Assembly (NCBI GenBank): GCA_009930175.1
Contig: RZYW01000001.1
Span: 4,778-68,777, forward strand
Origin: Clostridia bacterium
GTDB taxonomy: Bacteria > Bacillota > Peptococcia > Peptococcales > SKKY01
DNA: 64,000 bases
Direction of reading: 5' to 3'
The notes below the pieces were generated by a model. It had not been told where the DNA came from and did not search any database. It worked only from the letters and a program-made list of their open reading frames with translations. Made by a program: the position numbers and the translations under genes. Positions 1-64,000 of this stretch are shown here, one piece after another; within the stretch, counting starts at the first letter, position 1; each line of letters opens with the position of its first letter.

Positions 1-1438
1 CATATTCGTACTCCTTGCTGATTTTGTCTAAATAATCTATTTTCTTTTTTATTACTTCTTCAATTTTATCATTATAATAATAAAGATCTTTTGGGTTAAA
101 TACATTTTCCAAGGTAAGATCATGCTGATTTATAAGTTTACTGGAGGCACCTACCCCAAAACCAAGAATTACTTGTCTTTCTTCAATCATCTGAATATTG
201 TAAGGTGAATATTTGCCATCTTTTGCAAACCCTATATTTTCCTGTCCGCCAACAGTTAATTTTTGTTTGTAAAGATAGTATGGTTCATATCCAGCATCCC
301 TAAGCTTTAAAATACTTTGATCAAAATGTTCAGATTGATTTGGAGCATGAAGCTTTTTCTCATCTATTTCCATTGCTGATTTTCTTTTAAAAGCAAGGCT
401 GTGAATTGTAATATTTTCGGGGCTTAGTTTAATTACCTCCTCCAGGCTGTCTGTAAATTCCTGGTAAGAGTCCTCAACTCCCATAATTAAATCCATATTA
501 ATAACATTAAAACCAATTTCTTTTCCTTCAGCATATGAGCTTAGAATATCTTGTGTAAGATGTTTCCGCCCAAGTTTTTTTAATATAGAATCATTCATTA
601 TCTGAGGATTAATACTTATTCTGGTAACTCCATTAGTTTTCAAAAACTGTAGTTTTTCTAAATCAATGGTATCTGGTCTTCCCGCTTCGAAGGAAAATTC
701 AACTATATTTTCCAGAGATATATAAGTTTTTATTGTACTGAATATTCTTTCCAGCTGTGGAACACTTAAAATAGAAGGTGTACCACCACCAAAATAAATT
801 TTATCTGTAATAAAACCTTTTTCAGAGAAATATTTAAGTACAGTTTCAAGTTCATGATTTAAGTTATCTAAATATGTTTCAAGCAATTTACTGTACTTAC
901 TTAATAAGTAAGAGCCGAATGTACAATATGAACAAATTGATGGACAAAATGGGATAGAAATATAAATAGCAATTTTTTTGAAACTTTCTTCTTTTGTTAA
1001 AAAATATTCTCTTTGTTTATTAGTTATTTCTAATAAAAGTTTTGCCTTATTTTCTTTAAGTAAATATTCTTCAGTAAGATGCTTAAATATATCTTCATCT
1101 TTGTAACCCTGGTCAATCATTCTGTGAACAATTTTAGTTGGTCTGATTCCTGTAAGAATTCCCCAGGAATCAGAAATTTTAAAATAATGTTCTTCAAGCA
1201 ATTTATATAAAAGTTTTTTTATTACTCTTTTAATATTATTATCCGATGAATCTTCTAGTACTTCTTCATTTTTATAATTTTCAAGTACTATTTCGATGGT
1301 ATTATTTTGATGTAAAACTTTTATTTCCGGATAATCACTTCTATCAAGATCTTCCCATTTATATTCTCCAATAAAAATTCTGATTACATCAAAAACAATT
1401 GTTTTAAATTCACTATTTTCTTTATTTAAACTAAACAT
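1..1438 (-). CDS. Radical-SAM HemN/HemZ-family coproporphyrinogen dehydrogenase-like protein, partial (C-terminus runs off the window start)
   Basis: Absent from the ORF track because it is open to the window edge. My translation from the ATG at 1438-1436 gives MFSLNKENSEF... It has the radical-SAM motif FCPSICSYC (in-frame Cys codon at 946-944) and a downstream YFGGGTPS motif. About 160 aa precede the cluster, as in HemZ-type proteins. There is no stop codon before position 1. Confidence 0.6.
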   Translation of the reverse strand, partial: MFSLNKENSEFKTIVFDVIRIFIGEYKWEDLDRSDYPEIKVLHQNNTIEIVLENYKNEEVLEDSSDNNIKRVIKKLLYKLLEEHYFKISDSWGILTGIRPTKIVHRMIDQGYKDEDIFKHLTEEYLLKENKAKLLLEITNKQREYFLTKEESFKKIAIYISIPFCPSICSYCTFGSYLLSKYSKLLETYLDNLNHELETVLKYFSEKGFITDKIYFGGGTPSILSVPQLERIFSTIKTYISLENIVEFSFEAGRPDTIDLEKLQFLKTNGVTRISINPQIMNDSILKKLGRKHLTQDILSSYAEGKEIGFNVINMDLIMGVEDSYQEFTDSLEEVIKLSPENITIHSLAFKRKSAMEIDEKKLHAPNQSEHFDQSILKLRDAGYEPYYLYKQKLTVGGQENIGFAKDGKYSPYNIQMIEERQVILGFGVGASSKLINQHDLTLENVFNPKDLYYYNDKIEEVIKKKIDYLDKISKEYEY

Positions 1439-1439
1439 T

Positions 1440-2063
1440 TTAAATAAATGGATTAATGTCTTTTTCTAAGGCAACAGAAGTTTTAGGTCCGTGACCTGGG
1501 TATACAATAGTTTCATCAGGTAATTCCATTAATCTTTTTAAAGACTTTGTCATTTCCTGATAATCGGATCCGGGAAGATCTGTTCTACCTATTGATCCAT
1601 AGAATAATGTGTCACCAGAGAAAAGAATTCCTTCTTTTTCAGCGTAAAGACCCACTCCCCCAGGTGTATGTCCTGGAAGTTCAATTACTTTTAAATTGCA
1701 TTCTCCAAAAGAAATAATGTCTCCCTCTTTTAGAAAACCATCTGCTGCAGGACTGCAGTTTTCAGGTCCACGTAAAAAAGAAAAGTTTTTTTCTGGAGAT
1801 ACTAGCATGCTGCTGTCATTTTCATGAATTAAAAGATCTTTCTTTGTAAAATCTTTAAGCTCTTTATTTGCTCCTATATGATCGTGATGTCCATGAGTAT
1901 TTAGAATATACTTTACATCAACATGATTCTCTTTGATAACTTCAATTATTTTTTCTCCATCTCCACCGGGATCAATAATTACCCCTTCTCTTGTTTTATC
2001 ACAATATACCAAGTAGCTGTTTGTACCCAGCATTCCAACTTCCATAATAATAATATGCATCAA
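1440..2063 (-). CDS. MBL-fold metallo-hydrolase (glyoxalase II-like)
   Basis: 207 aa with the HGHHDH (HxHxDH) zinc motif and a later GHTPG and GD...HGP pattern typical of the metallo-beta-lactamase fold. Confidence 0.8.
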   Translation of the reverse strand: MMHIIIMEVGMLGTNSYLVYCDKTREGVIIDPGGDGEKIIEVIKENHVDVKYILNTHGHHDHIGANKELKDFTKKDLLIHENDSSMLVSPEKNFSFLRGPENCSPAADGFLKEGDIISFGECNLKVIELPGHTPGGVGLYAEKEGILFSGDTLFYGSIGRTDLPGSDYQEMTKSLKRLMELPDETIVYPGHGPKTSVALEKDINPFI

Positions 2064-2065
2064 AA

Positions 2066-2596
2066 TTATCTCCCACTTTCAAAATATATTAATTCATCTT
2101 CTAAATATCTTTCAACTGCATATATTGCATCTGACAAACGGTTTACGTATTTAATTAACATTGGGTTTACTTCTTCTTCTTTGTTTAATCTTAAAATTAA
2201 TCTTTCTGCTCTTCTGGCAACTGTTCTGGAAAAATCTAAATGAGCTGAAGCTTGAGTTGACCCGGCAATTATAAATTTATCTACTCCGTCTATTCTGGCA
2301 ATACAGCTATCAATAATTTTTTCTAATTCTTCTATGTCACTTTCCTGCATTGAGTAGAACTTTTTCTCTTCTTTTCTGGTAGCAAGTTCCCCACCAACAT
2401 AAAATAATTTTCTTTGAATACCTAATATTAAATCTTTCATTTCTTTATCTTCAACAACGCTTCTTGCCATTCCTAGTGTTGCATTTAATTCATCAATTGT
2501 ACCGTAACATTCTACTCTCAAACTATCCTTATCCACTCTTTCACCATCCCACAAACTGGTTTGGCCTTTGTCTCCGGTTTTTGTATAAATTTTCAT
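2066..2596 (-). CDS. ATP:cob(I)alamin adenosyltransferase, PduO type
   Basis: The N-terminus MKIYTKTGDKGQTSL...ECYGTIDELN is the characteristic PduO/MMAB-type signature. 176 aa. Confidence 0.8.
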   Translation of the reverse strand: MKIYTKTGDKGQTSLWDGERVDKDSLRVECYGTIDELNATLGMARSVVEDKEMKDLILGIQRKLFYVGGELATRKEEKKFYSMQESDIEELEKIIDSCIARIDGVDKFIIAGSTQASAHLDFSRTVARRAERLILRLNKEEEVNPMLIKYVNRLSDAIYAVERYLEDELIYFESGR

Positions 2597-2608
2597 TTTA
2601 TTTCCCTC

Positions 2609-3058
2609 CTAAAATGTTTTTTTACTATCCAATAATATTGTAACAGGGCCATCGTTTAACAAAGAAACTTTCATATCTCCACCAAAGACTCCTGTTTCAA
2701 CATTTAATCCTGATTCTTTTAGTTCTTCATTGAATTTTTCATAAAATGAATTTGCTTTCTCTGGTTCTGCAGCTTGAGAAAAGCTTGGGCGTCTCCCTTT
2801 TCTAATATCACCATAAAGAGTAAATTGAGAAACAGATAGAATATCACCATTAATATCTAAAACCGAAAGATTCATTTTCCCTTTTTCATCTTCAAATATT
2901 CTTAAGTTAAGAACTTTTTCAACAAGGTATTCTATATCGGTTATACTATCATCTATGGCAAAACCAACAAGTAAAAGTAGTCCTTTCCCTGCTTTTCCGG
3001 TTATTTTCCCATCAATTTTAACTTCTGCTTCTGATACCCTTTGAATAACTATTCTCAA
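2609..3058 (-). CDS. dtd: D-aminoacyl-tRNA (D-Tyr-tRNA) deacylase
   Basis: 149 aa with MRIVIQRV..., SQFTLYGD and the C-terminal NDGPVT motif. It sits immediately downstream of relA, as in many Firmicutes. Confidence 0.9.
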
Positions 3059-3083
3059 TTTAATTCTCCTCTTGCAAAATTAC

Positions 3084-5267
3084 TTAACTGGTTTGAACTC
3101 TTCTTACTTCAATTACATCTTTAATAATTTTAATTTTATCCATTACTTTATATAACTGATCAAGGCTGTTGATATCTACAGTTAGAGTTACAATAGACCT
3201 TCCCTCTTTTGATCTTCCATTTATATTACTAATGTGTACTTTTTGATCATTTACTGTAGTCATAATCTCTGCAGTAATTTTAGGACGATCTAAAGCAATT
3301 ATTTCTATTTCTACCTGATAAACAGACTTAATTTCTGCATCCCAGGCCGCTTCAACAAGCCTTTCAGGTTCATTTGTTTCATATTCCTTAACGTTTACGC
3401 AATCTGAGCGGTGAATTGAAACTCCTCTGCCTCTTGTTATATAACCTACTACACTATCTCCGGGTAAAGGATTACAACATTTACCAAAGCGAATTACTAC
3501 TCCATCTATATCTTTTACCCTAATTCCCTTTGCAGTTTTTCCACCTTTAGTTGATTTACCAGATTTTATTTCACTTTTTAATTCTTCGATACTAACTTCT
3601 TTAGGAGTTTTACCTGGTTCTTTAATAATTGTTTTTAATTTTAAAATAATTTGGTTTGCAGAAATAACCCCTTCCCCTACCCCTACAAACATATCTTCAA
3701 CGTTTTTAAAACCAAGTTTATCTACAACAGAGTCAAGAACAGAAGCTTTTAAATACTTTTCAGTTCCCAGTTCTTGTTTTTTTACTTCTTTTTCGTAAAT
3801 TTCCCTGCCCTTTTCAAGATTTTCTTCTCTCATCTCTCTTTTAAACCATTGGCGAATTCTGTTTTTTGCCTGAGATGTCTGAACAATATTGAGCCAGTCT
3901 CTTGAAGGACCATGAGCTTGTTTAGAAGTCATAACTTCAATAATGTCACCAGTTTTTAGCTTATAATCAATAGGAACAATCTTTCCATTAATTTTGGCTC
4001 CAATACAACGGTGTCCCACGTCTGTATGAACAAGATAGGCAAAATCTATTGGATTTGAACCTCTTGGAAGTTCAAAAACATCACCCTTTGGAGAAAAAAC
4101 AAAAACTCTGTCTGAAAATAAATCTATTTTTACAGTTTCAACAAATTCCTTGGAATCCTGAAACTCATTTTGCATTTCTTTAATATTTTCCAGCCAGGCC
4201 AATTCATGACTTTTTCCTTCTTGATTCTTATTTTTCTCTTTATAAAGCCAATGAGCTGCAATACCATATTCAGCAGTAAAATGCATATCCCAGGTTCTAA
4301 TTTGAATTTCAATTGGGACTCCTGTTTTTCCAATTACTGTTGTATGAAGAGACTGATACATGTTGGGCTTTGGCATAGCAATATAATCTTTAAAACGACC
4401 TGGAATAGGCTTCCACAGAGTATGAATTATCCCTAATATCCCATAACAATCTCTTACAGAATCACAAATAATTCTAACTGCTATTAAATCGTAAATTTCT
4501 GATAGTTCTTTTCCCTTATCTTCCATTTTTTTGTAAATTGAATAGAAGTGCTTTGGGCGTCCGCTAATATCTACTTTTATATCTGCTTGTTCAAGTTCGT
4601 CACTAAGAACTGTAATTAATTCATTTATATATTCAATTCGCTCTTCCCTTTTCATTTGAATCTGTTCTACAAGATTATAATATTTATCTGGATAAAGGTA
4701 ACGAAGACATAGGTCTTCCAGTTCCCATTTAACCTTTGAAATACCCAGCCTGTGAGCAAGGGGAGCGTAAATTTCCAATGTTTCTTTTGCTGTTTCTCTT
4801 TGTTTCCAAAAACTTTGATATTTTAATGTTCTCATATTATGAAGTCTATCAGCTAATTTAATAATAACTACTCGAATATCATTCGCCATTGCAAGGAACA
4901 TTTTTCTGTAGTTTTCAACTTGACGTTCTTCTTTTGATACATATTCAATTCTGCTTAATTTTGTAACTCCATCAACCAGGGAAGCAACTTCATCTCCAAA
5001 AATAGCTTTAATTTCTCCTAGTGTTACATCAGTATCTTCCACAATATCATGAAGAAGAGCAGCAGTTATGGTAATTTCATCCAACCCAAGCTCTACTAAA
5101 ATTTCTGCAACAGATAAGGGGTGAATTATATATGGTTCACCGGATTTTCTTATTTGCCCCTCATGAAATTTACTGGCAAAGTTATATGCTTTTTCAATTA
5201 TTTCAATATTATAATCCGGATGCTTATTTATTATTTTTTCTTTAAGTTCCGTAAATGAGTTAACCAA
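3084..5267 (-). CDS. relA: Bifunctional (p)ppGpp synthetase/hydrolase (RelA/SpoT family, Rel)
   Basis: 727 aa. It has an HD hydrolase motif (AALLHDIVEDT), a synthetase region (DYIAMPKPNMYQSLHTTV), and TGS and ACT-like C-terminal regions. Confidence 0.95.
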   Translation of the reverse strand: MVNSFTELKEKIINKHPDYNIEIIEKAYNFASKFHEGQIRKSGEPYIIHPLSVAEILVELGLDEITITAALLHDIVEDTDVTLGEIKAIFGDEVASLVDGVTKLSRIEYVSKEERQVENYRKMFLAMANDIRVVIIKLADRLHNMRTLKYQSFWKQRETAKETLEIYAPLAHRLGISKVKWELEDLCLRYLYPDKYYNLVEQIQMKREERIEYINELITVLSDELEQADIKVDISGRPKHFYSIYKKMEDKGKELSEIYDLIAVRIICDSVRDCYGILGIIHTLWKPIPGRFKDYIAMPKPNMYQSLHTTVIGKTGVPIEIQIRTWDMHFTAEYGIAAHWLYKEKNKNQEGKSHELAWLENIKEMQNEFQDSKEFVETVKIDLFSDRVFVFSPKGDVFELPRGSNPIDFAYLVHTDVGHRCIGAKINGKIVPIDYKLKTGDIIEVMTSKQAHGPSRDWLNIVQTSQAKNRIRQWFKREMREENLEKGREIYEKEVKKQELGTEKYLKASVLDSVVDKLGFKNVEDMFVGVGEGVISANQIILKLKTIIKEPGKTPKEVSIEELKSEIKSGKSTKGGKTAKGIRVKDIDGVVIRFGKCCNPLPGDSVVGYITRGRGVSIHRSDCVNVKEYETNEPERLVEAAWDAEIKSVYQVEIEIIALDRPKITAEIMTTVNDQKVHISNINGRSKEGRSIVTLTVDINSLDQLYKVMDKIKIIKDVIEVRRVQTS

Positions 5268-5271
5268 AAAA

Positions 5272-7626
5272 TCACCTTATTCTAAGATTTGAAATATTGT
5301 ACAATTTAGAATTTTCAAGACTATTTTTACCAGTATAATTATTTAATTTTATTTCTAATAATGAGTTTTTATATGAATAACTTAAAAAACCTAATTCTTC
5401 AAAAATCATTATTCCTGTAAAAATCTCTTCTTTAGATAAATTACATTCTTGATTGTTCTTAAGTAGATTTTCCAATTCTATATATTCTATACAGTCTGAA
5501 TTAGTAAAAACCTTTTTTATTAATAAAAATAATTGGGAAAGGTTCTCTCTTGTTAGGTTTTTTGAGTTTAAATTTTCATCTGAAAAATATATTTTTATTT
5601 CAGGATTTGCACTTTTTATTCGAAAAGCAACATCTTCTGAAGGTTCACCCTCAGAAAAAATATATGCTTTAGTTTTAGCAATTATTTCATCTTTTAATAA
5701 TAAAGAATTCGTAAAAAGTACTCCATTATTTTCTAAACTTAAATACTGTTTTAAATTATTAAAGTTCTCTATAAAATCCTTTTGATTATCATAGGAAAAA
5801 ATTGCCAGGTCGGATGTTTTGTTTTCTTTAAATATGGTATTTTTCCCATCCCTGGAATGAAGAATACCCTTAGATTTTTTTAATATATTCCAAATTTCAT
5901 TATACTGTATTTTTTCTCCAGTTGTAAAACTTTTAGAAGGTTTTTCCATTGAAAAATAAAGATTGCTGTAAATTATCTCTTCCATTCGCTGATAATGAAC
6001 TTTAGCTCCTTCAACTATTTTTTTTATTTCAAGTTGTAGTGATACTTTATTTCTCCATTCATTTATACCTATAGCAAAAATCAAATTCCCTTCTTTTTCA
6101 TCTCCTGGATATTCACTGTAATTAAAATATATTCCTTTTACCTTCTTTTTATCTTTAGAAACATCAACCCTTAAGTGATCTTTTAGTTTTCCAATTTTTG
6201 AAGTTTTAAGTTTAACGGGAGAGTTAAAAGTAAACAAAGGTTCTGGATTACCTGAGCCAAAGGGTTCAAGTAATGCTAAATCTTTATATAGTGAATCACT
6301 TATATCTTCTATTCCTTTTAATTCTGCATCTGGATAGAAATCACTATAAAAATCTTTTGAGATTAATTTATCATATATATCCTCATTTAAGTTTATTCTT
6401 AATAAATTAATTTTGTTCTCATAAATACTAAGCCCGGCTGCCTGGGCATGTCCGCCAAATTCTTCAATTAAAAATTCAGACTGTTTTAAAGCATTAAATA
6501 TATTATATTTTTCAATACTTCTAGCGGATCCTTTATATAATCCATTTTCACTTTCCGAAAGGAGAATAACTGGACGTCTATATTCATTCATAAGTTTTGA
6601 TGCAACAATACCTAGAATGCCAAGAGGCCAATCCCTTTTTGCAGCTAAAATAAGAGGGTCAGAAAAGTAATGATTCTCTAATATTATTTTTTGTACTTCT
6701 CTATATACTTTATCAACAAGAGCTTTCCTTTTATTATTTAAAAGTATTAGCTCATCCGAGAGTACGTTTATTTCACTTTCATTTTCTGAAATTAGTAATT
6801 TTAATGCTATTTCAGGGCTTTCCATTCTTCCGCTGGAATTAATAATTGGTGCCAGTAAAAATGCAATGGTTTTGGAATTTATTTCAAAAACATTATTTTT
6901 ATCAACAATGGATTTAATTCCCTTTAATGGATTTATGTTAAGCTGAATAATTCCTTTTCTGACAATTTTTCTGTTTTCTACACTTAAGTTTACTAAATCC
7001 GCTACTGTCCCTAAAGCCGCAAGTTGCAGCAATTGGTTTTCTATTTCCTTAATCTCAGGATAATACTCTCCTAAACCTCTTGCTATCGTATAAGCAACTC
7101 CAACTCCTGCAAGATCATAGAAATCTGATTCATTAGATAATTTTGGATTAACTACAATTCCCTCTGGAATTAAATCGTCTGGTGTATGATGATCTGTAAT
7201 AATAAAATCCAGACCTTTTTCGGAAAATTCTTTTACAAGACTAAAGGATTTTATTCCACAATCAACAGTAATAAGAAGTTTAGTTCCTTGATTAGTAATT
7301 TGTGTAAGAGCTTCTTTATTCAGGCCATATCCCTCTCCATCCCTCTCTGGAATATAATAAAAGACCTGATTATGTATTTTTGATAGTGCTTTATATAATA
7401 ATGCAGTACTAGTAATGCCATCTGCATCATAATCACCATAAATTACAATCCTTTGATTATTGTTTATGGCTTTTTTTATTCTTAATACTGCCTCACTTAC
7501 ACCGGCAAGGTCAAAGGGGTCTTTTAAATTAGTTTTTTCAGGATATAGAAATTCTTCTATATTATTTGGGTCAGGGCATCTTTTTAATGCTATTTCTATT
7601 ATTTTCTCATGTATATTGTTCACCAT
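5272..7626 (-). CDS. recJ: Single-stranded-DNA-specific exonuclease RecJ (long Firmicute form)
   Basis: 784 aa with DHH-family motifs (GDYDADGITS, ITVDCG, ITDHHTP) and a DHHA1 region (GGHAQAAG). Confidence 0.9.
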   Translation of the reverse strand: MVNNIHEKIIEIALKRCPDPNNIEEFLYPEKTNLKDPFDLAGVSEAVLRIKKAINNNQRIVIYGDYDADGITSTALLYKALSKIHNQVFYYIPERDGEGYGLNKEALTQITNQGTKLLITVDCGIKSFSLVKEFSEKGLDFIITDHHTPDDLIPEGIVVNPKLSNESDFYDLAGVGVAYTIARGLGEYYPEIKEIENQLLQLAALGTVADLVNLSVENRKIVRKGIIQLNINPLKGIKSIVDKNNVFEINSKTIAFLLAPIINSSGRMESPEIALKLLISENESEINVLSDELILLNNKRKALVDKVYREVQKIILENHYFSDPLILAAKRDWPLGILGIVASKLMNEYRRPVILLSESENGLYKGSARSIEKYNIFNALKQSEFLIEEFGGHAQAAGLSIYENKINLLRINLNEDIYDKLISKDFYSDFYPDAELKGIEDISDSLYKDLALLEPFGSGNPEPLFTFNSPVKLKTSKIGKLKDHLRVDVSKDKKKVKGIYFNYSEYPGDEKEGNLIFAIGINEWRNKVSLQLEIKKIVEGAKVHYQRMEEIIYSNLYFSMEKPSKSFTTGEKIQYNEIWNILKKSKGILHSRDGKNTIFKENKTSDLAIFSYDNQKDFIENFNNLKQYLSLENNGVLFTNSLLLKDEIIAKTKAYIFSEGEPSEDVAFRIKSANPEIKIYFSDENLNSKNLTRENLSQLFLLIKKVFTNSDCIEYIELENLLKNNQECNLSKEEIFTGIMIFEELGFLSYSYKNSLLEIKLNNYTGKNSLENSKLYNISNLRIR

Positions 7627-7661
7627 AATTTTATCCCCTGACTTTATAATAAATTTTTTAT

Positions 7662-7695
7662 AAAAATAAAAATACCTCTTTATTAAAGAGGTATT
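7662..7695 (-). terminator. Intrinsic terminator after secF
   Basis: Perfect 11-bp palindrome AATACCTCTTT-att-AAAGAGGTATT, followed on the minus-strand RNA by UUUUUAUUUUU. It lies 7 nt downstream of the secF stop. Confidence 0.7.
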
Positions 7696-7701
7696 TTGTT
7701 A

Positions 7702-8556
7702 TTAAGCTTTTTTTCCTTTTAAATTTCTGATTACCAACCAGAAATTTCCTGCAAGGAAAACCGATGAGTAAAGTCCACTTACTACGCCAGTAAGCAATAC
7801 CATATTAAAGTTTCTAATTGTTTCTCCGCCAAATATCAGCAATGAAATAATAACGAATAATACAGTAATAGTTGTGTTTACTGATCTTGCCATGGTCTGT
7901 TTTATACTCAAGTTGACAATATTTTCCAGGGAATCTTTTTTTACTGCTTTTAAATTTTCCCTTATTCTGTCAAAAATAACAATTGTAGCATTAATTGAGT
8001 AACCTACAACCGTTAAAACTGCTGCAATAAATTCAGAATTAACTTCAAATTGTAAAATTGAAAAAATACCAACTGTAATTAGTACGTCGTGACAAAGTGC
8101 AAGTATTGCCGCTATGGCAAAAGATAGTTCAAAACGAATAGTAATATAAACTACCATCAATGCCAGTGCAAGAAACAAAGAAATTAAACCAGCTTTTCTT
8201 AATTCTGATCCAATACTAGGACCAACACCTTCATTTCTCATAATCTCATATTCTCCAACATTATTTGTTAGAGAAGCAAGTAAGGTTTTTTCCTGTTCTT
8301 CAGTAATAACCTTTGTTTTAATAATAAAGGAATTATAATCTGATTCTTGAACAAGGGCATCACTAATGCCAGAATCGTTAACAGCTGTTCTGATTGTATC
8401 TACACTAGTTTCATTTTGAAACTGAACCTGGATTAAATTTCCACCAGCAAAGTCGATTCCAAAATTCAAACCATTTATCATAATTGAAACAATGCCTGGG
8501 ATAATGATAACTAATGAAATTATAAACCAAAGCATTTTTTTTCCAGAAAAATCCAT
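7702..8556 (-). CDS. secF: Protein translocase subunit SecF
   Basis: 284 aa multi-TM protein with the GIDFAGG motif, adjacent to secD. Confidence 0.9.
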   Translation of the reverse strand: MDFSGKKMLWFIISLVIIIPGIVSIMINGLNFGIDFAGGNLIQVQFQNETSVDTIRTAVNDSGISDALVQESDYNSFIIKTKVITEEQEKTLLASLTNNVGEYEIMRNEGVGPSIGSELRKAGLISLFLALALMVVYITIRFELSFAIAAILALCHDVLITVGIFSILQFEVNSEFIAAVLTVVGYSINATIVIFDRIRENLKAVKKDSLENIVNLSIKQTMARSVNTTITVLFVIISLLIFGGETIRNFNMVLLTGVVSGLYSSVFLAGNFWLVIRNLKGKKA

Positions 8557-8568
8557 TATTTTATCCCC

Positions 8569-9798
8569 CTAGGCTCCATATAATTTTGTGTTGCTTATTA
8601 CAAGTGATGTTTGTTTTAATAAAATTCTTGTAAATGTTATTGCTGTTAACATACTGGTAATAACACCAATACTTAAAGTAACGGCAAATCCTTTTACTGT
8701 TCCTGCTCCAAAATAAATTAATACAAATGAAGCAATTAATGTTGTAAGGTTGGAGTCAAAAATTGTCCAAATAGCTCTTTTGAAGCCAGAGTCAATTGAC
8801 GCTCTTAAACTTTTACCATTTGCTAGTTCTTCTTTTATTCTTTCATAAATAATTATATTGGCATCAACAGCCATACCAACGGAAAGCAGGAATCCGGCTA
8901 TTCCAGGCAGTGTAATTGTTGCATTTATAAAGCCAAGTACGTTCCAAACAATTGCTGAATATAATACTAATGATACTACAGCAACTAAACCTGGAACTCT
9001 GTAGTAAGCAATCATAAACAAAGCAATAGCAATTAAGCCATAAAAAGCTGCTCCAGCACTTTTTTCAAGTGACTCAATACCAAATTTAGGACCAACTGTT
9101 CTTTTTTCAATTATTTCCATTTCAACTGGAAGTGCACCTGAACGAAGTAATAAAGCTAATGAATTAGCTTCTTCTAAAGTCTGGAAACCTCCAGATATTG
9201 ATGCTTTACCGTCATAAATTGGCGTTTGAACTATTGGTGATGAAATAACATTGCCATCAAGGACAATAGCTATCATTCTGTTCGGGTCGTTCTCACCATA
9301 CTTTGCAACCAAATCACTGGTAGCATTAGCGAATTTCTCAGCACCCTCACTATTAAATTCAATACTTACATGATAATCTTTACCAGCAATCTGAGAGGAA
9401 TCCATTCCTTCAACTGCATTTTTTAAATCTCTTCCGGTTACAACAATTTCATTAGTATCAACTCTTACGAATTCCAATAATGCTGTTCTTCCAATGAGAT
9501 TTACAGCTTCTTCAGGATCTTCTACTCCAGGAAGTTCTATAAGAATTCTGTTATCTCCCTCACGTCTGATTTCAGGCTCTGTTACACCTAAAGCATTAAC
9601 CCTGTTATCAATGATTGCAACGGCTTTAGCCATATCTTCAGCTGATGCATTCTCTGGGGCTTCAAGCCTTACCTGAACTCCACCTTTAAGATCAAGGCCA
9701 AGTCTAAGATCATCTTTTAGATAATCAAAAGAAAAAAGTGCCAGACCTAAAACTGCGATGGTAATTATTAATACTGCTGCCAAACTTCCTTTACGCAT
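8569..9798 (-). CDS. secD: Protein translocase subunit SecD
   Basis: 409 aa with LGLDLKGG, a periplasmic domain, and an RND-like C-terminal TM bundle (AVDANIIIYERIKEE). Confidence 0.9.
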   Translation of the reverse strand: MRKGSLAAVLIITIAVLGLALFSFDYLKDDLRLGLDLKGGVQVRLEAPENASAEDMAKAVAIIDNRVNALGVTEPEIRREGDNRILIELPGVEDPEEAVNLIGRTALLEFVRVDTNEIVVTGRDLKNAVEGMDSSQIAGKDYHVSIEFNSEGAEKFANATSDLVAKYGENDPNRMIAIVLDGNVISSPIVQTPIYDGKASISGGFQTLEEANSLALLLRSGALPVEMEIIEKRTVGPKFGIESLEKSAGAAFYGLIAIALFMIAYYRVPGLVAVVSLVLYSAIVWNVLGFINATITLPGIAGFLLSVGMAVDANIIIYERIKEELANGKSLRASIDSGFKRAIWTIFDSNLTTLIASFVLIYFGAGTVKGFAVTLSIGVITSMLTAITFTRILLKQTSLVISNTKLYGA

Positions 9799-9836
9799 TT
9801 CTAATTTCCTCCTAATGCTTCAAATAACACCGTATT

Positions 9837-9865
9837 ATTATATACCTGTTGAGTAAGTTTTTCAA
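9837..9865 (-). promoter_or_regulatory. Candidate sigma-A promoter for secDF
   Basis: The minus strand reads TTGAAA - 17 nt - TATAAT, about 35 nt upstream of the secD RBS AGGAGG. Confidence 0.5.
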
Positions 9866-9893
9866 ATAAAAAAGCCTCTGTTTACAGAGACTT
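9866..9893 (-). terminator. Intrinsic terminator overlapping the yajC stop codon
   Basis: The minus-strand RNA AAGUCUCUG-UAAA-CAGAGGCUU forms 9 bp (one G-U) and is followed by a U-run. The hairpin includes the last yajC codons and its stop. Confidence 0.6.
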
Positions 9894-10199
9894 TTCTTCT
9901 TCTGTTTCTTCCTCAAAATCTTCTTCCTCATCTTCTGCTTCTTCATCATCAGTTATTACACTTCCAACTGCTGATTTTAACAATTCTACATTAACATTAT
10001 CAGCTATTTCTAAAATAACTGAGTCTTCCATAACCATTTTGATAGTTCCTTTAATTCCGCCGATAGTGGAAACAACGTCACCTGCAGCAAGTCCTTCCAT
10101 CATTCTTTTTCTGGATTCCATTTGTTTTTTCTGAGGTCTGATTAACAGAAAATACATAAATCCAAACATTGCTGCTAAAACAATAAAGTTTTGACTCAT
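9882..10199 (-). CDS. yajC: Preprotein translocase subunit YajC with a polyacidic C-terminal tail
   Basis: 105 aa with a single N-terminal TM segment, LIRPQKKQ and the GD.V.T.GGI.G motif. The tail is DDEEAEDEEEDFEEETEEE. Confidence 0.8.
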   Translation of the reverse strand: MSQNFIVLAAMFGFMYFLLIRPQKKQMESRKRMMEGLAAGDVVSTIGGIKGTIKMVMEDSVILEIADNVNVELLKSAVGSVITDDEEAEDEEEDFEEETEEEKSL

Positions 10200-10233
10200 T
10201 AAATAAAAACCTCCTTTTTATCATATTTATATT

Positions 10234-11355
<1,122 letters not shown>

Positions 11356-12381
11356 TTATTTAATAAACATTGCATCTCCAAAACTAAAAAATCTGTATTT
11401 TTCATTAACCGCTTCAGAATATGCTTTTAAAATATTTTCTCTTCCTGCCAAAGCAGAAACAAGCATTAATAGTGTTGATTTAGGTAAATGAAAATTTGTT
11501 ATTAAAGCATCAGTAGCCTTAAATTCATAACCTGGGTAAATAAAAATTTCCGTCCATCCTTCTTGTTTTACAACCTGTTTATTTGCAACTGCAGATTCCA
11601 GGGTCCTGGTACTGGTAGTTCCCACGGCAATAATTCTTTTACCCTTTTTTAATGCTTCATTTATTTTTGCAGTATTTTCATTGTCAATTGTAAAAAATTC
11701 TGCATGCATTTTATGTTCAAGAATATTTTCTGTGCTAACAGGGCGAAAAGTGCCTAAGCCTACGTGAAGAGTGACTTCGGCAATTTCAATATTCTTGCTT
11801 TTTATTTTATCAAATAGTTCTGGAGTAAAATGTAAACCCGCTGTGGGTGCTGCAACTGAACCCGTTGTTTTCGCATATACAGTTTGATACCTTTCGGGAT
11901 CTTGAATTTTCTCTTTAATATAAGGTGGTAACGGCACTTCTCCTACTTGAGAAATAGATTCCATAAATGAACCTTTATAAAAAAACTTAATAATTCTTCC
12001 ACCTGTATCTGTTCTTGAAATTACTTCTCCCGTAAACAAATTATTTCCAAAGTTTATAATCGTACCTTCTTTAACTTTTTTACCAGGGCGAACAAGACAT
12101 TCCCAACTATCATTTTCAGATGAAGGATGAAGAAGAAAGACTTCTACTTTGGCTCCTGTTTCTTTTTTAATACCCATTAATCTTGCAGGAAGTACTCTGG
12201 TACTGTTAATTACAAGAAAATCATTCTCATCTAAATAATCAACTATATCAGTAAACTTCTTATGCTCTGTATTGCCATTTACTTTATCTATTACTAAAAG
12301 TCTTGAATCATCTCTTTTCTCCAAAGGATGCTGAGCAATCAGCTCTTCTGGAAGAAAGTAATCAAAATCACTTGTTTTCAT
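11356..12381 (-). CDS. queA: S-adenosylmethionine:tRNA ribosyltransferase-isomerase
   Basis: 341 aa. The N-terminus [14 protein letters not shown] and the C-terminus [12 protein letters not shown] are typical of QueA. Confidence 0.95.
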
Positions 12382-12383
12382 AT

Positions 12384-13379
12384 TTACTCCTCATCATAGG
12401 GAATATTTAAATGATCGTATGCTAATTTTGTACATACCCTTCCCCTGGGTGTTCTCTTAATAAAACCAAGCTGCAATAAAAATGGTTCATATACATCGCC
12501 AATAGTATCTGCATCTTCGCTTATTGTTGCACTTAAGGTGTCTAAACCAACAGGTCCTCCACTAAATTTATGGATTATCGCCTCAAGCATTTTTTTATCA
12601 AGCTGATCTAAACCAATTGGATCAATTTCCAGCATAGACAAGCCTTCTTTGGTTATTTCCAGATCTATCTGACCATTGGACTTAACCATAGCAAAATCCC
12701 TTATCCTTCTTAGAATACGGTTAGCAATTCTAGGAGTTCCCCTGGATCTTCTGGCAATTTCTATGGCTCCATCTTCACTAATAACTGTATTTAATACTCT
12801 GGAACTTCTTTTAACAATTTCAGTTAATTCACCTTCAGAATAATATTCTAAACGGGAAACAACTCCAAATCTTGCTCTAAGTGGAGATGTTAATAAACCT
12901 GCTCTGGTTGTAGCTCCAATTAAAGTAAATGGAGGAAGGTCAATTCTAAGGGAACGGGCACTTGGTCCTTTACCTATAATTATATCTAATGAAAAATCTT
13001 CCATAGCAGAATATAAAATTTCTTCAATCGTTTTGTTAAGTCTATGTACCTCATCAATAAAAAGAACATCATAGGGTTCGAGATTTGTTAAAATAGCCGC
13101 CAGATCCCCAGCCCTTTCCAAGGCAGGGCCTGATGTAATTTTTATACTGGAATTAATCTCATTGGCAATAATATTTGCAAGGGTAGTTTTCCCAAGTCCG
13201 GGAGGTCCATACAGAAGAACATGATCTAGAGCATCTCCTCTTAATTTTGCGGCTTCTATATATATTTTCATTAGTCCCTTAATTTTTTCCTGACCAATAT
13301 AGTCTTCTAAAAATTTTGGACGTATCTCTAAGTTTTCTTCATCCCTCTGTGTTCCCGGAGAAACAATTCTGTCTTCCAT
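12384..13379 (-). CDS. ruvB: Holliday junction branch-migration helicase RuvB
   Basis: 331 aa with Walker [12 protein letters not shown] and Walker B LFIDEVHR, in a ruvC-ruvA-ruvB arrangement. Confidence 0.95.
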
Positions 13380-13388
13380 TTATTCCTC

Positions 13389-13994
13389 CTACCTTCCGGA
13401 TAAGATTTTTAATGCTGATTTTATAATTTCTTGTTCTGATAATTCTCTGTTATTTTCAAGTTCAGGTAGTATATGCAATATTTCTTTATTAGAGTATCCT
13501 AATGCTTCTAATGAATCAAATACAAAGGATAATTTATCTTTTTCCTGAGCTGAATATTTATTTTCAGTAATTTTTTGAGACCCAAAATTACCTCTTTTTA
13601 CAAGTTTCTCTTTTATATCCAAAATAATTCTTTGGGCAGTTTTTTTCCCAATACCAGGAAGTTTAATTAAAGTATTTATATCTTCATTAACTACTGCTTT
13701 ACTAAGAGTATTAATATCGAGAAAAGAAATTATCCCGATACTGCTTCTGGGACCAATACCTGAAACTTCATTCAAAATATTAAACATTTCCTTCTCTTCT
13801 TTTGTTAGAAATCCATAAAGATGCATTTCATTTTCTCTTACTACAAGTTCAGTAAATAATTCTATTTCTGAACCTTCTTTAATAAAAGAAATTTCTTTTT
13901 CAGGAACATAAACAGTGAAACCAACCTTATCAACTAAAACAAGAAGTGTTTTTTCATCTTTATCAACTAAAGTTCCTTTTAAATATCCAATCAT
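13389..13994 (-). CDS. ruvA: Holliday junction DNA helicase RuvA
   Basis: 201 aa with MIGYLKG... and HhH motifs (GIGPRSS, LPGIGKKTAQRI). Confidence 0.9.
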   Translation of the reverse strand: MIGYLKGTLVDKDEKTLLVLVDKVGFTVYVPEKEISFIKEGSEIELFTELVVRENEMHLYGFLTKEEKEMFNILNEVSGIGPRSSIGIISFLDINTLSKAVVNEDINTLIKLPGIGKKTAQRIILDIKEKLVKRGNFGSQKITENKYSAQEKDKLSFVFDSLEALGYSNKEILHILPELENNRELSEQEIIKSALKILSGR

Positions 13995-14488
13995 TATATA
14001 CCTCTTATTATTCTTTTTGTTGTATAGGACTGACTATGACAAATGGCAACTGCAAGAGCATCTGCAGCATCGTCTGGTTTAGGTATTTCTTCAAGGCATA
14101 AAATAGTTTTTACCATTTTTTGAACCTGCATTTTTTCTGCTCTACCATAACCTGCTACAGCCTGTTTAACCTGAATTGGTGTATAACCTTCCACAATAAG
14201 GTTATTTTGCTCTCCAGCAAGAAGAACAACCCCTCTGGAGTGTCCTACACTTAAAGCTGTTTTAGCATTAGTATTAAAAAATAATTCCTCAACAGCCAAG
14301 TGCCCTGGTTGGTATTCTTTTATTAAATTGCTTATTTCCCTATAAATTTTATCTAGTCTTTTAGATAAGGGCCAGGAACTTTCTGTATAAATACAGCCAT
14401 AATCAACTGCTTTTAAACGATTTCCTTCTTTATCTAAAATACTATATCCTGTTATTGCAGTTCCTGGATCAATTCCTAATATTCTCAT
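13994..14488 (-). CDS. ruvC: Crossover junction endodeoxyribonuclease RuvC
   Basis: 164 aa with MRILGIDPG and the catalytic acidic residues (E in VEELFF, DAADALA). Confidence 0.9.
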
Positions 14489-14560
14489 AATAAAATTCCT
14501 TTTTTACGAACATTCTTTCTTATATTATCTACTATTCAAGGAATTTTAGCAAAGGTTTTC

Positions 14561-15316
14561 TTATTCCAAGGCTTCCAAAATCTCTTCTGGTATTTCAACA
14601 TTTGAATAAAGATTTTGAACATCATCATGATCTTCCAATGTTTCAAGAAGCTTAATAACTTTTTTTGCCTGTTCAATATCTTCAACAACCACATTATTTT
14701 TTGGAATCATTGATAATGTTGCTTCTTTTATTTCTATACCATCATTAATTATTTCTTTTCTAACATTCTCAAGATTTTCAATCTGAACATATAGTTCATA
14801 AATATCTTCCTTTATTTTTAAATCATCTACACCTTTTTCAATAGCATAAAGTGTAAATTCTTCTTCATCCATTTTTACTTTTTCTTTTTCAATTTCTATA
14901 TAGCCAAGGCGGTCAAACATCCAGCTTACACAGCCTGTTTCCCCTAAGTTACCACCATTTTTATCTAGAATATGTCTTATTTCACCAGCAGTTCTGTTGC
15001 GGTTGTTAGTCATTAACTCCATTATTACTGCAGTTCCAGAGGGGCCATATCCTTCATAAACCATTTCTTCATAGTTTTCCCCTTCCATTCCTCCTGCACC
15101 TTTTTGAATCGCTCTTTTTATATTATCAGCAGGCATATTGCTTTCTCTGGCTTTTTCAATTGCAATTCTCAATCTGAAATTACCTTCTGGATTATCCCCG
15201 CCTAATTTTGCTGCAACCATAATTTCTTTTGATAACTTTGTAAAAACTTTGCCTCTGGCACTATCTACTTTTGCTTTTCTGTGTTTAGTAGTAGCCCATT
15301 TTGAATGTCCTGACAT
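14561..15316 (-). CDS. yebC: YebC/PmpR-family DNA-binding transcriptional regulator
   Basis: 251 aa. The N-terminus MSGHSKWATTKHRKA is diagnostic of this family. Confidence 0.9.
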   Translation of the reverse strand: MSGHSKWATTKHRKAKVDSARGKVFTKLSKEIMVAAKLGGDNPEGNFRLRIAIEKARESNMPADNIKRAIQKGAGGMEGENYEEMVYEGYGPSGTAVIMELMTNNRNRTAGEIRHILDKNGGNLGETGCVSWMFDRLGYIEIEKEKVKMDEEEFTLYAIEKGVDDLKIKEDIYELYVQIENLENVRKEIINDGIEIKEATLSMIPKNNVVVEDIEQAKKVIKLLETLEDHDDVQNLYSNVEIPEEILEALE

Positions 15317-15355
15317 TATTACTCCACCTTTACAAAAAATTTAAATAATTTATAA

Positions 15356-15775
15356 TTATGCAAAAAAAAGAGGCTTCTCAGCCTTTTTTTTACTTTCATC
15401 AGTTAGTGAATATAAAATATTTTTTAATTCTTCTAATGCAACATCGAAATCTTTACGAAAATCTTTTAATAAATATTCTTCACCTGTTTCAATATAAGTA
15501 ATAAGCTTTACATAGTTAGTGGATAATTTTTCAATTGATTCTGAAAGATCCTTATAATCCTTAGCTTTAATACTTAATTCGGTTACTTCACTCCATACTT
15601 TTCTGGCTTTTTTAATATCTTTATTTTGAATAGCCATATCAGTTTCTTTTACAAAATTATCTATCATAGAATCCATTTTTTCTTTATCAATTGTATTTTT
15701 GCTGGTACATCCGGTTAAAAATACGACAATTAATAATATAGCAATGATAAAGATACACTTCTTTTTAGCGTTCAT
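15356..15775 (-). CDS. Hypothetical lipoprotein (helical, charged)
   Basis: 139 aa with a signal peptide ending in the lipobox LTGC. I recognise no family. It has its own candidate promoter and terminator. Confidence 0.6.
   Translation of the reverse strand: MNAKKKCIFIIAILLIVVFLTGCTSKNTIDKEKMDSMIDNFVKETDMAIQNKDIKKARKVWSEVTELSIKAKDYKDLSESIEKLSTNYVKLITYIETGEEYLLKDFRKDFDVALEELKNILYSLTDESKKKAEKPLFFA
15362..15392 (-). terminator. Weak terminator-like hairpin in the last codons of the lipoprotein gene
   Basis: The stem AGGCU-gaga-AGCCU is flanked by an A8 run and a U8 run on the minus-strand RNA. The stem is short (5 bp plus A-U extension). Confidence 0.35.
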
Positions 15776-15808
15776 AATTCACACCTTTTGGACTAACTAT
15801 GTGAGATA

Positions 15809-15837
15809 ATTTTATATTCATTTGCAATTTTTGTCAA
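15809..15837 (-). promoter_or_regulatory. Candidate sigma-A promoter for the lipoprotein gene (and possibly yebC)
   Basis: The minus strand reads TTGACA - 17 nt - TAAAAT, about 30 nt upstream of the ATG at 15775. Confidence 0.55.
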
Positions 15838-15855
15838 ATTTGTTAACAAAGTCCT

Positions 15856-15890
15856 AAAAAAATCAGAACCTCCATTTAAGGAAGTTCTGA
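15856..15890 (-). terminator. Intrinsic terminator after the AGCS symporter gene
   Basis: The minus-strand RNA UCAGAACUUCC-uuaaau-GGAGGUUCUGA (11 bp, one G-U) is followed by U7. Confidence 0.7.
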
Positions 15891-15910
15891 CTAGGAATAT
15901 TAATACTTAA

Positions 15911-17266
15911 TTAATTTTCTTCTTTTGCCTTAATATTTTGCATATAATCTTTTGTTTCTTTTACTACAATTCCACTTAATCCAACAAGACCAATTAAGTT
16001 TGGAAGAGCCATAAGACCGTTCATTGTATCTGCAAGATCCCAAATAAACTGAAGTCCGCTTAATGCTCCAACCATAATAAATAATACAAAAGCTACTCTG
16101 TAGAATATTACTCCCTTTTCACCTACAAGATATTCAAGACACTTTTCCCCATAATATGACCAGCCAAGAATAGTTGAATATGCGAAGAAAATGATACCTA
16201 CTGCAACTATTAATCCACCGACACCAGGTAATGTATTGTTGAATGCTGTTGTAGTTAATGCAGCACCAGTGTAAGCTTCTCCAGTAGCAGGGTTAATTGT
16301 TCCAACAAGACCTGAAGTCAGAATTGCTAAAGCAGTGAATGAACATACAACTAATGTATCGATAAATGTTTGTGTCATACTTGCAAGTGCCTGTCTAACT
16401 GGGTGGTCTGTCTTTGCTGCTGCTGCTGCTATTGGAGCAGAACCAAGACCAGCTTCGTTAGAGAATACTCCACGGGCAACACCGTATCTAATAACTGTAC
16501 CTAAAGCACCACCAGCTACTGCATTTCCAGTAAAAGCATCTGAGAAAATTGATGCAAAAGCTGCTGGAACTAAAGCAGCATTCTTAATAATTACAACACT
16601 GCCACCTAAAACATAAAAAACTGCCATAATTGGAACTAAAAGAGCTGTAACTTTACCGATACTTTTAATTCCACCTAGTAATACTACTGCTGTAAAAATA
16701 ACAAGTAAAAGTCCTGTAACCCAGTGTTGCACACCAAAAGTTGTATATATTGCATCTGCAACTGAGTTTGCTTGTACCATGTTACCAATACCAAAAGCTG
16801 CCACAGCACCAAAAAAAGCAAAAAGAACTGCAAGCCATTTCATGCCAAGACCTTTTTCTATGTAGTACATAGGGCCTCCAGCCATTTCTCCTCTTTTATC
16901 TTTTACACGATATTTAACTGCAAGTACTGCTTCTGCATACTTAGTAGCCATACCAACAAGTCCAGTTACCCACATCCAGAAAACTGCCCCAGGTCCACCA
17001 GCTGCAATTGCTGTAGCAACACCGGCTATATTACCAGTACCAATTGTTGCAGCAAGAGCTGTAGTTAAAGCCTGATAGTTTGTAATGTCTCCCTCTGAAT
17101 CTTCATTTTTCTTGAAAATCATTTTGTGAGCATAGATCAAATTCGAAAACTGAAGTGCTTTTAACCTGAAAGTTAGCAGAACACCTGTACCAACCAATAA
17201 AATAAGCATTGGTGGTCCCCAAACAATACCGTTAATTGTACTGTTTAGATTTGTTATAAATTCCAA
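15911..17266 (-). CDS. Alanine/glycine:cation symporter (AGCS family)
   Basis: Multi-TM protein with AGCS-type motifs ([28 protein letters not shown]). The track start at 17353 is over-extended. A TTG at 17266 lies 7 nt downstream of AGGGAGG, and a TTGTTT-17-TATAAT promoter lies inside the extension. Confidence 0.85.
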
Positions 17267-17323
17267 AATAATTCCTCCCTTTTTTTGTAAATATGATTTT
17301 TTTGTTAAAACTTTTCTACTAAA

Positions 17324-17352
17324 AATTATATATTCTGAACATTTTGTAAACA
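17324..17352 (-). promoter_or_regulatory. Candidate sigma-A promoter for the AGCS symporter gene
   Basis: The minus strand reads TTGTTT - 17 nt - TATAAT, about 55 nt upstream of the proposed TTG start at 17266. Confidence 0.55.
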
Positions 17353-17360
17353 AGAACTTT

Positions 17361-17882
17361 TTATAATAATAGTGTATACAGTACTACACCAATAATTGTT
17401 TTCCCGTCTTTTATCTCACCTTTGGAAAGCATTTCCATTACTTTTTCTTTCTCAATCCATTCTGAAGTAAGATCTTCATCAACATCAAAGTTCTTTTTTC
17501 CCTTTTTAATTCCCCTTGCCCTATATAAATATATTTTTTCCGTGCAAAAGCCTGGAGTGGGATAAATTACCTGCATCAGCTCAATATTCTCTGCAATATA
17601 TCCAGTTTCTTCTTCAAGTTCCCTTTTTGCGCAGTCTAAATGGTCTTCTCCATCTTCAAGTTTTCCAGCAGGAATTTCAAGCAATATTTCTTCAAATGCT
17701 TTTCTGTATTGCTTAACAAAAAGAAATTTATTATCTTCAAAAACAACTATTGCTACAGCCCCCTTATGTTCAACAATTTCCCTCACGGACTCAACTCCCG
17801 TATCAAGGGAAACTTCAATTCTTTTAAGATTAAGAATCTTACCTTTATAAATTAGTTCTTCCTTTAAAGTTTTTTCATTCAT
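17361..17882 (-). CDS. NUDIX hydrolase (ADP-ribose pyrophosphatase-like)
   Basis: 173 aa with the Nudix box [23 protein letters not shown]. Confidence 0.75.
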
Positions 17883-17886
17883 TATC

Positions 17887-18981
17887 TTAACCTCTCACTA
17901 TATTCAAAACAATTTCCATAACTTTAAATAAATCATCTTTTTTCATAAACTCATTTTTAGTATGAATGTTTTCGTAACCCATACCAAGAATAACTGAAGG
18001 AATCCCTTTTTGATTATAGACATTCCCATCACTTCCTCCACCTGCAGATTCAACTTTAGGTACCAGGCCACTTTTTTCAATGGCTTTTTTAGCAAGTTGA
18101 ATAACATGTTCTTCTTCGTTAATTTTAAAATTATCATATTCCTTTGAAAAGCTAAAATCCGGAACTCCTAAATTCTTTTCAGTTATTGTAATAAAAATAT
18201 TTTTTGTCTCATTTAGAAGTTTTTCTGCTTTTTCTTTATTATAACTTCTTATTTCACCTTTAATTATTACTTCTTCAGGAACAATATTAGTTGCAGATCC
18301 TCCAGATATTAAGCCAATATTTGCTGTTGTATCAAAATCAATTCTTCCCCCTGGGAGTTTTGTTATAACTTCTCCTGCAATTTTTATTGCATTTATTCCC
18401 TTTTCAGGTGCAATCCCTGCATGGGATGACTTACCTTTAATCTTACCTTCATAAGTATAATGTACTGGAGCCTCATTAATTATTATTCCAGGTTTACTGC
18501 TGCTATCTAAAATATATGCATAATCTGCAGTTATATTATCAACATTTTTTGCTCCTAGAAGACCAGTTTCTTCAGAAACAGAAAAAACAACTAATATTTC
18601 GCTAGTTTGAATATTTTCTTCCTTTATTTGTTTTATTATTTCTAATAAAATTGCAACTCCAGCTTTATCATCAGCCCCAAGAACAGTGTCTCCCGAAGAA
18701 GTTATTCTATCCATTTCAACGATTGGTTTAACATTTTTCCCTGGGACAACTGTGTCCATATGGGCAGATAGTAAAATTTTACCTGGTAAACTTCCTGGAA
18801 TTTTTATAATTATATTCCCAGTATTCCCACCTGTTTTTTTCCCAGCATTATCTTCTGAAGGATTAAGATCTATTTTTTTCAAATAATCTAATATATAGTC
18901 TGCAACTTCTCTTTCATTCCCTGATTCAGAATCTCTTTTACAAAGTTCAACAAAAGTTTCTATAAGTCTCTCTTTATTCAT
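17887..18981 (-). CDS. M20-family metallopeptidase (tripeptidase/PepT-like)
   Basis: Has the motifs SAHMDTV, GADDKAGVA and SEETG. The likely start is the ATG at 18981 (MNKERL), preceded by GGAGG. The track start at 19011 has no RBS. Confidence 0.75.
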   Translation of the reverse strand: MNKERLIETFVELCKRDSESGNEREVADYILDYLKKIDLNPSEDNAGKKTGGNTGNIIIKIPGSLPGKILLSAHMDTVVPGKNVKPIVEMDRITSSGDTVLGADDKAGVAILLEIIKQIKEENIQTSEILVVFSVSEETGLLGAKNVDNITADYAYILDSSSKPGIIINEAPVHYTYEGKIKGKSSHAGIAPEKGINAIKIAGEVITKLPGGRIDFDTTANIGLISGGSATNIVPEEVIIKGEIRSYNKEKAEKLLNETKNIFITITEKNLGVPDFSFSKEYDNFKINEEEHVIQLAKKAIEKSGLVPKVESAGGGSDGNVYNQKGIPSVILGMGYENIHTKNEFMKKDDLFKVMEIVLNIVRG

Positions 18982-19009
18982 GTTTTTTCCTCCTTTTGGA
19001 AATTGATAC

Positions 19010-19040
19010 AAAAAAACAGCTGGAAAAATTATCCAGCTGT
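19010..19040 (-). terminator. Intrinsic terminator after ilvE
   Basis: The minus-strand RNA ACAGCUGGA-uaauuuu-UCCAGCUGU (9 bp) is followed by U6-7. It begins 6 nt after the ilvE stop. Confidence 0.7.
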
Positions 19041-19046
19041 GAAATT

Positions 19047-20105
19047 TTACAATTCAACAGTCCATCCAAAATCATCTTCAACATCACCATATTGAACTCC
19101 GGTAATATAGTCATATACTTTCATAACAAGACTATCTGAAGAATAATCAGGAACTTTAATTATTTCATCTTTATATTTTAATTCGGAAACTGGAGATATT
19201 ACTGCTGCTGTACCCATACCAAAAATTTCATTAAGACTTCCATCTTTACCAGCCTGGATTAATTCTTGTATACTAATACGCCTTTCTTCAACAGAGATTC
19301 CCCACTTTTTCAATACTTTTATAACAGAATCTCTAGTAATTCCAGCAAGAATACTTCCATCAAGAGATGGAGTTACAAAGGTTCCATTAATTACGAAACC
19401 AATATTCATAGTTCCAACTTCTTCAACATATTTTTTTTCAACACCATCAAGCCAAAGAACCTGAGTATATCCAAGTTTCTTAGCTTTTTCTCCAGCAAGA
19501 AGACTTGCAGCATAGTTAGCCATTGTTTTAGCTTCTCCAAGGCCACCAATTACAGCTCTTACATGATGTTCTTCAACCATTATTTTTACTGGTTTCAAGC
19601 CACTTGCATAATATGGTCCAACTGGTGAACAAATAATAAAAAACTTATATGTTTTTGAAGGTTTAATTCCTAAAAATGGCTCTGTAGCGATAATGAATGG
19701 TCTTATATATAAAGATTCCCCATGCTTTTCAGGGATCCATTTTCTGTCAACTTCAAGAAGTTTAACTAAACCTTGATAAGCTAATTCCGGGTCAATTTCT
19801 GGGATACATACTTTATCGGCAGACCTGTTTAATCTATTAAAGTTTTCCATAGGCCTGAAAAGATTGATTTTTCCATTCTTATTATAATATGCTTTCATAC
19901 CTTCAAAAATACCTTGCCCGTAATGAAGGGTACAACAAGCAGGATCCATCGGAATTGGTTCGTAGGGCATAATGACAGGGTCATGCCAGCCTTTACCTTC
20001 GGTGTAGTCCACCACAAACATATGATCTGTAAAGTAAGATCCAAATGATAATTCACCTTCTGGCTTCTTTTTAAGCTCTTGTTTTAGCTTAAGCTGGATT
20101 TCCAT
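19047..20105 (-). CDS. ilvE: Branched-chain amino acid aminotransferase
   Basis: 352 aa class-IV aminotransferase, long IlvE form (HYGQGIFEGMKAY, EEVGTMN, GITR). Confidence 0.9.
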   Translation of the reverse strand: MEIQLKLKQELKKKPEGELSFGSYFTDHMFVVDYTEGKGWHDPVIMPYEPIPMDPACCTLHYGQGIFEGMKAYYNKNGKINLFRPMENFNRLNRSADKVCIPEIDPELAYQGLVKLLEVDRKWIPEKHGESLYIRPFIIATEPFLGIKPSKTYKFFIICSPVGPYYASGLKPVKIMVEEHHVRAVIGGLGEAKTMANYAASLLAGEKAKKLGYTQVLWLDGVEKKYVEEVGTMNIGFVINGTFVTPSLDGSILAGITRDSVIKVLKKWGISVEERRISIQELIQAGKDGSLNEIFGMGTAAVISPVSELKYKDEIIKVPDYSSDSLVMKVYDYITGVQYGDVEDDFGWTVEL

Positions 20106-20167
20106 TTTAATTCCCCCAATTAATTGTTATAGATTTGCGTAAAAAACTTTCTATTATTATATAACAA

Positions 20168-23100
20168 TCAAGCAAAGAAAGAAAGTTGATTATTTTCAGG
20201 GAGTCCCTCAAGAGAACCATGGTTTAACATAGTTTCAATAACCGTCTTACTTACCTTTGCACGAATTCGTAAATCTTCAATAGATTTAAATTCCCTTAAA
20301 TCCCTTTCTTTTTCTATATTTAATGCAGCGGTCTCCCCTATACCAGGCAAAGATCCAAAGGGAGGGATTAATTGATTCCCTTCAATAATAAATCTGTTTG
20401 CAGTGGATTTATCAAGGGAAACAATTTGGAAAGAAAAACCTCGTAAATACATTTCAAGAGCTACTTCTAAAACAATTAACAACCTTATTTCTTTTTGAGA
20501 TGCCTGGTTACCCATTTCCTGAATCTTTTTAATTTCATTTAATACACTTTCCTTACCTTTTACAATAATCTCTGCATCAAACTCTGAGGCTCTAACTGAG
20601 AAAAATGCTGCGTAAAAAGCTAGTGGATGGAAAATTTTAAAATATGCAATTCTAAAAGCCATCATTACATAGGCTACAGCATGTGCTTTTGGAAACATAT
20701 ATTTAATTTTATTACATGATTCAATATACCATTCAGGAACATTAAACTTGCGCATTTCATCTTCGTAATCTTTTTTTAATCCCTTACCTTTTCTTACATC
20801 TTCCATAATCTTAAAAGAAACTAATGGATCAAGATTCATATTTATCAAATAGGTCATTATATCATCTCTGGCAGAAATAGCTTCAGAAAGATGACAAGTC
20901 TTACTTTTTATTAAATCCTGAGCATTATTTAACCATACATCTGTACCATGAGAAAATCCACTAATCCGCACTAAATCAGAAAAGTTTTGTGGTTTTGTAT
21001 CTTCAAGCATTTGTCGTACAAACTTTGTCCCAAACTCGGGGATTCCATAGGTACCAACTTTAGACAGTAATTCTGCTTCTGAAACTCCTAATGCTTTGGT
21101 TGATGAAAATAAGGACATTACTTCTGGATTATCCAATTTTATTTTTCTGGCATCCAGCCCTGTTAAATCTTCTAGCATTTTTATTACAGTAGGATCATCA
21201 TGTCCAAGGATATCCAGCTTTACAAGATAATCATGTAAAGAATGGAAATCAAAGTGGGTAGTTACTGTCCCTGACTTTACGTCTTCGGCTGGTCTTTGAA
21301 GAGGTGTGAAGTCAGAGGCTTCTTTACTTTTTGGAACAACTATAAGCCCCCCTGGATGCTGTCCTGTTGTTCTTTTTACGCCGGTACAACCTTTTATCAG
21401 CCTGCTTAGCTCGGCAGAATTATAATATATATTATTTTCTTCTAAATAATTTTTAACATAACCAAAGGCTGTTTTTTCCGCAACAGTTGCAATTGTGCCT
21501 GCTCTGAAAACGTGATCTTTTCCGAATAATTCTTCTACATACTTATGAGCTGATGCCTGATATTCTCCAGAAAAGTTCAAATCAATATCTGGAACCTTAT
21601 CTCCCTCGAAACCAAGAAAAACTTCAAAAGGAATATCGAATCCATCTTTTTCCAATGGTGTTCCACAATCAGGGCATTCTCTCTCAGGTAAATCAGCTCC
21701 ACTTCCGTATTCCCCTTTTTCAAAAAACTCTGTGAAGTAACAAGAAGGACATCGATAATGCGGAGCAAGAGGATTAACCTCTGTTATCCCAGTTAAAGTA
21801 GCAACCAGTGAAGATCCAACAGAGCCCCTGGACCCTACAAGATACCCATCTTCATTGGATTTTTTAACTAGTTTTTGAGATATTAAATATAAAACAGCAT
21901 ACCCATTACTAATAATTGAATTAAGTTCTTTATTAATTCTTTTAGCAACTATTTCTGGTAAATTTTCCCCATATAACTCTTTTGCTTTTGAAAAAGTCAT
22001 ATCTCTTATTTCATCTTCAGCTCCTTCAATCTCAGGAGGATAAAGCTTATCTGGAATAGGTCTTATTTTTTCAACCATATCAGCAATTAAATTGGGATTT
22101 TTTACTACAACTTCTAAAGCTTTAGATTCATCCAGATAGCAAAACTCTTCCAGCATTTCTTCTGTTGTTCTGTAATACAATGGTGGTTGATTTACAGCGT
22201 CTGTGTATCCTTGTCCAGCCTGAATTATTCTTCTGTAAATAGAATCTTCAGGATTTAAAAAATGCACATCTCCCGTAGCTATTACTGGAATATTTAGTTT
22301 TTCCCCTAACTCAATTACTTTAAGATTTATTTTTTCCAGTTCTTTTTTATCTTTTACTATTCCATTACGAATCATAAATTCATTATTGCCAGTAGGCTGA
22401 ATTTCTAAAAAATCATAAAACTCAGAGATTCTATGAAGTTCATCCTCATCTTTACCTTCAACTATAGAGGTAATTAACTCTCCTGCTTCGCAAGCTGAAC
22501 CAAAAATTAGTCCTTCCCTATATTCAATTAGTAAATCCATGGGAATTCTTGGCACTTTTTTATAATATTTAAGTTGAGATTCTGAAATAAGATGATATAA
22601 ATTTTTTAATCCAACTCTATTTTTAACCAAAATAATAAAGTGATAATTTTTTTTGCCTTTTTTTTCTTTTGTCTCTTCTTTCCTGAACACATAGGCTTCA
22701 ATACCATAAATAATTTTTACACCATGTTTTTCACCGGCAAAATAGGCATCCGGAAAAGCCTGAACAACTCCATGATCAGTAACAGCAATTGCTTTATGTC
22801 CATAAAAAGCAGCTTTTTTTACATAATCATCTACAGGATTCATTGCATCCGTCTTACTCATATTTGTATGAAGATGTAGTTCTACTCTTTTTTCTGGATA
22901 ATTATCTGTTTTTTGTTCTACTATTAATTCTTCATAATTTGAAAGCATTAGAATATACTCTTTTGCAAACTGGTCATGTTGTACATTTCCTGAAAACCTG
23001 TAAAATTTTTCAGTTTTAACATTTGATAATATTTCTTCTGCTTCTTCTTTTTTCTTTATGTACTTTCCAACAATTGAAGATGTACCATCTGTCATTGATA

Positions 23101-23857
23101 TTGATAACAAAATTTTTCCGGTTTTTAACTCCCGGCTTTGAATGTCAAAAACCCTTGATTCAACAACAATATTATTTTCTTCTTCCCGTAGAGAAGATAT
23201 TTCTTTTACTTCACCTTTGTAATTTTTAAGACTGACTTTTTTTGTATTTCTTTTTCTGCCAAACTCATTTTTTTCTTTTTTAGTTTCTGTGTTCTTAGTT
23301 ATTTCCGGAGCTTTTATTTCTGGAAGAAAGTTTTCTATTGTTTGTATCGGGTCAATTTCTTCAAGTTCAGAATCATATACAAAGAGAACATTTCTGGTTT
23401 CACCATCAGAAAAAACTAATTTATCTTTAATTAACATATCTCCATTGTTTTTTTTCAAATAATTATAGGCCCAGGATGATCCGGTTTTAATAATAATTTC
23501 ATTTTTATCCCTGTTATATTCAGTTGTTGTTTTTTGAAAACAATTTCGTAATACAGGGGCCTGGTTTATAAATATTCTATCCATATACTCTTTAATTTTT
23601 GATTCATTATTTAAACAATCACATGTTAATGCAGGAATTAGTTTTATTTTATCCAGCTTTGGAAGTTTCTGAAGAAGAATTTTTTCTCCTTCTTCTAAAG
23701 TACTGTGATCGTATTGTATTTTTGAATAAAAATATATTTCCCAGGCATTCAAAGCCTGGGAAACAGATACTTTACAAATTTCCAGTTCTTTTAAAAAACT
23801 GGAAATCTGACAATTATTTTTTTCATCAAATAGTTCTGCGGGTAATTTGTTACTCAT
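20168..23857 (-). CDS. polC: DNA polymerase III alpha subunit, PolC type, lacking the 3'-5' exonuclease domain
   Basis: 1229 aa and collinear with Bacillus PolC. It has the OB region, PHP motifs ([34 protein letters not shown]), the Zn finger CPSC...[20 protein letters not shown] and KYMFPKAHA. The exonuclease insertion is replaced by [14 protein letters not shown] (aa 392-405). Confidence 0.9.
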
Positions 23858-25550
23858 TTAGATAAAATTCCTTTACTTTTGATATAACCTCATTGATATT
23901 TAAATCTTCTGATTCAGAATTATTTCTTGCTTTGAATTCAACAATTCCTTCAGCTATTTTCTTACCAACAGTAATTCTTAAAGGATAGCCAATAAGATCT
24001 GCATCGTTAAATTTTACACCAATACGCTCTTTACGGTCATCAAGGACAGCCTCAAAACCTTCAGAAAGGAGTGCTGAATACAACTTCTCTGCTTCCTGGA
24101 ACTGTACTTCATCATTTACCTGAACAGGAACTACAACTACTTGATAAGGAGCAATATTTTTAGGCCAGATAATACCTTTTTCATCATAATTTTGCTCTAC
24201 GCAGGCAGCCATTGTTCTGGAAACACCAATACCATAGCAGCCCATAACCATTATCTGTTCTTTGCCATTTTCATCTAAATACTTTGCATTTAATTTTTCT
24301 GAATACTTTGTCCCTAGTTTAAATACCTGGCCAACTTCTATTCCTTTAGCAAAAACAAGATTTCCACCACATTTTGGGCAGGAGTCCCCTTCATTAACTT
24401 CTCTTAGATCATAGAATTCTACTTTACCAAAATCTCGGTTAACATCTGCATGAAGATAATGGTAACCTTCTTCATTCGCACCACAAACTCCATCATTCAT
24501 ATATTTAAGTTCATTGTCTGCATAAATAGTAATATCTTTTAAACCAATTGGTGAGATATAGCCTGGTTCACAATTGAACAATTCTTTTATCTCTTCTTCT
24601 TCAGCTTTTTCAAGAATATCAGTTTTTAATACTCTTTTTAACTTAATTTCGTTTAGAGATCTGTCCCCTCTTATAACAACTACAATTATTTTCTCATCTG
24701 CTTTAAAAACTAAAGTTTTAATCGTATTATCTCCAGATACCTTTAAGAATTCTGCTACTTCTTCGATTGTTTTTTTATCTGGAGTGGATACTTTTTCTAA
24801 TTCCTTGCTTTCAGAAATTTCTCTCTCTGGAGTAATACATTCTGTAATCTCTACATTAGAAGCATATGAGCATTTTTCACAATATGCTATTGTTGCCTCA
24901 CCATTTTCTGCCAATACCATAAATTCATGGGTATCATCCCCACCAATGGCTCCAGAATCAGCTTCAACTGCTCTAAAATTTAAGCCCATTCTGCCAAAAA
25001 TTCTACTATAGGCATCGTACATAGTCTGGTACGAAACATCAAGACCAGCAAAATCACGATCAAAGGAATAGGCATCTTTCATAATAAACTCTCTGCCTCT
25101 CATTAATCCAAATCTAGGTCTTCTTTCATCTCTGTACTTATTTTGAATTTGATATAAATTTAAAGGAAGTTGCTTGTATGATTTTACTTCGCCTCTTACT
25201 ACATCAGTAATTATTTCTTCATGAGTTGGTCCAAGGCAAAAATCTCTGTCATGTCTGTCTTTCAATCTAAACATTTCGTCTCCGTAAACATCCCATCTTC
25301 CACTTTCAGCCCATAACTCTGCTGGCTGAATAATTGGAAGAAGAAGTTCCTGGGCTTCAGATCTATCCATTTCTTCTCTGACAATAGTTTCTATTTTTTT
25401 TAGAACTCTTAAGGCTAATGGAAGATAACTGTATATTCCCGCTGCGCTTTTTCTAATAAAACCTGCTTTTACAAGGAGCTGGTGACTGATAATTTCAGCT
25501 TCTGCTGGAACATCTCTTAGTGTAGGTAATAATGCTTTAGTTACTCTCAT
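23850..25550 (-). CDS. proS: Prolyl-tRNA synthetase (bacterial type with INS editing domain)
   Basis: 566 aa with class II motifs ([25 protein letters not shown]). Its stop overlaps the polC start (ATGAGTAA). Confidence 0.95.
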
Positions 25551-26613
25551 TTTTTTCTCTCCTTATTTTATCTAATTCTGATAGTATTTCATTAACCATA
25601 TCTTCTTCTTTTACTTTACGTATTACCTGGCCTTTTCTAAACAGAAGCCCTTCATTTATACCCCCGGCAATTCCAAGATCTGCCTCTTTAGCTTCTCCAG
25701 GTCCGTTAACAACACAGCCCATAATTGCCAGCTTAATGTTTTCTTTAAATCCTTTTGTCTTTTCTTCAACCTCAAGGACAACTTTTTCTAAATCAACCTG
25801 GCATCGGCCACATGTTGGACAGGAAACTATTTCTATTCCCTCTTGTCTCAGTTTTAAAGACTTAAGAATATCCTTCGCAACATTAATTTCATTTACAGGA
25901 TTTCCTGTTAAAGAAACCCTTATGGTATCACCAATTCCCTCTGCTAATAAAGTTCCTATTCCAACTGAGCTTTTAACTATTCCAGTATTTACACTTCCTG
26001 CTTCAGTTACTCCTAAATGTAATGGATAATCTACTTTTTCAGCAAGTTTTCGGTACACATCAATCATTAAAGGAACTTCAGAAGCTTTAATTGAAATTTT
26101 TATTTGATCAAAATTAAATTTCTCTAAAATTTTAACATGTTTCATAGCACTTTCAATAAGAGAATTGCTATTTACTCCATTATATTTTTCCAGCATTTCT
26201 TTTTCTACAGAACCTGAATTTACACCAATTCTTATTGGGATATTGTGAAATTTTGCAGCATCAACTACTGCTTTTATTCTGTCTTCACTCCCTATATTCC
26301 CCGGGTTAATTCGCATTCCATGAATTCCATTTTTAATACTTTCCAAGGCCAGGCGATAATCAAAATGAATATCTGCAACTACAGGAATTGGAGACTTCTC
26401 AACAATTTCTTTTGTCTTTTCAGCAGCTTCCATATCTGGCACTGCTATTCTGATTATTTCGCATCCAGCCTCAGCCAATTCCTTAATTTGTGAAATTGTT
26501 TTTTGCACATCTCTGGTGTCAGAGTTAGTCATTGACTGAATTGATACTGGAAAATCAGAACCAATTCCTATATTACCAATAAAAATATTTTTTGTTTTTC
26601 TTCTATTAAACAT
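25537..26613 (-). CDS. ispG: 4-hydroxy-3-methylbut-2-en-1-yl diphosphate synthase (GcpE)
   Basis: 358 aa with the RINPGN motif and the C-terminal 4Fe-4S cysteines (SCPTCGRC ... GCVVNGPGE). Confidence 0.95.
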
Positions 26614-26633
26614 TTTAAGGCCTTCTTTTTTAT

Positions 26634-27668
26634 TTAATTAAAAAATTTTGCTATATCATTATATGTGATTAAAATAAACAAACCAAATAAAAATGCAAAT
26701 CCAATCATAGTAATTATTCCTTCTTTTTTTCTATCTAAAGGCTTCCCTCTTAAACCTTCATAAAGAAGAAAAATTATTTTACTTCCATCTAATCCAGGAA
26801 TAGGAAGCAAATTTACAAAACCAATATTTGCAGACATAAAGGCTGTCAAATATAACAAAGGCATAAGGCCAACCTTTGCAGTTTCATCTATTACCTGAAT
26901 TATTCCCACAGGCCCGGAGAATGATTCTATGCCTATATGTCCTGAAAATAGAAATTTAAGAGAAGCTATAATAAATACCATCAGCCTTGTGGTTTCGCTA
27001 AAAGCATATTTTACGGCGCCAAAAAAACCTGGCTTTTCCATTTTATATCCTTCTCCCACAATTCCTAAAAATCCAAGTTTTTCTTCACCTTCCCCAATAA
27101 CCGGATAGAGAGAAACTACTTCTGAACCACGTTGAACTTTAAACTCAATCTCTTTATTTGGATTTGTTTTAATAACAGTATCTAATTCATTTCTGTTGGT
27201 AACCTTTTTACCATTTATTTCAACAATTACATCTCCAGGCATAAAACCTGCTGCTTCTGCAGGAGAATTTTCCACAATTTGAGTAATTAAAGTATCCCCT
27301 GCAGGTACTCCAGAGGAAAGGCCGATTATTGTGAAAAGGGAAACTGCCAGAATAAAATTCATTATTACTCCAGCAATTACAACAAATATTCTTTGTAAAA
27401 CGGTTTTATTGTTAAAGTTTGAAGGATTATTACTTTCGGGAGAACCTTCTTCGTAATATTCGCCCTCCATCTTTACGTAACCACCAATAGGAATACCTCT
27501 TAATGAATAAAGAGTTTCTTCACCTTGTTTTGAAAAAACTTTTGGTCCCATACCTATGCTAAATTCATCCACTTTTATTCCAACCATCTTAGCAGCAGCA
27601 AAATGGCCAAACTCATGGACAGCAATAATTACACCAAAAACTAACAGACTGACAATAAATGTTTGCAA
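26634..27668 (-). CDS. rseP: RIP site-2 zinc metalloprotease RseP/RasP
   Basis: 344 aa with HEFGH, a central PDZ domain, and the NLLPIPGLDG motif. Confidence 0.9.
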   Translation of the reverse strand: MQTFIVSLLVFGVIIAVHEFGHFAAAKMVGIKVDEFSIGMGPKVFSKQGEETLYSLRGIPIGGYVKMEGEYYEEGSPESNNPSNFNNKTVLQRIFVVIAGVIMNFILAVSLFTIIGLSSGVPAGDTLITQIVENSPAEAAGFMPGDVIVEINGKKVTNRNELDTVIKTNPNKEIEFKVQRGSEVVSLYPVIGEGEEKLGFLGIVGEGYKMEKPGFFGAVKYAFSETTRLMVFIIASLKFLFSGHIGIESFSGPVGIIQVIDETAKVGLMPLLYLTAFMSANIGFVNLLPIPGLDGSKIIFLLYEGLRGKPLDRKKEGIITMIGFAFLFGLFILITYNDIAKFFN

Positions 27669-27693
27669 AAGATCACCTCAAGTTTAAGTTTAA

Positions 27694-28830
27694 TTATTTT
27701 ATTTCACCAGCTTTATTTCTTGCCCATGAATCAATTCTGATTATTTCATTTAAATCAGGATAAAACTCAGGATTATGTTCAGACATCACTTTTTCAACAA
27801 TTTGTGGTATTTGCACAAAGGATATCTTTTTATTCAAAAACATTTCAACAGCAACTTCATTAGCAGCGTTCAATACTGCAGGCATTGTTCCCCCTATTCT
27901 CCCAGCTTCATACGCTAAAGCAAGAGAGGGAAACTTTTTAAAGTCAGGTTTATAAAAATTTAGTTTTCCAATTTCAGTTAAGTCTATTTTTGGAAAAGAG
28001 TTATTAATTCTTTCTGGATAAGTTAAGGCATACTGAATAGGAATTCTCATATCTTTTGGTCCAAGATGAGCAATGATACTTCCATCACCATATTCAACCA
28101 TTGAATGAACTATACTTTCAGGATGAATAATAACTTCAATATTATCATAATCAATATTAAATAACCAATTTGCTTCTATAACTTCTAATCCTTTATTCAT
28201 AAGGGTTGCGGAATCTATAGTAATCTTTTTACCCATTGTCCAGGTTGGATGATTAAGGGCATCTTCAAGGGTTACCTTTTGTAAATCCTCTTCTGCCCAT
28301 TCCCTAAAAGGCCCCCCGGAAGCAGTTAAAAGAATTCTGCGGGCTGCTTTTGTATTTTCCAAACATTGCATTATTGCTGAATGTTCACTATCAACAGTTA
28401 TGATCTTGGCGCCATTTTCATTAATTATATTTCTTACCAATATCCCAGCTGTAACAAGAGTTTCTTTATTAGCAAGTGCAACAGTAATTCCTTTTTCAAG
28501 AAACTTCAAAGTTGGTTCTATTCCTGCAGCTCCGGAAATCCCACCAATACAAATGTCTATTTTATAATTATTAAGAACTTGAGTTAAATCGGAAAAACCA
28601 AAATATATTTTAGTACCTTCAATATTGGAAGATATCAACTTTTCATAACATTTTTTTTCAGTAACAAATACAACTTTTGGGTTATATTTAATTATTTGTT
28701 TTCTTAAAAGTTCAAAATTACTATGTGCAGATAAAATTTCAACAGAAAATTCCTTATTAAACTCATCAATTACCTCAAGAGTCTGAGTCCCTATGGATCC
28801 TGTTGAACCAAGTAGTGCAGTATATTTCAT
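27694..28830 (-). CDS. dxr: 1-deoxy-D-xylulose 5-phosphate reductoisomerase
   Basis: 378 aa with GSTGSIGTQTL, LANKE and HPTWTMG motifs. Confidence 0.95.
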   Translation of the reverse strand: MKYTALLGSTGSIGTQTLEVIDEFNKEFSVEILSAHSNFELLRKQIIKYNPKVVFVTEKKCYEKLISSNIEGTKIYFGFSDLTQVLNNYKIDICIGGISGAAGIEPTLKFLEKGITVALANKETLVTAGILVRNIINENGAKIITVDSEHSAIMQCLENTKAARRILLTASGGPFREWAEEDLQKVTLEDALNHPTWTMGKKITIDSATLMNKGLEVIEANWLFNIDYDNIEVIIHPESIVHSMVEYGDGSIIAHLGPKDMRIPIQYALTYPERINNSFPKIDLTEIGKLNFYKPDFKKFPSLALAYEAGRIGGTMPAVLNAANEVAVEMFLNKKISFVQIPQIVEKVMSEHNPEFYPDLNEIIRIDSWARNKAGEIK

Positions 28831-28845
28831 TATTATCCTGCTTTC

Positions 28846-29646
28846 TTAAAGAATTAAAAACTTCAATAAAATATAAAAAACGGGAGCAACAAATATTGTA
28901 CTGTCAAAACGATCCAGTACACCACCGTGACCTGGCAATATTTTTCCAGAATCTTTTACATTATAAATTCTTTTTATTGAACTTTCAAACAAATCACCAA
29001 GCTGTGAAATAACTGTTAAAAATAATATTATAATTGCTAAAATCCAAATTGATACCTCAGGGAAAATAGCAAAACACTTATTAATCAACAAAGAAATTAT
29101 TAATGCAGATAAAGAACCACCAACAGAACCCTCAATTGTTTTTTTAGGACTTATAGATGGTGCTAGTTTGTTTTTACCAAAAGCCATTCCTGTAAAATAT
29201 GCAAAACTATCTGTTACCCAAATTATTATAAACATGAAGAATATATATCTAAAGCCATCATCCATATTTCTTAGTAGAACTAAATGATAAAAAGAAAGAG
29301 TAACATAAAAATAAATAAAAAGGCCTTTTATTGTTGTTATGAACTTTTCTTTATTCTCATCATTATTATGAGTAAAATCCTTAATATAAATAATAAAAAG
29401 AGTTAACATAAAAAACATTGCTGTTTCAAATGGAAGTAAAAATTCTGGTGGAAAAATTGTAATGGCAGAAAAAAGAAATAAAGATAAAACTATACTTTTA
29501 TTCTTAATATTAAAAATATTTACTATTTCAGAAATCCCTGCATAAACCATTGCCAATACAAGAATCTGGGTATAATATTCTCCTTTGTATAACAAGCCCA
29601 AAAAGATCGGCAGGCCGATTAAAGCTGTTATAATTCTTGTAATCAT
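28846..29646 (-). CDS. cdsA: Phosphatidate cytidylyltransferase
   Basis: 266 aa multi-TM protein with the CTP-transferase signature SxxKR..VKDSG..LPGHGGVLDRFDS. Confidence 0.9.
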   Translation of the reverse strand: MITRIITALIGLPIFLGLLYKGEYYTQILVLAMVYAGISEIVNIFNIKNKSIVLSLFLFSAITIFPPEFLLPFETAMFFMLTLFIIYIKDFTHNNDENKEKFITTIKGLFIYFYVTLSFYHLVLLRNMDDGFRYIFFMFIIIWVTDSFAYFTGMAFGKNKLAPSISPKKTIEGSVGGSLSALIISLLINKCFAIFPEVSIWILAIIILFLTVISQLGDLFESSIKRIYNVKDSGKILPGHGGVLDRFDSTIFVAPVFYILLKFLIL

Positions 29647-30386
29647 TCATCTTTCTCCTTTTCTTTAACTGCTCCAAATCTTCTGTCACGATTTTTAAAA
29701 TCTTTAATTGCTTCAAGTAAATGCTCTTCAGAAAAATCTGGCCATAGTACATCAGAAAACCACAATTCAGAATATGCACCTTGCCACATAAGAAAATTAC
29801 TTAATCTTTTTTCTCCCGATGGTCTTATAATTAAATCTGGGTCTGGCTGATTTTTAGTATATAAATGGTCTGAAATTATTTTTTCATTTATTTGATCTGG
29901 AGAAAGTTCTCCTTGAATTATTTTCTTTGCTATTTCCTGAACACCTTTTGTAATTTCTGCCTTGCTGCCATAGTTTAATGCTACATTTAGGGTCAGTTTT
30001 GTATTATTTTTTGTTTTTTCAATTGCTTTATTAATCTCTTTTACTGTTTTCTCAGGTAACTGCTGATACTCACCTATTGGATTTATTTTAACGCCATTTC
30101 TGTGAAGAACATTAAGTTCTTTTTTTATATATTCAATAATTAAAGACATTAAAATTGAAACCTCTTCTTGAGGTCTCTTCCAGTTTTCAGTAGAAAATGC
30201 GTATACTGTAAGAACTTCTATCCCTATTTCCCCTGAAAAACTTACTATTTTTTTTAAAGATTCTATTCCCATTTTATGTCCTGCTGTACGTGGAAGACCA
30301 CGCTTTTGTGCCCATCTTCCATTTCCATCCATTATTATACCAATATGTTTAGGCATCATTTGAGAACTAATTTCATTATTTTTCAT
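29643..30386 (-). CDS. uppS: Isoprenyl transferase (undecaprenyl diphosphate synthase)
   Basis: Has IMDGNGRWA and the C-terminal RRFG. The start is ambiguous. The track start at 30419 lies inside a weak post-frr hairpin. The ATG at 30386 (MKNNEI) follows GGTGA. Confidence 0.9.
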   Translation of the reverse strand: MKNNEISSQMMPKHIGIIMDGNGRWAQKRGLPRTAGHKMGIESLKKIVSFSGEIGIEVLTVYAFSTENWKRPQEEVSILMSLIIEYIKKELNVLHRNGVKINPIGEYQQLPEKTVKEINKAIEKTKNNTKLTLNVALNYGSKAEITKGVQEIAKKIIQGELSPDQINEKIISDHLYTKNQPDPDLIIRPSGEKRLSNFLMWQGAYSELWFSDVLWPDFSEEHLLEAIKDFKNRDRRFGAVKEKEKDE

Positions 30387-30436
30387 AATACTCACCATTA
30401 TAGATAATAAGCCCCCCATTTTGGAGGGCTTTTTCT

Positions 30437-30994
30437 TTAAATTTCTGTAACTTCTTTTTCTTTTAACTCAAGAATTTTTTCAACTTCAACAATTGATTTA
30501 TCAGTTAATTTCTGGATATCATCCATAGAAATCTTGCCTTCATCTTCAGTTACTACTTTTTCTTTTTCTAATTTTTTAACCTTATCATTTGCATCACGAC
30601 GAACATTTCTAATTCTAACTTTAATTTCTTCCGCCATCTTTTTTAGTTGTTTAACCAGTTCTAGTCTTCTTTCATTTGTAAGCTGAGGAACCGCCAGTCT
30701 GATAAGTGTTCCATCACTTGAAGGAGTGATTCCAATATCAGATTTCAAAATAGCCTTTTCAATTAAAGGTATTGAACTTTTATCCCAAGGCTGAATTACC
30801 AGTAATCTTGCCTCTGGTACAGAAATATTTGCTAGCTGGTTAACTGGTGTTTCTGCTCCATAATAATCAACATGGATTTTATCTAACATTTGGGGAGTTG
30901 CACGACCCGCTCTTAATGAAGCATACTCACTTTTTAATGCTTTAACAGCACTTTCCATTTTTTCTTCTGTTTCCATCATTAATTCATCTAACAT
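30437..30994 (-). CDS. frr: Ribosome recycling factor
   Basis: 185 aa with a typical Frr sequence ([20 protein letters not shown]). Confidence 0.95.
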
Positions 30995-30997
30995 TTT

Positions 30998-31714
30998 TTA
31001 CCCTCCTACATAAGTACCTATTTTTTCTCCGAATATTACCTTTTTAATATTACCCTCTTCTAATATACTGAAAACAATTAGGGGAATATTATTATCCATA
31101 CATAGTGATGCAGCAGTACTATCCATAACTCCAAGGGATTTATTTATTACTTCAATAAAACTTAATTTGTTATATTTTATTGCATCAGGATTCAATACAG
31201 GATCACAATCGTATACTCCATCAACTTTTTTTGCCATAAGAATAATTTCTGCCTCAATTTCTGCAGCTCTTAAAGCAGCAGTTGTATCTGTAGAGAAATA
31301 AGGATTACCAGTACCCGCGGCAAATATAACAACTCTCTTTTTTTCCAAATGACGAATTGCTCTTCTTCTAATATAAGGTTCTGCAATTTGTCTCATTTCT
31401 ATAGCTGTTTGAACTCTAGTGGAAACACCATGATTTTCCAGTGCATCCTGTAGCGCCAGAGAATTAATTACTGTGGCAAGCATTCCCATATAGTCTGCTG
31501 TTGCTCTGTCCATACCATGTTTGCTGCCTGATACGCCACGCCAAATATTGCCTCCGCCTACAACTATTGAAACCTCAACGCCAAGATTTACAATTTCACT
31601 AACCTGAGAAGCAAAGGATGATAAAGTTTCCTGATTTATTCCATAACCAAGATTCCCTGCCAATGATTCTCCACTTAATTTTATTACAACTCTTTTGTAC
31701 TTAGGTTTTCCCAT
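30998..31714 (-). CDS. pyrH: UMP kinase
   Basis: Has [10 protein letters not shown] and [10 protein letters not shown]. The likely start is the ATG at 31714 (MGKPKYKR), preceded by AAGGAG. The track start at 31756 is over-extended. Confidence 0.95.
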
Positions 31715-31767
31715 TTGAATTCTCCTTGCTATATTATTTAAAAAAAAAGAACACAAAGTGTTCTTTT

Positions 31768-32418
31768 TTATTTATTAATTTCAGCCATAACTTCGTTTAC
31801 AAAATCATCCTGTTTCTTCTCTAAACCTTCACCCATTTGGTAACGAGTAAATCTTCTAACCTGAATATTTTCACCAATTTCACTAATTGATTCATTAATC
31901 ATTTGAGAAACAGTTTTTGAAGGATCTTTTACAAAAGGTTGCTCAAGTAAGCAAATGTCCTGGTAATACTTTTTGATTCTGCCTTCTACCATTTTATCTA
32001 CAACTTGTTCTGGTTTACCTTCATTTAAAGCCTGGGCTCTTAATATTTCTTTTTCTTTATTTAATTCTGTTGGATCAACTTCTTCAGTTCTGATATAGCT
32101 TGGGTTTGAAGCAGCAATTTGCATTGCAATGTCTTTAACCAATGCTTTAAACTTATCAGTTTTAGCAACGAAATCAGTTTCACAGTTTACTTCAACAAGG
32201 ACACCAATTTTTCCGCCCATGTGAATGTATGCTTCAACAATACCTTCAGCTGCAATTCTTGATGATTTCTTTTGAGCTGCTGCTAAACCTTTTTCTCTTA
32301 AATACTCAATTGCTTTTTCAATATCGCCATTTGTTTCCATAAGTGCTTTTTTACAATCCATCATACCAGCACCTGATTTTTCTCTTAACTCTTTTACCAT
32401 TCCTGCAGTAACAGACAT
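31768..32418 (-). CDS. tsf: Elongation factor Ts (short form)
   Basis: Has [20 protein letters not shown]. The likely start is the ATG at 32418 (MSVTAG), preceded by GGGAGG. Confidence 0.9.
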
Positions 32419-32437
32419 TTTCATACCTCCCATATTC

Positions 32438-32481
32438 AAAAAGGGGCAGCCATTAATGGCTTATTCACCTAATGGTACCCC
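32438..32481 (-). terminator. Structured rpsB-tsf intergenic element (attenuator or partial terminator)
   Basis: On the minus-strand RNA, GGGG...CCCC closes an inner GCCA-UUAA-UGGC hairpin and is followed by UUUUU. It sits immediately upstream of the tsf RBS GGGAGG. Confidence 0.45.
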
Positions 32482-32502
32482 TCCTCATAATTCTTAGTTA
32501 TT

Positions 32503-33258
32503 TTATGCTTCTTCTATTTCTTCAGTTGTTTCCTCTGCAGCAACTGCTTCTTCTGCAGCTTTCTGAGCATTAACCATTCCTTGTTTTCCTTCAAATACTG
32601 CATTAGCCATTACTTTTGTAATTAAGTTTACGGCTCTTATAGCATCGTCATTACCAGGAATAACGTAGTCAACCTCATCAGGATCACAGTTTGTATCAAC
32701 GATTGAAATAACAGGGATTCCAAGTTTTTTAGCTTCAAGAATTGCAATTCTTTCCTTCTTAGGATCAACTATAAAAATTGCTCCTGGAAGAGTTTTCATG
32801 TTCTTGATACCACCTAAAAATCTTTCAAGTCTTTCCTGTTCTTTTTGAAGCTGGAATACTTCTTTTTTAGGAAGAAGCTTCATTGTTCCATCTTCTTGCA
32901 TTCTTTCAAGTTCAAACAATCTGTCAATTCTCTTTTTGATTGTTTTGTAGTTGGTAAGCATTCCACCTAACCAACGCTCGTTTACGAAAAATTCTCCACA
33001 TCTTAATGCTTCGTCTTTAATCGTATTTTGTGCTTGTTTCTTTGTGCCAATAAAAATAACCGGTTTACCTTCTTGAGCTACACCTCTTAAGAAGTCATAT
33101 GCCTCTTCGATTTTTTTCAATGATTTTTGTAAATCAATGATATAAATCCCATTTCTTGCTCCAAAAATAAACCTGCTCATCTTTGGATTCCATCTTCTTG
33201 TCTGATGTCCGAAATGTACGCCAGCCTCAAGTAATTGTTTCATAGTAACTACCGCCAT
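32503..33258 (-). CDS. rpsB: 30S ribosomal protein S2 with an acidic C-terminal tail
   Basis: 251 aa with [22 protein letters not shown] and the tail [12 protein letters not shown]. Confidence 0.95.
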
Positions 33259-33367
33259 TCAGGCACCTCCTCTCGTTTTTTTCCTCCGCTTTTTTCTGCT
33301 TGTTTTACAACTCAATAAAGAGCAACAGTAAAACAATCCAAAAGCGTGCGTTTTAACACCGTCGTAA

Positions 33368-33396
33368 ATTTTATCATAATTATGTTATAAAATCAA
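33368..33396 (-). promoter_or_regulatory. Candidate sigma-A promoter for rpsB-tsf
   Basis: The minus strand reads TTGATT - 17 nt - TAAAAT, directly after the stop of the small ORF. It predicts a leader of about 100 nt. Confidence 0.55.
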
Positions 33397-33711
33397 TTAA
33401 ATTTTTATATCTATTTTACCTGGATCAAAACAAAATGATTTAATATCAGCTGCTTTTTCATCTTCATTTTTTTCCTTTTGATTTTCCTGGTTCCCTCGTT
33501 TATTTTTTCCTTCTTCATCATTCCGTAAGCCTTTTTTTTCAGTTTCATCCGTATTATTAACACTACTCATTCTTTTGCTTGTTTCTTCATTAGCTGCAAT
33601 AGCCTTCTGCTGCGTATCAATATCTCCTCTTTTTAGGAAATTTTGTTGATCTTTACTTGCTTCAAAAGTTTTAGGAATAGAAACCTGGAATTCAATTGGT
33701 CTTACAGACAT
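33397..33711 (-). CDS. Small charged, low-complexity hypothetical protein at the tail of the fla/che cluster
   Basis: 104-107 aa with a start at GTG 33720 or ATG 33711. The N-terminus is MSVRPIEFQVSIPKT and the rest is K/E/N/Q-rich. I recognise no family. It may not be translated. Confidence 0.4.
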   Translation of the reverse strand: MSVRPIEFQVSIPKTFEASKDQQNFLKRGDIDTQQKAIAANEETSKRMSSVNNTDETEKKGLRNDEEGKNKRGNQENQKEKNEDEKAADIKSFCFDPGKIDIKI

Positions 33712-33733
33712 TTTAACCACACCACTTCCAACA

Positions 33734-35317
33734 TTAAATTAAAGGTGTTACAACGATATCTCCATGGCTAAGGTATATTTTCACTTTATAGTTTTGGTTC
33801 GTAAATCTTTTTGAGTACTCGCCAATTCTAACCTCAGTACCTGGATTAATTGTTTCTTCAACTTCTATAAAAGCTTCTTTTAGCTGATTAAGTTTTTCGG
33901 AAAAATCAACAACTTCATGCCTTAGCTCCTCTTCTTTAACCATAGAACTTTTTAAGCTTTGAGCTAAATCCATTAACATTTTTTCCTTTGGTGGTGGTAA
34001 TTCTCCTAATCTTTCTTTCATTTCTTCAAGAATTCTCACACCTTGACGTGATTTCTTTATGTTTTCTTTAATTTCATTATATTCTTTAGAAACTTCCATA
34101 AATTCATCCTTCAAAGATGGATCTACCCCAATTTCAAACTCAGTTCTGGTCGCAAGGTTATTACCAATATTTTTACACTTTATAAACTGAGCTGCTCTTA
34201 CTATGCCTCCAACGATTAACCCTTTGTTTTTAGAAAGAACAACGGAATTTCCAGCAACTACTTCACAATGCATAATAGCTTCTTCGGCAATTACATCAAG
34301 ATTAGCTCTGATACTGGCATTTTCAATAAACTTTGTGCTTATTGTTCCCTTGGCAGAAATATGAGATTTTTTTAACCCTCTGATGCCAGTCATAATAAAA
34401 ATATTTCCTTCTGCTTCTATAGAACCACCTTCAACAATTCCGTAAACATGAACATCTCCGCCAGATTTTATCATAAAGCCATTCTTCACGCTTCCTTTAA
34501 CAATTACATTTCCAACAAATTCTATATTTCCTGTAGAAAAATCTACATCACCATTAACTTCAAATATAGGAAGTATGGAAACTCTGTTCCGTGCAGTTGA
34601 AAGCATACCATCAATTGTTGCTATTGCTTTAAAACCATCAGATGAATGTTCAATATTTTTTCCAATAGGTAGCTTTTTGTTTTTACCATCCATAGCATGG
34701 ATAGCTTTTCCTTTAACAGTTAAACCAGGAACTCCTGTGGTAGGAGGTTTTTTTTCAATAATAACCTGCCCTTTTTTTACGTTTTCAATTACATTTGTAT
34801 TGTAAAAGTCTGCTCTTCCATCTTCTAAGAGCTTGGGTTTAGCTGGTCCAACATTCGCAAAATGATAAATTATTTCTGCATCTTTTCCGTTTACAGCATC
34901 TCTGGTTTCAGCAAAAAGCTCGTCAACAAATCGTTCTTTTGAATTTTTAATTTTTATTACTGCTACTTCTATAATCCCATTTGTAATACCTTGTTTTGAT
35001 ATTTCCTGGGTAACCATATCAGCAGAAGGTAAAGCACCTGTTATAAGGTCTGGATACATTGTTAGAAAAGCTTTGGTCATTTTCCCGTTATAACTAATTT
35101 CAACCTTTGCAGAAGTGTCTGTTTTTTCTTTTGAACCAACTGTAATCTCAGAGATTCCACTTTCTGCCCATTTAGCTATTGCCATTGAGTCCAGTTTAAT
35201 ATTCCGTATTTTTATCTCTCTGGTAAAATATGATATTAGTTGATCTATATCAGTTATCTCAGGATTTTTCCTGACAATAAAGTTTTCTTCATCTGTAGTC
35301 CATTCGTAATAATTCAT
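33734..35317 (-). CDS. FapA-family (DUF342) flagellar-assembly-associated protein
   Basis: 527 aa with a central repetitive beta-helix-like region (G.I.F.GNV.V.G.V..G..I...G.V.V.G.V) and a C-terminal coiled coil. It is positioned immediately after sigD. Confidence 0.75.
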   Translation of the reverse strand: MNYYEWTTDEENFIVRKNPEITDIDQLISYFTREIKIRNIKLDSMAIAKWAESGISEITVGSKEKTDTSAKVEISYNGKMTKAFLTMYPDLITGALPSADMVTQEISKQGITNGIIEVAVIKIKNSKERFVDELFAETRDAVNGKDAEIIYHFANVGPAKPKLLEDGRADFYNTNVIENVKKGQVIIEKKPPTTGVPGLTVKGKAIHAMDGKNKKLPIGKNIEHSSDGFKAIATIDGMLSTARNRVSILPIFEVNGDVDFSTGNIEFVGNVIVKGSVKNGFMIKSGGDVHVYGIVEGGSIEAEGNIFIMTGIRGLKKSHISAKGTISTKFIENASIRANLDVIAEEAIMHCEVVAGNSVVLSKNKGLIVGGIVRAAQFIKCKNIGNNLATRTEFEIGVDPSLKDEFMEVSKEYNEIKENIKKSRQGVRILEEMKERLGELPPPKEKMLMDLAQSLKSSMVKEEELRHEVVDFSEKLNQLKEAFIEVEETINPGTEVRIGEYSKRFTNQNYKVKIYLSHGDIVVTPLI

Positions 35318-35323
35318 AATTCC

Positions 35324-36085
35324 CTACCTTCCCTGGTCCATATAATTATGAAGTGCCCCTTTTAATTTTAATATCGACTTTTTGTGAATTTGCGAGATCC
35401 TGCCCTCTGATAGTTCAAGAACCTTTGCTACTTCTTTAGTTGTCAGATCTTCAAAATAAATTAAAGATATTACTAATTTTTCTTTTTCGTTTAACTCTTT
35501 GAGTTTTTCGATAAGTAAACTTTTTAATTCATTCCGTTCCACAACAACCTGAGGTCCTGGCTCTTTATCATCTGCAAGAAAGTCCTTTAATATGTAAGTA
35601 TCTTCACTGCCTGATTCTAAAGCATTCTCTAATGAATATATCGTTAAAGATGCTGCATCATTTAGATTTTTTTGATATGTATTAACGTCCATTTCTAAAT
35701 AGGACGCTATCTCTTCTTCTTCTGGCTCTCTGCCATACTCTTTTAATAAAGTCTGATATGCTTTTTCCATCTTTTTTGCTTTTCTTCTAAGAGATTGAGG
35801 TGCCCAATCCATTTTTCTAAGTCCATCATAAATAGCTCCTCTGATTCTCAAAGCAGCATATATTTCAAATATAACATTTTTTCCCGGATCAAATTTATCA
35901 ATAGCATCAATTAGTCCAAAAGTTCCATAAGAAATTAAATCATCTACTTCCACCATACTTGGAAGACTTTGGTAAATTTTATAAGCATGGGTTTTAACAA
36001 GGCCAGCATAGTTAAGAATTATCTGCTCTCTTGTTTTTGTGTTTTTATTATTATGATAATTTTCCCAAAGCTTATTAATATCCAT
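35324..36085 (-). CDS. sigD: Flagellar sigma factor (sigma-28, FliA/SigD)
   Basis: 253 aa with sigma-70 region 2 (DLISYGTFGLIDAIDKFD) and a region 4 HTH (LTTKEVAKVLELSEGRISQIHKK). Confidence 0.9.
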   Translation of the reverse strand: MDINKLWENYHNNKNTKTREQIILNYAGLVKTHAYKIYQSLPSMVEVDDLISYGTFGLIDAIDKFDPGKNVIFEIYAALRIRGAIYDGLRKMDWAPQSLRRKAKKMEKAYQTLLKEYGREPEEEEIASYLEMDVNTYQKNLNDAASLTIYSLENALESGSEDTYILKDFLADDKEPGPQVVVERNELKSLLIEKLKELNEKEKLVISLIYFEDLTTKEVAKVLELSEGRISQIHKKSILKLKGALHNYMDQGR

Positions 36086-36087
36086 AT

Positions 36088-36570
36088 TTAAATTACCTTT
36101 TTCCCAAATTTTATTGATTTTACAGTCAAACTACCATCTTCAGCAAATAATTCGATAGTTCTGCCAAAATTATCTCCAGTATCCTCAGCAATTAGTTTAA
36201 TACCACTATTTTTTAATTGCTGTTTAACTGCTTCAATATTCCTTTCCCCAATTTTCATAATATCACTTGTATTTGAGGAACTAAACATCTGAGCGCCTCC
36301 TGCTATTTTCGCTACCATTCTTAATTTGGAGGCCCCAATCTTTTCCATATTTGTTATTAAATCTGGTACCCCTGTATCTGCAAACTTAAATCTATTTGTA
36401 TTGTTTCTTGAATTAGTACTGTCAGGAAGCATTATATGAACCATTCCAGCAATTTTTTTCGTAGAATCATACAAACAAACTCCTATACATGAACCAAGGC
36501 CAATGGTTATTATAGTATCATTCTTATCACATACAGCAGCTTCGGCTATTCCAACTTTATGTTGAGTCAT
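36088..36570 (-). CDS. cheD: Chemoreceptor glutamine deamidase CheD
   Basis: 160 aa with TIGLGSCIGV (catalytic Cys) and the GMVHIMLP motif. Confidence 0.9.
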   Translation of the reverse strand: MTQHKVGIAEAAVCDKNDTIITIGLGSCIGVCLYDSTKKIAGMVHIMLPDSTNSRNNTNRFKFADTGVPDLITNMEKIGASKLRMVAKIAGGAQMFSSSNTSDIMKIGERNIEAVKQQLKNSGIKLIAEDTGDNFGRTIELFAEDGSLTVKSIKFGKKVI

Positions 36571-36572
36571 GT

Positions 36573-37184
36573 TTAAGATACTCCCAGTCTTTCTAATATT
36601 TTATAAAGAGAATCTGGCCCAGGAAGAAGGAAGAAATGACCTTTTACCTCAACTTCTTCTTCAAGAAAAACGCTTTCAATTACAAAAGAATAGTCACTAA
36701 CTTCTCCATATAATTGAAGAACATTTCCAATAATTGCTCCTGACATATCATAAGCTAAAGCTGGAACAGTTGCTTCGAAAACCAAATTAGTAAACATTCC
36801 TAAAGAATTAAGATAAGAACCTGCTAAAATATTTGTTACCTCTTTAATTACAGATTCACTCATCTCATCGAAATCTTCAATGCTCTTCATCTCTTTACCT
36901 AAAAGAATTTTCATGAATAGAGAAACACTTTTTTCAGGGATAACAAAAAGAATACTCATTGGAGCTTCTCCTTTAACTTCCAGATAACCTCCGGCAACCA
37001 GAGATTCTGCTCCTCCCATAATTTCAACTACTTCATTAAAAGGAAGAATATCTATTTTAGGAACCGTCATGTCTATTCTTTTGTTCAAAAGAGTCGATAA
37101 AGCTGTTGCTGCATTTCCAGCACCAATATTGCCTATCTCTTTTAATGCATCTAACTGTATTGGACTTAAATCTTCAAATCTCAT
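36573..37184 (-). CDS. cheC: CheY-P phosphatase CheC
   Basis: 203 aa with two ExxN active-site motifs (KEIGNIGAGNAATAL and KEVTNILAGS). Confidence 0.85.
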   Translation of the reverse strand: MRFEDLSPIQLDALKEIGNIGAGNAATALSTLLNKRIDMTVPKIDILPFNEVVEIMGGAESLVAGGYLEVKGEAPMSILFVIPEKSVSLFMKILLGKEMKSIEDFDEMSESVIKEVTNILAGSYLNSLGMFTNLVFEATVPALAYDMSGAIIGNVLQLYGEVSDYSFVIESVFLEEEVEVKGHFFLLPGPDSLYKILERLGVS

Positions 37185-37193
37185 TTTATTCTC

Positions 37194-37640
37194 CTATTCT
37201 ACCTTTAATTCTTCTGATCCTGTAATTGTTAAAATTTGATCAAGTTTTAAAAGTATTAATAATCTTCCATTATACTTACCAACACCATCAACATACTTTT
37301 TATCAATAGAATCGATAAGATTAGGTTCTTCAATATCTTCTTCTTTTATTCTTATTACTTCTGTAACATTATCTACAATAATACCGAAACGATTTTCATT
37401 TACTGTCAGAATAATAATTCTGGTGGTATCGTCAACAATCTTTTCTTCGCCCTTGAATTTTTTTCTTACATTCAAGATAGGAACAACATTACCTCTTAAG
37501 TTAATTACACCCTTTACATATTCACTTGATTTAGGTACTCGTGTAATTTTTGTCATTTTTAAAATTTCATTTACTGAAAGAATATCCACCCCATATTCTT
37601 CTTCTCCCAGCATAAAACCTACTATTTGCATTTCTTTCAA
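37194..37640 (-). CDS. cheW: Chemotaxis coupling protein CheW
   Basis: 148 aa with a typical CheW fold sequence (GVINLRGNVVPILNVRKKF). Confidence 0.9.
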   Translation of the reverse strand: MKEMQIVGFMLGEEEYGVDILSVNEILKMTKITRVPKSSEYVKGVINLRGNVVPILNVRKKFKGEEKIVDDTTRIIILTVNENRFGIIVDNVTEVIRIKEEDIEEPNLIDSIDKKYVDGVGKYNGRLLILLKLDQILTITGSEELKVE

Positions 37641-37651
37641 AATAACTCCTC

Positions 37652-38746
37652 CTATCTGGTTATATTTTTATATGCGTTCAAAATTTCAAAAGCTATATTA
37701 TCTAAAGGAACTTTTACATCAACTGCATTTGCCTCAACTGCAGCTTTTGGCATTCCATATACAACACACGTTTCTTCAGACTCGGCTATTGTTACCGCCC
37801 CTTGTGCATTTAATTTTACCATACCATCTCTTCCGTCATAACCCATTCCCGTCATTATAACAGCTATTACTTTTGAAAAGTTATATTTTGCAAAGGAATT
37901 AAATAAATAATCAACAGAAGGTCGGTGCCCGTTTACTGGTTCTTCTTTTGTTAATTTAACTTTTAGAATTCCATCAGTATATATTACACCCATTTGTTGC
38001 CCTCCGGGAGCTAGATATGCATGGCCTGGTTTTACTATATCTCCATCCTCTGCCTCTTTAACAGAAAATTTCGAAATACTGTCTAATCTCATTGCCAGAG
38101 ATTTAGTAAATGTTGCCGGCATATGCTGAACTATAAAAACTGGAGCATTAATATTACTGCTTAAGTCATCCATTACTTTATGAAGTGCTCTGGGGCCTCC
38201 AGTGGATGTTCCAATTAAAATTACCGGAAAAGGAAGAACTGTTTTCTTTTGCTGCACCGAAGCCGGTGGAACTGGAGTTTCTTTCCTTACTGTAGGTGTT
38301 TGAATAATTCTTTTTTCAAGTATTATTCTTCTTGGCTTAGATTTACTTGCAATTCTAATTTTTTCAATTATTTGGTCTTTAATATCTTCCATCTTTAAAG
38401 AAATTGACCCGCCTGGCTTAGCAATAAATTCAACCGCTCCATATTCCAAGGCCTTTAAAGTAACTTCAGCCCCTTCGCTGGTTAAACTACTTACCATAAC
38501 TACAGGAACAGGATTTGCTTCCATAATTTCTTTTAAAGCTGTAAGTCCATCCATTACTGGCATTTCTACATCCATTGTTACAACATCTGGCTGTAGTTTA
38601 ATAACCTTTTCCAAAGCATCTTTCCCATTTCGGGCAGAATCAACTACTTCGATGTCTGGCTGGCTTTCTAATATGTCTTTTATAATTTTCCTCATAAATG
38701 AGGAATCGTCTACAATTAATACTTTTGTTTTATCCATATTTTTCAA
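37652..38746 (-). CDS. cheB: Chemotaxis response regulator protein-glutamate methylesterase CheB
   Basis: 364 aa with an N-terminal receiver (VLIVDDSSFMR, TMDVEMPVMDG) and a C-terminal methylesterase (GTSTGGP, HMP, GMGYDG). Confidence 0.95.
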   Translation of the reverse strand: MKNMDKTKVLIVDDSSFMRKIIKDILESQPDIEVVDSARNGKDALEKVIKLQPDVVTMDVEMPVMDGLTALKEIMEANPVPVVMVSSLTSEGAEVTLKALEYGAVEFIAKPGGSISLKMEDIKDQIIEKIRIASKSKPRRIILEKRIIQTPTVRKETPVPPASVQQKKTVLPFPVILIGTSTGGPRALHKVMDDLSSNINAPVFIVQHMPATFTKSLAMRLDSISKFSVKEAEDGDIVKPGHAYLAPGGQQMGVIYTDGILKVKLTKEEPVNGHRPSVDYLFNSFAKYNFSKVIAVIMTGMGYDGRDGMVKLNAQGAVTIAESEETCVVYGMPKAAVEANAVDVKVPLDNIAFEILNAYKNITR

Positions 38747-39636
38747 CCTCTTAATAGTGAAGATATTCTGGAAAAATAATCCTTCAACCCTTTATTTATC
38801 TTTTTTTCATAAGTAATATCTAAAATATCTGCAGCAATATGATAAAGATCTGATGCCGCCATAGAATTTGGATATGATGTTAAAAAGGGTTCTTGCTTTT
38901 TAACTGCTTCAATTACCATTCTATCGTCATTAATGAAACCCAGTACCTGTAAATCACAATTCTCCAGGAATCTTTCAACAACAATCTTTATTTTCTTTCC
39001 TGTTATCTCCCCTTCTTCTCTGGAAGTAACTCTGTTTACTATTAGTTTTATCTTACCCACATATCTATGTTTATTAATCGTTTTTATTAATCCATATGCA
39101 TCAGTCAAAGAAGTTGGTTCTGGAATTGTAATAATAAAAACTTCGTCTGCGGCCAAAGAGAAGCTAAGGACACTTTTATTTAACCCAGCTCCTGTGTCTA
39201 TAAGAAGGAAATCATACTCATTATCGATTTGAGCAAGTTGAGTAAAAAAAGTATTCAGATCTTCTTCTGGAAGTTGAGCAAGTTCAAATACACCAGAGCC
39301 TCCGGGAATAATATCTATATCATTGGGTCCTTTTATAATTATATCTTTTATGGTTCTTTTACCACTAATTACATGAGATAAATTATACTTGGGAGCGGCA
39401 CCTAAAAGAACATCAATATTTGCAAGACCAAGATCTGCGTCAAGAATTAAGACCTTCTTACCAAATTCTCCCAGGGCAATGCCTAGATTTAAAGTAAAAT
39501 TAGTCTTACCAACGCCACCTTTACCAGAAGCAACAGTAATAATTTTAGTTTTTCTTTCAAAACCGTTTATTTTGTTTTCAACATCTGCCTTCAGATTCCC
39601 CGCTAATATCCTCAGACGGTCAAGTTGATTACTCAT
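38743..39636 (-). CDS. flhG: Flagellar number regulator, MinD-type ATPase FlhG (YlxH)
   Basis: 297 aa with the deviant Walker A SGKGGVGKT and an N-terminal NQLDRLR motif resembling the FlhF-activating DQAxxLR. Confidence 0.9.
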   Translation of the reverse strand: MSNQLDRLRILAGNLKADVENKINGFERKTKIITVASGKGGVGKTNFTLNLGIALGEFGKKVLILDADLGLANIDVLLGAAPKYNLSHVISGKRTIKDIIIKGPNDIDIIPGGSGVFELAQLPEEDLNTFFTQLAQIDNEYDFLLIDTGAGLNKSVLSFSLAADEVFIITIPEPTSLTDAYGLIKTINKHRYVGKIKLIVNRVTSREEGEITGKKIKIVVERFLENCDLQVLGFINDDRMVIEAVKKQEPFLTSYPNSMAASDLYHIAADILDITYEKKINKGLKDYFSRISSLLRG

Positions 39637-40819
39637 CCTTTAAGTCCCCTATCAATAAATTATAATATTTATCCTGATTTACTATTTCAATATCGTCAGG
39701 AACGCTTTGCCCATTAGTAAAATATGATAAGTTCTTTTTACTTCTGTCAATAACGTTCAAAATTGCTCCATATGTAGTTGTCTCGTCAAGTTTTGTGAAG
39801 ATAATTTTTTTAATGTTAAGAGACTCATACTTTTCAATAATATCAAGCATATCCTTATATTTAGTACAAGCACTTAAAACAAGAAAAATATCATCTGGAG
39901 CTGCAGCTTCAAGAAAACCTTTAATCTCTGCCATTTGAATAGTATTTTTATGACTTCTCCCAGCAGTATCAATAAATATTAGTTCTTTATCTGTATTATC
40001 TTTAATTGAATTTCTTAAATTTTGAGGCGTGAAAACAACCTCAACAGGTACCCCAATTATTTCTCCCACTGTTCGCAATTGTTCAACTGCTGCAATTCTG
40101 TAAGTATCTACCGTAATTAATGAAACTTTCTTCTTATCATTAATTGTATAATTTGCCGCTAGCTTTGAAATTGTTGTCGTCTTACCTACACCTGTCGGAC
40201 CAACTAAGGCTACAACAGCTTGTTTATTTTTATTAATATTCTCAATTGGCTTTGGAGTTTTTATTACTCTTAATATTTCTTCTTTTAAAAGATCATAAAT
40301 AGAACTTCCGGCTCCATTTTCAAAATATTTTTTTTCTACTCTTTTAATCATTCTTGCAGCAATTTTAGGGTCTACTTCCTGTTCCGTAAGGCGTTCATAT
40401 ATTTTTTTGAATTCTCCTTTAAATGAATTGTTCCCAGATTCAATTAAGGACATCATTTCATCCATTTTCTTTTGCATTTCGGTTAACTCTGATTGAGATG
40501 TACTAATTACATCAACAGAGTCTTGAATATTTACTTCTTCAGCTTTTACCTGGGGAAGTGAAATTTGCTGGTTGATAACATTAGGGGCATTACTTTGTTT
40601 AATTTCTTCATTTTTCTTTTCTTCCAGACTCTCCTCATCGTCATAGTAGAACTCTTCCACCGCTGCAGTAACTTCATAAAATTCTTTTGTAAAAAAGCCA
40701 AAGAACCCACCTTTTTTTTGTTTTTTTGTATGAAGAATTACAGCATCTTTTCCCATTTCAAGTTTAATTTGCTGATATATTTCCTGTATGTTTTTCCCAG
40801 TAAATTTTTTAACTTTCAT
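39629..40819 (-). CDS. flhF: Flagellar biosynthesis SRP-type GTPase FlhF
   Basis: 396 aa with the G-domain motifs GPTGVGKTTT, DTAGR and TKLDET. Confidence 0.9.
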   Translation of the reverse strand: MKVKKFTGKNIQEIYQQIKLEMGKDAVILHTKKQKKGGFFGFFTKEFYEVTAAVEEFYYDDEESLEEKKNEEIKQSNAPNVINQQISLPQVKAEEVNIQDSVDVISTSQSELTEMQKKMDEMMSLIESGNNSFKGEFKKIYERLTEQEVDPKIAARMIKRVEKKYFENGAGSSIYDLLKEEILRVIKTPKPIENINKNKQAVVALVGPTGVGKTTTISKLAANYTINDKKKVSLITVDTYRIAAVEQLRTVGEIIGVPVEVVFTPQNLRNSIKDNTDKELIFIDTAGRSHKNTIQMAEIKGFLEAAAPDDIFLVLSACTKYKDMLDIIEKYESLNIKKIIFTKLDETTTYGAILNVIDRSKKNLSYFTNGQSVPDDIEIVNQDKYYNLLIGDLKDE

Positions 40820-42885
40820 TATTTAAGATTCACCGTCCCCACAACTTCAATATTTACATTCTGCGGAATTTCATTATATGAAAGTACTGGTATTGATGGA
40901 AAATTTCTTTCTATTAACCTTCTGAAGTATAGTCTTATTATCGGAGGAGTTAATACTGCGGGCTGAAGCCCCATTACAGCATTTTTCTCGATAATTGCTG
41001 AAAGTTCATTGGCGACAGATTGAGCCTGTCTTGGCTCAAGAGCAAGATAGTTTCCTCCATCTGTTTCTTGAACACTGTTTCTGATAATTTTTTCTGTTTC
41101 TGGTGAAAGTGTTATTACATTTAAAGTGTTATTTTCTATATATGAATTTATTATTTGTCTTGAAATGGATTGTCTTACATACTCTGTAAGAATATCAAGA
41201 TCTTTAGTAACGCCAGAGTAGTCCCCTATAGCTTCAAAAATAGTAACCATGTCTCTTACTGGCACTCTTTCACTAAGCAAATTAACAATAATTCTGTGAA
41301 CCTCACTTAATGATAATAGTCTAGGAATAACTTCATCAACAACTGATGGAGAAGTTTCTTTAACATGATTTATAATATTTTGTACATCTTGTCTGGAAAT
41401 TATTTCAGTAGCGTGGTTCTTTATAAATTCTGTAAGATGCGTGGATAATACAGATGGCGGATCTACAACTGTACATCCGGAAATTTCTGCCTCTTCCCTG
41501 TCTTTTTCTTCTATCCAAAGAGCTGGTAAGCCAAAGGCTGGCTCCAGGGTTTCTGTTCCTGCAAGCTGCAGTTCTTCTCCTGGATTCATTGCAAGTAACC
41601 TATCTAGAAGAAGCTCTCCTTCAGCCATAACTACACCTTTTAGTTTAATTAAATATTTATTTGGTTCTAACTGCATGTTGTCCCTTATTCTAACAGGGGG
41701 AACTACAATTCCTAGTTCTATTGCTATTTGTCTTCTAATTAAAATTACCCTATCCAGAAGATCCCCACCCTGATTTGCATCAACTAGAGGTATTAAACCA
41801 TAACCTAACTCTAATTCTAAAGTATCAACATTTAACAGGTTAAATACATTCTCAGGTTTTTTTGTTTCTTCTACTTCGGCTTCTATTTCATCAACTTCAT
41901 CTTTTTCTATACTTTCCCTGACTGTTTTTCTCATAACATAAGCAATATAAATTAAAAATCCACCTATTGTTGCAAAAGGAAAGAAAGGTAACCCTGGTAC
42001 TGCTGCAAGACCGAAAAGAAATATCCCTGTAATGGTTAGAACTTTCGGATTATCTAGAATCTGAGATACCATATCACTACCCAGATTTGCATCAGAAGCA
42101 GCTTTTGTAACAATTATACCTGTTGCAGTAGACAACAAAAGTGCAGGGATTTGAGATACTAATCCATCACCCACAGTAAGTAGAGTAAATCTTACAGCTA
42201 CTTCTCCAATGCTTCCCATATTTAATTGAAAGGTACCTATTATTATACCACCAGTTATATTGATCAGGGTAATTACTATACCTGCTATAGCATCACCTTT
42301 TACAAATTTTGTTGCACCATCCATAGCTCCGTAAAAATCTGCTTGTCTTTGAATATCTATCCTTCTCTGACGAGCTTCTATGTCATTAATTAGTCCTGCG
42401 TTTAAGTCTGCATCTATAGCCATTTGCTTACCTGGCATTGCATCTAAAGTAAATCTGGCAGCTACTTCTGCTACTCTTTCAGAACCTTTTGTAATTACAA
42501 TAAATTGAATTAATACTAAGATTAAGAAAACAATTAAACCAACAATTGGATTTCCACCAACAACGAAATTACCAAATTGTTCAATAACCTCTCCAGCGTC
42601 TCCTTCCAATAAGATTAATCTTGTGGAAGATACGTTAAGAGCTAATCTGAATAATGTCATAATTAACAATAATGCCGGGAATATTGAAAACTGCAAAGGG
42701 TCTTCATTATACATGGCAACAAGCAATATAATTAAAGCAAGAGATATATTAAATACTATCAATAAGCTTAAAAGCCAGGTTGGTAAAGGAATAATCATCA
42801 TAACAACGATCATAATTACTCCAACGGCTACCATAATATCACTATATTTAGTTAGTAAACTTAAACTATTGTCTGTCTTTGCCAT
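40819..42885 (-). CDS. flhA: Flagellar export apparatus protein FlhA
   Basis: 688 aa with an N-terminal TM domain containing the FHIPEP signature region and a cytoplasmic C-domain. Confidence 0.95.
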   Translation of the reverse strand: MAKTDNSLSLLTKYSDIMVAVGVIMIVVMMIIPLPTWLLSLLIVFNISLALIILLVAMYNEDPLQFSIFPALLLIMTLFRLALNVSSTRLILLEGDAGEVIEQFGNFVVGGNPIVGLIVFLILVLIQFIVITKGSERVAEVAARFTLDAMPGKQMAIDADLNAGLINDIEARQRRIDIQRQADFYGAMDGATKFVKGDAIAGIVITLINITGGIIIGTFQLNMGSIGEVAVRFTLLTVGDGLVSQIPALLLSTATGIIVTKAASDANLGSDMVSQILDNPKVLTITGIFLFGLAAVPGLPFFPFATIGGFLIYIAYVMRKTVRESIEKDEVDEIEAEVEETKKPENVFNLLNVDTLELELGYGLIPLVDANQGGDLLDRVILIRRQIAIELGIVVPPVRIRDNMQLEPNKYLIKLKGVVMAEGELLLDRLLAMNPGEELQLAGTETLEPAFGLPALWIEEKDREEAEISGCTVVDPPSVLSTHLTEFIKNHATEIISRQDVQNIINHVKETSPSVVDEVIPRLLSLSEVHRIIVNLLSERVPVRDMVTIFEAIGDYSGVTKDLDILTEYVRQSISRQIINSYIENNTLNVITLSPETEKIIRNSVQETDGGNYLALEPRQAQSVANELSAIIEKNAVMGLQPAVLTPPIIRLYFRRLIERNFPSIPVLSYNEIPQNVNIEVVGTVNLK

Positions 42886-42896
42886 TTATTCACCCA

Positions 42897-43979
42897 TTAA
42901 ATTATTTTATTTTTTAATTTATATACGTAGGCAAGTACTTCTGCCACCGCCTGGAACATTTCTCCTGGTATTTCCTGACCTATCTCTACATTATAATACA
43001 AAGCACGGGCCAATGGTTTATCTTCATATAAAATAATATTATTTTCTTTTGCAGCTTCTCTAATTTTTATTGCCACATAATCCTGCCCTTTAGCAATTAC
43101 TTTTGGAGCTGCCATACCTGGAACATATTTTAAAGCTACAGCAAAATGTGTTGGGTTAGTTATAACTACATCCGCAGTTGGAACTTCCTGCATCATTCTA
43201 CTCATTGCCATTTGTCTTTGTTTTTCTTTTATTTTACTTTTAATTAAAGGGTCCCCTTCAATATTTTTATATTCATCTTTAATTTCCTGCTTTGACATTT
43301 TTTGATTTTCCGTATAATCGTATTTTTGAAAAATAAAATCAATAATTGCCAATATAAGCAAAAATAACAAAACTCTCCATATTATTGAAAAAATTAATTC
43401 TCCAATAAATACAAGAGATACTTGAATATCCATATCCATAAATTGTGGGAAAGTCATTGTTCTGTTTTTTATAACCGTATAACTTAAGTAAAGAATCCCT
43501 GCTATTTTAAAAATTGATTTAAATAATTCCATTAGTGTTCTTTTAGAAAAAATCTTTTGGAAACCTTTTATTGGATCAATTTTTTCCAATTTCATTTTTA
43601 ATGGTTCTGTTGTAAACAAAAAACCAATTTGAAGATAATTTGCCAAAACACCTGCAATCATACTTAGTACCATTATAGGTAAAACAATTCTGGCTAACCA
43701 AAGCAAAGTGGTTATATATATGTGTTGAACACTTTCGATAGTGACTGTAGCATTTGTATCAAACTGGAAAAAAGTTATGAACAAAGCTTCCATATTTCTT
43801 ATCATGTCCCCCATAAATATCCTAAGAAAAATTAGTGTAACCAGCAAAATAACTGCTGAATTTATTTCAACACTTTTTGCAACCTGGCCTTTTTTCCTGG
43901 CATCTTCCAGTTTTTTAGGGGTTGGTTTTTCAGTTTTCTCTCCAGCAAATAACTGGAGGTTAACGTAATATCTGTTCAT
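42897..43979 (-). CDS. flhB: Flagellar export switch protein FlhB
   Basis: 360 aa with the autocleavage motif NPTH (VVITNPTHFAVAL). Confidence 0.95.
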   Translation of the reverse strand: MNRYYVNLQLFAGEKTEKPTPKKLEDARKKGQVAKSVEINSAVILLVTLIFLRIFMGDMIRNMEALFITFFQFDTNATVTIESVQHIYITTLLWLARIVLPIMVLSMIAGVLANYLQIGFLFTTEPLKMKLEKIDPIKGFQKIFSKRTLMELFKSIFKIAGILYLSYTVIKNRTMTFPQFMDMDIQVSLVFIGELIFSIIWRVLLFLLILAIIDFIFQKYDYTENQKMSKQEIKDEYKNIEGDPLIKSKIKEKQRQMAMSRMMQEVPTADVVITNPTHFAVALKYVPGMAAPKVIAKGQDYVAIKIREAAKENNIILYEDKPLARALYYNVEIGQEIPGEMFQAVAEVLAYVYKLKNKII

Positions 43980-44758
43980 GATAACACCCTTATCAAAGTA
44001 TAGATATCGGTAAAAGATTTTTCAAAAAACGCACTTAACATATATATATATAAAGGAATAATTATTATAGTAAGTATAAATCCTATCCCAATTTTTAAGG
44101 GCATACCAATCATAAAAACATTCATTTGAGGTACTGTTCTTGCTATTATTCCAAGAATGAAATCTGTTGCAAATAATGCTCCTACATATGGCAGCGCTAT
44201 TTTTAATGCCACAACAAAAAGATTAGTTGTAATATAAATAATAAAGTTCATTAAATTCATATCTACAGTAAAATTACCCAGGGGAATTATTTGATAAGAC
44301 TTCATTAATGCATCAAGTAATAAAATATGACCATTTAGGGATAAGTAAAAAAACATTGTTAAAAAATATTTAAAAGTACCCATTACCGGCATTTGAGCAC
44401 CTGACTGGGGGTCAACTACGTTCACAATACCAAAACCCATTTGCATATCTATTAATTGACCTGCTAAATTTATGGCATCAAAGAACAAGGTTGCGACAAA
44501 TCCAATGGACAGCCCTATTGCGAATTCGCTTAAAGCATATATAAAAAAAAGCAGTAAGGACGATTCAATGGTTAAGAAAGGGGTATCAACCATAGTTGGT
44601 ACAACCAGGATACTGATCAGCATTGCTAATGCAGCTTTCATCATTGATAATACATTCCTACTGCTAAATAGTGGTGCAATAATCAGAAAACCAATTATTC
44701 TGAAAAAGACCATCAGATATGTGGGAAAACTTTCATAAAAAATTTGAATATATTCCAT
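43976..44758 (-). CDS. fliR: Flagellar export protein FliR
   Basis: 260 aa multi-TM protein in the conserved position between fliQ and flhB. Its stop overlaps the flhB start. Confidence 0.9.
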   Translation of the reverse strand: MEYIQIFYESFPTYLMVFFRIIGFLIIAPLFSSRNVLSMMKAALAMLISILVVPTMVDTPFLTIESSLLLFFIYALSEFAIGLSIGFVATLFFDAINLAGQLIDMQMGFGIVNVVDPQSGAQMPVMGTFKYFLTMFFYLSLNGHILLLDALMKSYQIIPLGNFTVDMNLMNFIIYITTNLFVVALKIALPYVGALFATDFILGIIARTVPQMNVFMIGMPLKIGIGFILTIIIIPLYIYMLSAFFEKSFTDIYTLIRVLS

Positions 44759-44761
44759 AAT

Positions 44762-45031
44762 TTAACTTCCTAATCTTGTCATAATTGTAAATAAATTCTG
44801 GGTAAAGGCTATAAGAATATTAAGCATCCAGGGGCCAAGAACAACAATCATAACAAAAATTGCAACTATTTTTGGAACAAAAGTAAGTGTTTGTTCTTGA
44901 ATCTGAGTAGTTGCCTGGAAAATACTGATAGTTAAACCAATAAGAATACTACCTATTAATAAGGGCCCGGAAATAAGAAGCACTGTATAAACTGCTTCTC
45001 TACCTATGTATATAACCAATTCTGGAGTCAT
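44762..45031 (-). CDS. fliQ: Flagellar export protein FliQ
   Basis: 89 aa with two TM segments and a typical FliQ sequence (QATTQIQEQTLTFVPK). Confidence 0.9.
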   Translation of the reverse strand: MTPELVIYIGREAVYTVLLISGPLLIGSILIGLTISIFQATTQIQEQTLTFVPKIVAIFVMIVVLGPWMLNILIAFTQNLFTIMTRLGS

Positions 45032-45048
45032 TTTTATCCTTCTCCTTC

Positions 45049-45801
45049 CTAAAAGCCTGTAATCAGTGACCTTACTACCATATGCCAGCCATCTACCAGA
45101 ACAAATAATAAAATTTTAAAAGGCAAGGAAATCATCATTGGGGGTAACATCATCATACCCATAGACATTAGTACACTTGCTACTATCATATCTATTACCA
45201 GGAATGGAATAAATATTAAGAAACCAATTTGAAAGGCTGTTTTAATTTCACTTATAACAAAAGCTGGAACTAATACATATAAAGGAACATCATCTTTTGT
45301 CTCCGGTCTGATTGTATCTGATGCGCTTATAAACATCGCTAAATCTGCTTCCCTGGTGTATTTAAACATAAATTCCCTTACAGGACTTAGAGCATTGTCT
45401 AAAGCTTCTCCCTGGGAAATTTCTTCATTCATATATGGTTGGATTGCATTAGTATTTACTTCTGAAAATACCGGACTCATAACAAAAAAAGTTATAAAAA
45501 GGGCTAACCCAATAATAACCTGATTTGGTGGCATTTGTTGTGTAGCTAAACCTTGGCGGACAAAGGAAAGAACAATAACCACCCTGGTAAATGATGTCAT
45601 TAAAATTAGAATTCCAGGTGCTAAGGTTAAAATTGTTAGTAAAAAAACAATTTGCAGACTCATAGCTACATCTTCTGGCTCTGTTGCATTTGTCAGGCCA
45701 AGTTCAATTCCGGGAATTGTAAATTCCTGAGCATAAACACCAGGTATGCATAAAGAAAAAATAATTAATAATATTATTAATGAAAATTTATTTTTATTCA
45801 T
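45049..45801 (-). CDS. fliP: Flagellar export protein FliP
   Basis: Has conserved FliP motifs (LTILTLAPGILILMTSFTR, ISEIKTAFQIGF). The likely start is the ATG at 45801 (MNKNKFS, signal peptide), directly after the fliO stop at 45803. The track start at 45912 is over-extended into fliO. Confidence 0.95.
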   Translation of the reverse strand: MNKNKFSLIILLIIFSLCIPGVYAQEFTIPGIELGLTNATEPEDVAMSLQIVFLLTILTLAPGILILMTSFTRVVIVLSFVRQGLATQQMPPNQVIIGLALFITFFVMSPVFSEVNTNAIQPYMNEEISQGEALDNALSPVREFMFKYTREADLAMFISASDTIRPETKDDVPLYVLVPAFVISEIKTAFQIGFLIFIPFLVIDMIVASVLMSMGMMMLPPMMISLPFKILLFVLVDGWHMVVRSLITGF

Positions 45802-45802
45802 A

Positions 45803-46330
45803 CTAATCCCTTTTCTTCTTAAAATACTTTTCAGCAAGTTTAATATTTTGTTTAAGATGATTTTGAAAAGATTCTTGTTCTTTCTTTTTAAAAGGATTAA
45901 AGGTGAAATCATTAAACTCTTTATTTAAAATCATTTCACTCTTAATTTTTTCAAAATCCTGATTATCTATTTTAGTTAAAAGATTAAGGGAGTTCTCAGT
46001 GCTTCCAATAACATAACCTTCATTATTAATTTCTACTAAATACAGGCCTCTGTTATTTCCCATATAATTAAAATCAAGGACATTGGACCAGTTGCCTTCA
46101 CGGTATTTTGGCTCATTTTTTTTAGTAATATATTTCAAAGTAAAATACAACAAGGACACAACAAAAATAACTGCAATCAGGTACCTTACCAATAAAAAAC
46201 CAATATTGGTGGTACCCTCAGTTAAATTTATCGCATCCGGAGTATTCTCGGGAAGATTTAGTTCTTGATTTGCAAATGTAAGGACAGGAATTAAGACCAT
46301 TATGCAAATATAAGTAATTATTTTTCTCAT
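45803..46330 (-). CDS. fliO: FliO/FliZ-like flagellar export accessory protein
   Basis: 175 aa with an N-terminal signal-like segment plus one TM segment. The call rests mainly on its position between cheY and fliP. Sequence conservation in this family is weak. Confidence 0.6.
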   Translation of the reverse strand: MRKIITYICIMVLIPVLTFANQELNLPENTPDAINLTEGTTNIGFLLVRYLIAVIFVVSLLYFTLKYITKKNEPKYREGNWSNVLDFNYMGNNRGLYLVEINNEGYVIGSTENSLNLLTKIDNQDFEKIKSEMILNKEFNDFTFNPFKKKEQESFQNHLKQNIKLAEKYFKKKRD

Positions 46331-46689
46331 GACAGAGCCTTTGAAACAGCCTCCAGAACCCTGTCTGCCTGGAAAGGCTTAACAATAAAATCTCTTGCTC
46401 CAGCTTGAATTGCTTCAACAACCATAGCTTGCTGTACCATAGCACTGCACATTACAATTCTTGCACTTGGATCTGATTGTTTAATTTTTTTCAATGCCTC
46501 AATTCCGTCCATTTCTGGCATTGTAATATCCATTGTAACCAAGTCTGGCTTAAGTTCTGCATATTTTTCAACTGCAACAGCACCGTTTTCTGCTTCTCCA
46601 ACTACTTCAAAACCATTTTTGGACAAAATATCCTTAATCATCATTCTCATAAATGCCGCATCATCAACAATCAAAATTCTCTGTGCCAT
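46327..46689 (-). CDS. cheY: Chemotaxis response regulator CheY
   Basis: 120 aa single receiver domain (ILIVDDAAFMR, TMDITMPEMDG, K in IVKPF). Confidence 0.9.
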   Translation of the reverse strand: MAQRILIVDDAAFMRMMIKDILSKNGFEVVGEAENGAVAVEKYAELKPDLVTMDITMPEMDGIEALKKIKQSDPSARIVMCSAMVQQAMVVEAIQAGARDFIVKPFQADRVLEAVSKALS

Positions 46690-46704
46690 TATATCTTTCC
46701 CCTT

Positions 46705-47862
46705 TTATTGTAATTTTTTAACCCGTTCTATAGGACTAACAATATCGAGTATTCTTACCCCAAAATTCTCATCTATAACAACCACTTCACCTTTGGCAAA
46801 CAATTTACCATTTATCATTAGGTCTACTGCTTCCCCTGCTAACTTATTTAATTCTATTATAGAACCTGTTGAGAAATCAAGAATTTCTTTTACTGTTTTC
46901 TGCGTACGGCCCAATTCAACTGAAACATTAAGAGCAACATCAAGGATAAGATCAAGATTTTGTGAACCTGTAACATTAACACTATAATCCAGCTGCTGGA
47001 ACTCTGCAGGAGATACATTAATATTATTTTGATTATTTCTTGAATCATTCATTGGTTGCTGTGAATAGTTACCTCCTGAATAATTTTCTTCCTGAGGTCT
47101 TGGATTGTTTTGTGGCTGAGCTTGAGCTGCAACTGGTGTTTCTTTTCTTTGAACTTCCTGACTTCCTGAAGGAGTAGAACCTATATTTCCAATCAATGAA
47201 ACTGCCATTTCCTTAGCAAAATCAAGAGGAATAATTTGAACTAATTTACTATCAATTAAACCTTCAATTTGCATATTAAAAGTAACTAAAGCAATTTTAT
47301 TAAGTGTTGGATCTAAGAATTTTAAACCTTCTTCAGAAATATTAACAATTTCTACCTGAGGGGGAGCAATGTTAATTGGTCTGTTTACCAAAGTAGCCAT
47401 GGAAGTGGCTGCTGATCCCATCATTTGATTCATAGCTTCACTTACAGCGCTAAGATGGAGTTCGCTTAATTCTTCAACTTCTGGTTTTCCTTCTCCACCC
47501 ATCATCAAATCGGCAATAATAGCTGCATCCATATTCTTAAGAATAAGGACATTGCTGCCTACTAATCCTTCAGTGTATTTTACATCTACTACTGTGTGCG
47601 GATAACCATACTCAATTTCAAAGTCTTTAACACTAATTATTTTAACGGATGGAACCGTTATTGATACTTTTTTACCAAGTAAGGTTGAAAGAGTAGTTGA
47701 AGCTGTTCCTAAAGTAATGTTCGATACTTCTCCAACGGCGTCCCTTTCAATATCACTAAGCTCATCACCACTGATATCTTCAGGAATAAAATCTGACTCA
47801 ACATCGTCAGAACCTCTTAATAAGGCATCTATTTCCGCTTGGGATAATAATCCATCGCTCAT
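46705..47862 (-). CDS. fliY: Flagellar motor switch protein FliY (CheC-like phosphatase domain fused to FliN)
   Basis: 385 aa with an N-terminal CheY-binding LSQAEIDALL, two ExxN motifs (GEVSNI, SEAMNQ), a Q/N/P-rich linker, and a C-terminal FliN/SpoA domain. Confidence 0.85.
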   Translation of the reverse strand: MSDGLLSQAEIDALLRGSDDVESDFIPEDISGDELSDIERDAVGEVSNITLGTASTTLSTLLGKKVSITVPSVKIISVKDFEIEYGYPHTVVDVKYTEGLVGSNVLILKNMDAAIIADLMMGGEGKPEVEELSELHLSAVSEAMNQMMGSAATSMATLVNRPINIAPPQVEIVNISEEGLKFLDPTLNKIALVTFNMQIEGLIDSKLVQIIPLDFAKEMAVSLIGNIGSTPSGSQEVQRKETPVAAQAQPQNNPRPQEENYSGGNYSQQPMNDSRNNQNNINVSPAEFQQLDYSVNVTGSQNLDLILDVALNVSVELGRTQKTVKEILDFSTGSIIELNKLAGEAVDLMINGKLFAKGEVVVIDENFGVRILDIVSPIERVKKLQ

Positions 47863-48869
47863 ATAACTTCATCCTCCTCTGCATTATCATTATCAAATAT
47901 AGGCCTGGTTATTTGTACCCCAATTGATTTACCAACTAAACCAAGCTTCCCTTTGAATTTTTTTCTTTTTTGAACTTTTATATCAATTTCATCATCAACA
48001 TGTTTTTCCAGATTTATTACATCACCAACTCTGAACTCTAACAGGTCTTTGATGGTTATGTAAGTTTCTCCCAAAACAGCAGATACATCCATTTTAGTTC
48101 TTTTTACTTTACTGTTAAGGGTATTAATAATATCTTCTGTTTGTGTTTTACTTTCAGAACCATACCAGAATTTTGCATTAAGCTTGTTGCCAATTGGTTC
48201 AAGACTGTAACATGGTATACAAATATTCATAAAACCTTCAAGTTCTTCTCCAAGCTGGATGTTTAATGTAATTAAAATTACCATCTCTGTAGGTGATACT
48301 ATCTGGCTAAATGTAGGGTTTGTTTCCAAAGACTCAAAAAGCGGGTTCACATCAATAATGTTTTCCCAGGATTCTCTTAAATGATCAAGCATTTCCTTCA
48401 TAAACCTGCTTACAACAATTTCTTCAATTTCTGTCAAAGGTCTTGCTTTAAAGTTTGTTACCCCTGGTCCTCCAAAAAGTTTGTCTATAATGAAAAAAAC
48501 TAGCTGAGGATTAAATTCCAAAACTGATTTTCCTTCCAATGGGTCTAGCTGGAAGATATTAATTATCGTTGGATTTGGAACAGACCTGATAAATTCGTCA
48601 TAAGTCAATTGTTCAACAGAAGCAACCTTTATGCTTACTCTTGTTCTTAATTTACCAGAAAGCATTGTGGAAACTAAGCGAGCAAAATTTTCATGAATAA
48701 ATTGAAGAGTTTTTAACTGATCTTTTGAAAACTTATTTGGCCTTTTGAAATTATAGAGAGATATTTTTTTGTCAGATTCTTTTTCCTTCATTTCCTCTGC
48801 ATCTACAGCTCCGGTTTGCAGGGCATTTAAAAGGGAATCTATCTCCTCCTGAGACAGGATATCAGCCAT
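47859..48869 (-). CDS. fliM: Flagellar motor switch protein FliM
   Basis: 336 aa with the N-terminal LSQEEIDSLL CheY-P binding motif, a middle CheC-like domain, and a C-terminal SpoA domain. Confidence 0.9.
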   Translation of the reverse strand: MADILSQEEIDSLLNALQTGAVDAEEMKEKESDKKISLYNFKRPNKFSKDQLKTLQFIHENFARLVSTMLSGKLRTRVSIKVASVEQLTYDEFIRSVPNPTIINIFQLDPLEGKSVLEFNPQLVFFIIDKLFGGPGVTNFKARPLTEIEEIVVSRFMKEMLDHLRESWENIIDVNPLFESLETNPTFSQIVSPTEMVILITLNIQLGEELEGFMNICIPCYSLEPIGNKLNAKFWYGSESKTQTEDIINTLNSKVKRTKMDVSAVLGETYITIKDLLEFRVGDVINLEKHVDDEIDIKVQKRKKFKGKLGLVGKSIGVQITRPIFDNDNAEEDEVI

Positions 48870-48900
48870 TTTTCCACCTCTCTAACAATTTAAAGAATAT

Positions 48901-49362
48901 TTATTGCCATACAAATACTTCAAAAAAGATATTGGTAACTTCACCATCATCAAGTATATCATTTAGGGCACCCATTAATTGTGCTCCTATTTTATCCTTT
49001 GATCCGGGTAATTCTAAATCCTCTAAAGTAAGATTTCCTAAAACTCTTAATACTGAATGATTAAACATAGGAAGTTTTGTATTTATTTCTGTTAGTACTT
49101 TTTTATTGTCAACTTCAACTGAAAACTGAGTTCTTAAGAACCTTCTTCCCCCAGCATCTAAAAGGTTAACGGTATATTCCTCTGTTTGAAAAACTGGTCC
49201 TATTGATGTTTTATCTTCATCACTTCCCCCACCGGAAAGCATGTTAAAACCAATAATAAAAACTGCTGCCAGTACTATTAATAAAAGTACTGCCCCACCA
49301 ATAATTAACAATTTACTGGTACCCTTTTTTTCGTTTTTCTGAACATTTTCTTTTTCTTCCAT
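48901..49362 (-). CDS. fliL: Flagellar basal body-associated protein FliL
   Basis: 153 aa with a single TM segment and a conserved FliL core (YTVNLLDAGGRRFLRTQFSVEV). Confidence 0.8.
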   Translation of the reverse strand: MEEKENVQKNEKKGTSKLLIIGGAVLLLIVLAAVFIIGFNMLSGGGSDEDKTSIGPVFQTEEYTVNLLDAGGRRFLRTQFSVEVDNKKVLTEINTKLPMFNHSVLRVLGNLTLEDLELPGSKDKIGAQLMGALNDILDDGEVTNIFFEVFVWQ

Positions 49363-49390
49363 TATATATACCCTAATTTTAAACTAAAAA

Positions 49391-50173
49391 TTAGTTTAAA
49401 ACTACCCTTTCTTCAGTATAAGAAACATCATCTCTTAAAACAATTATATCAACTCTTCGGTTTTTTTGCCTTGATTCTCTGTCAATATTGGCAACTAAGG
49501 GATAATATTCCCCAAATACTCCACCAGACATTCTGAAAGGATCCATTCCACCATTTTCTACAAGATATCTTAACACATTTGTTGCTCTGGCAGCAGATAA
49601 TTCCCAGTTTGTTGCATAAGTCCTGGGGTCTGTAGGAACATCATCAGTATGTCCTTCAATTCTATAGTACCTGTCAATACCCCTTAATGTATTAGCAACT
49701 TCGTTTAAAGCTGTTCTTGCTTCTGGTCGCAGCACTGCTCGGCCACTATCAAAAAGCAAAGTATCCTGAAGTCTTACCAGAACACCTCTTTCATTAAGTT
49801 GTACGATTATTTCTCCCCTGGATATTTCTTCACTTAGCTCTTCCCTGAGTTGCTGGACAATTTCCTGAAGTTCCTGGATATCCTGCTTCTCAGCTTCTGC
49901 TGCATCAACAGCCGTAAGAATACTATCACTAATGGAGTCTGGATCTGTACCCTGATTTAGTAAATCAGTTTGATTCAAAGTTTCTCCTCCATCCAGCACT
50001 CCTATAGAACCTTTAAGAGAAGAAACAACCATTTTCCATTTTACAGTATCTGTTGATGAATAAGCAAAAAGTAAAATAAAGAAACAAAGAACGAGAGTAA
50101 TCATATCCCCATAAGTAGTCATCCATAAAGGAGCTCCTGGAGGGTTCTGAACTACTTTCTTTTTTCTGGCCAT
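49391..50173 (-). CDS. motB: Flagellar stator protein MotB (OmpA-like C-terminus)
   Basis: 260 aa with an N-terminal TM segment containing the conserved Asp (WMTTYGDMITLL) and an OmpA/PG-binding domain (GHTD...N..LS..RA..V..YL, NRRV). Confidence 0.9.
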   Translation of the reverse strand: MARKKKVVQNPPGAPLWMTTYGDMITLVLCFFILLFAYSSTDTVKWKMVVSSLKGSIGVLDGGETLNQTDLLNQGTDPDSISDSILTAVDAAEAEKQDIQELQEIVQQLREELSEEISRGEIIVQLNERGVLVRLQDTLLFDSGRAVLRPEARTALNEVANTLRGIDRYYRIEGHTDDVPTDPRTYATNWELSAARATNVLRYLVENGGMDPFRMSGGVFGEYYPLVANIDRESRQKNRRVDIIVLRDDVSYTEERVVLN

Positions 50174-50175
50174 TT

Positions 50176-50958
50176 TTACTCAACCTCTTCATTTTTTTCA
50201 AAAGCTTTTCTTGATGAAGGACTTAAGAAAGCTTTCATTTTTTCTGCAACAATTCTTGGGTTTTCACCCGCCTGAATTGACAAAATTCCCTCAATTACTA
50301 ATTGTTTATTTAATATTTCATCTGCACTTCTTAATTTTAATTTACCTGCAATTGGTATAAAAAATAAGTTTGCTAAAAAAGAACCATATAAAGTTGTTAT
50401 TAATGCTGTAGCCATACCAGGTCCAATTGCTGAAGGGTCTGACAAGTTTCCTAACATAAGAATAAGTCCGATTAAAGTACCAATCATACCAAAAGCTGGA
50501 GCAGATGCTCCCATGCCATCAAAAATTGAGGCACCAGTTCTATGTCTTTCCTCAAGGAAGCTTAATTCAGTTTCTAAAATTTCCCTAACTAGTTCAGCAT
50601 CTGTTCCGTCAACAATAAGTTCTACACCTTTTTTCATAAAATCATCATCGAGAGTTTCAGCCTCAGCTTCAAGAGCCAGTAAGCCTTCTCTTCTTGCTTT
50701 TTCAGCAAATCTGACAATATTATCAATAACTTCCTTTGGCTCTTCATGCTTATTTTGCATAAAAGCAATTTTTACAATTTTTGCAGATCCTATAACCTGA
50801 GATAAATTAAAATTAATAAGGGTTGCTGCAATTGTTCCTCCAAATACAATAAGTATAGAAGATACACTTACAAAAGGACCTAATGCTCCCTGTAACATTA
50901 TTGAGCTTAATATTAATCCAATCCCTAATATAACACCTGTTAAACTACCTACATCCAT
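50176..50958 (-). CDS. motA: Flagellar stator protein MotA
   Basis: 260 aa with 4 TM segments and the MotA/TolQ/ExbB channel motif (PAFGMIGTLIGLI ... ALITTLYG). Confidence 0.9.
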   Translation of the reverse strand: MDVGSLTGVILGIGLILSSIMLQGALGPFVSVSSILIVFGGTIAATLINFNLSQVIGSAKIVKIAFMQNKHEEPKEVIDNIVRFAEKARREGLLALEAEAETLDDDFMKKGVELIVDGTDAELVREILETELSFLEERHRTGASIFDGMGASAPAFGMIGTLIGLILMLGNLSDPSAIGPGMATALITTLYGSFLANLFFIPIAGKLKLRSADEILNKQLVIEGILSIQAGENPRIVAEKMKAFLSPSSRKAFEKNEEVE

Positions 50959-50979
50959 TACCCGGGCACCCCTTTTGTC

Positions 50980-51186
50980 TTATTGTTTACATATAACCCT
51001 TGGTGGTCCTGCTGCTTCTTTTCTGAATTCAATTACTTTTTCAACTACTTCATCAGCAGTCTCTTTAACTGTAATTTTTTTGCCTGTTATTAATGTTATC
51101 ATGGTATCTGGTGTTTCTTCAATGCTTTCTATCAAATCCGAGTTAATATAGAACTCTTTCCCCTGAAATTTAGTAAGACTGATCAT
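50980..51186 (-). CDS. flbD: Flagellar protein FlbD
   Basis: 68 aa. MISLTKFQGKEFYINSDLIESIEETPDTMITL is typical of FlbD. It sits upstream of motA, as in Clostridia and spirochaetes. Confidence 0.8.
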   Translation of the reverse strand: MISLTKFQGKEFYINSDLIESIEETPDTMITLITGKKITVKETADEVVEKVIEFRKEAAGPPRVICKQ

Positions 51187-51211
51187 AATGACACCGTCCT
51201 TTTTTTAATAA

Positions 51212-51237
51212 TCAGGGGGTATTTTTACCCCCTGATA
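51212..51237 (-). other. GC-rich 11-bp stem-loop between flgE and flbD, without a U-tract
   Basis: AUCAGGGGGUA-aaaa-UACCCCCUGAU on the minus-strand RNA. It is followed by UAUUAAAAAAAGG (A-rich, not U-rich), so it is not a canonical terminator in the sense orientation. Confidence 0.5.
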
Positions 51238-51249
51238 TTATATCACTTT

Positions 51250-52791
51250 TTATCTCTTAAGGTTTACTAATTCCTGAAGCATCTCATCAGAAGTTGTAAT
51301 AATTCTTGAATTTGCCTGGAAACCTCTTTGAGTAATAATCATATCAACAAATTCCTGAGATAAGTCAACGTTAGACATCTCTAAGGATTCTGGTTTAACA
51401 CTACCTTTACCAGCTGTACCTGGAGCTCCATATTCTGGTAATCCAGAGTTTCTGGACTCAACAAAAAGTGTGTCTCCAACTTTACTTAAACCACTTGTGT
51501 TACTGAAAGTAGCAAGAGCAACCTGGGCCAATTCAATGTTTTCACCATTTGAGAATGTTCCAATAATTTGTCCAGTCTGGTTTACGCTAATTCTCTGTAA
51601 ACTTCCTGGTGAAAAACCATTTTGAATGTTAGATAAAGTACTGTTCTCATTTGCAACCTGAATCATATTAGTAAGATCCACATTAATACTTAATGGATCC
51701 AAACCTGAACTTGCAGGGAAAGTAAATGGTAGCTCAAAAGCAGCATTTTGAGGTACTGTATCATCTATCTGGCCATTAGTTTTGAAAATCATATCCTTTG
51801 TGTAGGAATTCCCAGCACCCATGCTAATTACATCACCATCTATTGCATAGTTAGCAACCCATTCATTTGAATCAGTTTTCATATACGTTACAGTGAAGTC
51901 ATGAGCTCCACCCTGATTATCATAAACTTTCATAGATGTTTGATAGTCAGCTTTTTTATACTTTACCTGTATATTAGCAGCATCATCCCAATTTATGGCC
52001 ATTGGACCTTTTAAAGTCAAAAGTCCTGAAGATGGATCCACATCCCAATTTGCCGAATTACTATAATCAAGTGTTAAAGTGTTTGTCCCATCGGTAATCT
52101 GGAAAGTACCATCAACAACTATTCCTTCCCCAATATTTAAGATAACTGGAGAAGCTGAGGTTGCAGCATCTAATTCTGTTCCTGTAGCAATGGTTGAAAT
52201 ATAAGTTTTTGTATCAGTAGCTCCTGTTGCTGGCAGTCTGCTGTCTAAGTTTACTCCTATAGTCATTGCACTTGTTGCCTGCATGATTTGTGATGTGGAA
52301 AGAGCCGTTAGGTTGATTGGTGCAATTGCCTGACTTGTATCTAGATTAAAGTTATTGCTTGCATCTACTGCTGCTGTCCAGCCTTTTACTTTCATACCAT
52401 TTGAAGCAACAAGATTATTTTCACTGTCAAAACCAAAGTTTCCTGCTCTTGTATAATAATTATCGGAACCTAGTCCAATAACAAAATATCCTTCACCTTC
52501 AATGGACATATCCATTGATCTGCCTGTTGATTGTGGTGAACCTGGTGAGTGAACTACATCAATACTTCCTACGGTTACACCAAGACCAACCTGCATTGGA
52601 TTTGTACCACCAAAGAAATTTGAACTTGGAGCTGATGCTCCTCTTATTTGCTGGTTAAGCATTTCATTAAAAGTTACAGTACTTCTTTTGTAACCTACTG
52701 TGTTTACGTTGGCAATATTATTACCTACAACGTCCATTTTTGTCTGGTGTGTTTTTAAGCCTGATAAACCAGAGAACATTGATCTCATCAT
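51250..52791 (-). CDS. flgE: Flagellar hook protein FlgE (long form with a large central domain)
   Basis: 513 aa with an N-terminal rod/hook motif (GLSGL..HQTKMDVVGNNIANVNTVGYKR) and a C-terminal motif (VDLSQEFVDMIITQRGFQANSRIITTSDEMLQELVNL). Confidence 0.9.
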   Translation of the reverse strand: MMRSMFSGLSGLKTHQTKMDVVGNNIANVNTVGYKRSTVTFNEMLNQQIRGASAPSSNFFGGTNPMQVGLGVTVGSIDVVHSPGSPQSTGRSMDMSIEGEGYFVIGLGSDNYYTRAGNFGFDSENNLVASNGMKVKGWTAAVDASNNFNLDTSQAIAPINLTALSTSQIMQATSAMTIGVNLDSRLPATGATDTKTYISTIATGTELDAATSASPVILNIGEGIVVDGTFQITDGTNTLTLDYSNSANWDVDPSSGLLTLKGPMAINWDDAANIQVKYKKADYQTSMKVYDNQGGAHDFTVTYMKTDSNEWVANYAIDGDVISMGAGNSYTKDMIFKTNGQIDDTVPQNAAFELPFTFPASSGLDPLSINVDLTNMIQVANENSTLSNIQNGFSPGSLQRISVNQTGQIIGTFSNGENIELAQVALATFSNTSGLSKVGDTLFVESRNSGLPEYGAPGTAGKGSVKPESLEMSNVDLSQEFVDMIITQRGFQANSRIITTSDEMLQELVNLKR

Positions 52792-52839
52792 ATTATGTTT
52801 TCCTCCTCTTTCTCTGCCTCTGTCATTCGGCAGACTGAG

Positions 52840-52858
52840 GGACCTCCATCCTTGGTCC
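52840..52858 (-). promoter_or_regulatory. Hairpin with a GGA-containing loop in the flgE leader (CsrA-site-like)
   Basis: The minus-strand RNA reads GGACC-AAGGAUGGA-GGUCC. A second hairpin UCUGCC-N10-GGCAGA (52813-52834) follows, then the SD AGGAGGA at 52801-52807. Confidence 0.35.
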
Positions 52859-52868
52859 AGTCCCGTTA

Positions 52869-53255
52869 TTAGATTATTACTGCACTGTCAATATTTGTAA
52901 AAACATTATCTTTCATGCTATTTCCGTCAACAGCAGTAATTACCGTCCTGTTCTTAATGCTGACAACAAATGCTAGATCATCCATAAGGATTAGAGATTC
53001 CTTTGAGCCTTTTAAATCAGCTTTTTCTACTGCTGAATTTAGTTTTTCCATTTTTTCTGGTGAAATATTAATTTGTCTGTTACTTAACCTTTCCATAGCA
53101 TGTTTGGAAAATTTAAGTTCCTTATCTGTATCAATTTGTTTATTTAATATTTCGGAAAAACTGTTTCCAGTATTATTTATTGGTTGCTGAGTTCTGGGTT
53201 TTGATACCCCTGGATTAATCCTTATATTATTATCAATAAAAAAATTATTCTTCAT
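52869..53255 (-). CDS. Flagellar operon protein of unknown function (TIGR02530-like)
   Basis: Has FSKHAMERLSNRQINISPEKMEKLNSAV...VVSIKNRTVITAV, located between flgD and flgE. The likely start is the ATG at 53255 (GGAG 9 nt upstream). The track start is 53270. It overlaps the flgD 3' end. Confidence 0.7.
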   Translation of the reverse strand: MKNNFFIDNNIRINPGVSKPRTQQPINNTGNSFSEILNKQIDTDKELKFSKHAMERLSNRQINISPEKMEKLNSAVEKADLKGSKESLILMDDLAFVVSIKNRTVITAVDGNSMKDNVFTNIDSAVII

Positions 53256-53739
53256 TTTCTTCAGCTCCATCTTCTGCTGGAACCATTCCTACTTCTGAAA
53301 CCTCATCAAGGAATACTTCTTTATCTCCTATGTGAAGAACCTGATAAGCACCATTAAATGTTACTTTATCAACTACGCCTTCAACTTTGTCAAAACCCTC
53401 TGCATCGTTAGCCACATAAGCTGTAACTTGTTTTCCTACAAGATTTAAGGCTTGAGTTGATGTTTGAGCATATAATACTGAATTTAAAACTGTAGTTTGC
53501 TGCTCTAAGAAACTTGTAATATTTGTATTAAGGTTTGTCATTTGTTCCAATTGTGTAAATTGGGCACTTTGAGCAATAAATTCATTGTTATCCATAGGAC
53601 TTAGAGGATCCTGTGCTTTTAATTGTTCTACAAAAAGCTTTAAAAAATCATCTTTTCCAAGTTCTCCTGTATTCCTTGCTTCTGTTTTGCTTCCAAAACC
53701 GTAATTATTATTAAGGTTATTAACCTGACCTACTGCCAT
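53245..53739 (-). CDS. flgD: Flagellar hook capping/assembly protein FlgD
   Basis: 164 aa with LGKDDFLKLFVEQLKAQDPLSPMDNNEFIAQSAQFTQLEQ, the conserved FlgD N-domain. Confidence 0.85.
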   Translation of the reverse strand: MAVGQVNNLNNNYGFGSKTEARNTGELGKDDFLKLFVEQLKAQDPLSPMDNNEFIAQSAQFTQLEQMTNLNTNITSFLEQQTTVLNSVLYAQTSTQALNLVGKQVTAYVANDAEGFDKVEGVVDKVTFNGAYQVLHIGDKEVFLDEVSEVGMVPAEDGAEENEE

Positions 53740-53753
53740 TTCTTTTCCCTCCT

Positions 53754-55073
53754 TTACGCCAGGACTTCTAGTCCTCCTGAATTATTGAAAATGCTTTCAA
53801 TTTTTTCTTCAAAGGATTGAGCGTCATTTGAGCTGTTTCCTTCTTTTCTGTTTGAGTTACCAGAAAAACTTTGATTTGAGCCGTTAAAATGATTGAAATT
53901 CTTTTCAAAATCGATCTCAATATTAAAAGCACCATTTCTGATTCCACTGCTTTCAAGATTGTTTCTCAATGTTGATAAGTTTGTATCCAAAAATTCTTTA
54001 ATATTACGGCTTTCAGCAACAATTTTTACTGTCATTTCTGAATCTTCTGTAGCAGATATTTTTAATGTAAGTTTACCAAGATGTTCTGGATTGATTTTTA
54101 CTGTAATTTCTCTGTAACCTGCTTCTCCAGTTTTAAAACTATTTTTTATTTGATTTTCAATGTACCTGGGAAGATTTCTCGGCTCTACTTTTTCTTGAAC
54201 TTTTTGCGAATCTGTTAGTTTGCTGATGTTTTCATCAAGACTCTTTTGGAAAGATAAATTTGATTTATCAGCTGTCTGCTCTGCTCCAGCTTTAATTTCT
54301 GAATTCTGATTACTTTGTGAGTTTACTTCTGCCCTGGCTTCTTTTAATCTTTCAGTTTTTTTAGAAACTTCCTGAATTCCATCATCTTTAATAAGATTAA
54401 CCACCGGAGTGTCTTTCAAAGAAAAATTCTGAACTATATCTTTTAAAGATATAAGCTTATTTAATCCTTGGGAAACATCTTTATTTACTGTTTCTTTTAA
54501 AATACCAGTAAGTTCTTTACCTAATAGACTTGTAAATTCAGCTTTGTCTTTTAAAGATAATTCCTTAATATTATCTTCTGAAAATATTTTTTCAAGAAAT
54601 TTTGCTGGTAAAAGATTGTTATCCTTAAAAAGATTAATCAGCTTGTCTTTAAGAAGGCCAAATTCTTCGGGAACATCAACATCTTTTATATCAGACAAAT
54701 GTTTCATAATTTTTTCCTGAAGATTTTCATTTAGATTTTTCGGAAGATTTTCTAATGCAGTTTTTAATTCTTCTATCTCCCCATCTTCATTCCCCTGAAC
54801 ATTAAGCAAGGCCTCGATTAAAGTTCCATAAACTCCCATGCTTTCCATAACTTCGGATGATTCTTCCCCTTCTTCTGAAGTTATTCCAGGCAAATCACCA
54901 TCTACCCCAGCTTTTTGAGAAAGATTTCCAGAACCTAAAAGACCTGCCAGTACGTTATCAAAGGATTTTCCTTCACCGCTACCCCCAAAAGGATTTGATG
55001 AGCCTATACTCTTTGACATACTGACAGGTCCCGAAACCTGAACAAATGATAATATTTGCATTCCTGTATTCAA
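53754..55073 (-). CDS. fliK: Flagellar hook-length control protein FliK
   Basis: The C-terminal Flg_hook-type domain (ITVKINPEHLGKLTLKISA...TVKIVAES...LRNNLESSG) follows a low-complexity N-terminal part. The GTG at 55082 abuts GGGAGG, so the TTG at 55073 (8-nt spacer) is the more plausible start. Confidence 0.75.
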   Translation of the reverse strand: MNTGMQILSFVQVSGPVSMSKSIGSSNPFGGSGEGKSFDNVLAGLLGSGNLSQKAGVDGDLPGITSEEGEESSEVMESMGVYGTLIEALLNVQGNEDGEIEELKTALENLPKNLNENLQEKIMKHLSDIKDVDVPEEFGLLKDKLINLFKDNNLLPAKFLEKIFSEDNIKELSLKDKAEFTSLLGKELTGILKETVNKDVSQGLNKLISLKDIVQNFSLKDTPVVNLIKDDGIQEVSKKTERLKEARAEVNSQSNQNSEIKAGAEQTADKSNLSFQKSLDENISKLTDSQKVQEKVEPRNLPRYIENQIKNSFKTGEAGYREITVKINPEHLGKLTLKISATEDSEMTVKIVAESRNIKEFLDTNLSTLRNNLESSGIRNGAFNIEIDFEKNFNHFNGSNQSFSGNSNRKEGNSSNDAQSFEEKIESIFNNSGGLEVLA

Positions 55074-55110
55074 TTTTTTCACCTCCCTGCCCGATAAGAT
55101 TGCTGCAGTT

Positions 55111-55662
55111 TTAGTTCACAGCTTCTATTGCTTTATCGGTAAGAATCGCTGTAAGTTTAGCGGCTCTCATAGGATCCATTCCTGCTAAAAAGGAGGCAGT
55201 TTTTTCACTTGGTATTTTTAATAAGATACTTACAACTGTGTTATCGTCAAGATTGTCAAAAATTCTTACTGCTTGCTTATCTTCCATCTTCCCGTAAATT
55301 TGGGCAAGCTGATCACTTTGAATATCTTTTTGCTGAACTTCTGCAATACTCTTTTCAAGTTCTGTTATTCTTAGTTCATATTTTTCTCTTTCATCATCAA
55401 AGGTTCCTAATTCTTTTTCCTTTTCAGCAAGAAGAAGTTTTAATTCCTCAATTTCTGTTTGCAAGGCTTTATTTTGATCCTCAAGGGGAGCTACAACCAT
55501 TAAGGGATCTTCAACCTTAAATCTATCTCCAATAATTGGCATATCTGCAAGAGCAGCTTTTAAATCAAAAACTCCTGAAGCATTCATTGCAAGAAGCAAA
55601 CCGATTAGGGCAAAAATTATACCAAGAATAATTATTGTGATTACCAGTTTTTTATTACTCAT
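55111..55662 (-). CDS. ylxF: YlxF/MotE-like flagellar protein (TM segment, coiled coil, MgtE_N-like C-domain)
   Basis: Has an N-terminal TM segment, a coiled coil, and the C-terminal region AQIYGKMEDKQAVRIFDNLDD...AAKLTAIL. It lies between fliJ and fliK, like B. subtilis ylxF. The likely start is the ATG at 55662, after AGGTGA. Confidence 0.6.
   Translation of the reverse strand: MSNKKLVITIIILGIIFALIGLLLAMNASGVFDLKAALADMPIIGDRFKVEDPLMVVAPLEDQNKALQTEIEELKLLLAEKEKELGTFDDEREKYELRITELEKSIAEVQQKDIQSDQLAQIYGKMEDKQAVRIFDNLDDNTVVSILLKIPSEKTASFLAGMDPMRAAKLTAILTDKAIEAVN
55133..55159 (-). promoter_or_regulatory. Candidate sigma-D (sigma-28) type promoter upstream of fliK
   Basis: The minus strand reads TAAA - 15 nt - ACCGATAA, compared with the consensus TAAA-N15-GCCGATAT. 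It lies in the 3' end of ylxF, about 60 nt upstream of the fliK start. Confidence 0.3.
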
Positions 55663-55666
55663 TAAT

Positions 55667-56098
55667 TCACCTGCCATCTATAAATATTTTTGATCCAACT
55701 TCATCTGCTTCTTTTTGTTCCTTTTGATTTTCATCAAAAATGTACTGCTCTAGTTTCTTCTCTTTTAATTTTTCCAATATTTTTCTTTCTTTTATTGTTT
55801 CTTGTAATTTTAAAATTGCTTTGTTTCTCTCGACAGTAAAATATTCAATTTCATTTTCAGTTTTTTTCTGCTGATTTCTTAAGCTTTCTAAGTATGCTTC
55901 ATATAACAAAATTTCATTAATATTTCTTTTTGCTGACTTTTCATTTAAGGAACTGGTAATTTCTATTAAAATTTTTTGAAGTTTCTCTTGTGCTTCTAAT
56001 AATTGTTTTTGCCAGGATGCCAGTTCTTTTTTTGCTTCTTCTTCCTTATTTTGAGCAAGACGCAACAGAATATCTAAACGAAATTTGAATCTGGCCAT
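55667..56098 (-). CDS. fliJ: Flagellar export chaperone-escort protein FliJ
   Basis: 143 aa all coiled coil, with the N-terminus MARFKFRLDILLRL. Its start overlaps the fliI stop (TAATG). Confidence 0.75.
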   Translation of the reverse strand: MARFKFRLDILLRLAQNKEEEAKKELASWQKQLLEAQEKLQKILIEITSSLNEKSAKRNINEILLYEAYLESLRNQQKKTENEIEYFTVERNKAILKLQETIKERKILEKLKEKKLEQYIFDENQKEQKEADEVGSKIFIDGR

Positions 56099-57420
56099 TA
56101 GCTTTTACCATCATTTATTATTTTTTTCATAATTGAAACTGTATCTTCCAAAGAATAATTCTCGTATACATCTTGCTTTAAAAAAGTATTAATTGCATCA
56201 ATTTTCTGCATTGCCCGGTCAATTTTCGGATTACTGCCTTTTACATAAGCACCTACATCAATAAGGTCTTTAGCCTCGTTATACACTGCTGTAAGCTCTT
56301 TTAAAGACTGAGACAGATTGTAGTGTTCATTGGTTACTATGTCCTTCATAACTCTGCTTACAGAGTTTAAAATATCCACAGATGGATAGTGATTTTGGGA
56401 GGCAATTTTTCTGCTTAAAACTACGTGGCCATCAAGAATCCCTCTTACAGCATCTGCAATGGGTTCGTTCATGTCATCTCCATCAACAAGAACTGTGTAG
56501 AGACCTGTAATAGTTCCTTTATCTGAGGCTCCGGCTCTTTCAAGAAGCTTTGGTAATTCTGCAAAAACTGATGGTGGATATCCTTTAGTTGCTGGTGGTT
56601 CTCCTATTGCCAAACCTAGTTCTCTTTGAGCCATGGCAAATCTGGTTACAGAATCCATCATAAGCATTACATTATAGCCCTTGTCTCTAAAATATTCTGC
56701 AATTGCTGTTGCTGTATATGCTCCTTTGATTCTATAAAGGGCTGGTTGGTCCGAAGAGGCTACAACAACAATAGATTTTTCCAAACCTTCAGGTCCAAGA
56801 TCTTTTTCAAGAAATTCTTTTACTTCCCGTCCCCGTTCACCTATTAGTGCTATAACGTTTATATCTGCTTTGGAGTTTCTGGATATCATTCCCAGCAAAG
56901 TACTTTTTCCAACACCACTCCCTGCAAAAATACCTAATCTTTGGCCAATACCACAGGTAAGCATTCCGTCGAGAACTTTTACTCCAACCTGAAGAACCTC
57001 ATCTATCCTTTTTCTTTGCAAGGGATGAGGTGGAGTATTAGTTAGTGAACAAGGCTTGCCTTCAACAGATTCAAGACCATCCATAGGGTTTCCCAGGGCA
57101 TCCAGCACTCTCCCACGTAGTTTTTCTGAAACCTTTACATTTAAAGTTGAACCTGTTGCTATTACTTCTGTACCTGGTCGTATTCCAGTAAATACACCCA
57201 AGGGCATAAGCAATATTTTATCATCACGAAAGCCTACCACTTCCGAAGGAATTTGTTCTTTTCCGTTATTAATATAACAAAGCTCCCCAATGGAAGCTCT
57301 GGGACCTACAGAATATATAATCAGACCAATTACCTGATCAACATAACCTTTATTTTTAATCATAGGAATTCTTCTGATTTTACTTTTATACTTATTTAAC
57401 TCAATCACCGCTAACCACAT
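56098..57420 (-). CDS. fliI: Flagellum-specific ATPase FliI
   Basis: 440 aa with Walker A GSGVGKST and Walker B MLMMDSVTR, in the F1/T3SS ATPase family. The exact start is uncertain (20-nt overlap with fliH). Confidence 0.95.
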   Translation of the reverse strand: MWLAVIELNKYKSKIRRIPMIKNKGYVDQVIGLIIYSVGPRASIGELCYINNGKEQIPSEVVGFRDDKILLMPLGVFTGIRPGTEVIATGSTLNVKVSEKLRGRVLDALGNPMDGLESVEGKPCSLTNTPPHPLQRKRIDEVLQVGVKVLDGMLTCGIGQRLGIFAGSGVGKSTLLGMISRNSKADINVIALIGERGREVKEFLEKDLGPEGLEKSIVVVASSDQPALYRIKGAYTATAIAEYFRDKGYNVMLMMDSVTRFAMAQRELGLAIGEPPATKGYPPSVFAELPKLLERAGASDKGTITGLYTVLVDGDDMNEPIADAVRGILDGHVVLSRKIASQNHYPSVDILNSVSRVMKDIVTNEHYNLSQSLKELTAVYNEAKDLIDVGAYVKGSNPKIDRAMQKIDAINTFLKQDVYENYSLEDTVSIMKKIINDGKS

Positions 57421-58135
57421 CCTGTAGAACTGCTTTGACTTTTTCTAAATTTTCTTCCAAATCCACTTCAAGAATACCCTTTTCAGAAACAACCATACAA
57501 TGCCCCTGGTTTAAATGTTTGTCCATTTTAACTGATAAGGTACCTGTAGTTAACAAAGCAGCAAGCTCTTCCGTATGAGTGTTTAAAAATTCGAAATCTG
57601 TTCCTGAAACTTTTAGGATTACTTGTCCTTTTGAATCTTTTACAAAATCAATTAAATACTTAGATACCTCAAGAATAAGATTGTTTTTATCAACTATTGA
57701 GCCAAAACATATTCTATCAAGTGTATCTGTGATAAAATTAAGGACTTCCCGCTCAGAATTTTTTAATAATGCTTCTTTTTCTATAAAAGCTTCCTGAATT
57801 ACTTTATTTGCATTTTCTTTTAATTCAAGATATTCTCTTTCTCCCTTATTTCTTCCTTCTGAGTATCCTTTATCCCATGCTTCTTCTAGTTGTTTTTCAA
57901 TCTCTTCTTTACTCTCTTCTATCATTACTTCTGCTTTAATTTTTGCTTCATAAAGAATTTGTTCCGCTTTTATTCTTGCATTTTCAATTAATTCTTCAAC
58001 CATTTTTTTTGTTTCATTATAAATATCTTCAACTTCAGAAGAAGAGTTTGCGGGAACATTATTTTTATCTTCCGTAAATGTTCTTTTTTTAGTTGTGGTA
58101 TAAGTAAGGCGATCTGCTTTTATAATCCTAGACAA
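57401..58135 (-). CDS. fliH: Flagellar assembly protein FliH
   Basis: 244 aa with a charged coiled-coil N-half and a FliH/YscL-type C-half. It has a TTG start 9 nt after GGAGGAG that overlaps the fliG stop. The call is supported by its position. Confidence 0.8.
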   Translation of the reverse strand: MSRIIKADRLTYTTTKKRTFTEDKNNVPANSSSEVEDIYNETKKMVEELIENARIKAEQILYEAKIKAEVMIEESKEEIEKQLEEAWDKGYSEGRNKGEREYLELKENANKVIQEAFIEKEALLKNSEREVLNFITDTLDRICFGSIVDKNNLILEVSKYLIDFVKDSKGQVILKVSGTDFEFLNTHTEELAALLTTGTLSVKMDKHLNQGHCMVVSEKGILEVDLEENLEKVKAVLQDVVSGD

Positions 58136-59135
58136 CTATATCGTCTCCTCCACCTCTGGCAACAATAATTTCACCTGAATCTTCAAGTCTTCTGATAGTC
58201 GCAACAACTCTTTGCTGAGATTCTTCAACATCTCTAAGACGTACAGGTCCCATAAAGTCAATTTCTTCCTGAATGGTTTCTGCTGCCCTTTTGGACATAT
58301 TTTTCTTGATTTTATCTTTAACTTCTTCAGTTGTACCTTTCATTGCAAGAGCAAGATCTTTTTGTTCGATATCTCTAAGAACTTTCTGAATGTCTTTGTC
58401 ATCAAGAAGAATAATATCTTCAAATACAAACATAAGTCTTTTAATCTCATCTGTTAATTCAGGATCCTGAACTTCAAGATTTTCCAATATTGCTTTTTCA
58501 GTACTTCTGTCAACTTTGTTCAAAATTTGAACAATAGATTCAACTCCACCAGCCGAGGTAAAATCCTGAACCATAAAGTTGGATAGTTTCTTTTCCAAAA
58601 CATCTTCAATATCTTTAATTATTTCTGGAGAAGTTCTGTCCAAAAGTGCAATTCTTTTTGCTACATCAGATTGCATTTCTCCAGGCAAAGAAGCCAAAAT
58701 TGCAGCAGATTGATCTGGATCAAGGTAGGCAAGTATTAAAGCCACTGTTTGTGGATGTTCATTCTGGATGTAGGTTACAAGCTGACTTGGATCTGCTTTC
58801 CTTACAAAATCAAAAGGTTTTACCTGTAAAGATGAAGTAAGTTTATTTATTATGCTAATGGCTTTCTGGTTGCCAAGTGCTTTTTCAAGAACGCTTTTTG
58901 CATAATCAATACCGCCTTTAGCAATATATTCATTTGCCATATATAGCTGGTAAAATTCTTCAAATATTTTATTTTTTTGTTCTGCATCTACCTTACGAAC
59001 ATTGGCTATTTCCAAAGTCAGCTGTTCAATTTCCTCTTCACCTAAGTTTTTCATAACCTGAGCAGATTGCTCTGGACCTAAGGAAATTAATAATACTGCT
59101 GCTTTTTGTCTTCCCATTACTTTATCTCTAGCCAA
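58128..59135 (-). CDS. fliG: Flagellar motor switch protein FliG
   Basis: 335 aa with conserved FliG motifs (AAVLLISLG, MFVFEDI, the charged ridge of the C-terminal torque helix). Confidence 0.95.
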   Translation of the reverse strand: MARDKVMGRQKAAVLLISLGPEQSAQVMKNLGEEEIEQLTLEIANVRKVDAEQKNKIFEEFYQLYMANEYIAKGGIDYAKSVLEKALGNQKAISIINKLTSSLQVKPFDFVRKADPSQLVTYIQNEHPQTVALILAYLDPDQSAAILASLPGEMQSDVAKRIALLDRTSPEIIKDIEDVLEKKLSNFMVQDFTSAGGVESIVQILNKVDRSTEKAILENLEVQDPELTDEIKRLMFVFEDIILLDDKDIQKVLRDIEQKDLALAMKGTTEEVKDKIKKNMSKRAAETIQEEIDFMGPVRLRDVEESQQRVVATIRRLEDSGEIIVARGGGDDIVV

Positions 59136-59140
59136 TTAGT

Positions 59141-60694
59141 TCACCTCATATCTTCCATTAACCAGGATTTAATTACCTTTGCAACATCTTCAGGCTGTGT
59201 TTTAGCTAATCTTTCAACTTTTCTTTGAATTTCAGCCTTTTCTGCAGTTAGAGGATCCAAATCTTCCAGTGAATCAATAGAAAAGTCCGAAGATATATCA
59301 CCAATTCTTGCTCCTGCAAGAGAAACATCAGGACGTCTGTCGCTTCTTCTTTTTAACAGGAATCCTAATCCAATCAAACCTAAAATTCCAAGAACCATTA
59401 ATCCGTAATTTATATAAGTTCTAATTTGCTGATTTCTTAACTCATTTGCAATACTTTCTTGAAGTGATTCAAAAGCCTCAGTATTAAAAGGCATACCAAC
59501 TACATTTATTAAATCTCCTCTTTCGAAATCCAATCCGGAAGCACTGGCAACCACATTTTCAAGGGATACTCTTTCCTCATCAGTGATTTCACCATCTACT
59601 ATTACTGATACGGATAATTTAGTAATCATACCCGGAGCCTTAACTCTTAGCTCTGTGGTCTTATCAATTTCATAATTTCTAATTGCTTCCGTTTGAGTGC
59701 TGGAGCTTTCACCCCCGCCAGTTTCCTGGAAACTTGTGGTGCCGGGAAGGTTAGAATCTGTACCGGCCACACCCCCTCCAGGGGTAGTTCCTGTAGAACG
59801 AGAATCTGAAGTTTGCTCACTTCTTAAAACAGAATTGCCGTAGGTTTCCTGACTTATTTCAACACTGTCAAAATCAAGATCAGCACTTACACTTACTACA
59901 GCTTTTCCTGCACCTCTTACTCTTTCAAGCATATTTTGAATAGATTTAGCTATTTCTCTTTCATATCTGGATTTTATATCTAATTGTGTAGCTGTCATGG
60001 TACTTACAGAAAATGGGGAATTAGACCCTACAAGACCTTCTGATAAAAGATTGCCATACTCATCAATAACTGTAACATTCTCTGGATCAAGACCTTCTAC
60101 ACTATTTGCAACAAAGTAGATAATTGAACGCACTTTATCTGCATCCATTCGGGAAGTACTTCTTAATTTAAGAAATACTGAAGCCTTTGTTGGTTTATCT
60201 TCTGAAATAAAAACTGATGTTTCTGGAATAGCCAAATGAACCATGGCACTTTCAACTTCTGTCATACGGGAAATAGTTCTTGTTAGTTCTCCCTGTAAAG
60301 CTGCCAAAAATCTTACTCTTTTATCAGTTTCAGTTTCACCAAACCTTGTCTCATTAAAACTTTCAAAGCCTACAACTCCTCCAGCCGGCATTTCGGTTGC
60401 AAGATCCAGCCGCAGCTGATGAACCACATCATCTGGAACAAGAATTGTAGTCCCATCTGAAGAAAGCTTATATTGAATTGCCATTTCCTGAAGTCTTTGA
60501 GTTATACTCCCCGATTGAGTAGCTGTAAGATTATTATATAAAGGAACATAATTTTTAGACCCCAGCATTATTCCTGTTACTGTAATTGCAATAATTAATG
60601 ATATTGCAATACCAGAGTAAAGAAATTTCTGATTGCCGGATAAGTTACTCCAGCCTGATTTTATTTGTTCGAAAGTTCTTCTGAGAAAATCCAA
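59141..60694 (-). CDS. fliF: Flagellar MS-ring protein FliF
   Basis: 517 aa with two TM segments flanking the periplasmic ring-building region. It has a TTG start after GGGGTGA. Confidence 0.95.
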   Translation of the reverse strand: MDFLRRTFEQIKSGWSNLSGNQKFLYSGIAISLIIAITVTGIMLGSKNYVPLYNNLTATQSGSITQRLQEMAIQYKLSSDGTTILVPDDVVHQLRLDLATEMPAGGVVGFESFNETRFGETETDKRVRFLAALQGELTRTISRMTEVESAMVHLAIPETSVFISEDKPTKASVFLKLRSTSRMDADKVRSIIYFVANSVEGLDPENVTVIDEYGNLLSEGLVGSNSPFSVSTMTATQLDIKSRYEREIAKSIQNMLERVRGAGKAVVSVSADLDFDSVEISQETYGNSVLRSEQTSDSRSTGTTPGGGVAGTDSNLPGTTSFQETGGGESSSTQTEAIRNYEIDKTTELRVKAPGMITKLSVSVIVDGEITDEERVSLENVVASASGLDFERGDLINVVGMPFNTEAFESLQESIANELRNQQIRTYINYGLMVLGILGLIGLGFLLKRRSDRRPDVSLAGARIGDISSDFSIDSLEDLDPLTAEKAEIQRKVERLAKTQPEDVAKVIKSWLMEDMR

Positions 60695-60728
60695 AATCTC
60701 ACCCCATATTCAGGTAACTATACCTGGA

Positions 60729-61025
60729 TTATACCTGCATTCTCATAATTTCCTGGTAAGATTCCACCAGTTTATTACGAATTTCAATTGTTAGCTGCAT
60801 TGCAATACTTGCTTCTTCAAGAGCAAGCATTAAGTTATGAATATCTACCTGGGGGTCTCCAGCTGCAAAACGAGCTGTCATATCTTCACCAGTTTTTTGC
60901 AATCTGTTAACTTCTCCAATGGATTCTTGTAAAAATTCTGTAAAACTTTTTCCCTCATATTGAGCATCTGTTTCTTTTAGCTTTTGGGGATCAAGAAAAT
61001 TTAAACCGACAGGATTTATTTTCAT
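60729..61025 (-). CDS. fliE: Flagellar hook-basal body complex protein FliE
   Basis: 98 aa with the C-terminal region HNLMLALEEASIAMQLTIEIRNKLVESYQEIMRMQ, typical of FliE. Confidence 0.9.
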   Translation of the reverse strand: MKINPVGLNFLDPQKLKETDAQYEGKSFTEFLQESIGEVNRLQKTGEDMTARFAAGDPQVDIHNLMLALEEASIAMQLTIEIRNKLVESYQEIMRMQV

Positions 61026-61032
61026 AATTTAA

Positions 61033-61476
61033 TTATCCCCTTCCAATTTCAAGAGCTTTCATTGCCATACTCTTTGCTGAATTCATCACAGTTACGTTTG
61101 CCTCATAAGCTCGTGAGGCAGAAATCATATCAATCATTTCCTTTACAGGATTAACATTTGGATAACGAACGTATCCCTTCAACTCTCCCTCTTCCTGGAT
61201 AGCGTCTGGGTGATTTGGTTCATATTCAAGTCTAAAGGGAGCTTTGTCTTTCATAATTTTTTCAACTGTTACTCCCTGTACACCGCCCATTTTATCATCC
61301 AAAATGCTTTCAAAACTTCTATATGGTTTAAAGACTGCCACCTGACGAACATATGGGCCGCCTTCATCTGTTCTGGTTGTTTCTGCATTAGCCAGGTTAT
61401 TAGCAATAAGATCCATTCTAAGTCTTTCAGCGCTTAATCCTGTTGCGCTTGTTCTTAAAGAATTAAAAATCGTCAT
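61033..61476 (-). CDS. flgC: Flagellar basal-body rod protein FlgC
   Basis: 147 aa with ISATGLSAERLRMDLIANNLANAETTRT and the C-terminus SRAYEANV. Confidence 0.95.
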   Translation of the reverse strand: MTIFNSLRTSATGLSAERLRMDLIANNLANAETTRTDEGGPYVRQVAVFKPYRSFESILDDKMGGVQGVTVEKIMKDKAPFRLEYEPNHPDAIQEEGELKGYVRYPNVNPVKEMIDMISASRAYEANVTVMNSAKSMAMKALEIGRG

Positions 61477-61478
61477 TA

Positions 61479-61895
61479 TTATCTTCCTCCCCTGATAGCA
61501 TTTTTAATGCCAGAGTATTTTTTAATTGCTGTTTCTGTCAAAGTATTATATCTGATTGTATTTTCGGCTAAATCAGCAAGTTCCATATCTAAATCAACAT
61601 TATTTCCATCTTCTCTTAAGGAAGTACTTTTGTCAGTTTTTACCATTGGCTGAATTTTATCAATATTAACGTTCAATGGAAAGTGCTTTTCATCTGTTCT
61701 ATATAATTTACCTTTTAAGTCCCGGTCTTTATTTATTGCTTCACTTAATCTGCTTTCAAAATCAACATATTCTCTTTTATATCCAGGGGTATTTATATTA
61801 GCAATATTGTTGGATGTAACCCTCTGTTTTAAGGCAGAAGCATCCATCGATTTTGTCAAAATAGATATTGTTTTATCCTTACCAAAATTAATCAT
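61479..61895 (-). CDS. flgB: Flagellar basal-body rod protein FlgB
   Basis: Has the rod motif NNIANINTPGYKR. The likely start is the ATG at 61895 (MINFGKDK), preceded by GGGAGGGG. The track start at 61982 runs through the codY terminator and promoter region. Confidence 0.9.
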   Translation of the reverse strand: MINFGKDKTISILTKSMDASALKQRVTSNNIANINTPGYKREYVDFESRLSEAINKDRDLKGKLYRTDEKHFPLNVNIDKIQPMVKTDKSTSLREDGNNVDLDMELADLAENTIRYNTLTETAIKKYSGIKNAIRGGR

Positions 61896-61916
61896 TATAA
61901 TCCCCTCCCATATCTC

Positions 61917-61922
61917 ATTATA
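61917..61922 (-). promoter_or_regulatory. TATAAT -10 box upstream of flgB (candidate fla/che sigma-A promoter)
   Basis: A perfect TATAAT lies 21 nt upstream of the flgB ATG at 61895. The -35 region is only a T-run (the terminator U-tract), so the promoter assignment is tentative. Confidence 0.3.
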
Positions 61923-61939
61923 TTTTACCATTTTTATAG

Positions 61940-61972
61940 AAAAAAACCAAAGTTTTATAAAAACTTCGGCTT
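61940..61972 (-). terminator. Intrinsic terminator after codY
   Basis: The minus-strand RNA AAGCCGAAGUUUU-uau-AAAACUUUGGUUU (13 bp including 2 G-U) is followed by UUUU. It begins 10 nt after the codY stop. Confidence 0.6.
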
Positions 61973-61989
61973 TTAGTCTCACTATTTTA
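61963..61989 (-). promoter_or_regulatory. Weak sigma-D-like motif at the codY stop
   Basis: The minus strand reads TAAA - 15 nt - GCCGAAGT (6/8 match to GCCGATAT). The -10 coincides with the 5' arm of the codY terminator. Confidence 0.2.
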
Positions 61990-62761
61990 ACTTATCTATT
62001 TCTGCAGGTAAATAATCATTAAGTACTAATATATAAGTTCCCTTCATCCCCAAGGATTTTGATTCAATTACTCCAGCACTTTCAAATTTTCTCAGGGCAT
62101 TTACAATTACAGAGCGAGTAATACCAACCCTGTCAGCAACCTTACTTGCAACAAGAAAACCTTCGGTTCCTTTTAATTCTTCAAAGATATGTTTAATTGC
62201 ATCTCTTTCTGAATAAGATAATGTACCAATTGCAATAGAAACCGCCGCCTTTTTACGAGCTTCTTCTTCTATTTCTTCCGACTTTGATCTGATAATTTCC
62301 ATTCCTACTACAGTTGCACCATATTCAGAAAGAATTAAATCAGCCTCATCGAAAGAACTGTTATTCTTGGATATCAATAATGTTCCTTGTCTTACTCCTC
62401 CACCAATTATAGGAATTATGCAGAATATTTTCCCTCCAAGTGGACATTTTTCAGTCTTTGAAAAAGTGCATAAACCATCTGTATTTTTCAAATTAGCCTG
62501 AGTATCTTTTACTGATAATAAATAATCATTAAATGACTCATCAAACCTTCTTTTTTCCAATACAATTTGGTCTACAATTTCACAATTAAAGTTTTCAAGA
62601 AAAGATACACCCAAAATCTTACCTTTAGAGCTGATAATATAAGTATTACACTTCAGCATTTCAGTAAGTACAACTGCCATTTCTCCAAAATCAACAGGAT
62701 TTCCCGCACCTTTTTGTAGCATCCTGTTTAGGTTCCTTGTTTTTACAAGCAAGTCCTTCAT
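61982..62761 (-). CDS. codY: GTP-sensing pleiotropic transcriptional repressor CodY
   Basis: 259 aa with a GAF-like N-domain and a C-terminal wHTH (ASKVADRVGITRSVIVNALRKFESAGVIESKSLGMKGTYI). Confidence 0.95.
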   Translation of the reverse strand: MKDLLVKTRNLNRMLQKGAGNPVDFGEMAVVLTEMLKCNTYIISSKGKILGVSFLENFNCEIVDQIVLEKRRFDESFNDYLLSVKDTQANLKNTDGLCTFSKTEKCPLGGKIFCIIPIIGGGVRQGTLLISKNNSSFDEADLILSEYGATVVGMEIIRSKSEEIEEEARKKAAVSIAIGTLSYSERDAIKHIFEELKGTEGFLVASKVADRVGITRSVIVNALRKFESAGVIESKSLGMKGTYILVLNDYLPAEIDKLK

Positions 62762-62779
62762 ATCTTACCCCCTGAACTA

Positions 62780-64000
62780 TTACAATATAAAATTGTTAAT
62801 ATTCTTCCCTTTACTTAAATCCAGTTTCCCATTTACAAAGTCCTGATCAATAATTATGTTTTTATTTTCCGTATATGGAGCTTCAAAAGAAATATCTTCT
62901 AAAAGCTTTTCCATAATTGTTTGCAGTCTTCTCGCTCCTATGTTTTCAAGTTCCAGGTTCGCATGATAAGCGAGTTCTGCAATTCTGTCTATGCCGTTTT
63001 CAGAAAATTCTATATATACTTTATCAGTTTTTAACATTTCTGTATACTGCATAATCAGGGAATTCTTTGTTTCCTTAAGAATTTTTTTAAAATCATCAAC
63101 TGTAAGGGAGTTAAGTTTTACACTAATTGGGAATCTTCCTTGTAATTCAGGAATAAGATCTTCTGGTTTAGCAATATGGAAGGCTCCTGCTGCAATAAAT
63201 AAAATATGATCTGTTTTTAAATTACCATATTTTGTTCTTATTACACTTCCCTCAACAACTGGCAAAATATCTCTTTGAACCCCTTCTCTTGAAACATCGG
63301 GACCATTGCCCCCATTTCTTGAAGCAATTTTATCAATTTCATCAATAAATATAATTCCGTAATTTTCCGCTCTTCTTAATGCTTCTTCTTTTACTTCATC
63401 ATTATCCAATAGATTTTCTGCTTCTTCTTCAGTTAAAATTTTTCTGGCATCTTTAATTTTCATTTTTCTTTTTTTCTTTTTTTGAGGCATTAATTGATTA
63501 AACATCTCTCCCATGTTATCAGCCATATCATCCATACCCATATTCGTTAACATGCCCATAACCTGAGGTCCGTTTTCTTTTATTTCTATTTCAACCTGTT
63601 CCTCTTCAAGCTCAAATCTCTTTAATTTTTCTTTAATTATTCTTCTTTTTTCTTCATAGCTATTATCTTCTTCCGGATCAGTAACAGTCTTGCTTTGTGG
63701 CTGACCAAAAATATTTCCTATAGCATTAAAAGGTGATTTCTTTTTTGGAATAACTAAATCTAAAAGTCTGTCTTCAGCCAAAACCTCAGCCTTTTCTCTG
63801 TTTTTCTCTATCTTTTCCTTCTTAACAATCTGATAAGAAATCTCTGCAAGATCCCTAACCATAGACTCTACATCTCTGCCAACATAACCAACCTCAGTAA
63901 ATTTTGTAGCCTCAACTTTTACAAAAGGTGCTTTAACAATTTTTGCTAATCTTCTAGCTATTTCTGTTTTTCCAACACCAGTAGGCCCTTGCATCAAAAT
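62780..64000 (-). CDS. hslU: ATP-dependent protease ATPase subunit HslU, partial (N-terminus beyond the window end)
   Basis: Has Walker A GPTGVGKTEIARRLA at the window edge, Walker B IIFIDEIDK, the I-domain, and the C-terminal region. The frame stays open to 64000. Confidence 0.95.
   Translation of the reverse strand: MLMQGPTGVGKTEIARRLAKIVKAPFVKVEATKFTEVGYVGRDVESMVRDLAEISYQIVKKEKIEKNREKAEVLAEDRLLDLVIPKKKSPFNAIGNIFGQPQSKTVTDPEEDNSYEEKRRIIKEKLKRFELEEEQVEIEIKENGPQVMGMLTNMGMDDMADNMGEMFNQLMPQKKKKRKMKIKDARKILTEEEAENLLDNDEVKEEALRRAENYGIIFIDEIDKIASRNGGNGPDVSREGVQRDILPVVEGSVIRTKYGNLKTDHILFIAAGAFHIAKPEDLIPELQGRFPISVKLNSLTVDDFKKILKETKNSLIMQYTEMLKTDKVYIEFSENGIDRIAELAYHANLELENIGARRLQTIMEKLLEDISFEAPYTENKNIIIDQDFVNGKLDLSKGKNINNFIL

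Follow-up and report, generated by a model that had tools for sequence, protein, structure and literature searches.

A natural PolC-type DNA polymerase III without the exonuclease insertion and with all nine PHP metal ligands, from an uncultured Clostridia bacterium

The polC gene described here, which lies in a 64-kb stretch of DNA that was analysed as a whole (hereafter, the window), specifies a PolC-type DNA polymerase III alpha subunit of 1229 residues that lacks the DEDDh exonuclease (Exo) domain and keeps every metal ligand of its PHP domain. This is almost certainly a real, functional and orthologous PolC that is Exo-less by nature. Natural Exo-less PolCs are already known, having been catalogued in 2013–14, and they are common in Clostridia-type bacteria; the instance in the window is an ordinary one and contains nothing qualitatively new with respect to the published catalogue. 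The present analysis adds that, as judged from sequence comparisons, the loss of Exo looks recurrent (at least five events) and seems to be concentrated in PolCs with an intact PHP site. The first-pass annotation of this DNA, in which the missing domain was noticed, knew of no characterised exonuclease-less PolC. This seems correct in that none appears to have been characterised biochemically, but the novelty it implied did not stand, as Timinskas et al. (NAR 2014) had already reported the architecture.

A continuous PolC reading frame with a short loop at the Exo site

The product of polC (Table 1) is identical to GenBank entry NCC80668.1, which derives from a metagenome-assembled genome (MAG) of a Clostridia bacterium and is named PolC-type DNA polymerase III in public collections. 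It scored 1603 bits against the NCBIfam profile NF001688 (cut-off 873) and 1457 bits against TIGR01405 (cut-off 1043), values that place it among the PolC equivalogs. When the protein was searched with Pfam, the PHP, DNA_pol3_alpha, finger and HHH_6 domains matched above their cut-offs, and weak matches that stayed below the gathering score were obtained for the OB domain (22.2 bits versus 27) and for PolC N-terminus I (18.8 versus 22). With these two assignments being sub-gathering, the domain order is that of a PolC, namely an N-terminal domain and an OB domain ahead of PHP, followed by Pol3 and HhH; the C-terminal OB or CTD of DnaE-type enzymes is absent from it. The OB region paired with that of 3f2b in the alignment, which starts at residue 217. 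The catalytic aspartates of the polymerase core are D757 and D759 (VPDIDLN) and D887 (GHDDPT), and their columns showed no variation across 121 homologues. At the position of the C-terminal clamp motif, relatives have QLSFF, QLSLF or QLALF; QxxLF is the class of clamp-binding motif (Timinskas et al. NAR 2014; 2026 NAR survey). The earlier reading of this ORF as collinear with PolC in one continuous frame was upheld by the ORF itself, by the NCBIfam matches and by the alignments to 3f2b and 9qpc; the motifs quoted at the time are present in the translation, and the four cysteines of the zinc finger align with the equivalent cysteines of both structures. An antisense ORF of 79 residues (plus strand, 22640-22879), which lies wholly within polC, was Phe/Ile/Asn-rich and of low complexity, and was regarded as spurious.

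Table 1. Position in the window of polC, of the segments coding for its domains and motifs, and of the adjacent proS gene
Feature	Position	Strand	Basis or remarks
polC	20168..23857	minus	ATG start, 1229 aa; PolC-type DNA polymerase III alpha subunit; natural Exo-less architecture
C-terminal beta-clamp-binding motif QLSFF, Q1224-F1228	20174..20188	minus	Read from sequence
Tandem helix-hairpin-helix domain	20192..20413	minus	Pfam HHH_6, E=8e-10
Polymerase core (palm, thumb, fingers)	20771..22012	minus	DNA_pol3_alpha, E=3e-60; DNA_pol3_finger, E=3.8e-24
PolC-specific four-cysteine Zn finger, C703, C706, C728, C731 (CPSC...CPDC)	21665..21751	minus	Translation
PHP domain, C-terminal part, H406-P600	22058..22642	minus	Ligands H406, C456, D530, H532
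Loop V390-Y405, 16 residues, at the canonical Exo site	22643..22690	minus	Linker-length comparison; coordinates verified
PHP domain, N-terminal part, R324-Y389	22691..22888	minus	Ligands H328, H330, D361, H362, E387; Pfam PHP, E=8e-33
OB domain, N-terminal to PHP (PolC-type arrangement)	22928..23167	minus	Pfam tRNA_anti-codon, residues 231-310, E=1.4e-4, sub-gathering
proS (proline-tRNA ligase)	23850..25550	minus	NCBIfam NF006625, 853 bits

At the site where Exo-containing (Exo+) relatives carry a DnaQ/DEDDh insertion of 210–214 residues, the window PolC has a Lys/Glu-rich loop of 16. When the 120 best database clusters were aligned together with the window protein (n = 121), the segment running from the Tyr of the GxExY motif to the next His was found to measure 8–21 residues in 82 proteins and 210–214 in the other 39; by this alignment, ∼195 residues are absent from the site. 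The NCBIfam PolC profiles matched in two stretches, skipping ∼200 profile positions (residue 396 of the query corresponds to profile position 606). The alignment to Enterococcus faecium PolC (9qpc) also came in two parts, residues 220-392 pairing with 256-430 of the chain and residues 400-1228 with 635-1471, and the engineered, Exo-deleted Geobacillus kaustophilus PolC (3f2b) gave a single unbroken alignment over residues 217-1228 (1254 bits).

No match to RNase_T/PF00929 was obtained with Pfam in the PolC protein, even at E ≤ 1. A custom HMM built from 39 PolC Exo domains was run without filters on all stop-to-stop peptides with a length of 30 residues or more, and no Exo-like sequence was found in any of the six frames of the window (best E-value, 0.37). 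With both searches empty, a hidden or degenerate Exo remnant was rejected. These searches, and a linker of 16 residues in place of 210–214, agree with the first-pass annotation in that the whole DEDDh module is absent and no Exo motifs are left; the segment it had read as the replacement is encoded at 22643-22684, as it had proposed. Since the DEDDh exonuclease inserted in PHP that is the hallmark of canonical PolC is missing, the window protein belongs to the Exo-less sub-architecture rather than to canonical PolC.

In an AF2 model the linker appeared as a loop of lower confidence (block mean pLDDT 71–77) between adjacent strands (residues 64–74 and 88–94 of the modelled fragment). Lys/Glu-rich loops of 16–17 residues were found in the clade of the window protein (which includes the relatives L001 and L002, described below, and P0001–P0007); most other Exo-less PolCs have loops that start with L-[IV]-D-D, as in Exo+ proteins. 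Outside the insertion, no column combined conservation of at least 80% with a difference between the two sets of PolCs (82 Exo-less, 39 Exo+).

The PHP metal site and the possible routes of proofreading

All nine PHP metal ligands are kept in the window PolC, so the retention of these motifs noted earlier was correct. They read HHDHEHCDH, which fits the definition of an active PHP site, HHDHEH[C/H]DH (2026 NAR survey). The columns of H328, H330, D361, H362 and E387 did not vary among either the Exo+ proteins (n = 39) or the Exo-less ones (n = 82), except for one truncated Exo-less sequence with gaps at H328 and H330. The AF2 model of residues 318–612 had a mean pLDDT of 91.8; its top Foldseek match was the PHP domain of 3f2b (TM 0.88, rmsd 2.3 Å), and comparison with the PHP domains of DnaE1 gave TMq values of 0.72–0.81. 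As modelled, the PHP domain is a folded, uninterrupted barrel with the loop beside its predicted active site.

In the alignments, the position of D530 is occupied by Asn in the PolCs of G. kaustophilus and E. faecium. The G. kaustophilus enzyme, with one PHP ligand mutated, is reported to have no PHP exonuclease activity; the PHP domain is active in the nine-ligand enzymes M. tuberculosis DnaE1, Taq and Tth Pol III alpha, and PolX; and in PolC the Exo domain interrupts the loop lining the groove towards the PHP site (Banos-Mateos et al. 2017). In PolC+DnaE3 (Bacilli-type) systems, the PHP site of PolC is often inactivated (2026 NAR survey). When cluster representatives at 50% identity were compared, the full set of nine ligands was present in 28 of 31 Exo-less PolCs versus 69 of 112 Exo+ PolCs (Fisher P = 0.002, uncorrected for phylogeny). 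In the searchable literature, we found neither a demonstration of exonuclease activity for the PHP domain of any PolC, Exo+ or Exo-less, nor a published assay of a natural Exo-less PolC.

The reading towards which our analysis leans, with some caution, is that the trinuclear metal centre of the PHP domain would proofread in the window PolC. With its nine ligands intact, the PHP domain would act in cis, in the manner of M. tuberculosis DnaE1 and Thermus Pol III alpha. The short basic loop is placed where DnaE1 has the loop lining the groove towards the PHP active site. Clostridia-type PolCs may thus have two redundant proofreaders, PHP and DnaQ, and this redundancy is what we propose would have permitted the repeated excision of the DnaQ module, the lineage of the window being one case. 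Two observations count against a PHP route: intact ligands are necessary but not sufficient, and the nine ligands also occur in the 69 Exo+ PolCs mentioned above, so that keeping them does not distinguish Exo-less PolCs. In addition, the lack of any discriminating column outside the insertion means that the PHP site shows no sign of compensatory adaptation.

Proofreading could instead be provided in trans by a separate DnaQ-like DEDDh exonuclease that binds PolC, possibly the split-off Exo of PolC itself, in which case the PHP domain might have a structural or some other role, for example as a pyrophosphatase. The first-pass annotation had named both the PHP and the trans route, and the sequence is compatible with either. 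Replicases of the E. coli type operate in this way (epsilon binds alpha), stand-alone DnaQ homologues number more than three per proteome on average (2026 NAR survey), and the fact that most Exo+ Clostridial PolCs retain their PHP ligands indicates that these can be kept without PHP being the sole proofreader. This explanation is nevertheless rather unlikely, considering that the search with the Exo HMM came up empty for whole ORFs and for fragments in all six frames of the 64 kb, that no such gene was seen among those annotated within ∼14 kb on either side of polC, and that an intact PHP site is more frequent in Exo-less PolCs than in Exo+ ones. We know of no epsilon-type partner of any PolC.

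It also seems improbable that a co-resident DnaE1, with an active PHP domain and/or epsilon, is the bulk replicase, the Exo-less PolC being a minor or specialised polymerase for which a lower fidelity is tolerated. The possibility was raised by Timinskas et al., who reported that every Exo-less PolC of their survey came from a genome pairing PolC with DnaE1, that the Clostridial DnaE1 has all the features of a stand-alone replicase, and that some Clostridia have DnaE1 alone. The very strong purifying selection on polC (dN/dS ∼0.05), the intact clamp-binding and catalytic motifs, the conservation of the canonical locus, and the co-orientation and GC skew of the window (see below) speak against such a minor role, although none of these points is decisive. 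A DnaE1 acting as replicase would be compatible with proofreading by PHP.

Locus, relatives and distribution of the Exo-less state

The genomes nearest to the window were both MAGs, one from a Peptococcia bacterium and the other from an uncultured member of the Eubacteriales. L002 is a Peptococcia MAG with a complete 1.9-Mb chromosome, the PolC of which is 89% identical to that of the window; the PolC of L001 is 80% identical. In the window, L001 and L002 the gene order uppS-cdsA-dxr-rseP-ispG-proS-polC-ilvE is conserved; the stop codon of proS overlaps the start of polC (8 nt). Upstream, beyond uppS, there is an rpsB (-tsf-pyrH-frr) block, for which position and length were the sole basis of assignment, followed by a fla/che operon and hslU. 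This long-range order (fla/che-rpsB...proS-polC) is that found around polC in B. subtilis. All the ORFs in the window are co-oriented (65/65) and its GC skew is strong, features that have been linked to PolC-type replication. Neither the Rfam nor the tRNA scan gave a hit in the window, and no dnaE, stand-alone dnaQ or second polC was found within its 64 kb. The host is uncultured, with a GC content of 33%; the closest complete relative genome, OZ245787.1, has ∼1.9 Mb. The conserved synteny argues that the gene in the window is the orthologous chromosomal polC and not an extra copy.

Very little speaks for the gene being a degenerate second paralogue, with a canonical, full-length Exo+ polC elsewhere in the genome. 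Timinskas et al. listed rare genomes with two PolCs, and the sole Exo-less PolC that they found outside Clostridia and Negativicutes, in Thermotogae, was an additional copy (Timinskas et al. 2014). However, the gene of the window occupies the ancestral proS-polC slot of a long, conserved housekeeping block, is under strong selection and has all its active-site residues intact. Moreover, two PolCs were present in just one Clostridial genome of the 2014 survey, yet 6% of all PolCs were Exo-less; therefore, most Exo-less PolCs must be sole copies.

The 90% cluster of the window PolC contains 1229-residue members from NCBI, ENA and several Logan assemblies. Relatives at 90, 89, 82, 80, 79 and 66–68% identity all lacked Exo and had linkers of 8–17 residues. 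L001 and L002 have the same 16-residue in-frame loop, with junction codons that differ from those of the window. Two A8 homopolymer runs lie in the segment that codes for the linker; they were not conserved in the comparison with L001 and L002. The dN/dS values of polC among the window, L001 and L002 were 0.046–0.084, with dS saturated; polC is under strong purifying selection. That the lack of Exo is an assembly or sequencing artefact, with the A-rich linker having collapsed or suffered a deletion, is hardly credible even for a MAG with two A8 runs at that point, given that the same 1229-residue protein was recovered independently in NCBI, ENA, JGI and Logan assemblies, that relatives down to 66–68% identity are equally Exo-less, that frame and length have been kept in L001 and L002 while the junction codons diverged and the A8 runs were not conserved, and that dozens of named species have the architecture, among them Moorella thermoacetica, Heliophilum fasciatum and Ca. 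Formimonas warabiya. A frameshift or assembly collapse was rejected on the basis of the independent assemblies, the diverged codons and the dN/dS values; the exclusion of a frameshift in the first-pass annotation was sound, the frame being kept in the diverged relatives (89% and 80%).

In the survey of Timinskas et al. (NAR 2014), 6% of PolCs, in Clostridia and Negativicutes, lacked Exo. Their description of the Exo-less architecture (a PolC-like sequence without the Exo insertion, in a Clostridia host) applies to the window PolC in both respects. Among its nearest relatives the Exo-less form is the majority (82 of the 121 closest proteins, i.e. the 120 best clusters plus the window protein). 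In a neighbour-joining (NJ) tree of these nearest relatives, built with no outgroup, the window PolC clustered with other Exo-less PolCs, Exo-less sequences were nested within Exo+ groups (88–100% support), and at least five changes of Exo state were needed in 98 of 100 bootstraps. A wider NJ tree of 136 representatives at 50% identity rendered 14–21 changes; this figure was treated as inflated by the poor resolution of NJ, and the closer set (at least five) was relied upon instead.

Whether these observations extend to a general rule is evenly balanced in our judgement. Such a rule would make PHP the sole and fully competent cis proofreader of Exo-less PolCs, and the DnaQ module a dispensable one that was cleanly excised many times independently (at least five among the nearest relatives), mostly with the PHP site intact. 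If true, Exo-less PolCs would represent a repeated evolutionary return to the ancestral proofreading mode of C-family polymerases. How a PolC+DnaE1 replisome works, and whether the PHP domain of PolC proofreads, are questions raised explicitly by Timinskas et al. A natural PolC with PHP as its only candidate cis proofreader is a clean test case, and either the window PolC or that of a culturable relative such as Moorella thermoacetica offers a natural system in which to address the matter. If a PHP-dependent 3′–5′ exonuclease were active, PHP proofreading would extend from DnaE1 and PolX to the PolC branch, and the dispensability of the DnaQ module would be explained. If there were no such activity, these bacteria would have an undescribed fidelity system, either trans-acting or based on DnaE1.

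Comparison with known polymerases

Canonical PolCs (B. subtilis, S. aureus and E. faecium, 9qpc) are collinear with the window PolC on both flanks of the insertion (the alignment of the E. faecium enzyme to residues 400-1228 scored 1034 bits) and share with it the proS-polC genomic position. They differ in that a DEDDh exonuclease of 211 residues, lacking in the window PolC, separates strands 3 and 4 of their PHP domain.

M. tuberculosis DnaE1 and Thermus Pol III alpha share with the window PolC an uninterrupted PHP barrel and a nine-ligand trinuclear site, with a loop at the equivalent topological position that measures 18–29 residues in those enzymes and 16 in the window PolC. They belong, however, to the DnaE branch, with a C-terminal OB and neither the zinc finger nor the N-terminal domain of PolC. 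Exonuclease activity has been demonstrated for them, while for the window PolC it is inferred.

The engineered G. kaustophilus PolC (3f2b/3f2c/3f2d; Evans et al. 2008) has deletion boundaries that are nearly those of the window PolC, a short artificial linker joining the same two PHP strands as the window loop. The deletion is man-made in the former and natural in the latter; besides, the G. kaustophilus enzyme has Asn at the eighth PHP ligand (D530 in the window PolC), whereas the window PolC keeps all nine. Exo-less PolCs mimic this construct, which was behind the first PolC crystal structure, and may therefore suit structural work.

The closest parallels are the natural Exo-less PolCs of Neomoorella thermoacetica (P0081, 1214 residues), Heliophilum fasciatum (P0038), Ca. 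Formimonas warabiya (P0067) and Desulfitispora alkaliphila (P0061), which are 50–58% identical to the window PolC over the full length. They share with it the order of N-terminal domain, OB, uninterrupted PHP, Pol3 and HhH, a linker of 8–21 residues, the nine PHP ligands, the clamp motif and the type of host, and differ from it only at the level of lineage, in loop composition and host.

A PolC without the DEDDh exonuclease domain

The first-pass annotation had described the 1229-codon ORF as a PolC lacking the whole DEDDh exonuclease module (Exo) of its PHP domain, and every motif it quoted was recovered in the translation. Pfam profiles PHP, DNA_pol3_alpha, DNA_pol3_finger and HHH_6 matched above cut-off and those for the OB fold and PolC N-terminus I weakly, below gathering score, while no RNase_T/DEDD exonuclease profile matched even at E ≤ 1. 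The two NCBIfam PolC equivalog models scored 1603 and 1457 bits, far over their cut-offs, each in two stretches with ∼200 profile positions skipped between them. When aligned with full-length Enterococcus faecium PolC (9qpc), residues 220–392 corresponded to chain positions 256–430 and residues 400–1228 to positions 635–1471; the crystallisation construct of Geobacillus kaustophilus PolC (3f2b), whose exonuclease domain was deleted by design, was collinear over residues 217–1228 in a single unbroken alignment. The protein was then aligned with the best 120 clusters by score from a 5.8-billion-protein collection. The segment from the Tyr of the G-x-E-x-Y motif to the next conserved His comprised 8–21 residues in 82 of the 121 proteins (16 in the window PolC) and 210–214 in 39, so that ∼195 residues are absent relative to the Exo-containing proteins. 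An HMM built from these 39 exonuclease domains and run, all filters off, against the full set of stop-to-stop peptides of at least 30 aa from all six frames of the 64 kb gave no match (best E-value, 0.37). Both the observation and its structural interpretation were right, and the protein is a real and functional Exo-less PolC.

The nine PHP metal ligands (H328, H330, D361, H362, E387, H406, C456, D530 and H532) read HHDHEHCDH, the 'active' signature of a 2026 survey of bacterial polymerases. These columns are invariant across the 82 Exo-less and 39 Exo-containing homologues, except in one truncated Exo-less sequence, which is gapped at H328 and H330. All 121 proteins share the polymerase aspartates D757, D759 and D887, and the window PolC has the four-Cys Zn finger as well as a C-terminal QLSFF clamp-binding motif. 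For residues 318–612, with 61 Exo-less homologues as input, AlphaFold2 gave a model of mean pLDDT 91.8 in which the linker forms a loop of lower confidence between neighbouring strands. Structurally the model came closest to the PHP domain of the engineered G. kaustophilus construct (TM 0.88, rmsd 2.3 Å, 300 columns), followed by full-length E. faecium PolC, with a gap of ∼190 columns, and then DnaE-type PHP domains.

Genomic setting and integrity of the gene

The genes around polC are listed in the table. A search of genomes, one for each species, returned two close relatives: L001, an uncultured Eubacteriales MAG (PolC 80% identical), and L002, a Peptococcia bacterium MAG whose 1.9-Mb chromosome is complete (89%). 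The order uppS-cdsA-dxr-rseP-ispG-proS-polC-ilvE is common to all three. The proS stop and polC start share 8 nt, which suggests that the two genes are translationally coupled; to judge from match coordinates, L001 and L002 probably have a similar overlap. The long-range order is also the canonical one around polC in Bacillus subtilis (hslU, fla/che, sigD, rpsB-tsf-pyrH-frr-uppS-cdsA-dxr-rseP-proS-polC). By this evidence the gene is the orthologous polC and no stray copy; that it is an extra paralogue is very unlikely, and neither a second polC nor dnaE1 nor a stand-alone dnaQ was found within the 64-kb window.

Features of the window
Feature	Positions	Strand	Remarks
Window edge	1–1440		No complete ORF ≥80 aa, tRNA or Rfam family; probably a gene running off the edge
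queA, tgt, yajC, secDF, recJ, relA			Downstream of polC, after ruvCAB
ilvE, PepT-like peptidase, Nudix hydrolase, amino-acid carrier, yebC, ruvCAB			Downstream of polC
139-aa ORF	15356–15775	-	Between yebC and carrier gene; no NCBIfam or Pfam match at E ≤ 1e-8
PepT-like M20 peptidase gene	17887–19011		Between ilvE and Nudix gene
polC	20168–23857	-	1229 codons
14-residue peptide	22643–22684	-	Quoted in the first-pass annotation; encoded exactly here
Linker-coding segment	22643–22690	-	Two A8 runs: GAAAAAAAAGGCAAAAAAAAT
proS/polC overlap	23850–23857		ATGAGTAA
dxr, rseP, ispG, proS			Upstream of polC; identified genes
uppS, cdsA			Next ORFs upstream, beyond dxr–proS group
frr, pyrH, tsf, rpsB			Next ORFs upstream, together with uppS and cdsA; assigned solely by position and length
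Sigma factor, cheB, flhF/G, flhA/B, fliP, fliM/N, flgE, fliI, fliG, fliF, HslU-like AAA ATPase			Farther upstream
fla/che operon	33258–64000		fliF, fliG, fliI, flgE, fliM, fliN/Y, fliP, flhB, flhA, flhF, flhG-like, cheB, sigma-28-like factor, FapA; directly upstream of rpsB…proS-polC block, preceded by HslU-like AAA ATPase
442-aa ORF	53754–55082	-	Inside flagellar operon; no Pfam match at E ≤ 1e-15; possibly a hook-length or FliK-like protein

The M20 peptidase gene is present in L002 and absent from L001 (14839–14907), a small difference in gene content in an otherwise collinear block. The minus strand carries every one of the 65 non-overlapping ORFs of 80 aa or more, so that gene orientation is 100% co-directional across 64 kb. 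The plus strand has a GC skew of -0.15 to -0.24 throughout and a negative AT skew, making the coding strand purine-rich; it is probably the leading strand. Extreme strand bias has been linked with PolC-type replication, which makes it notable in a genome whose PolC is Exo-less.

The two A8 runs could plausibly attract indel errors in long-read data. They are not kept in L001 and L002, where the same Lys-rich loop is written with interrupted codons, and thus reflect composition rather than a conserved slippage site. An assembly collapse at the A-rich linker is ruled out in practice, since the protein was recovered from several assemblies (it is identical to GenBank NCC80668.1, 'MAG: PolC-type DNA polymerase III [Clostridia bacterium]', and its 90% cluster also holds proteins of 1229 aa from ENA and from several Logan assemblies), the 16-residue loop recurs in frame, with other codons, in L001 and L002, and pairwise whole-gene dN/dS among the three is 0.046–0.084, with synonymous sites near saturation; the chance that the missing domain is an artefact is negligible. 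The window PolC is shown to be intact, selected and orthologous, with no DEDDh module and a complete PHP metal site.

Spread and probable recurrent loss

PolCs of this kind were published more than 10 years ago and are widespread. Timinskas et al. (NAR 2014) found 6% of PolC sequences to lack the Exo insertion, all from Clostridia or Negativicutes, the classes pairing PolC with DnaE1, except one extra copy in Thermotogae; the window PolC itself was already deposited and named. Of the 121 nearest clusters 82 are Exo-less, among them Neomoorella thermoacetica, Heliophilum fasciatum, Ca. Formimonas warabiya, Desulfitispora alkaliphila and Zhaonellaceae. Further examples occur in a Selenomonadaceae MAG (L003) and a Clostridiales MAG (L004), and 30 of the 142 representatives of 50%-identity clusters that cover the Exo region are Exo-less.

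In a neighbour-joining tree on 1157 shared columns, the Exo insertion left out, Exo state had to change at least five times in 98 of 100 bootstrap replicates, and Exo-less sequences were nested within Exo-containing groups (support 88–100%). Since Exo is also present in Bacilli, Mollicutes, Fusobacteria and Thermotogae, the simplest reading of these sequences is that it was lost repeatedly and independently, with precise boundaries. A wider, poorly resolved set gave 14–21 changes with an Exo-containing midpoint root, a number not relied on. No column outside the insertion separated the two types in the 121-protein alignment; elsewhere the enzyme shows no apparent remodelling.

Among the 50%-identity representatives plus the window PolC, all nine ligands were kept in 28 of 31 Exo-less versus 69 of 112 Exo-containing proteins (odds ratio 5.8, Fisher P = 0.002, uncorrected for phylogeny). 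The 2026 survey reports PHP sites to be often dead in PolC + DnaE3 systems. In three of the Exo-less, PolC-like representatives the PHP site is degenerate. P0229 (1178 aa) reads HRDLENTDQ at the nine ligand positions and keeps PDIDLNF and the Zn finger, which makes it a candidate PolC without any cis proofreader. P0219 (854 aa) and P0241 (895 aa), probably fragments, also depart in polymerase motifs (PDIQLNF, NELGHDN, DILPHEV); either could be an inactive paralogue or a pseudogene.

Proofreading and comparison with known enzymes

We lean towards the idea that the PHP metal site would proofread in cis; as parts of the same inference, the 16-residue basic loop would stand in for the loop that DnaE1 has next to this site, and PHP and DnaQ would be redundant in Clostridia-type PolCs, which would have permitted loss of the latter. 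It is unlikely that a separately encoded DnaQ-like protein proofreads in trans, none being present in these 64 kb. That DnaE1 handles bulk synthesis in the replisome, with PolC subsidiary, we hold to be quite unlikely; whether DnaE1 is the main replicase in PolC + DnaE1 classes was a question posed by Timinskas et al. (NAR 2014), and such a division would be compatible with PHP activity in PolC.

Full-text literature searches turned up no biochemical work on any natural Exo-less PolC. The remaining interest is how such enzymes proofread, for which the window PolC is a suitable test case and a culturable relative a more practical one. According to Banos-Mateos et al. (2017), enzymes that carry the full set of nine ligands (Mtb DnaE1, Taq and Tth Pol III alpha, PolX) are exonucleases, and G. 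kaustophilus PolC, with one ligand mutated, is inactive. The same authors placed the PolC Exo insertion in the very loop that lines the groove to the PHP active site, a loop of 29 aa in Mtb and 18 aa in Taq. The window PolC differs from the G. kaustophilus and E. faecium enzymes in having D530 where both carry Asn.
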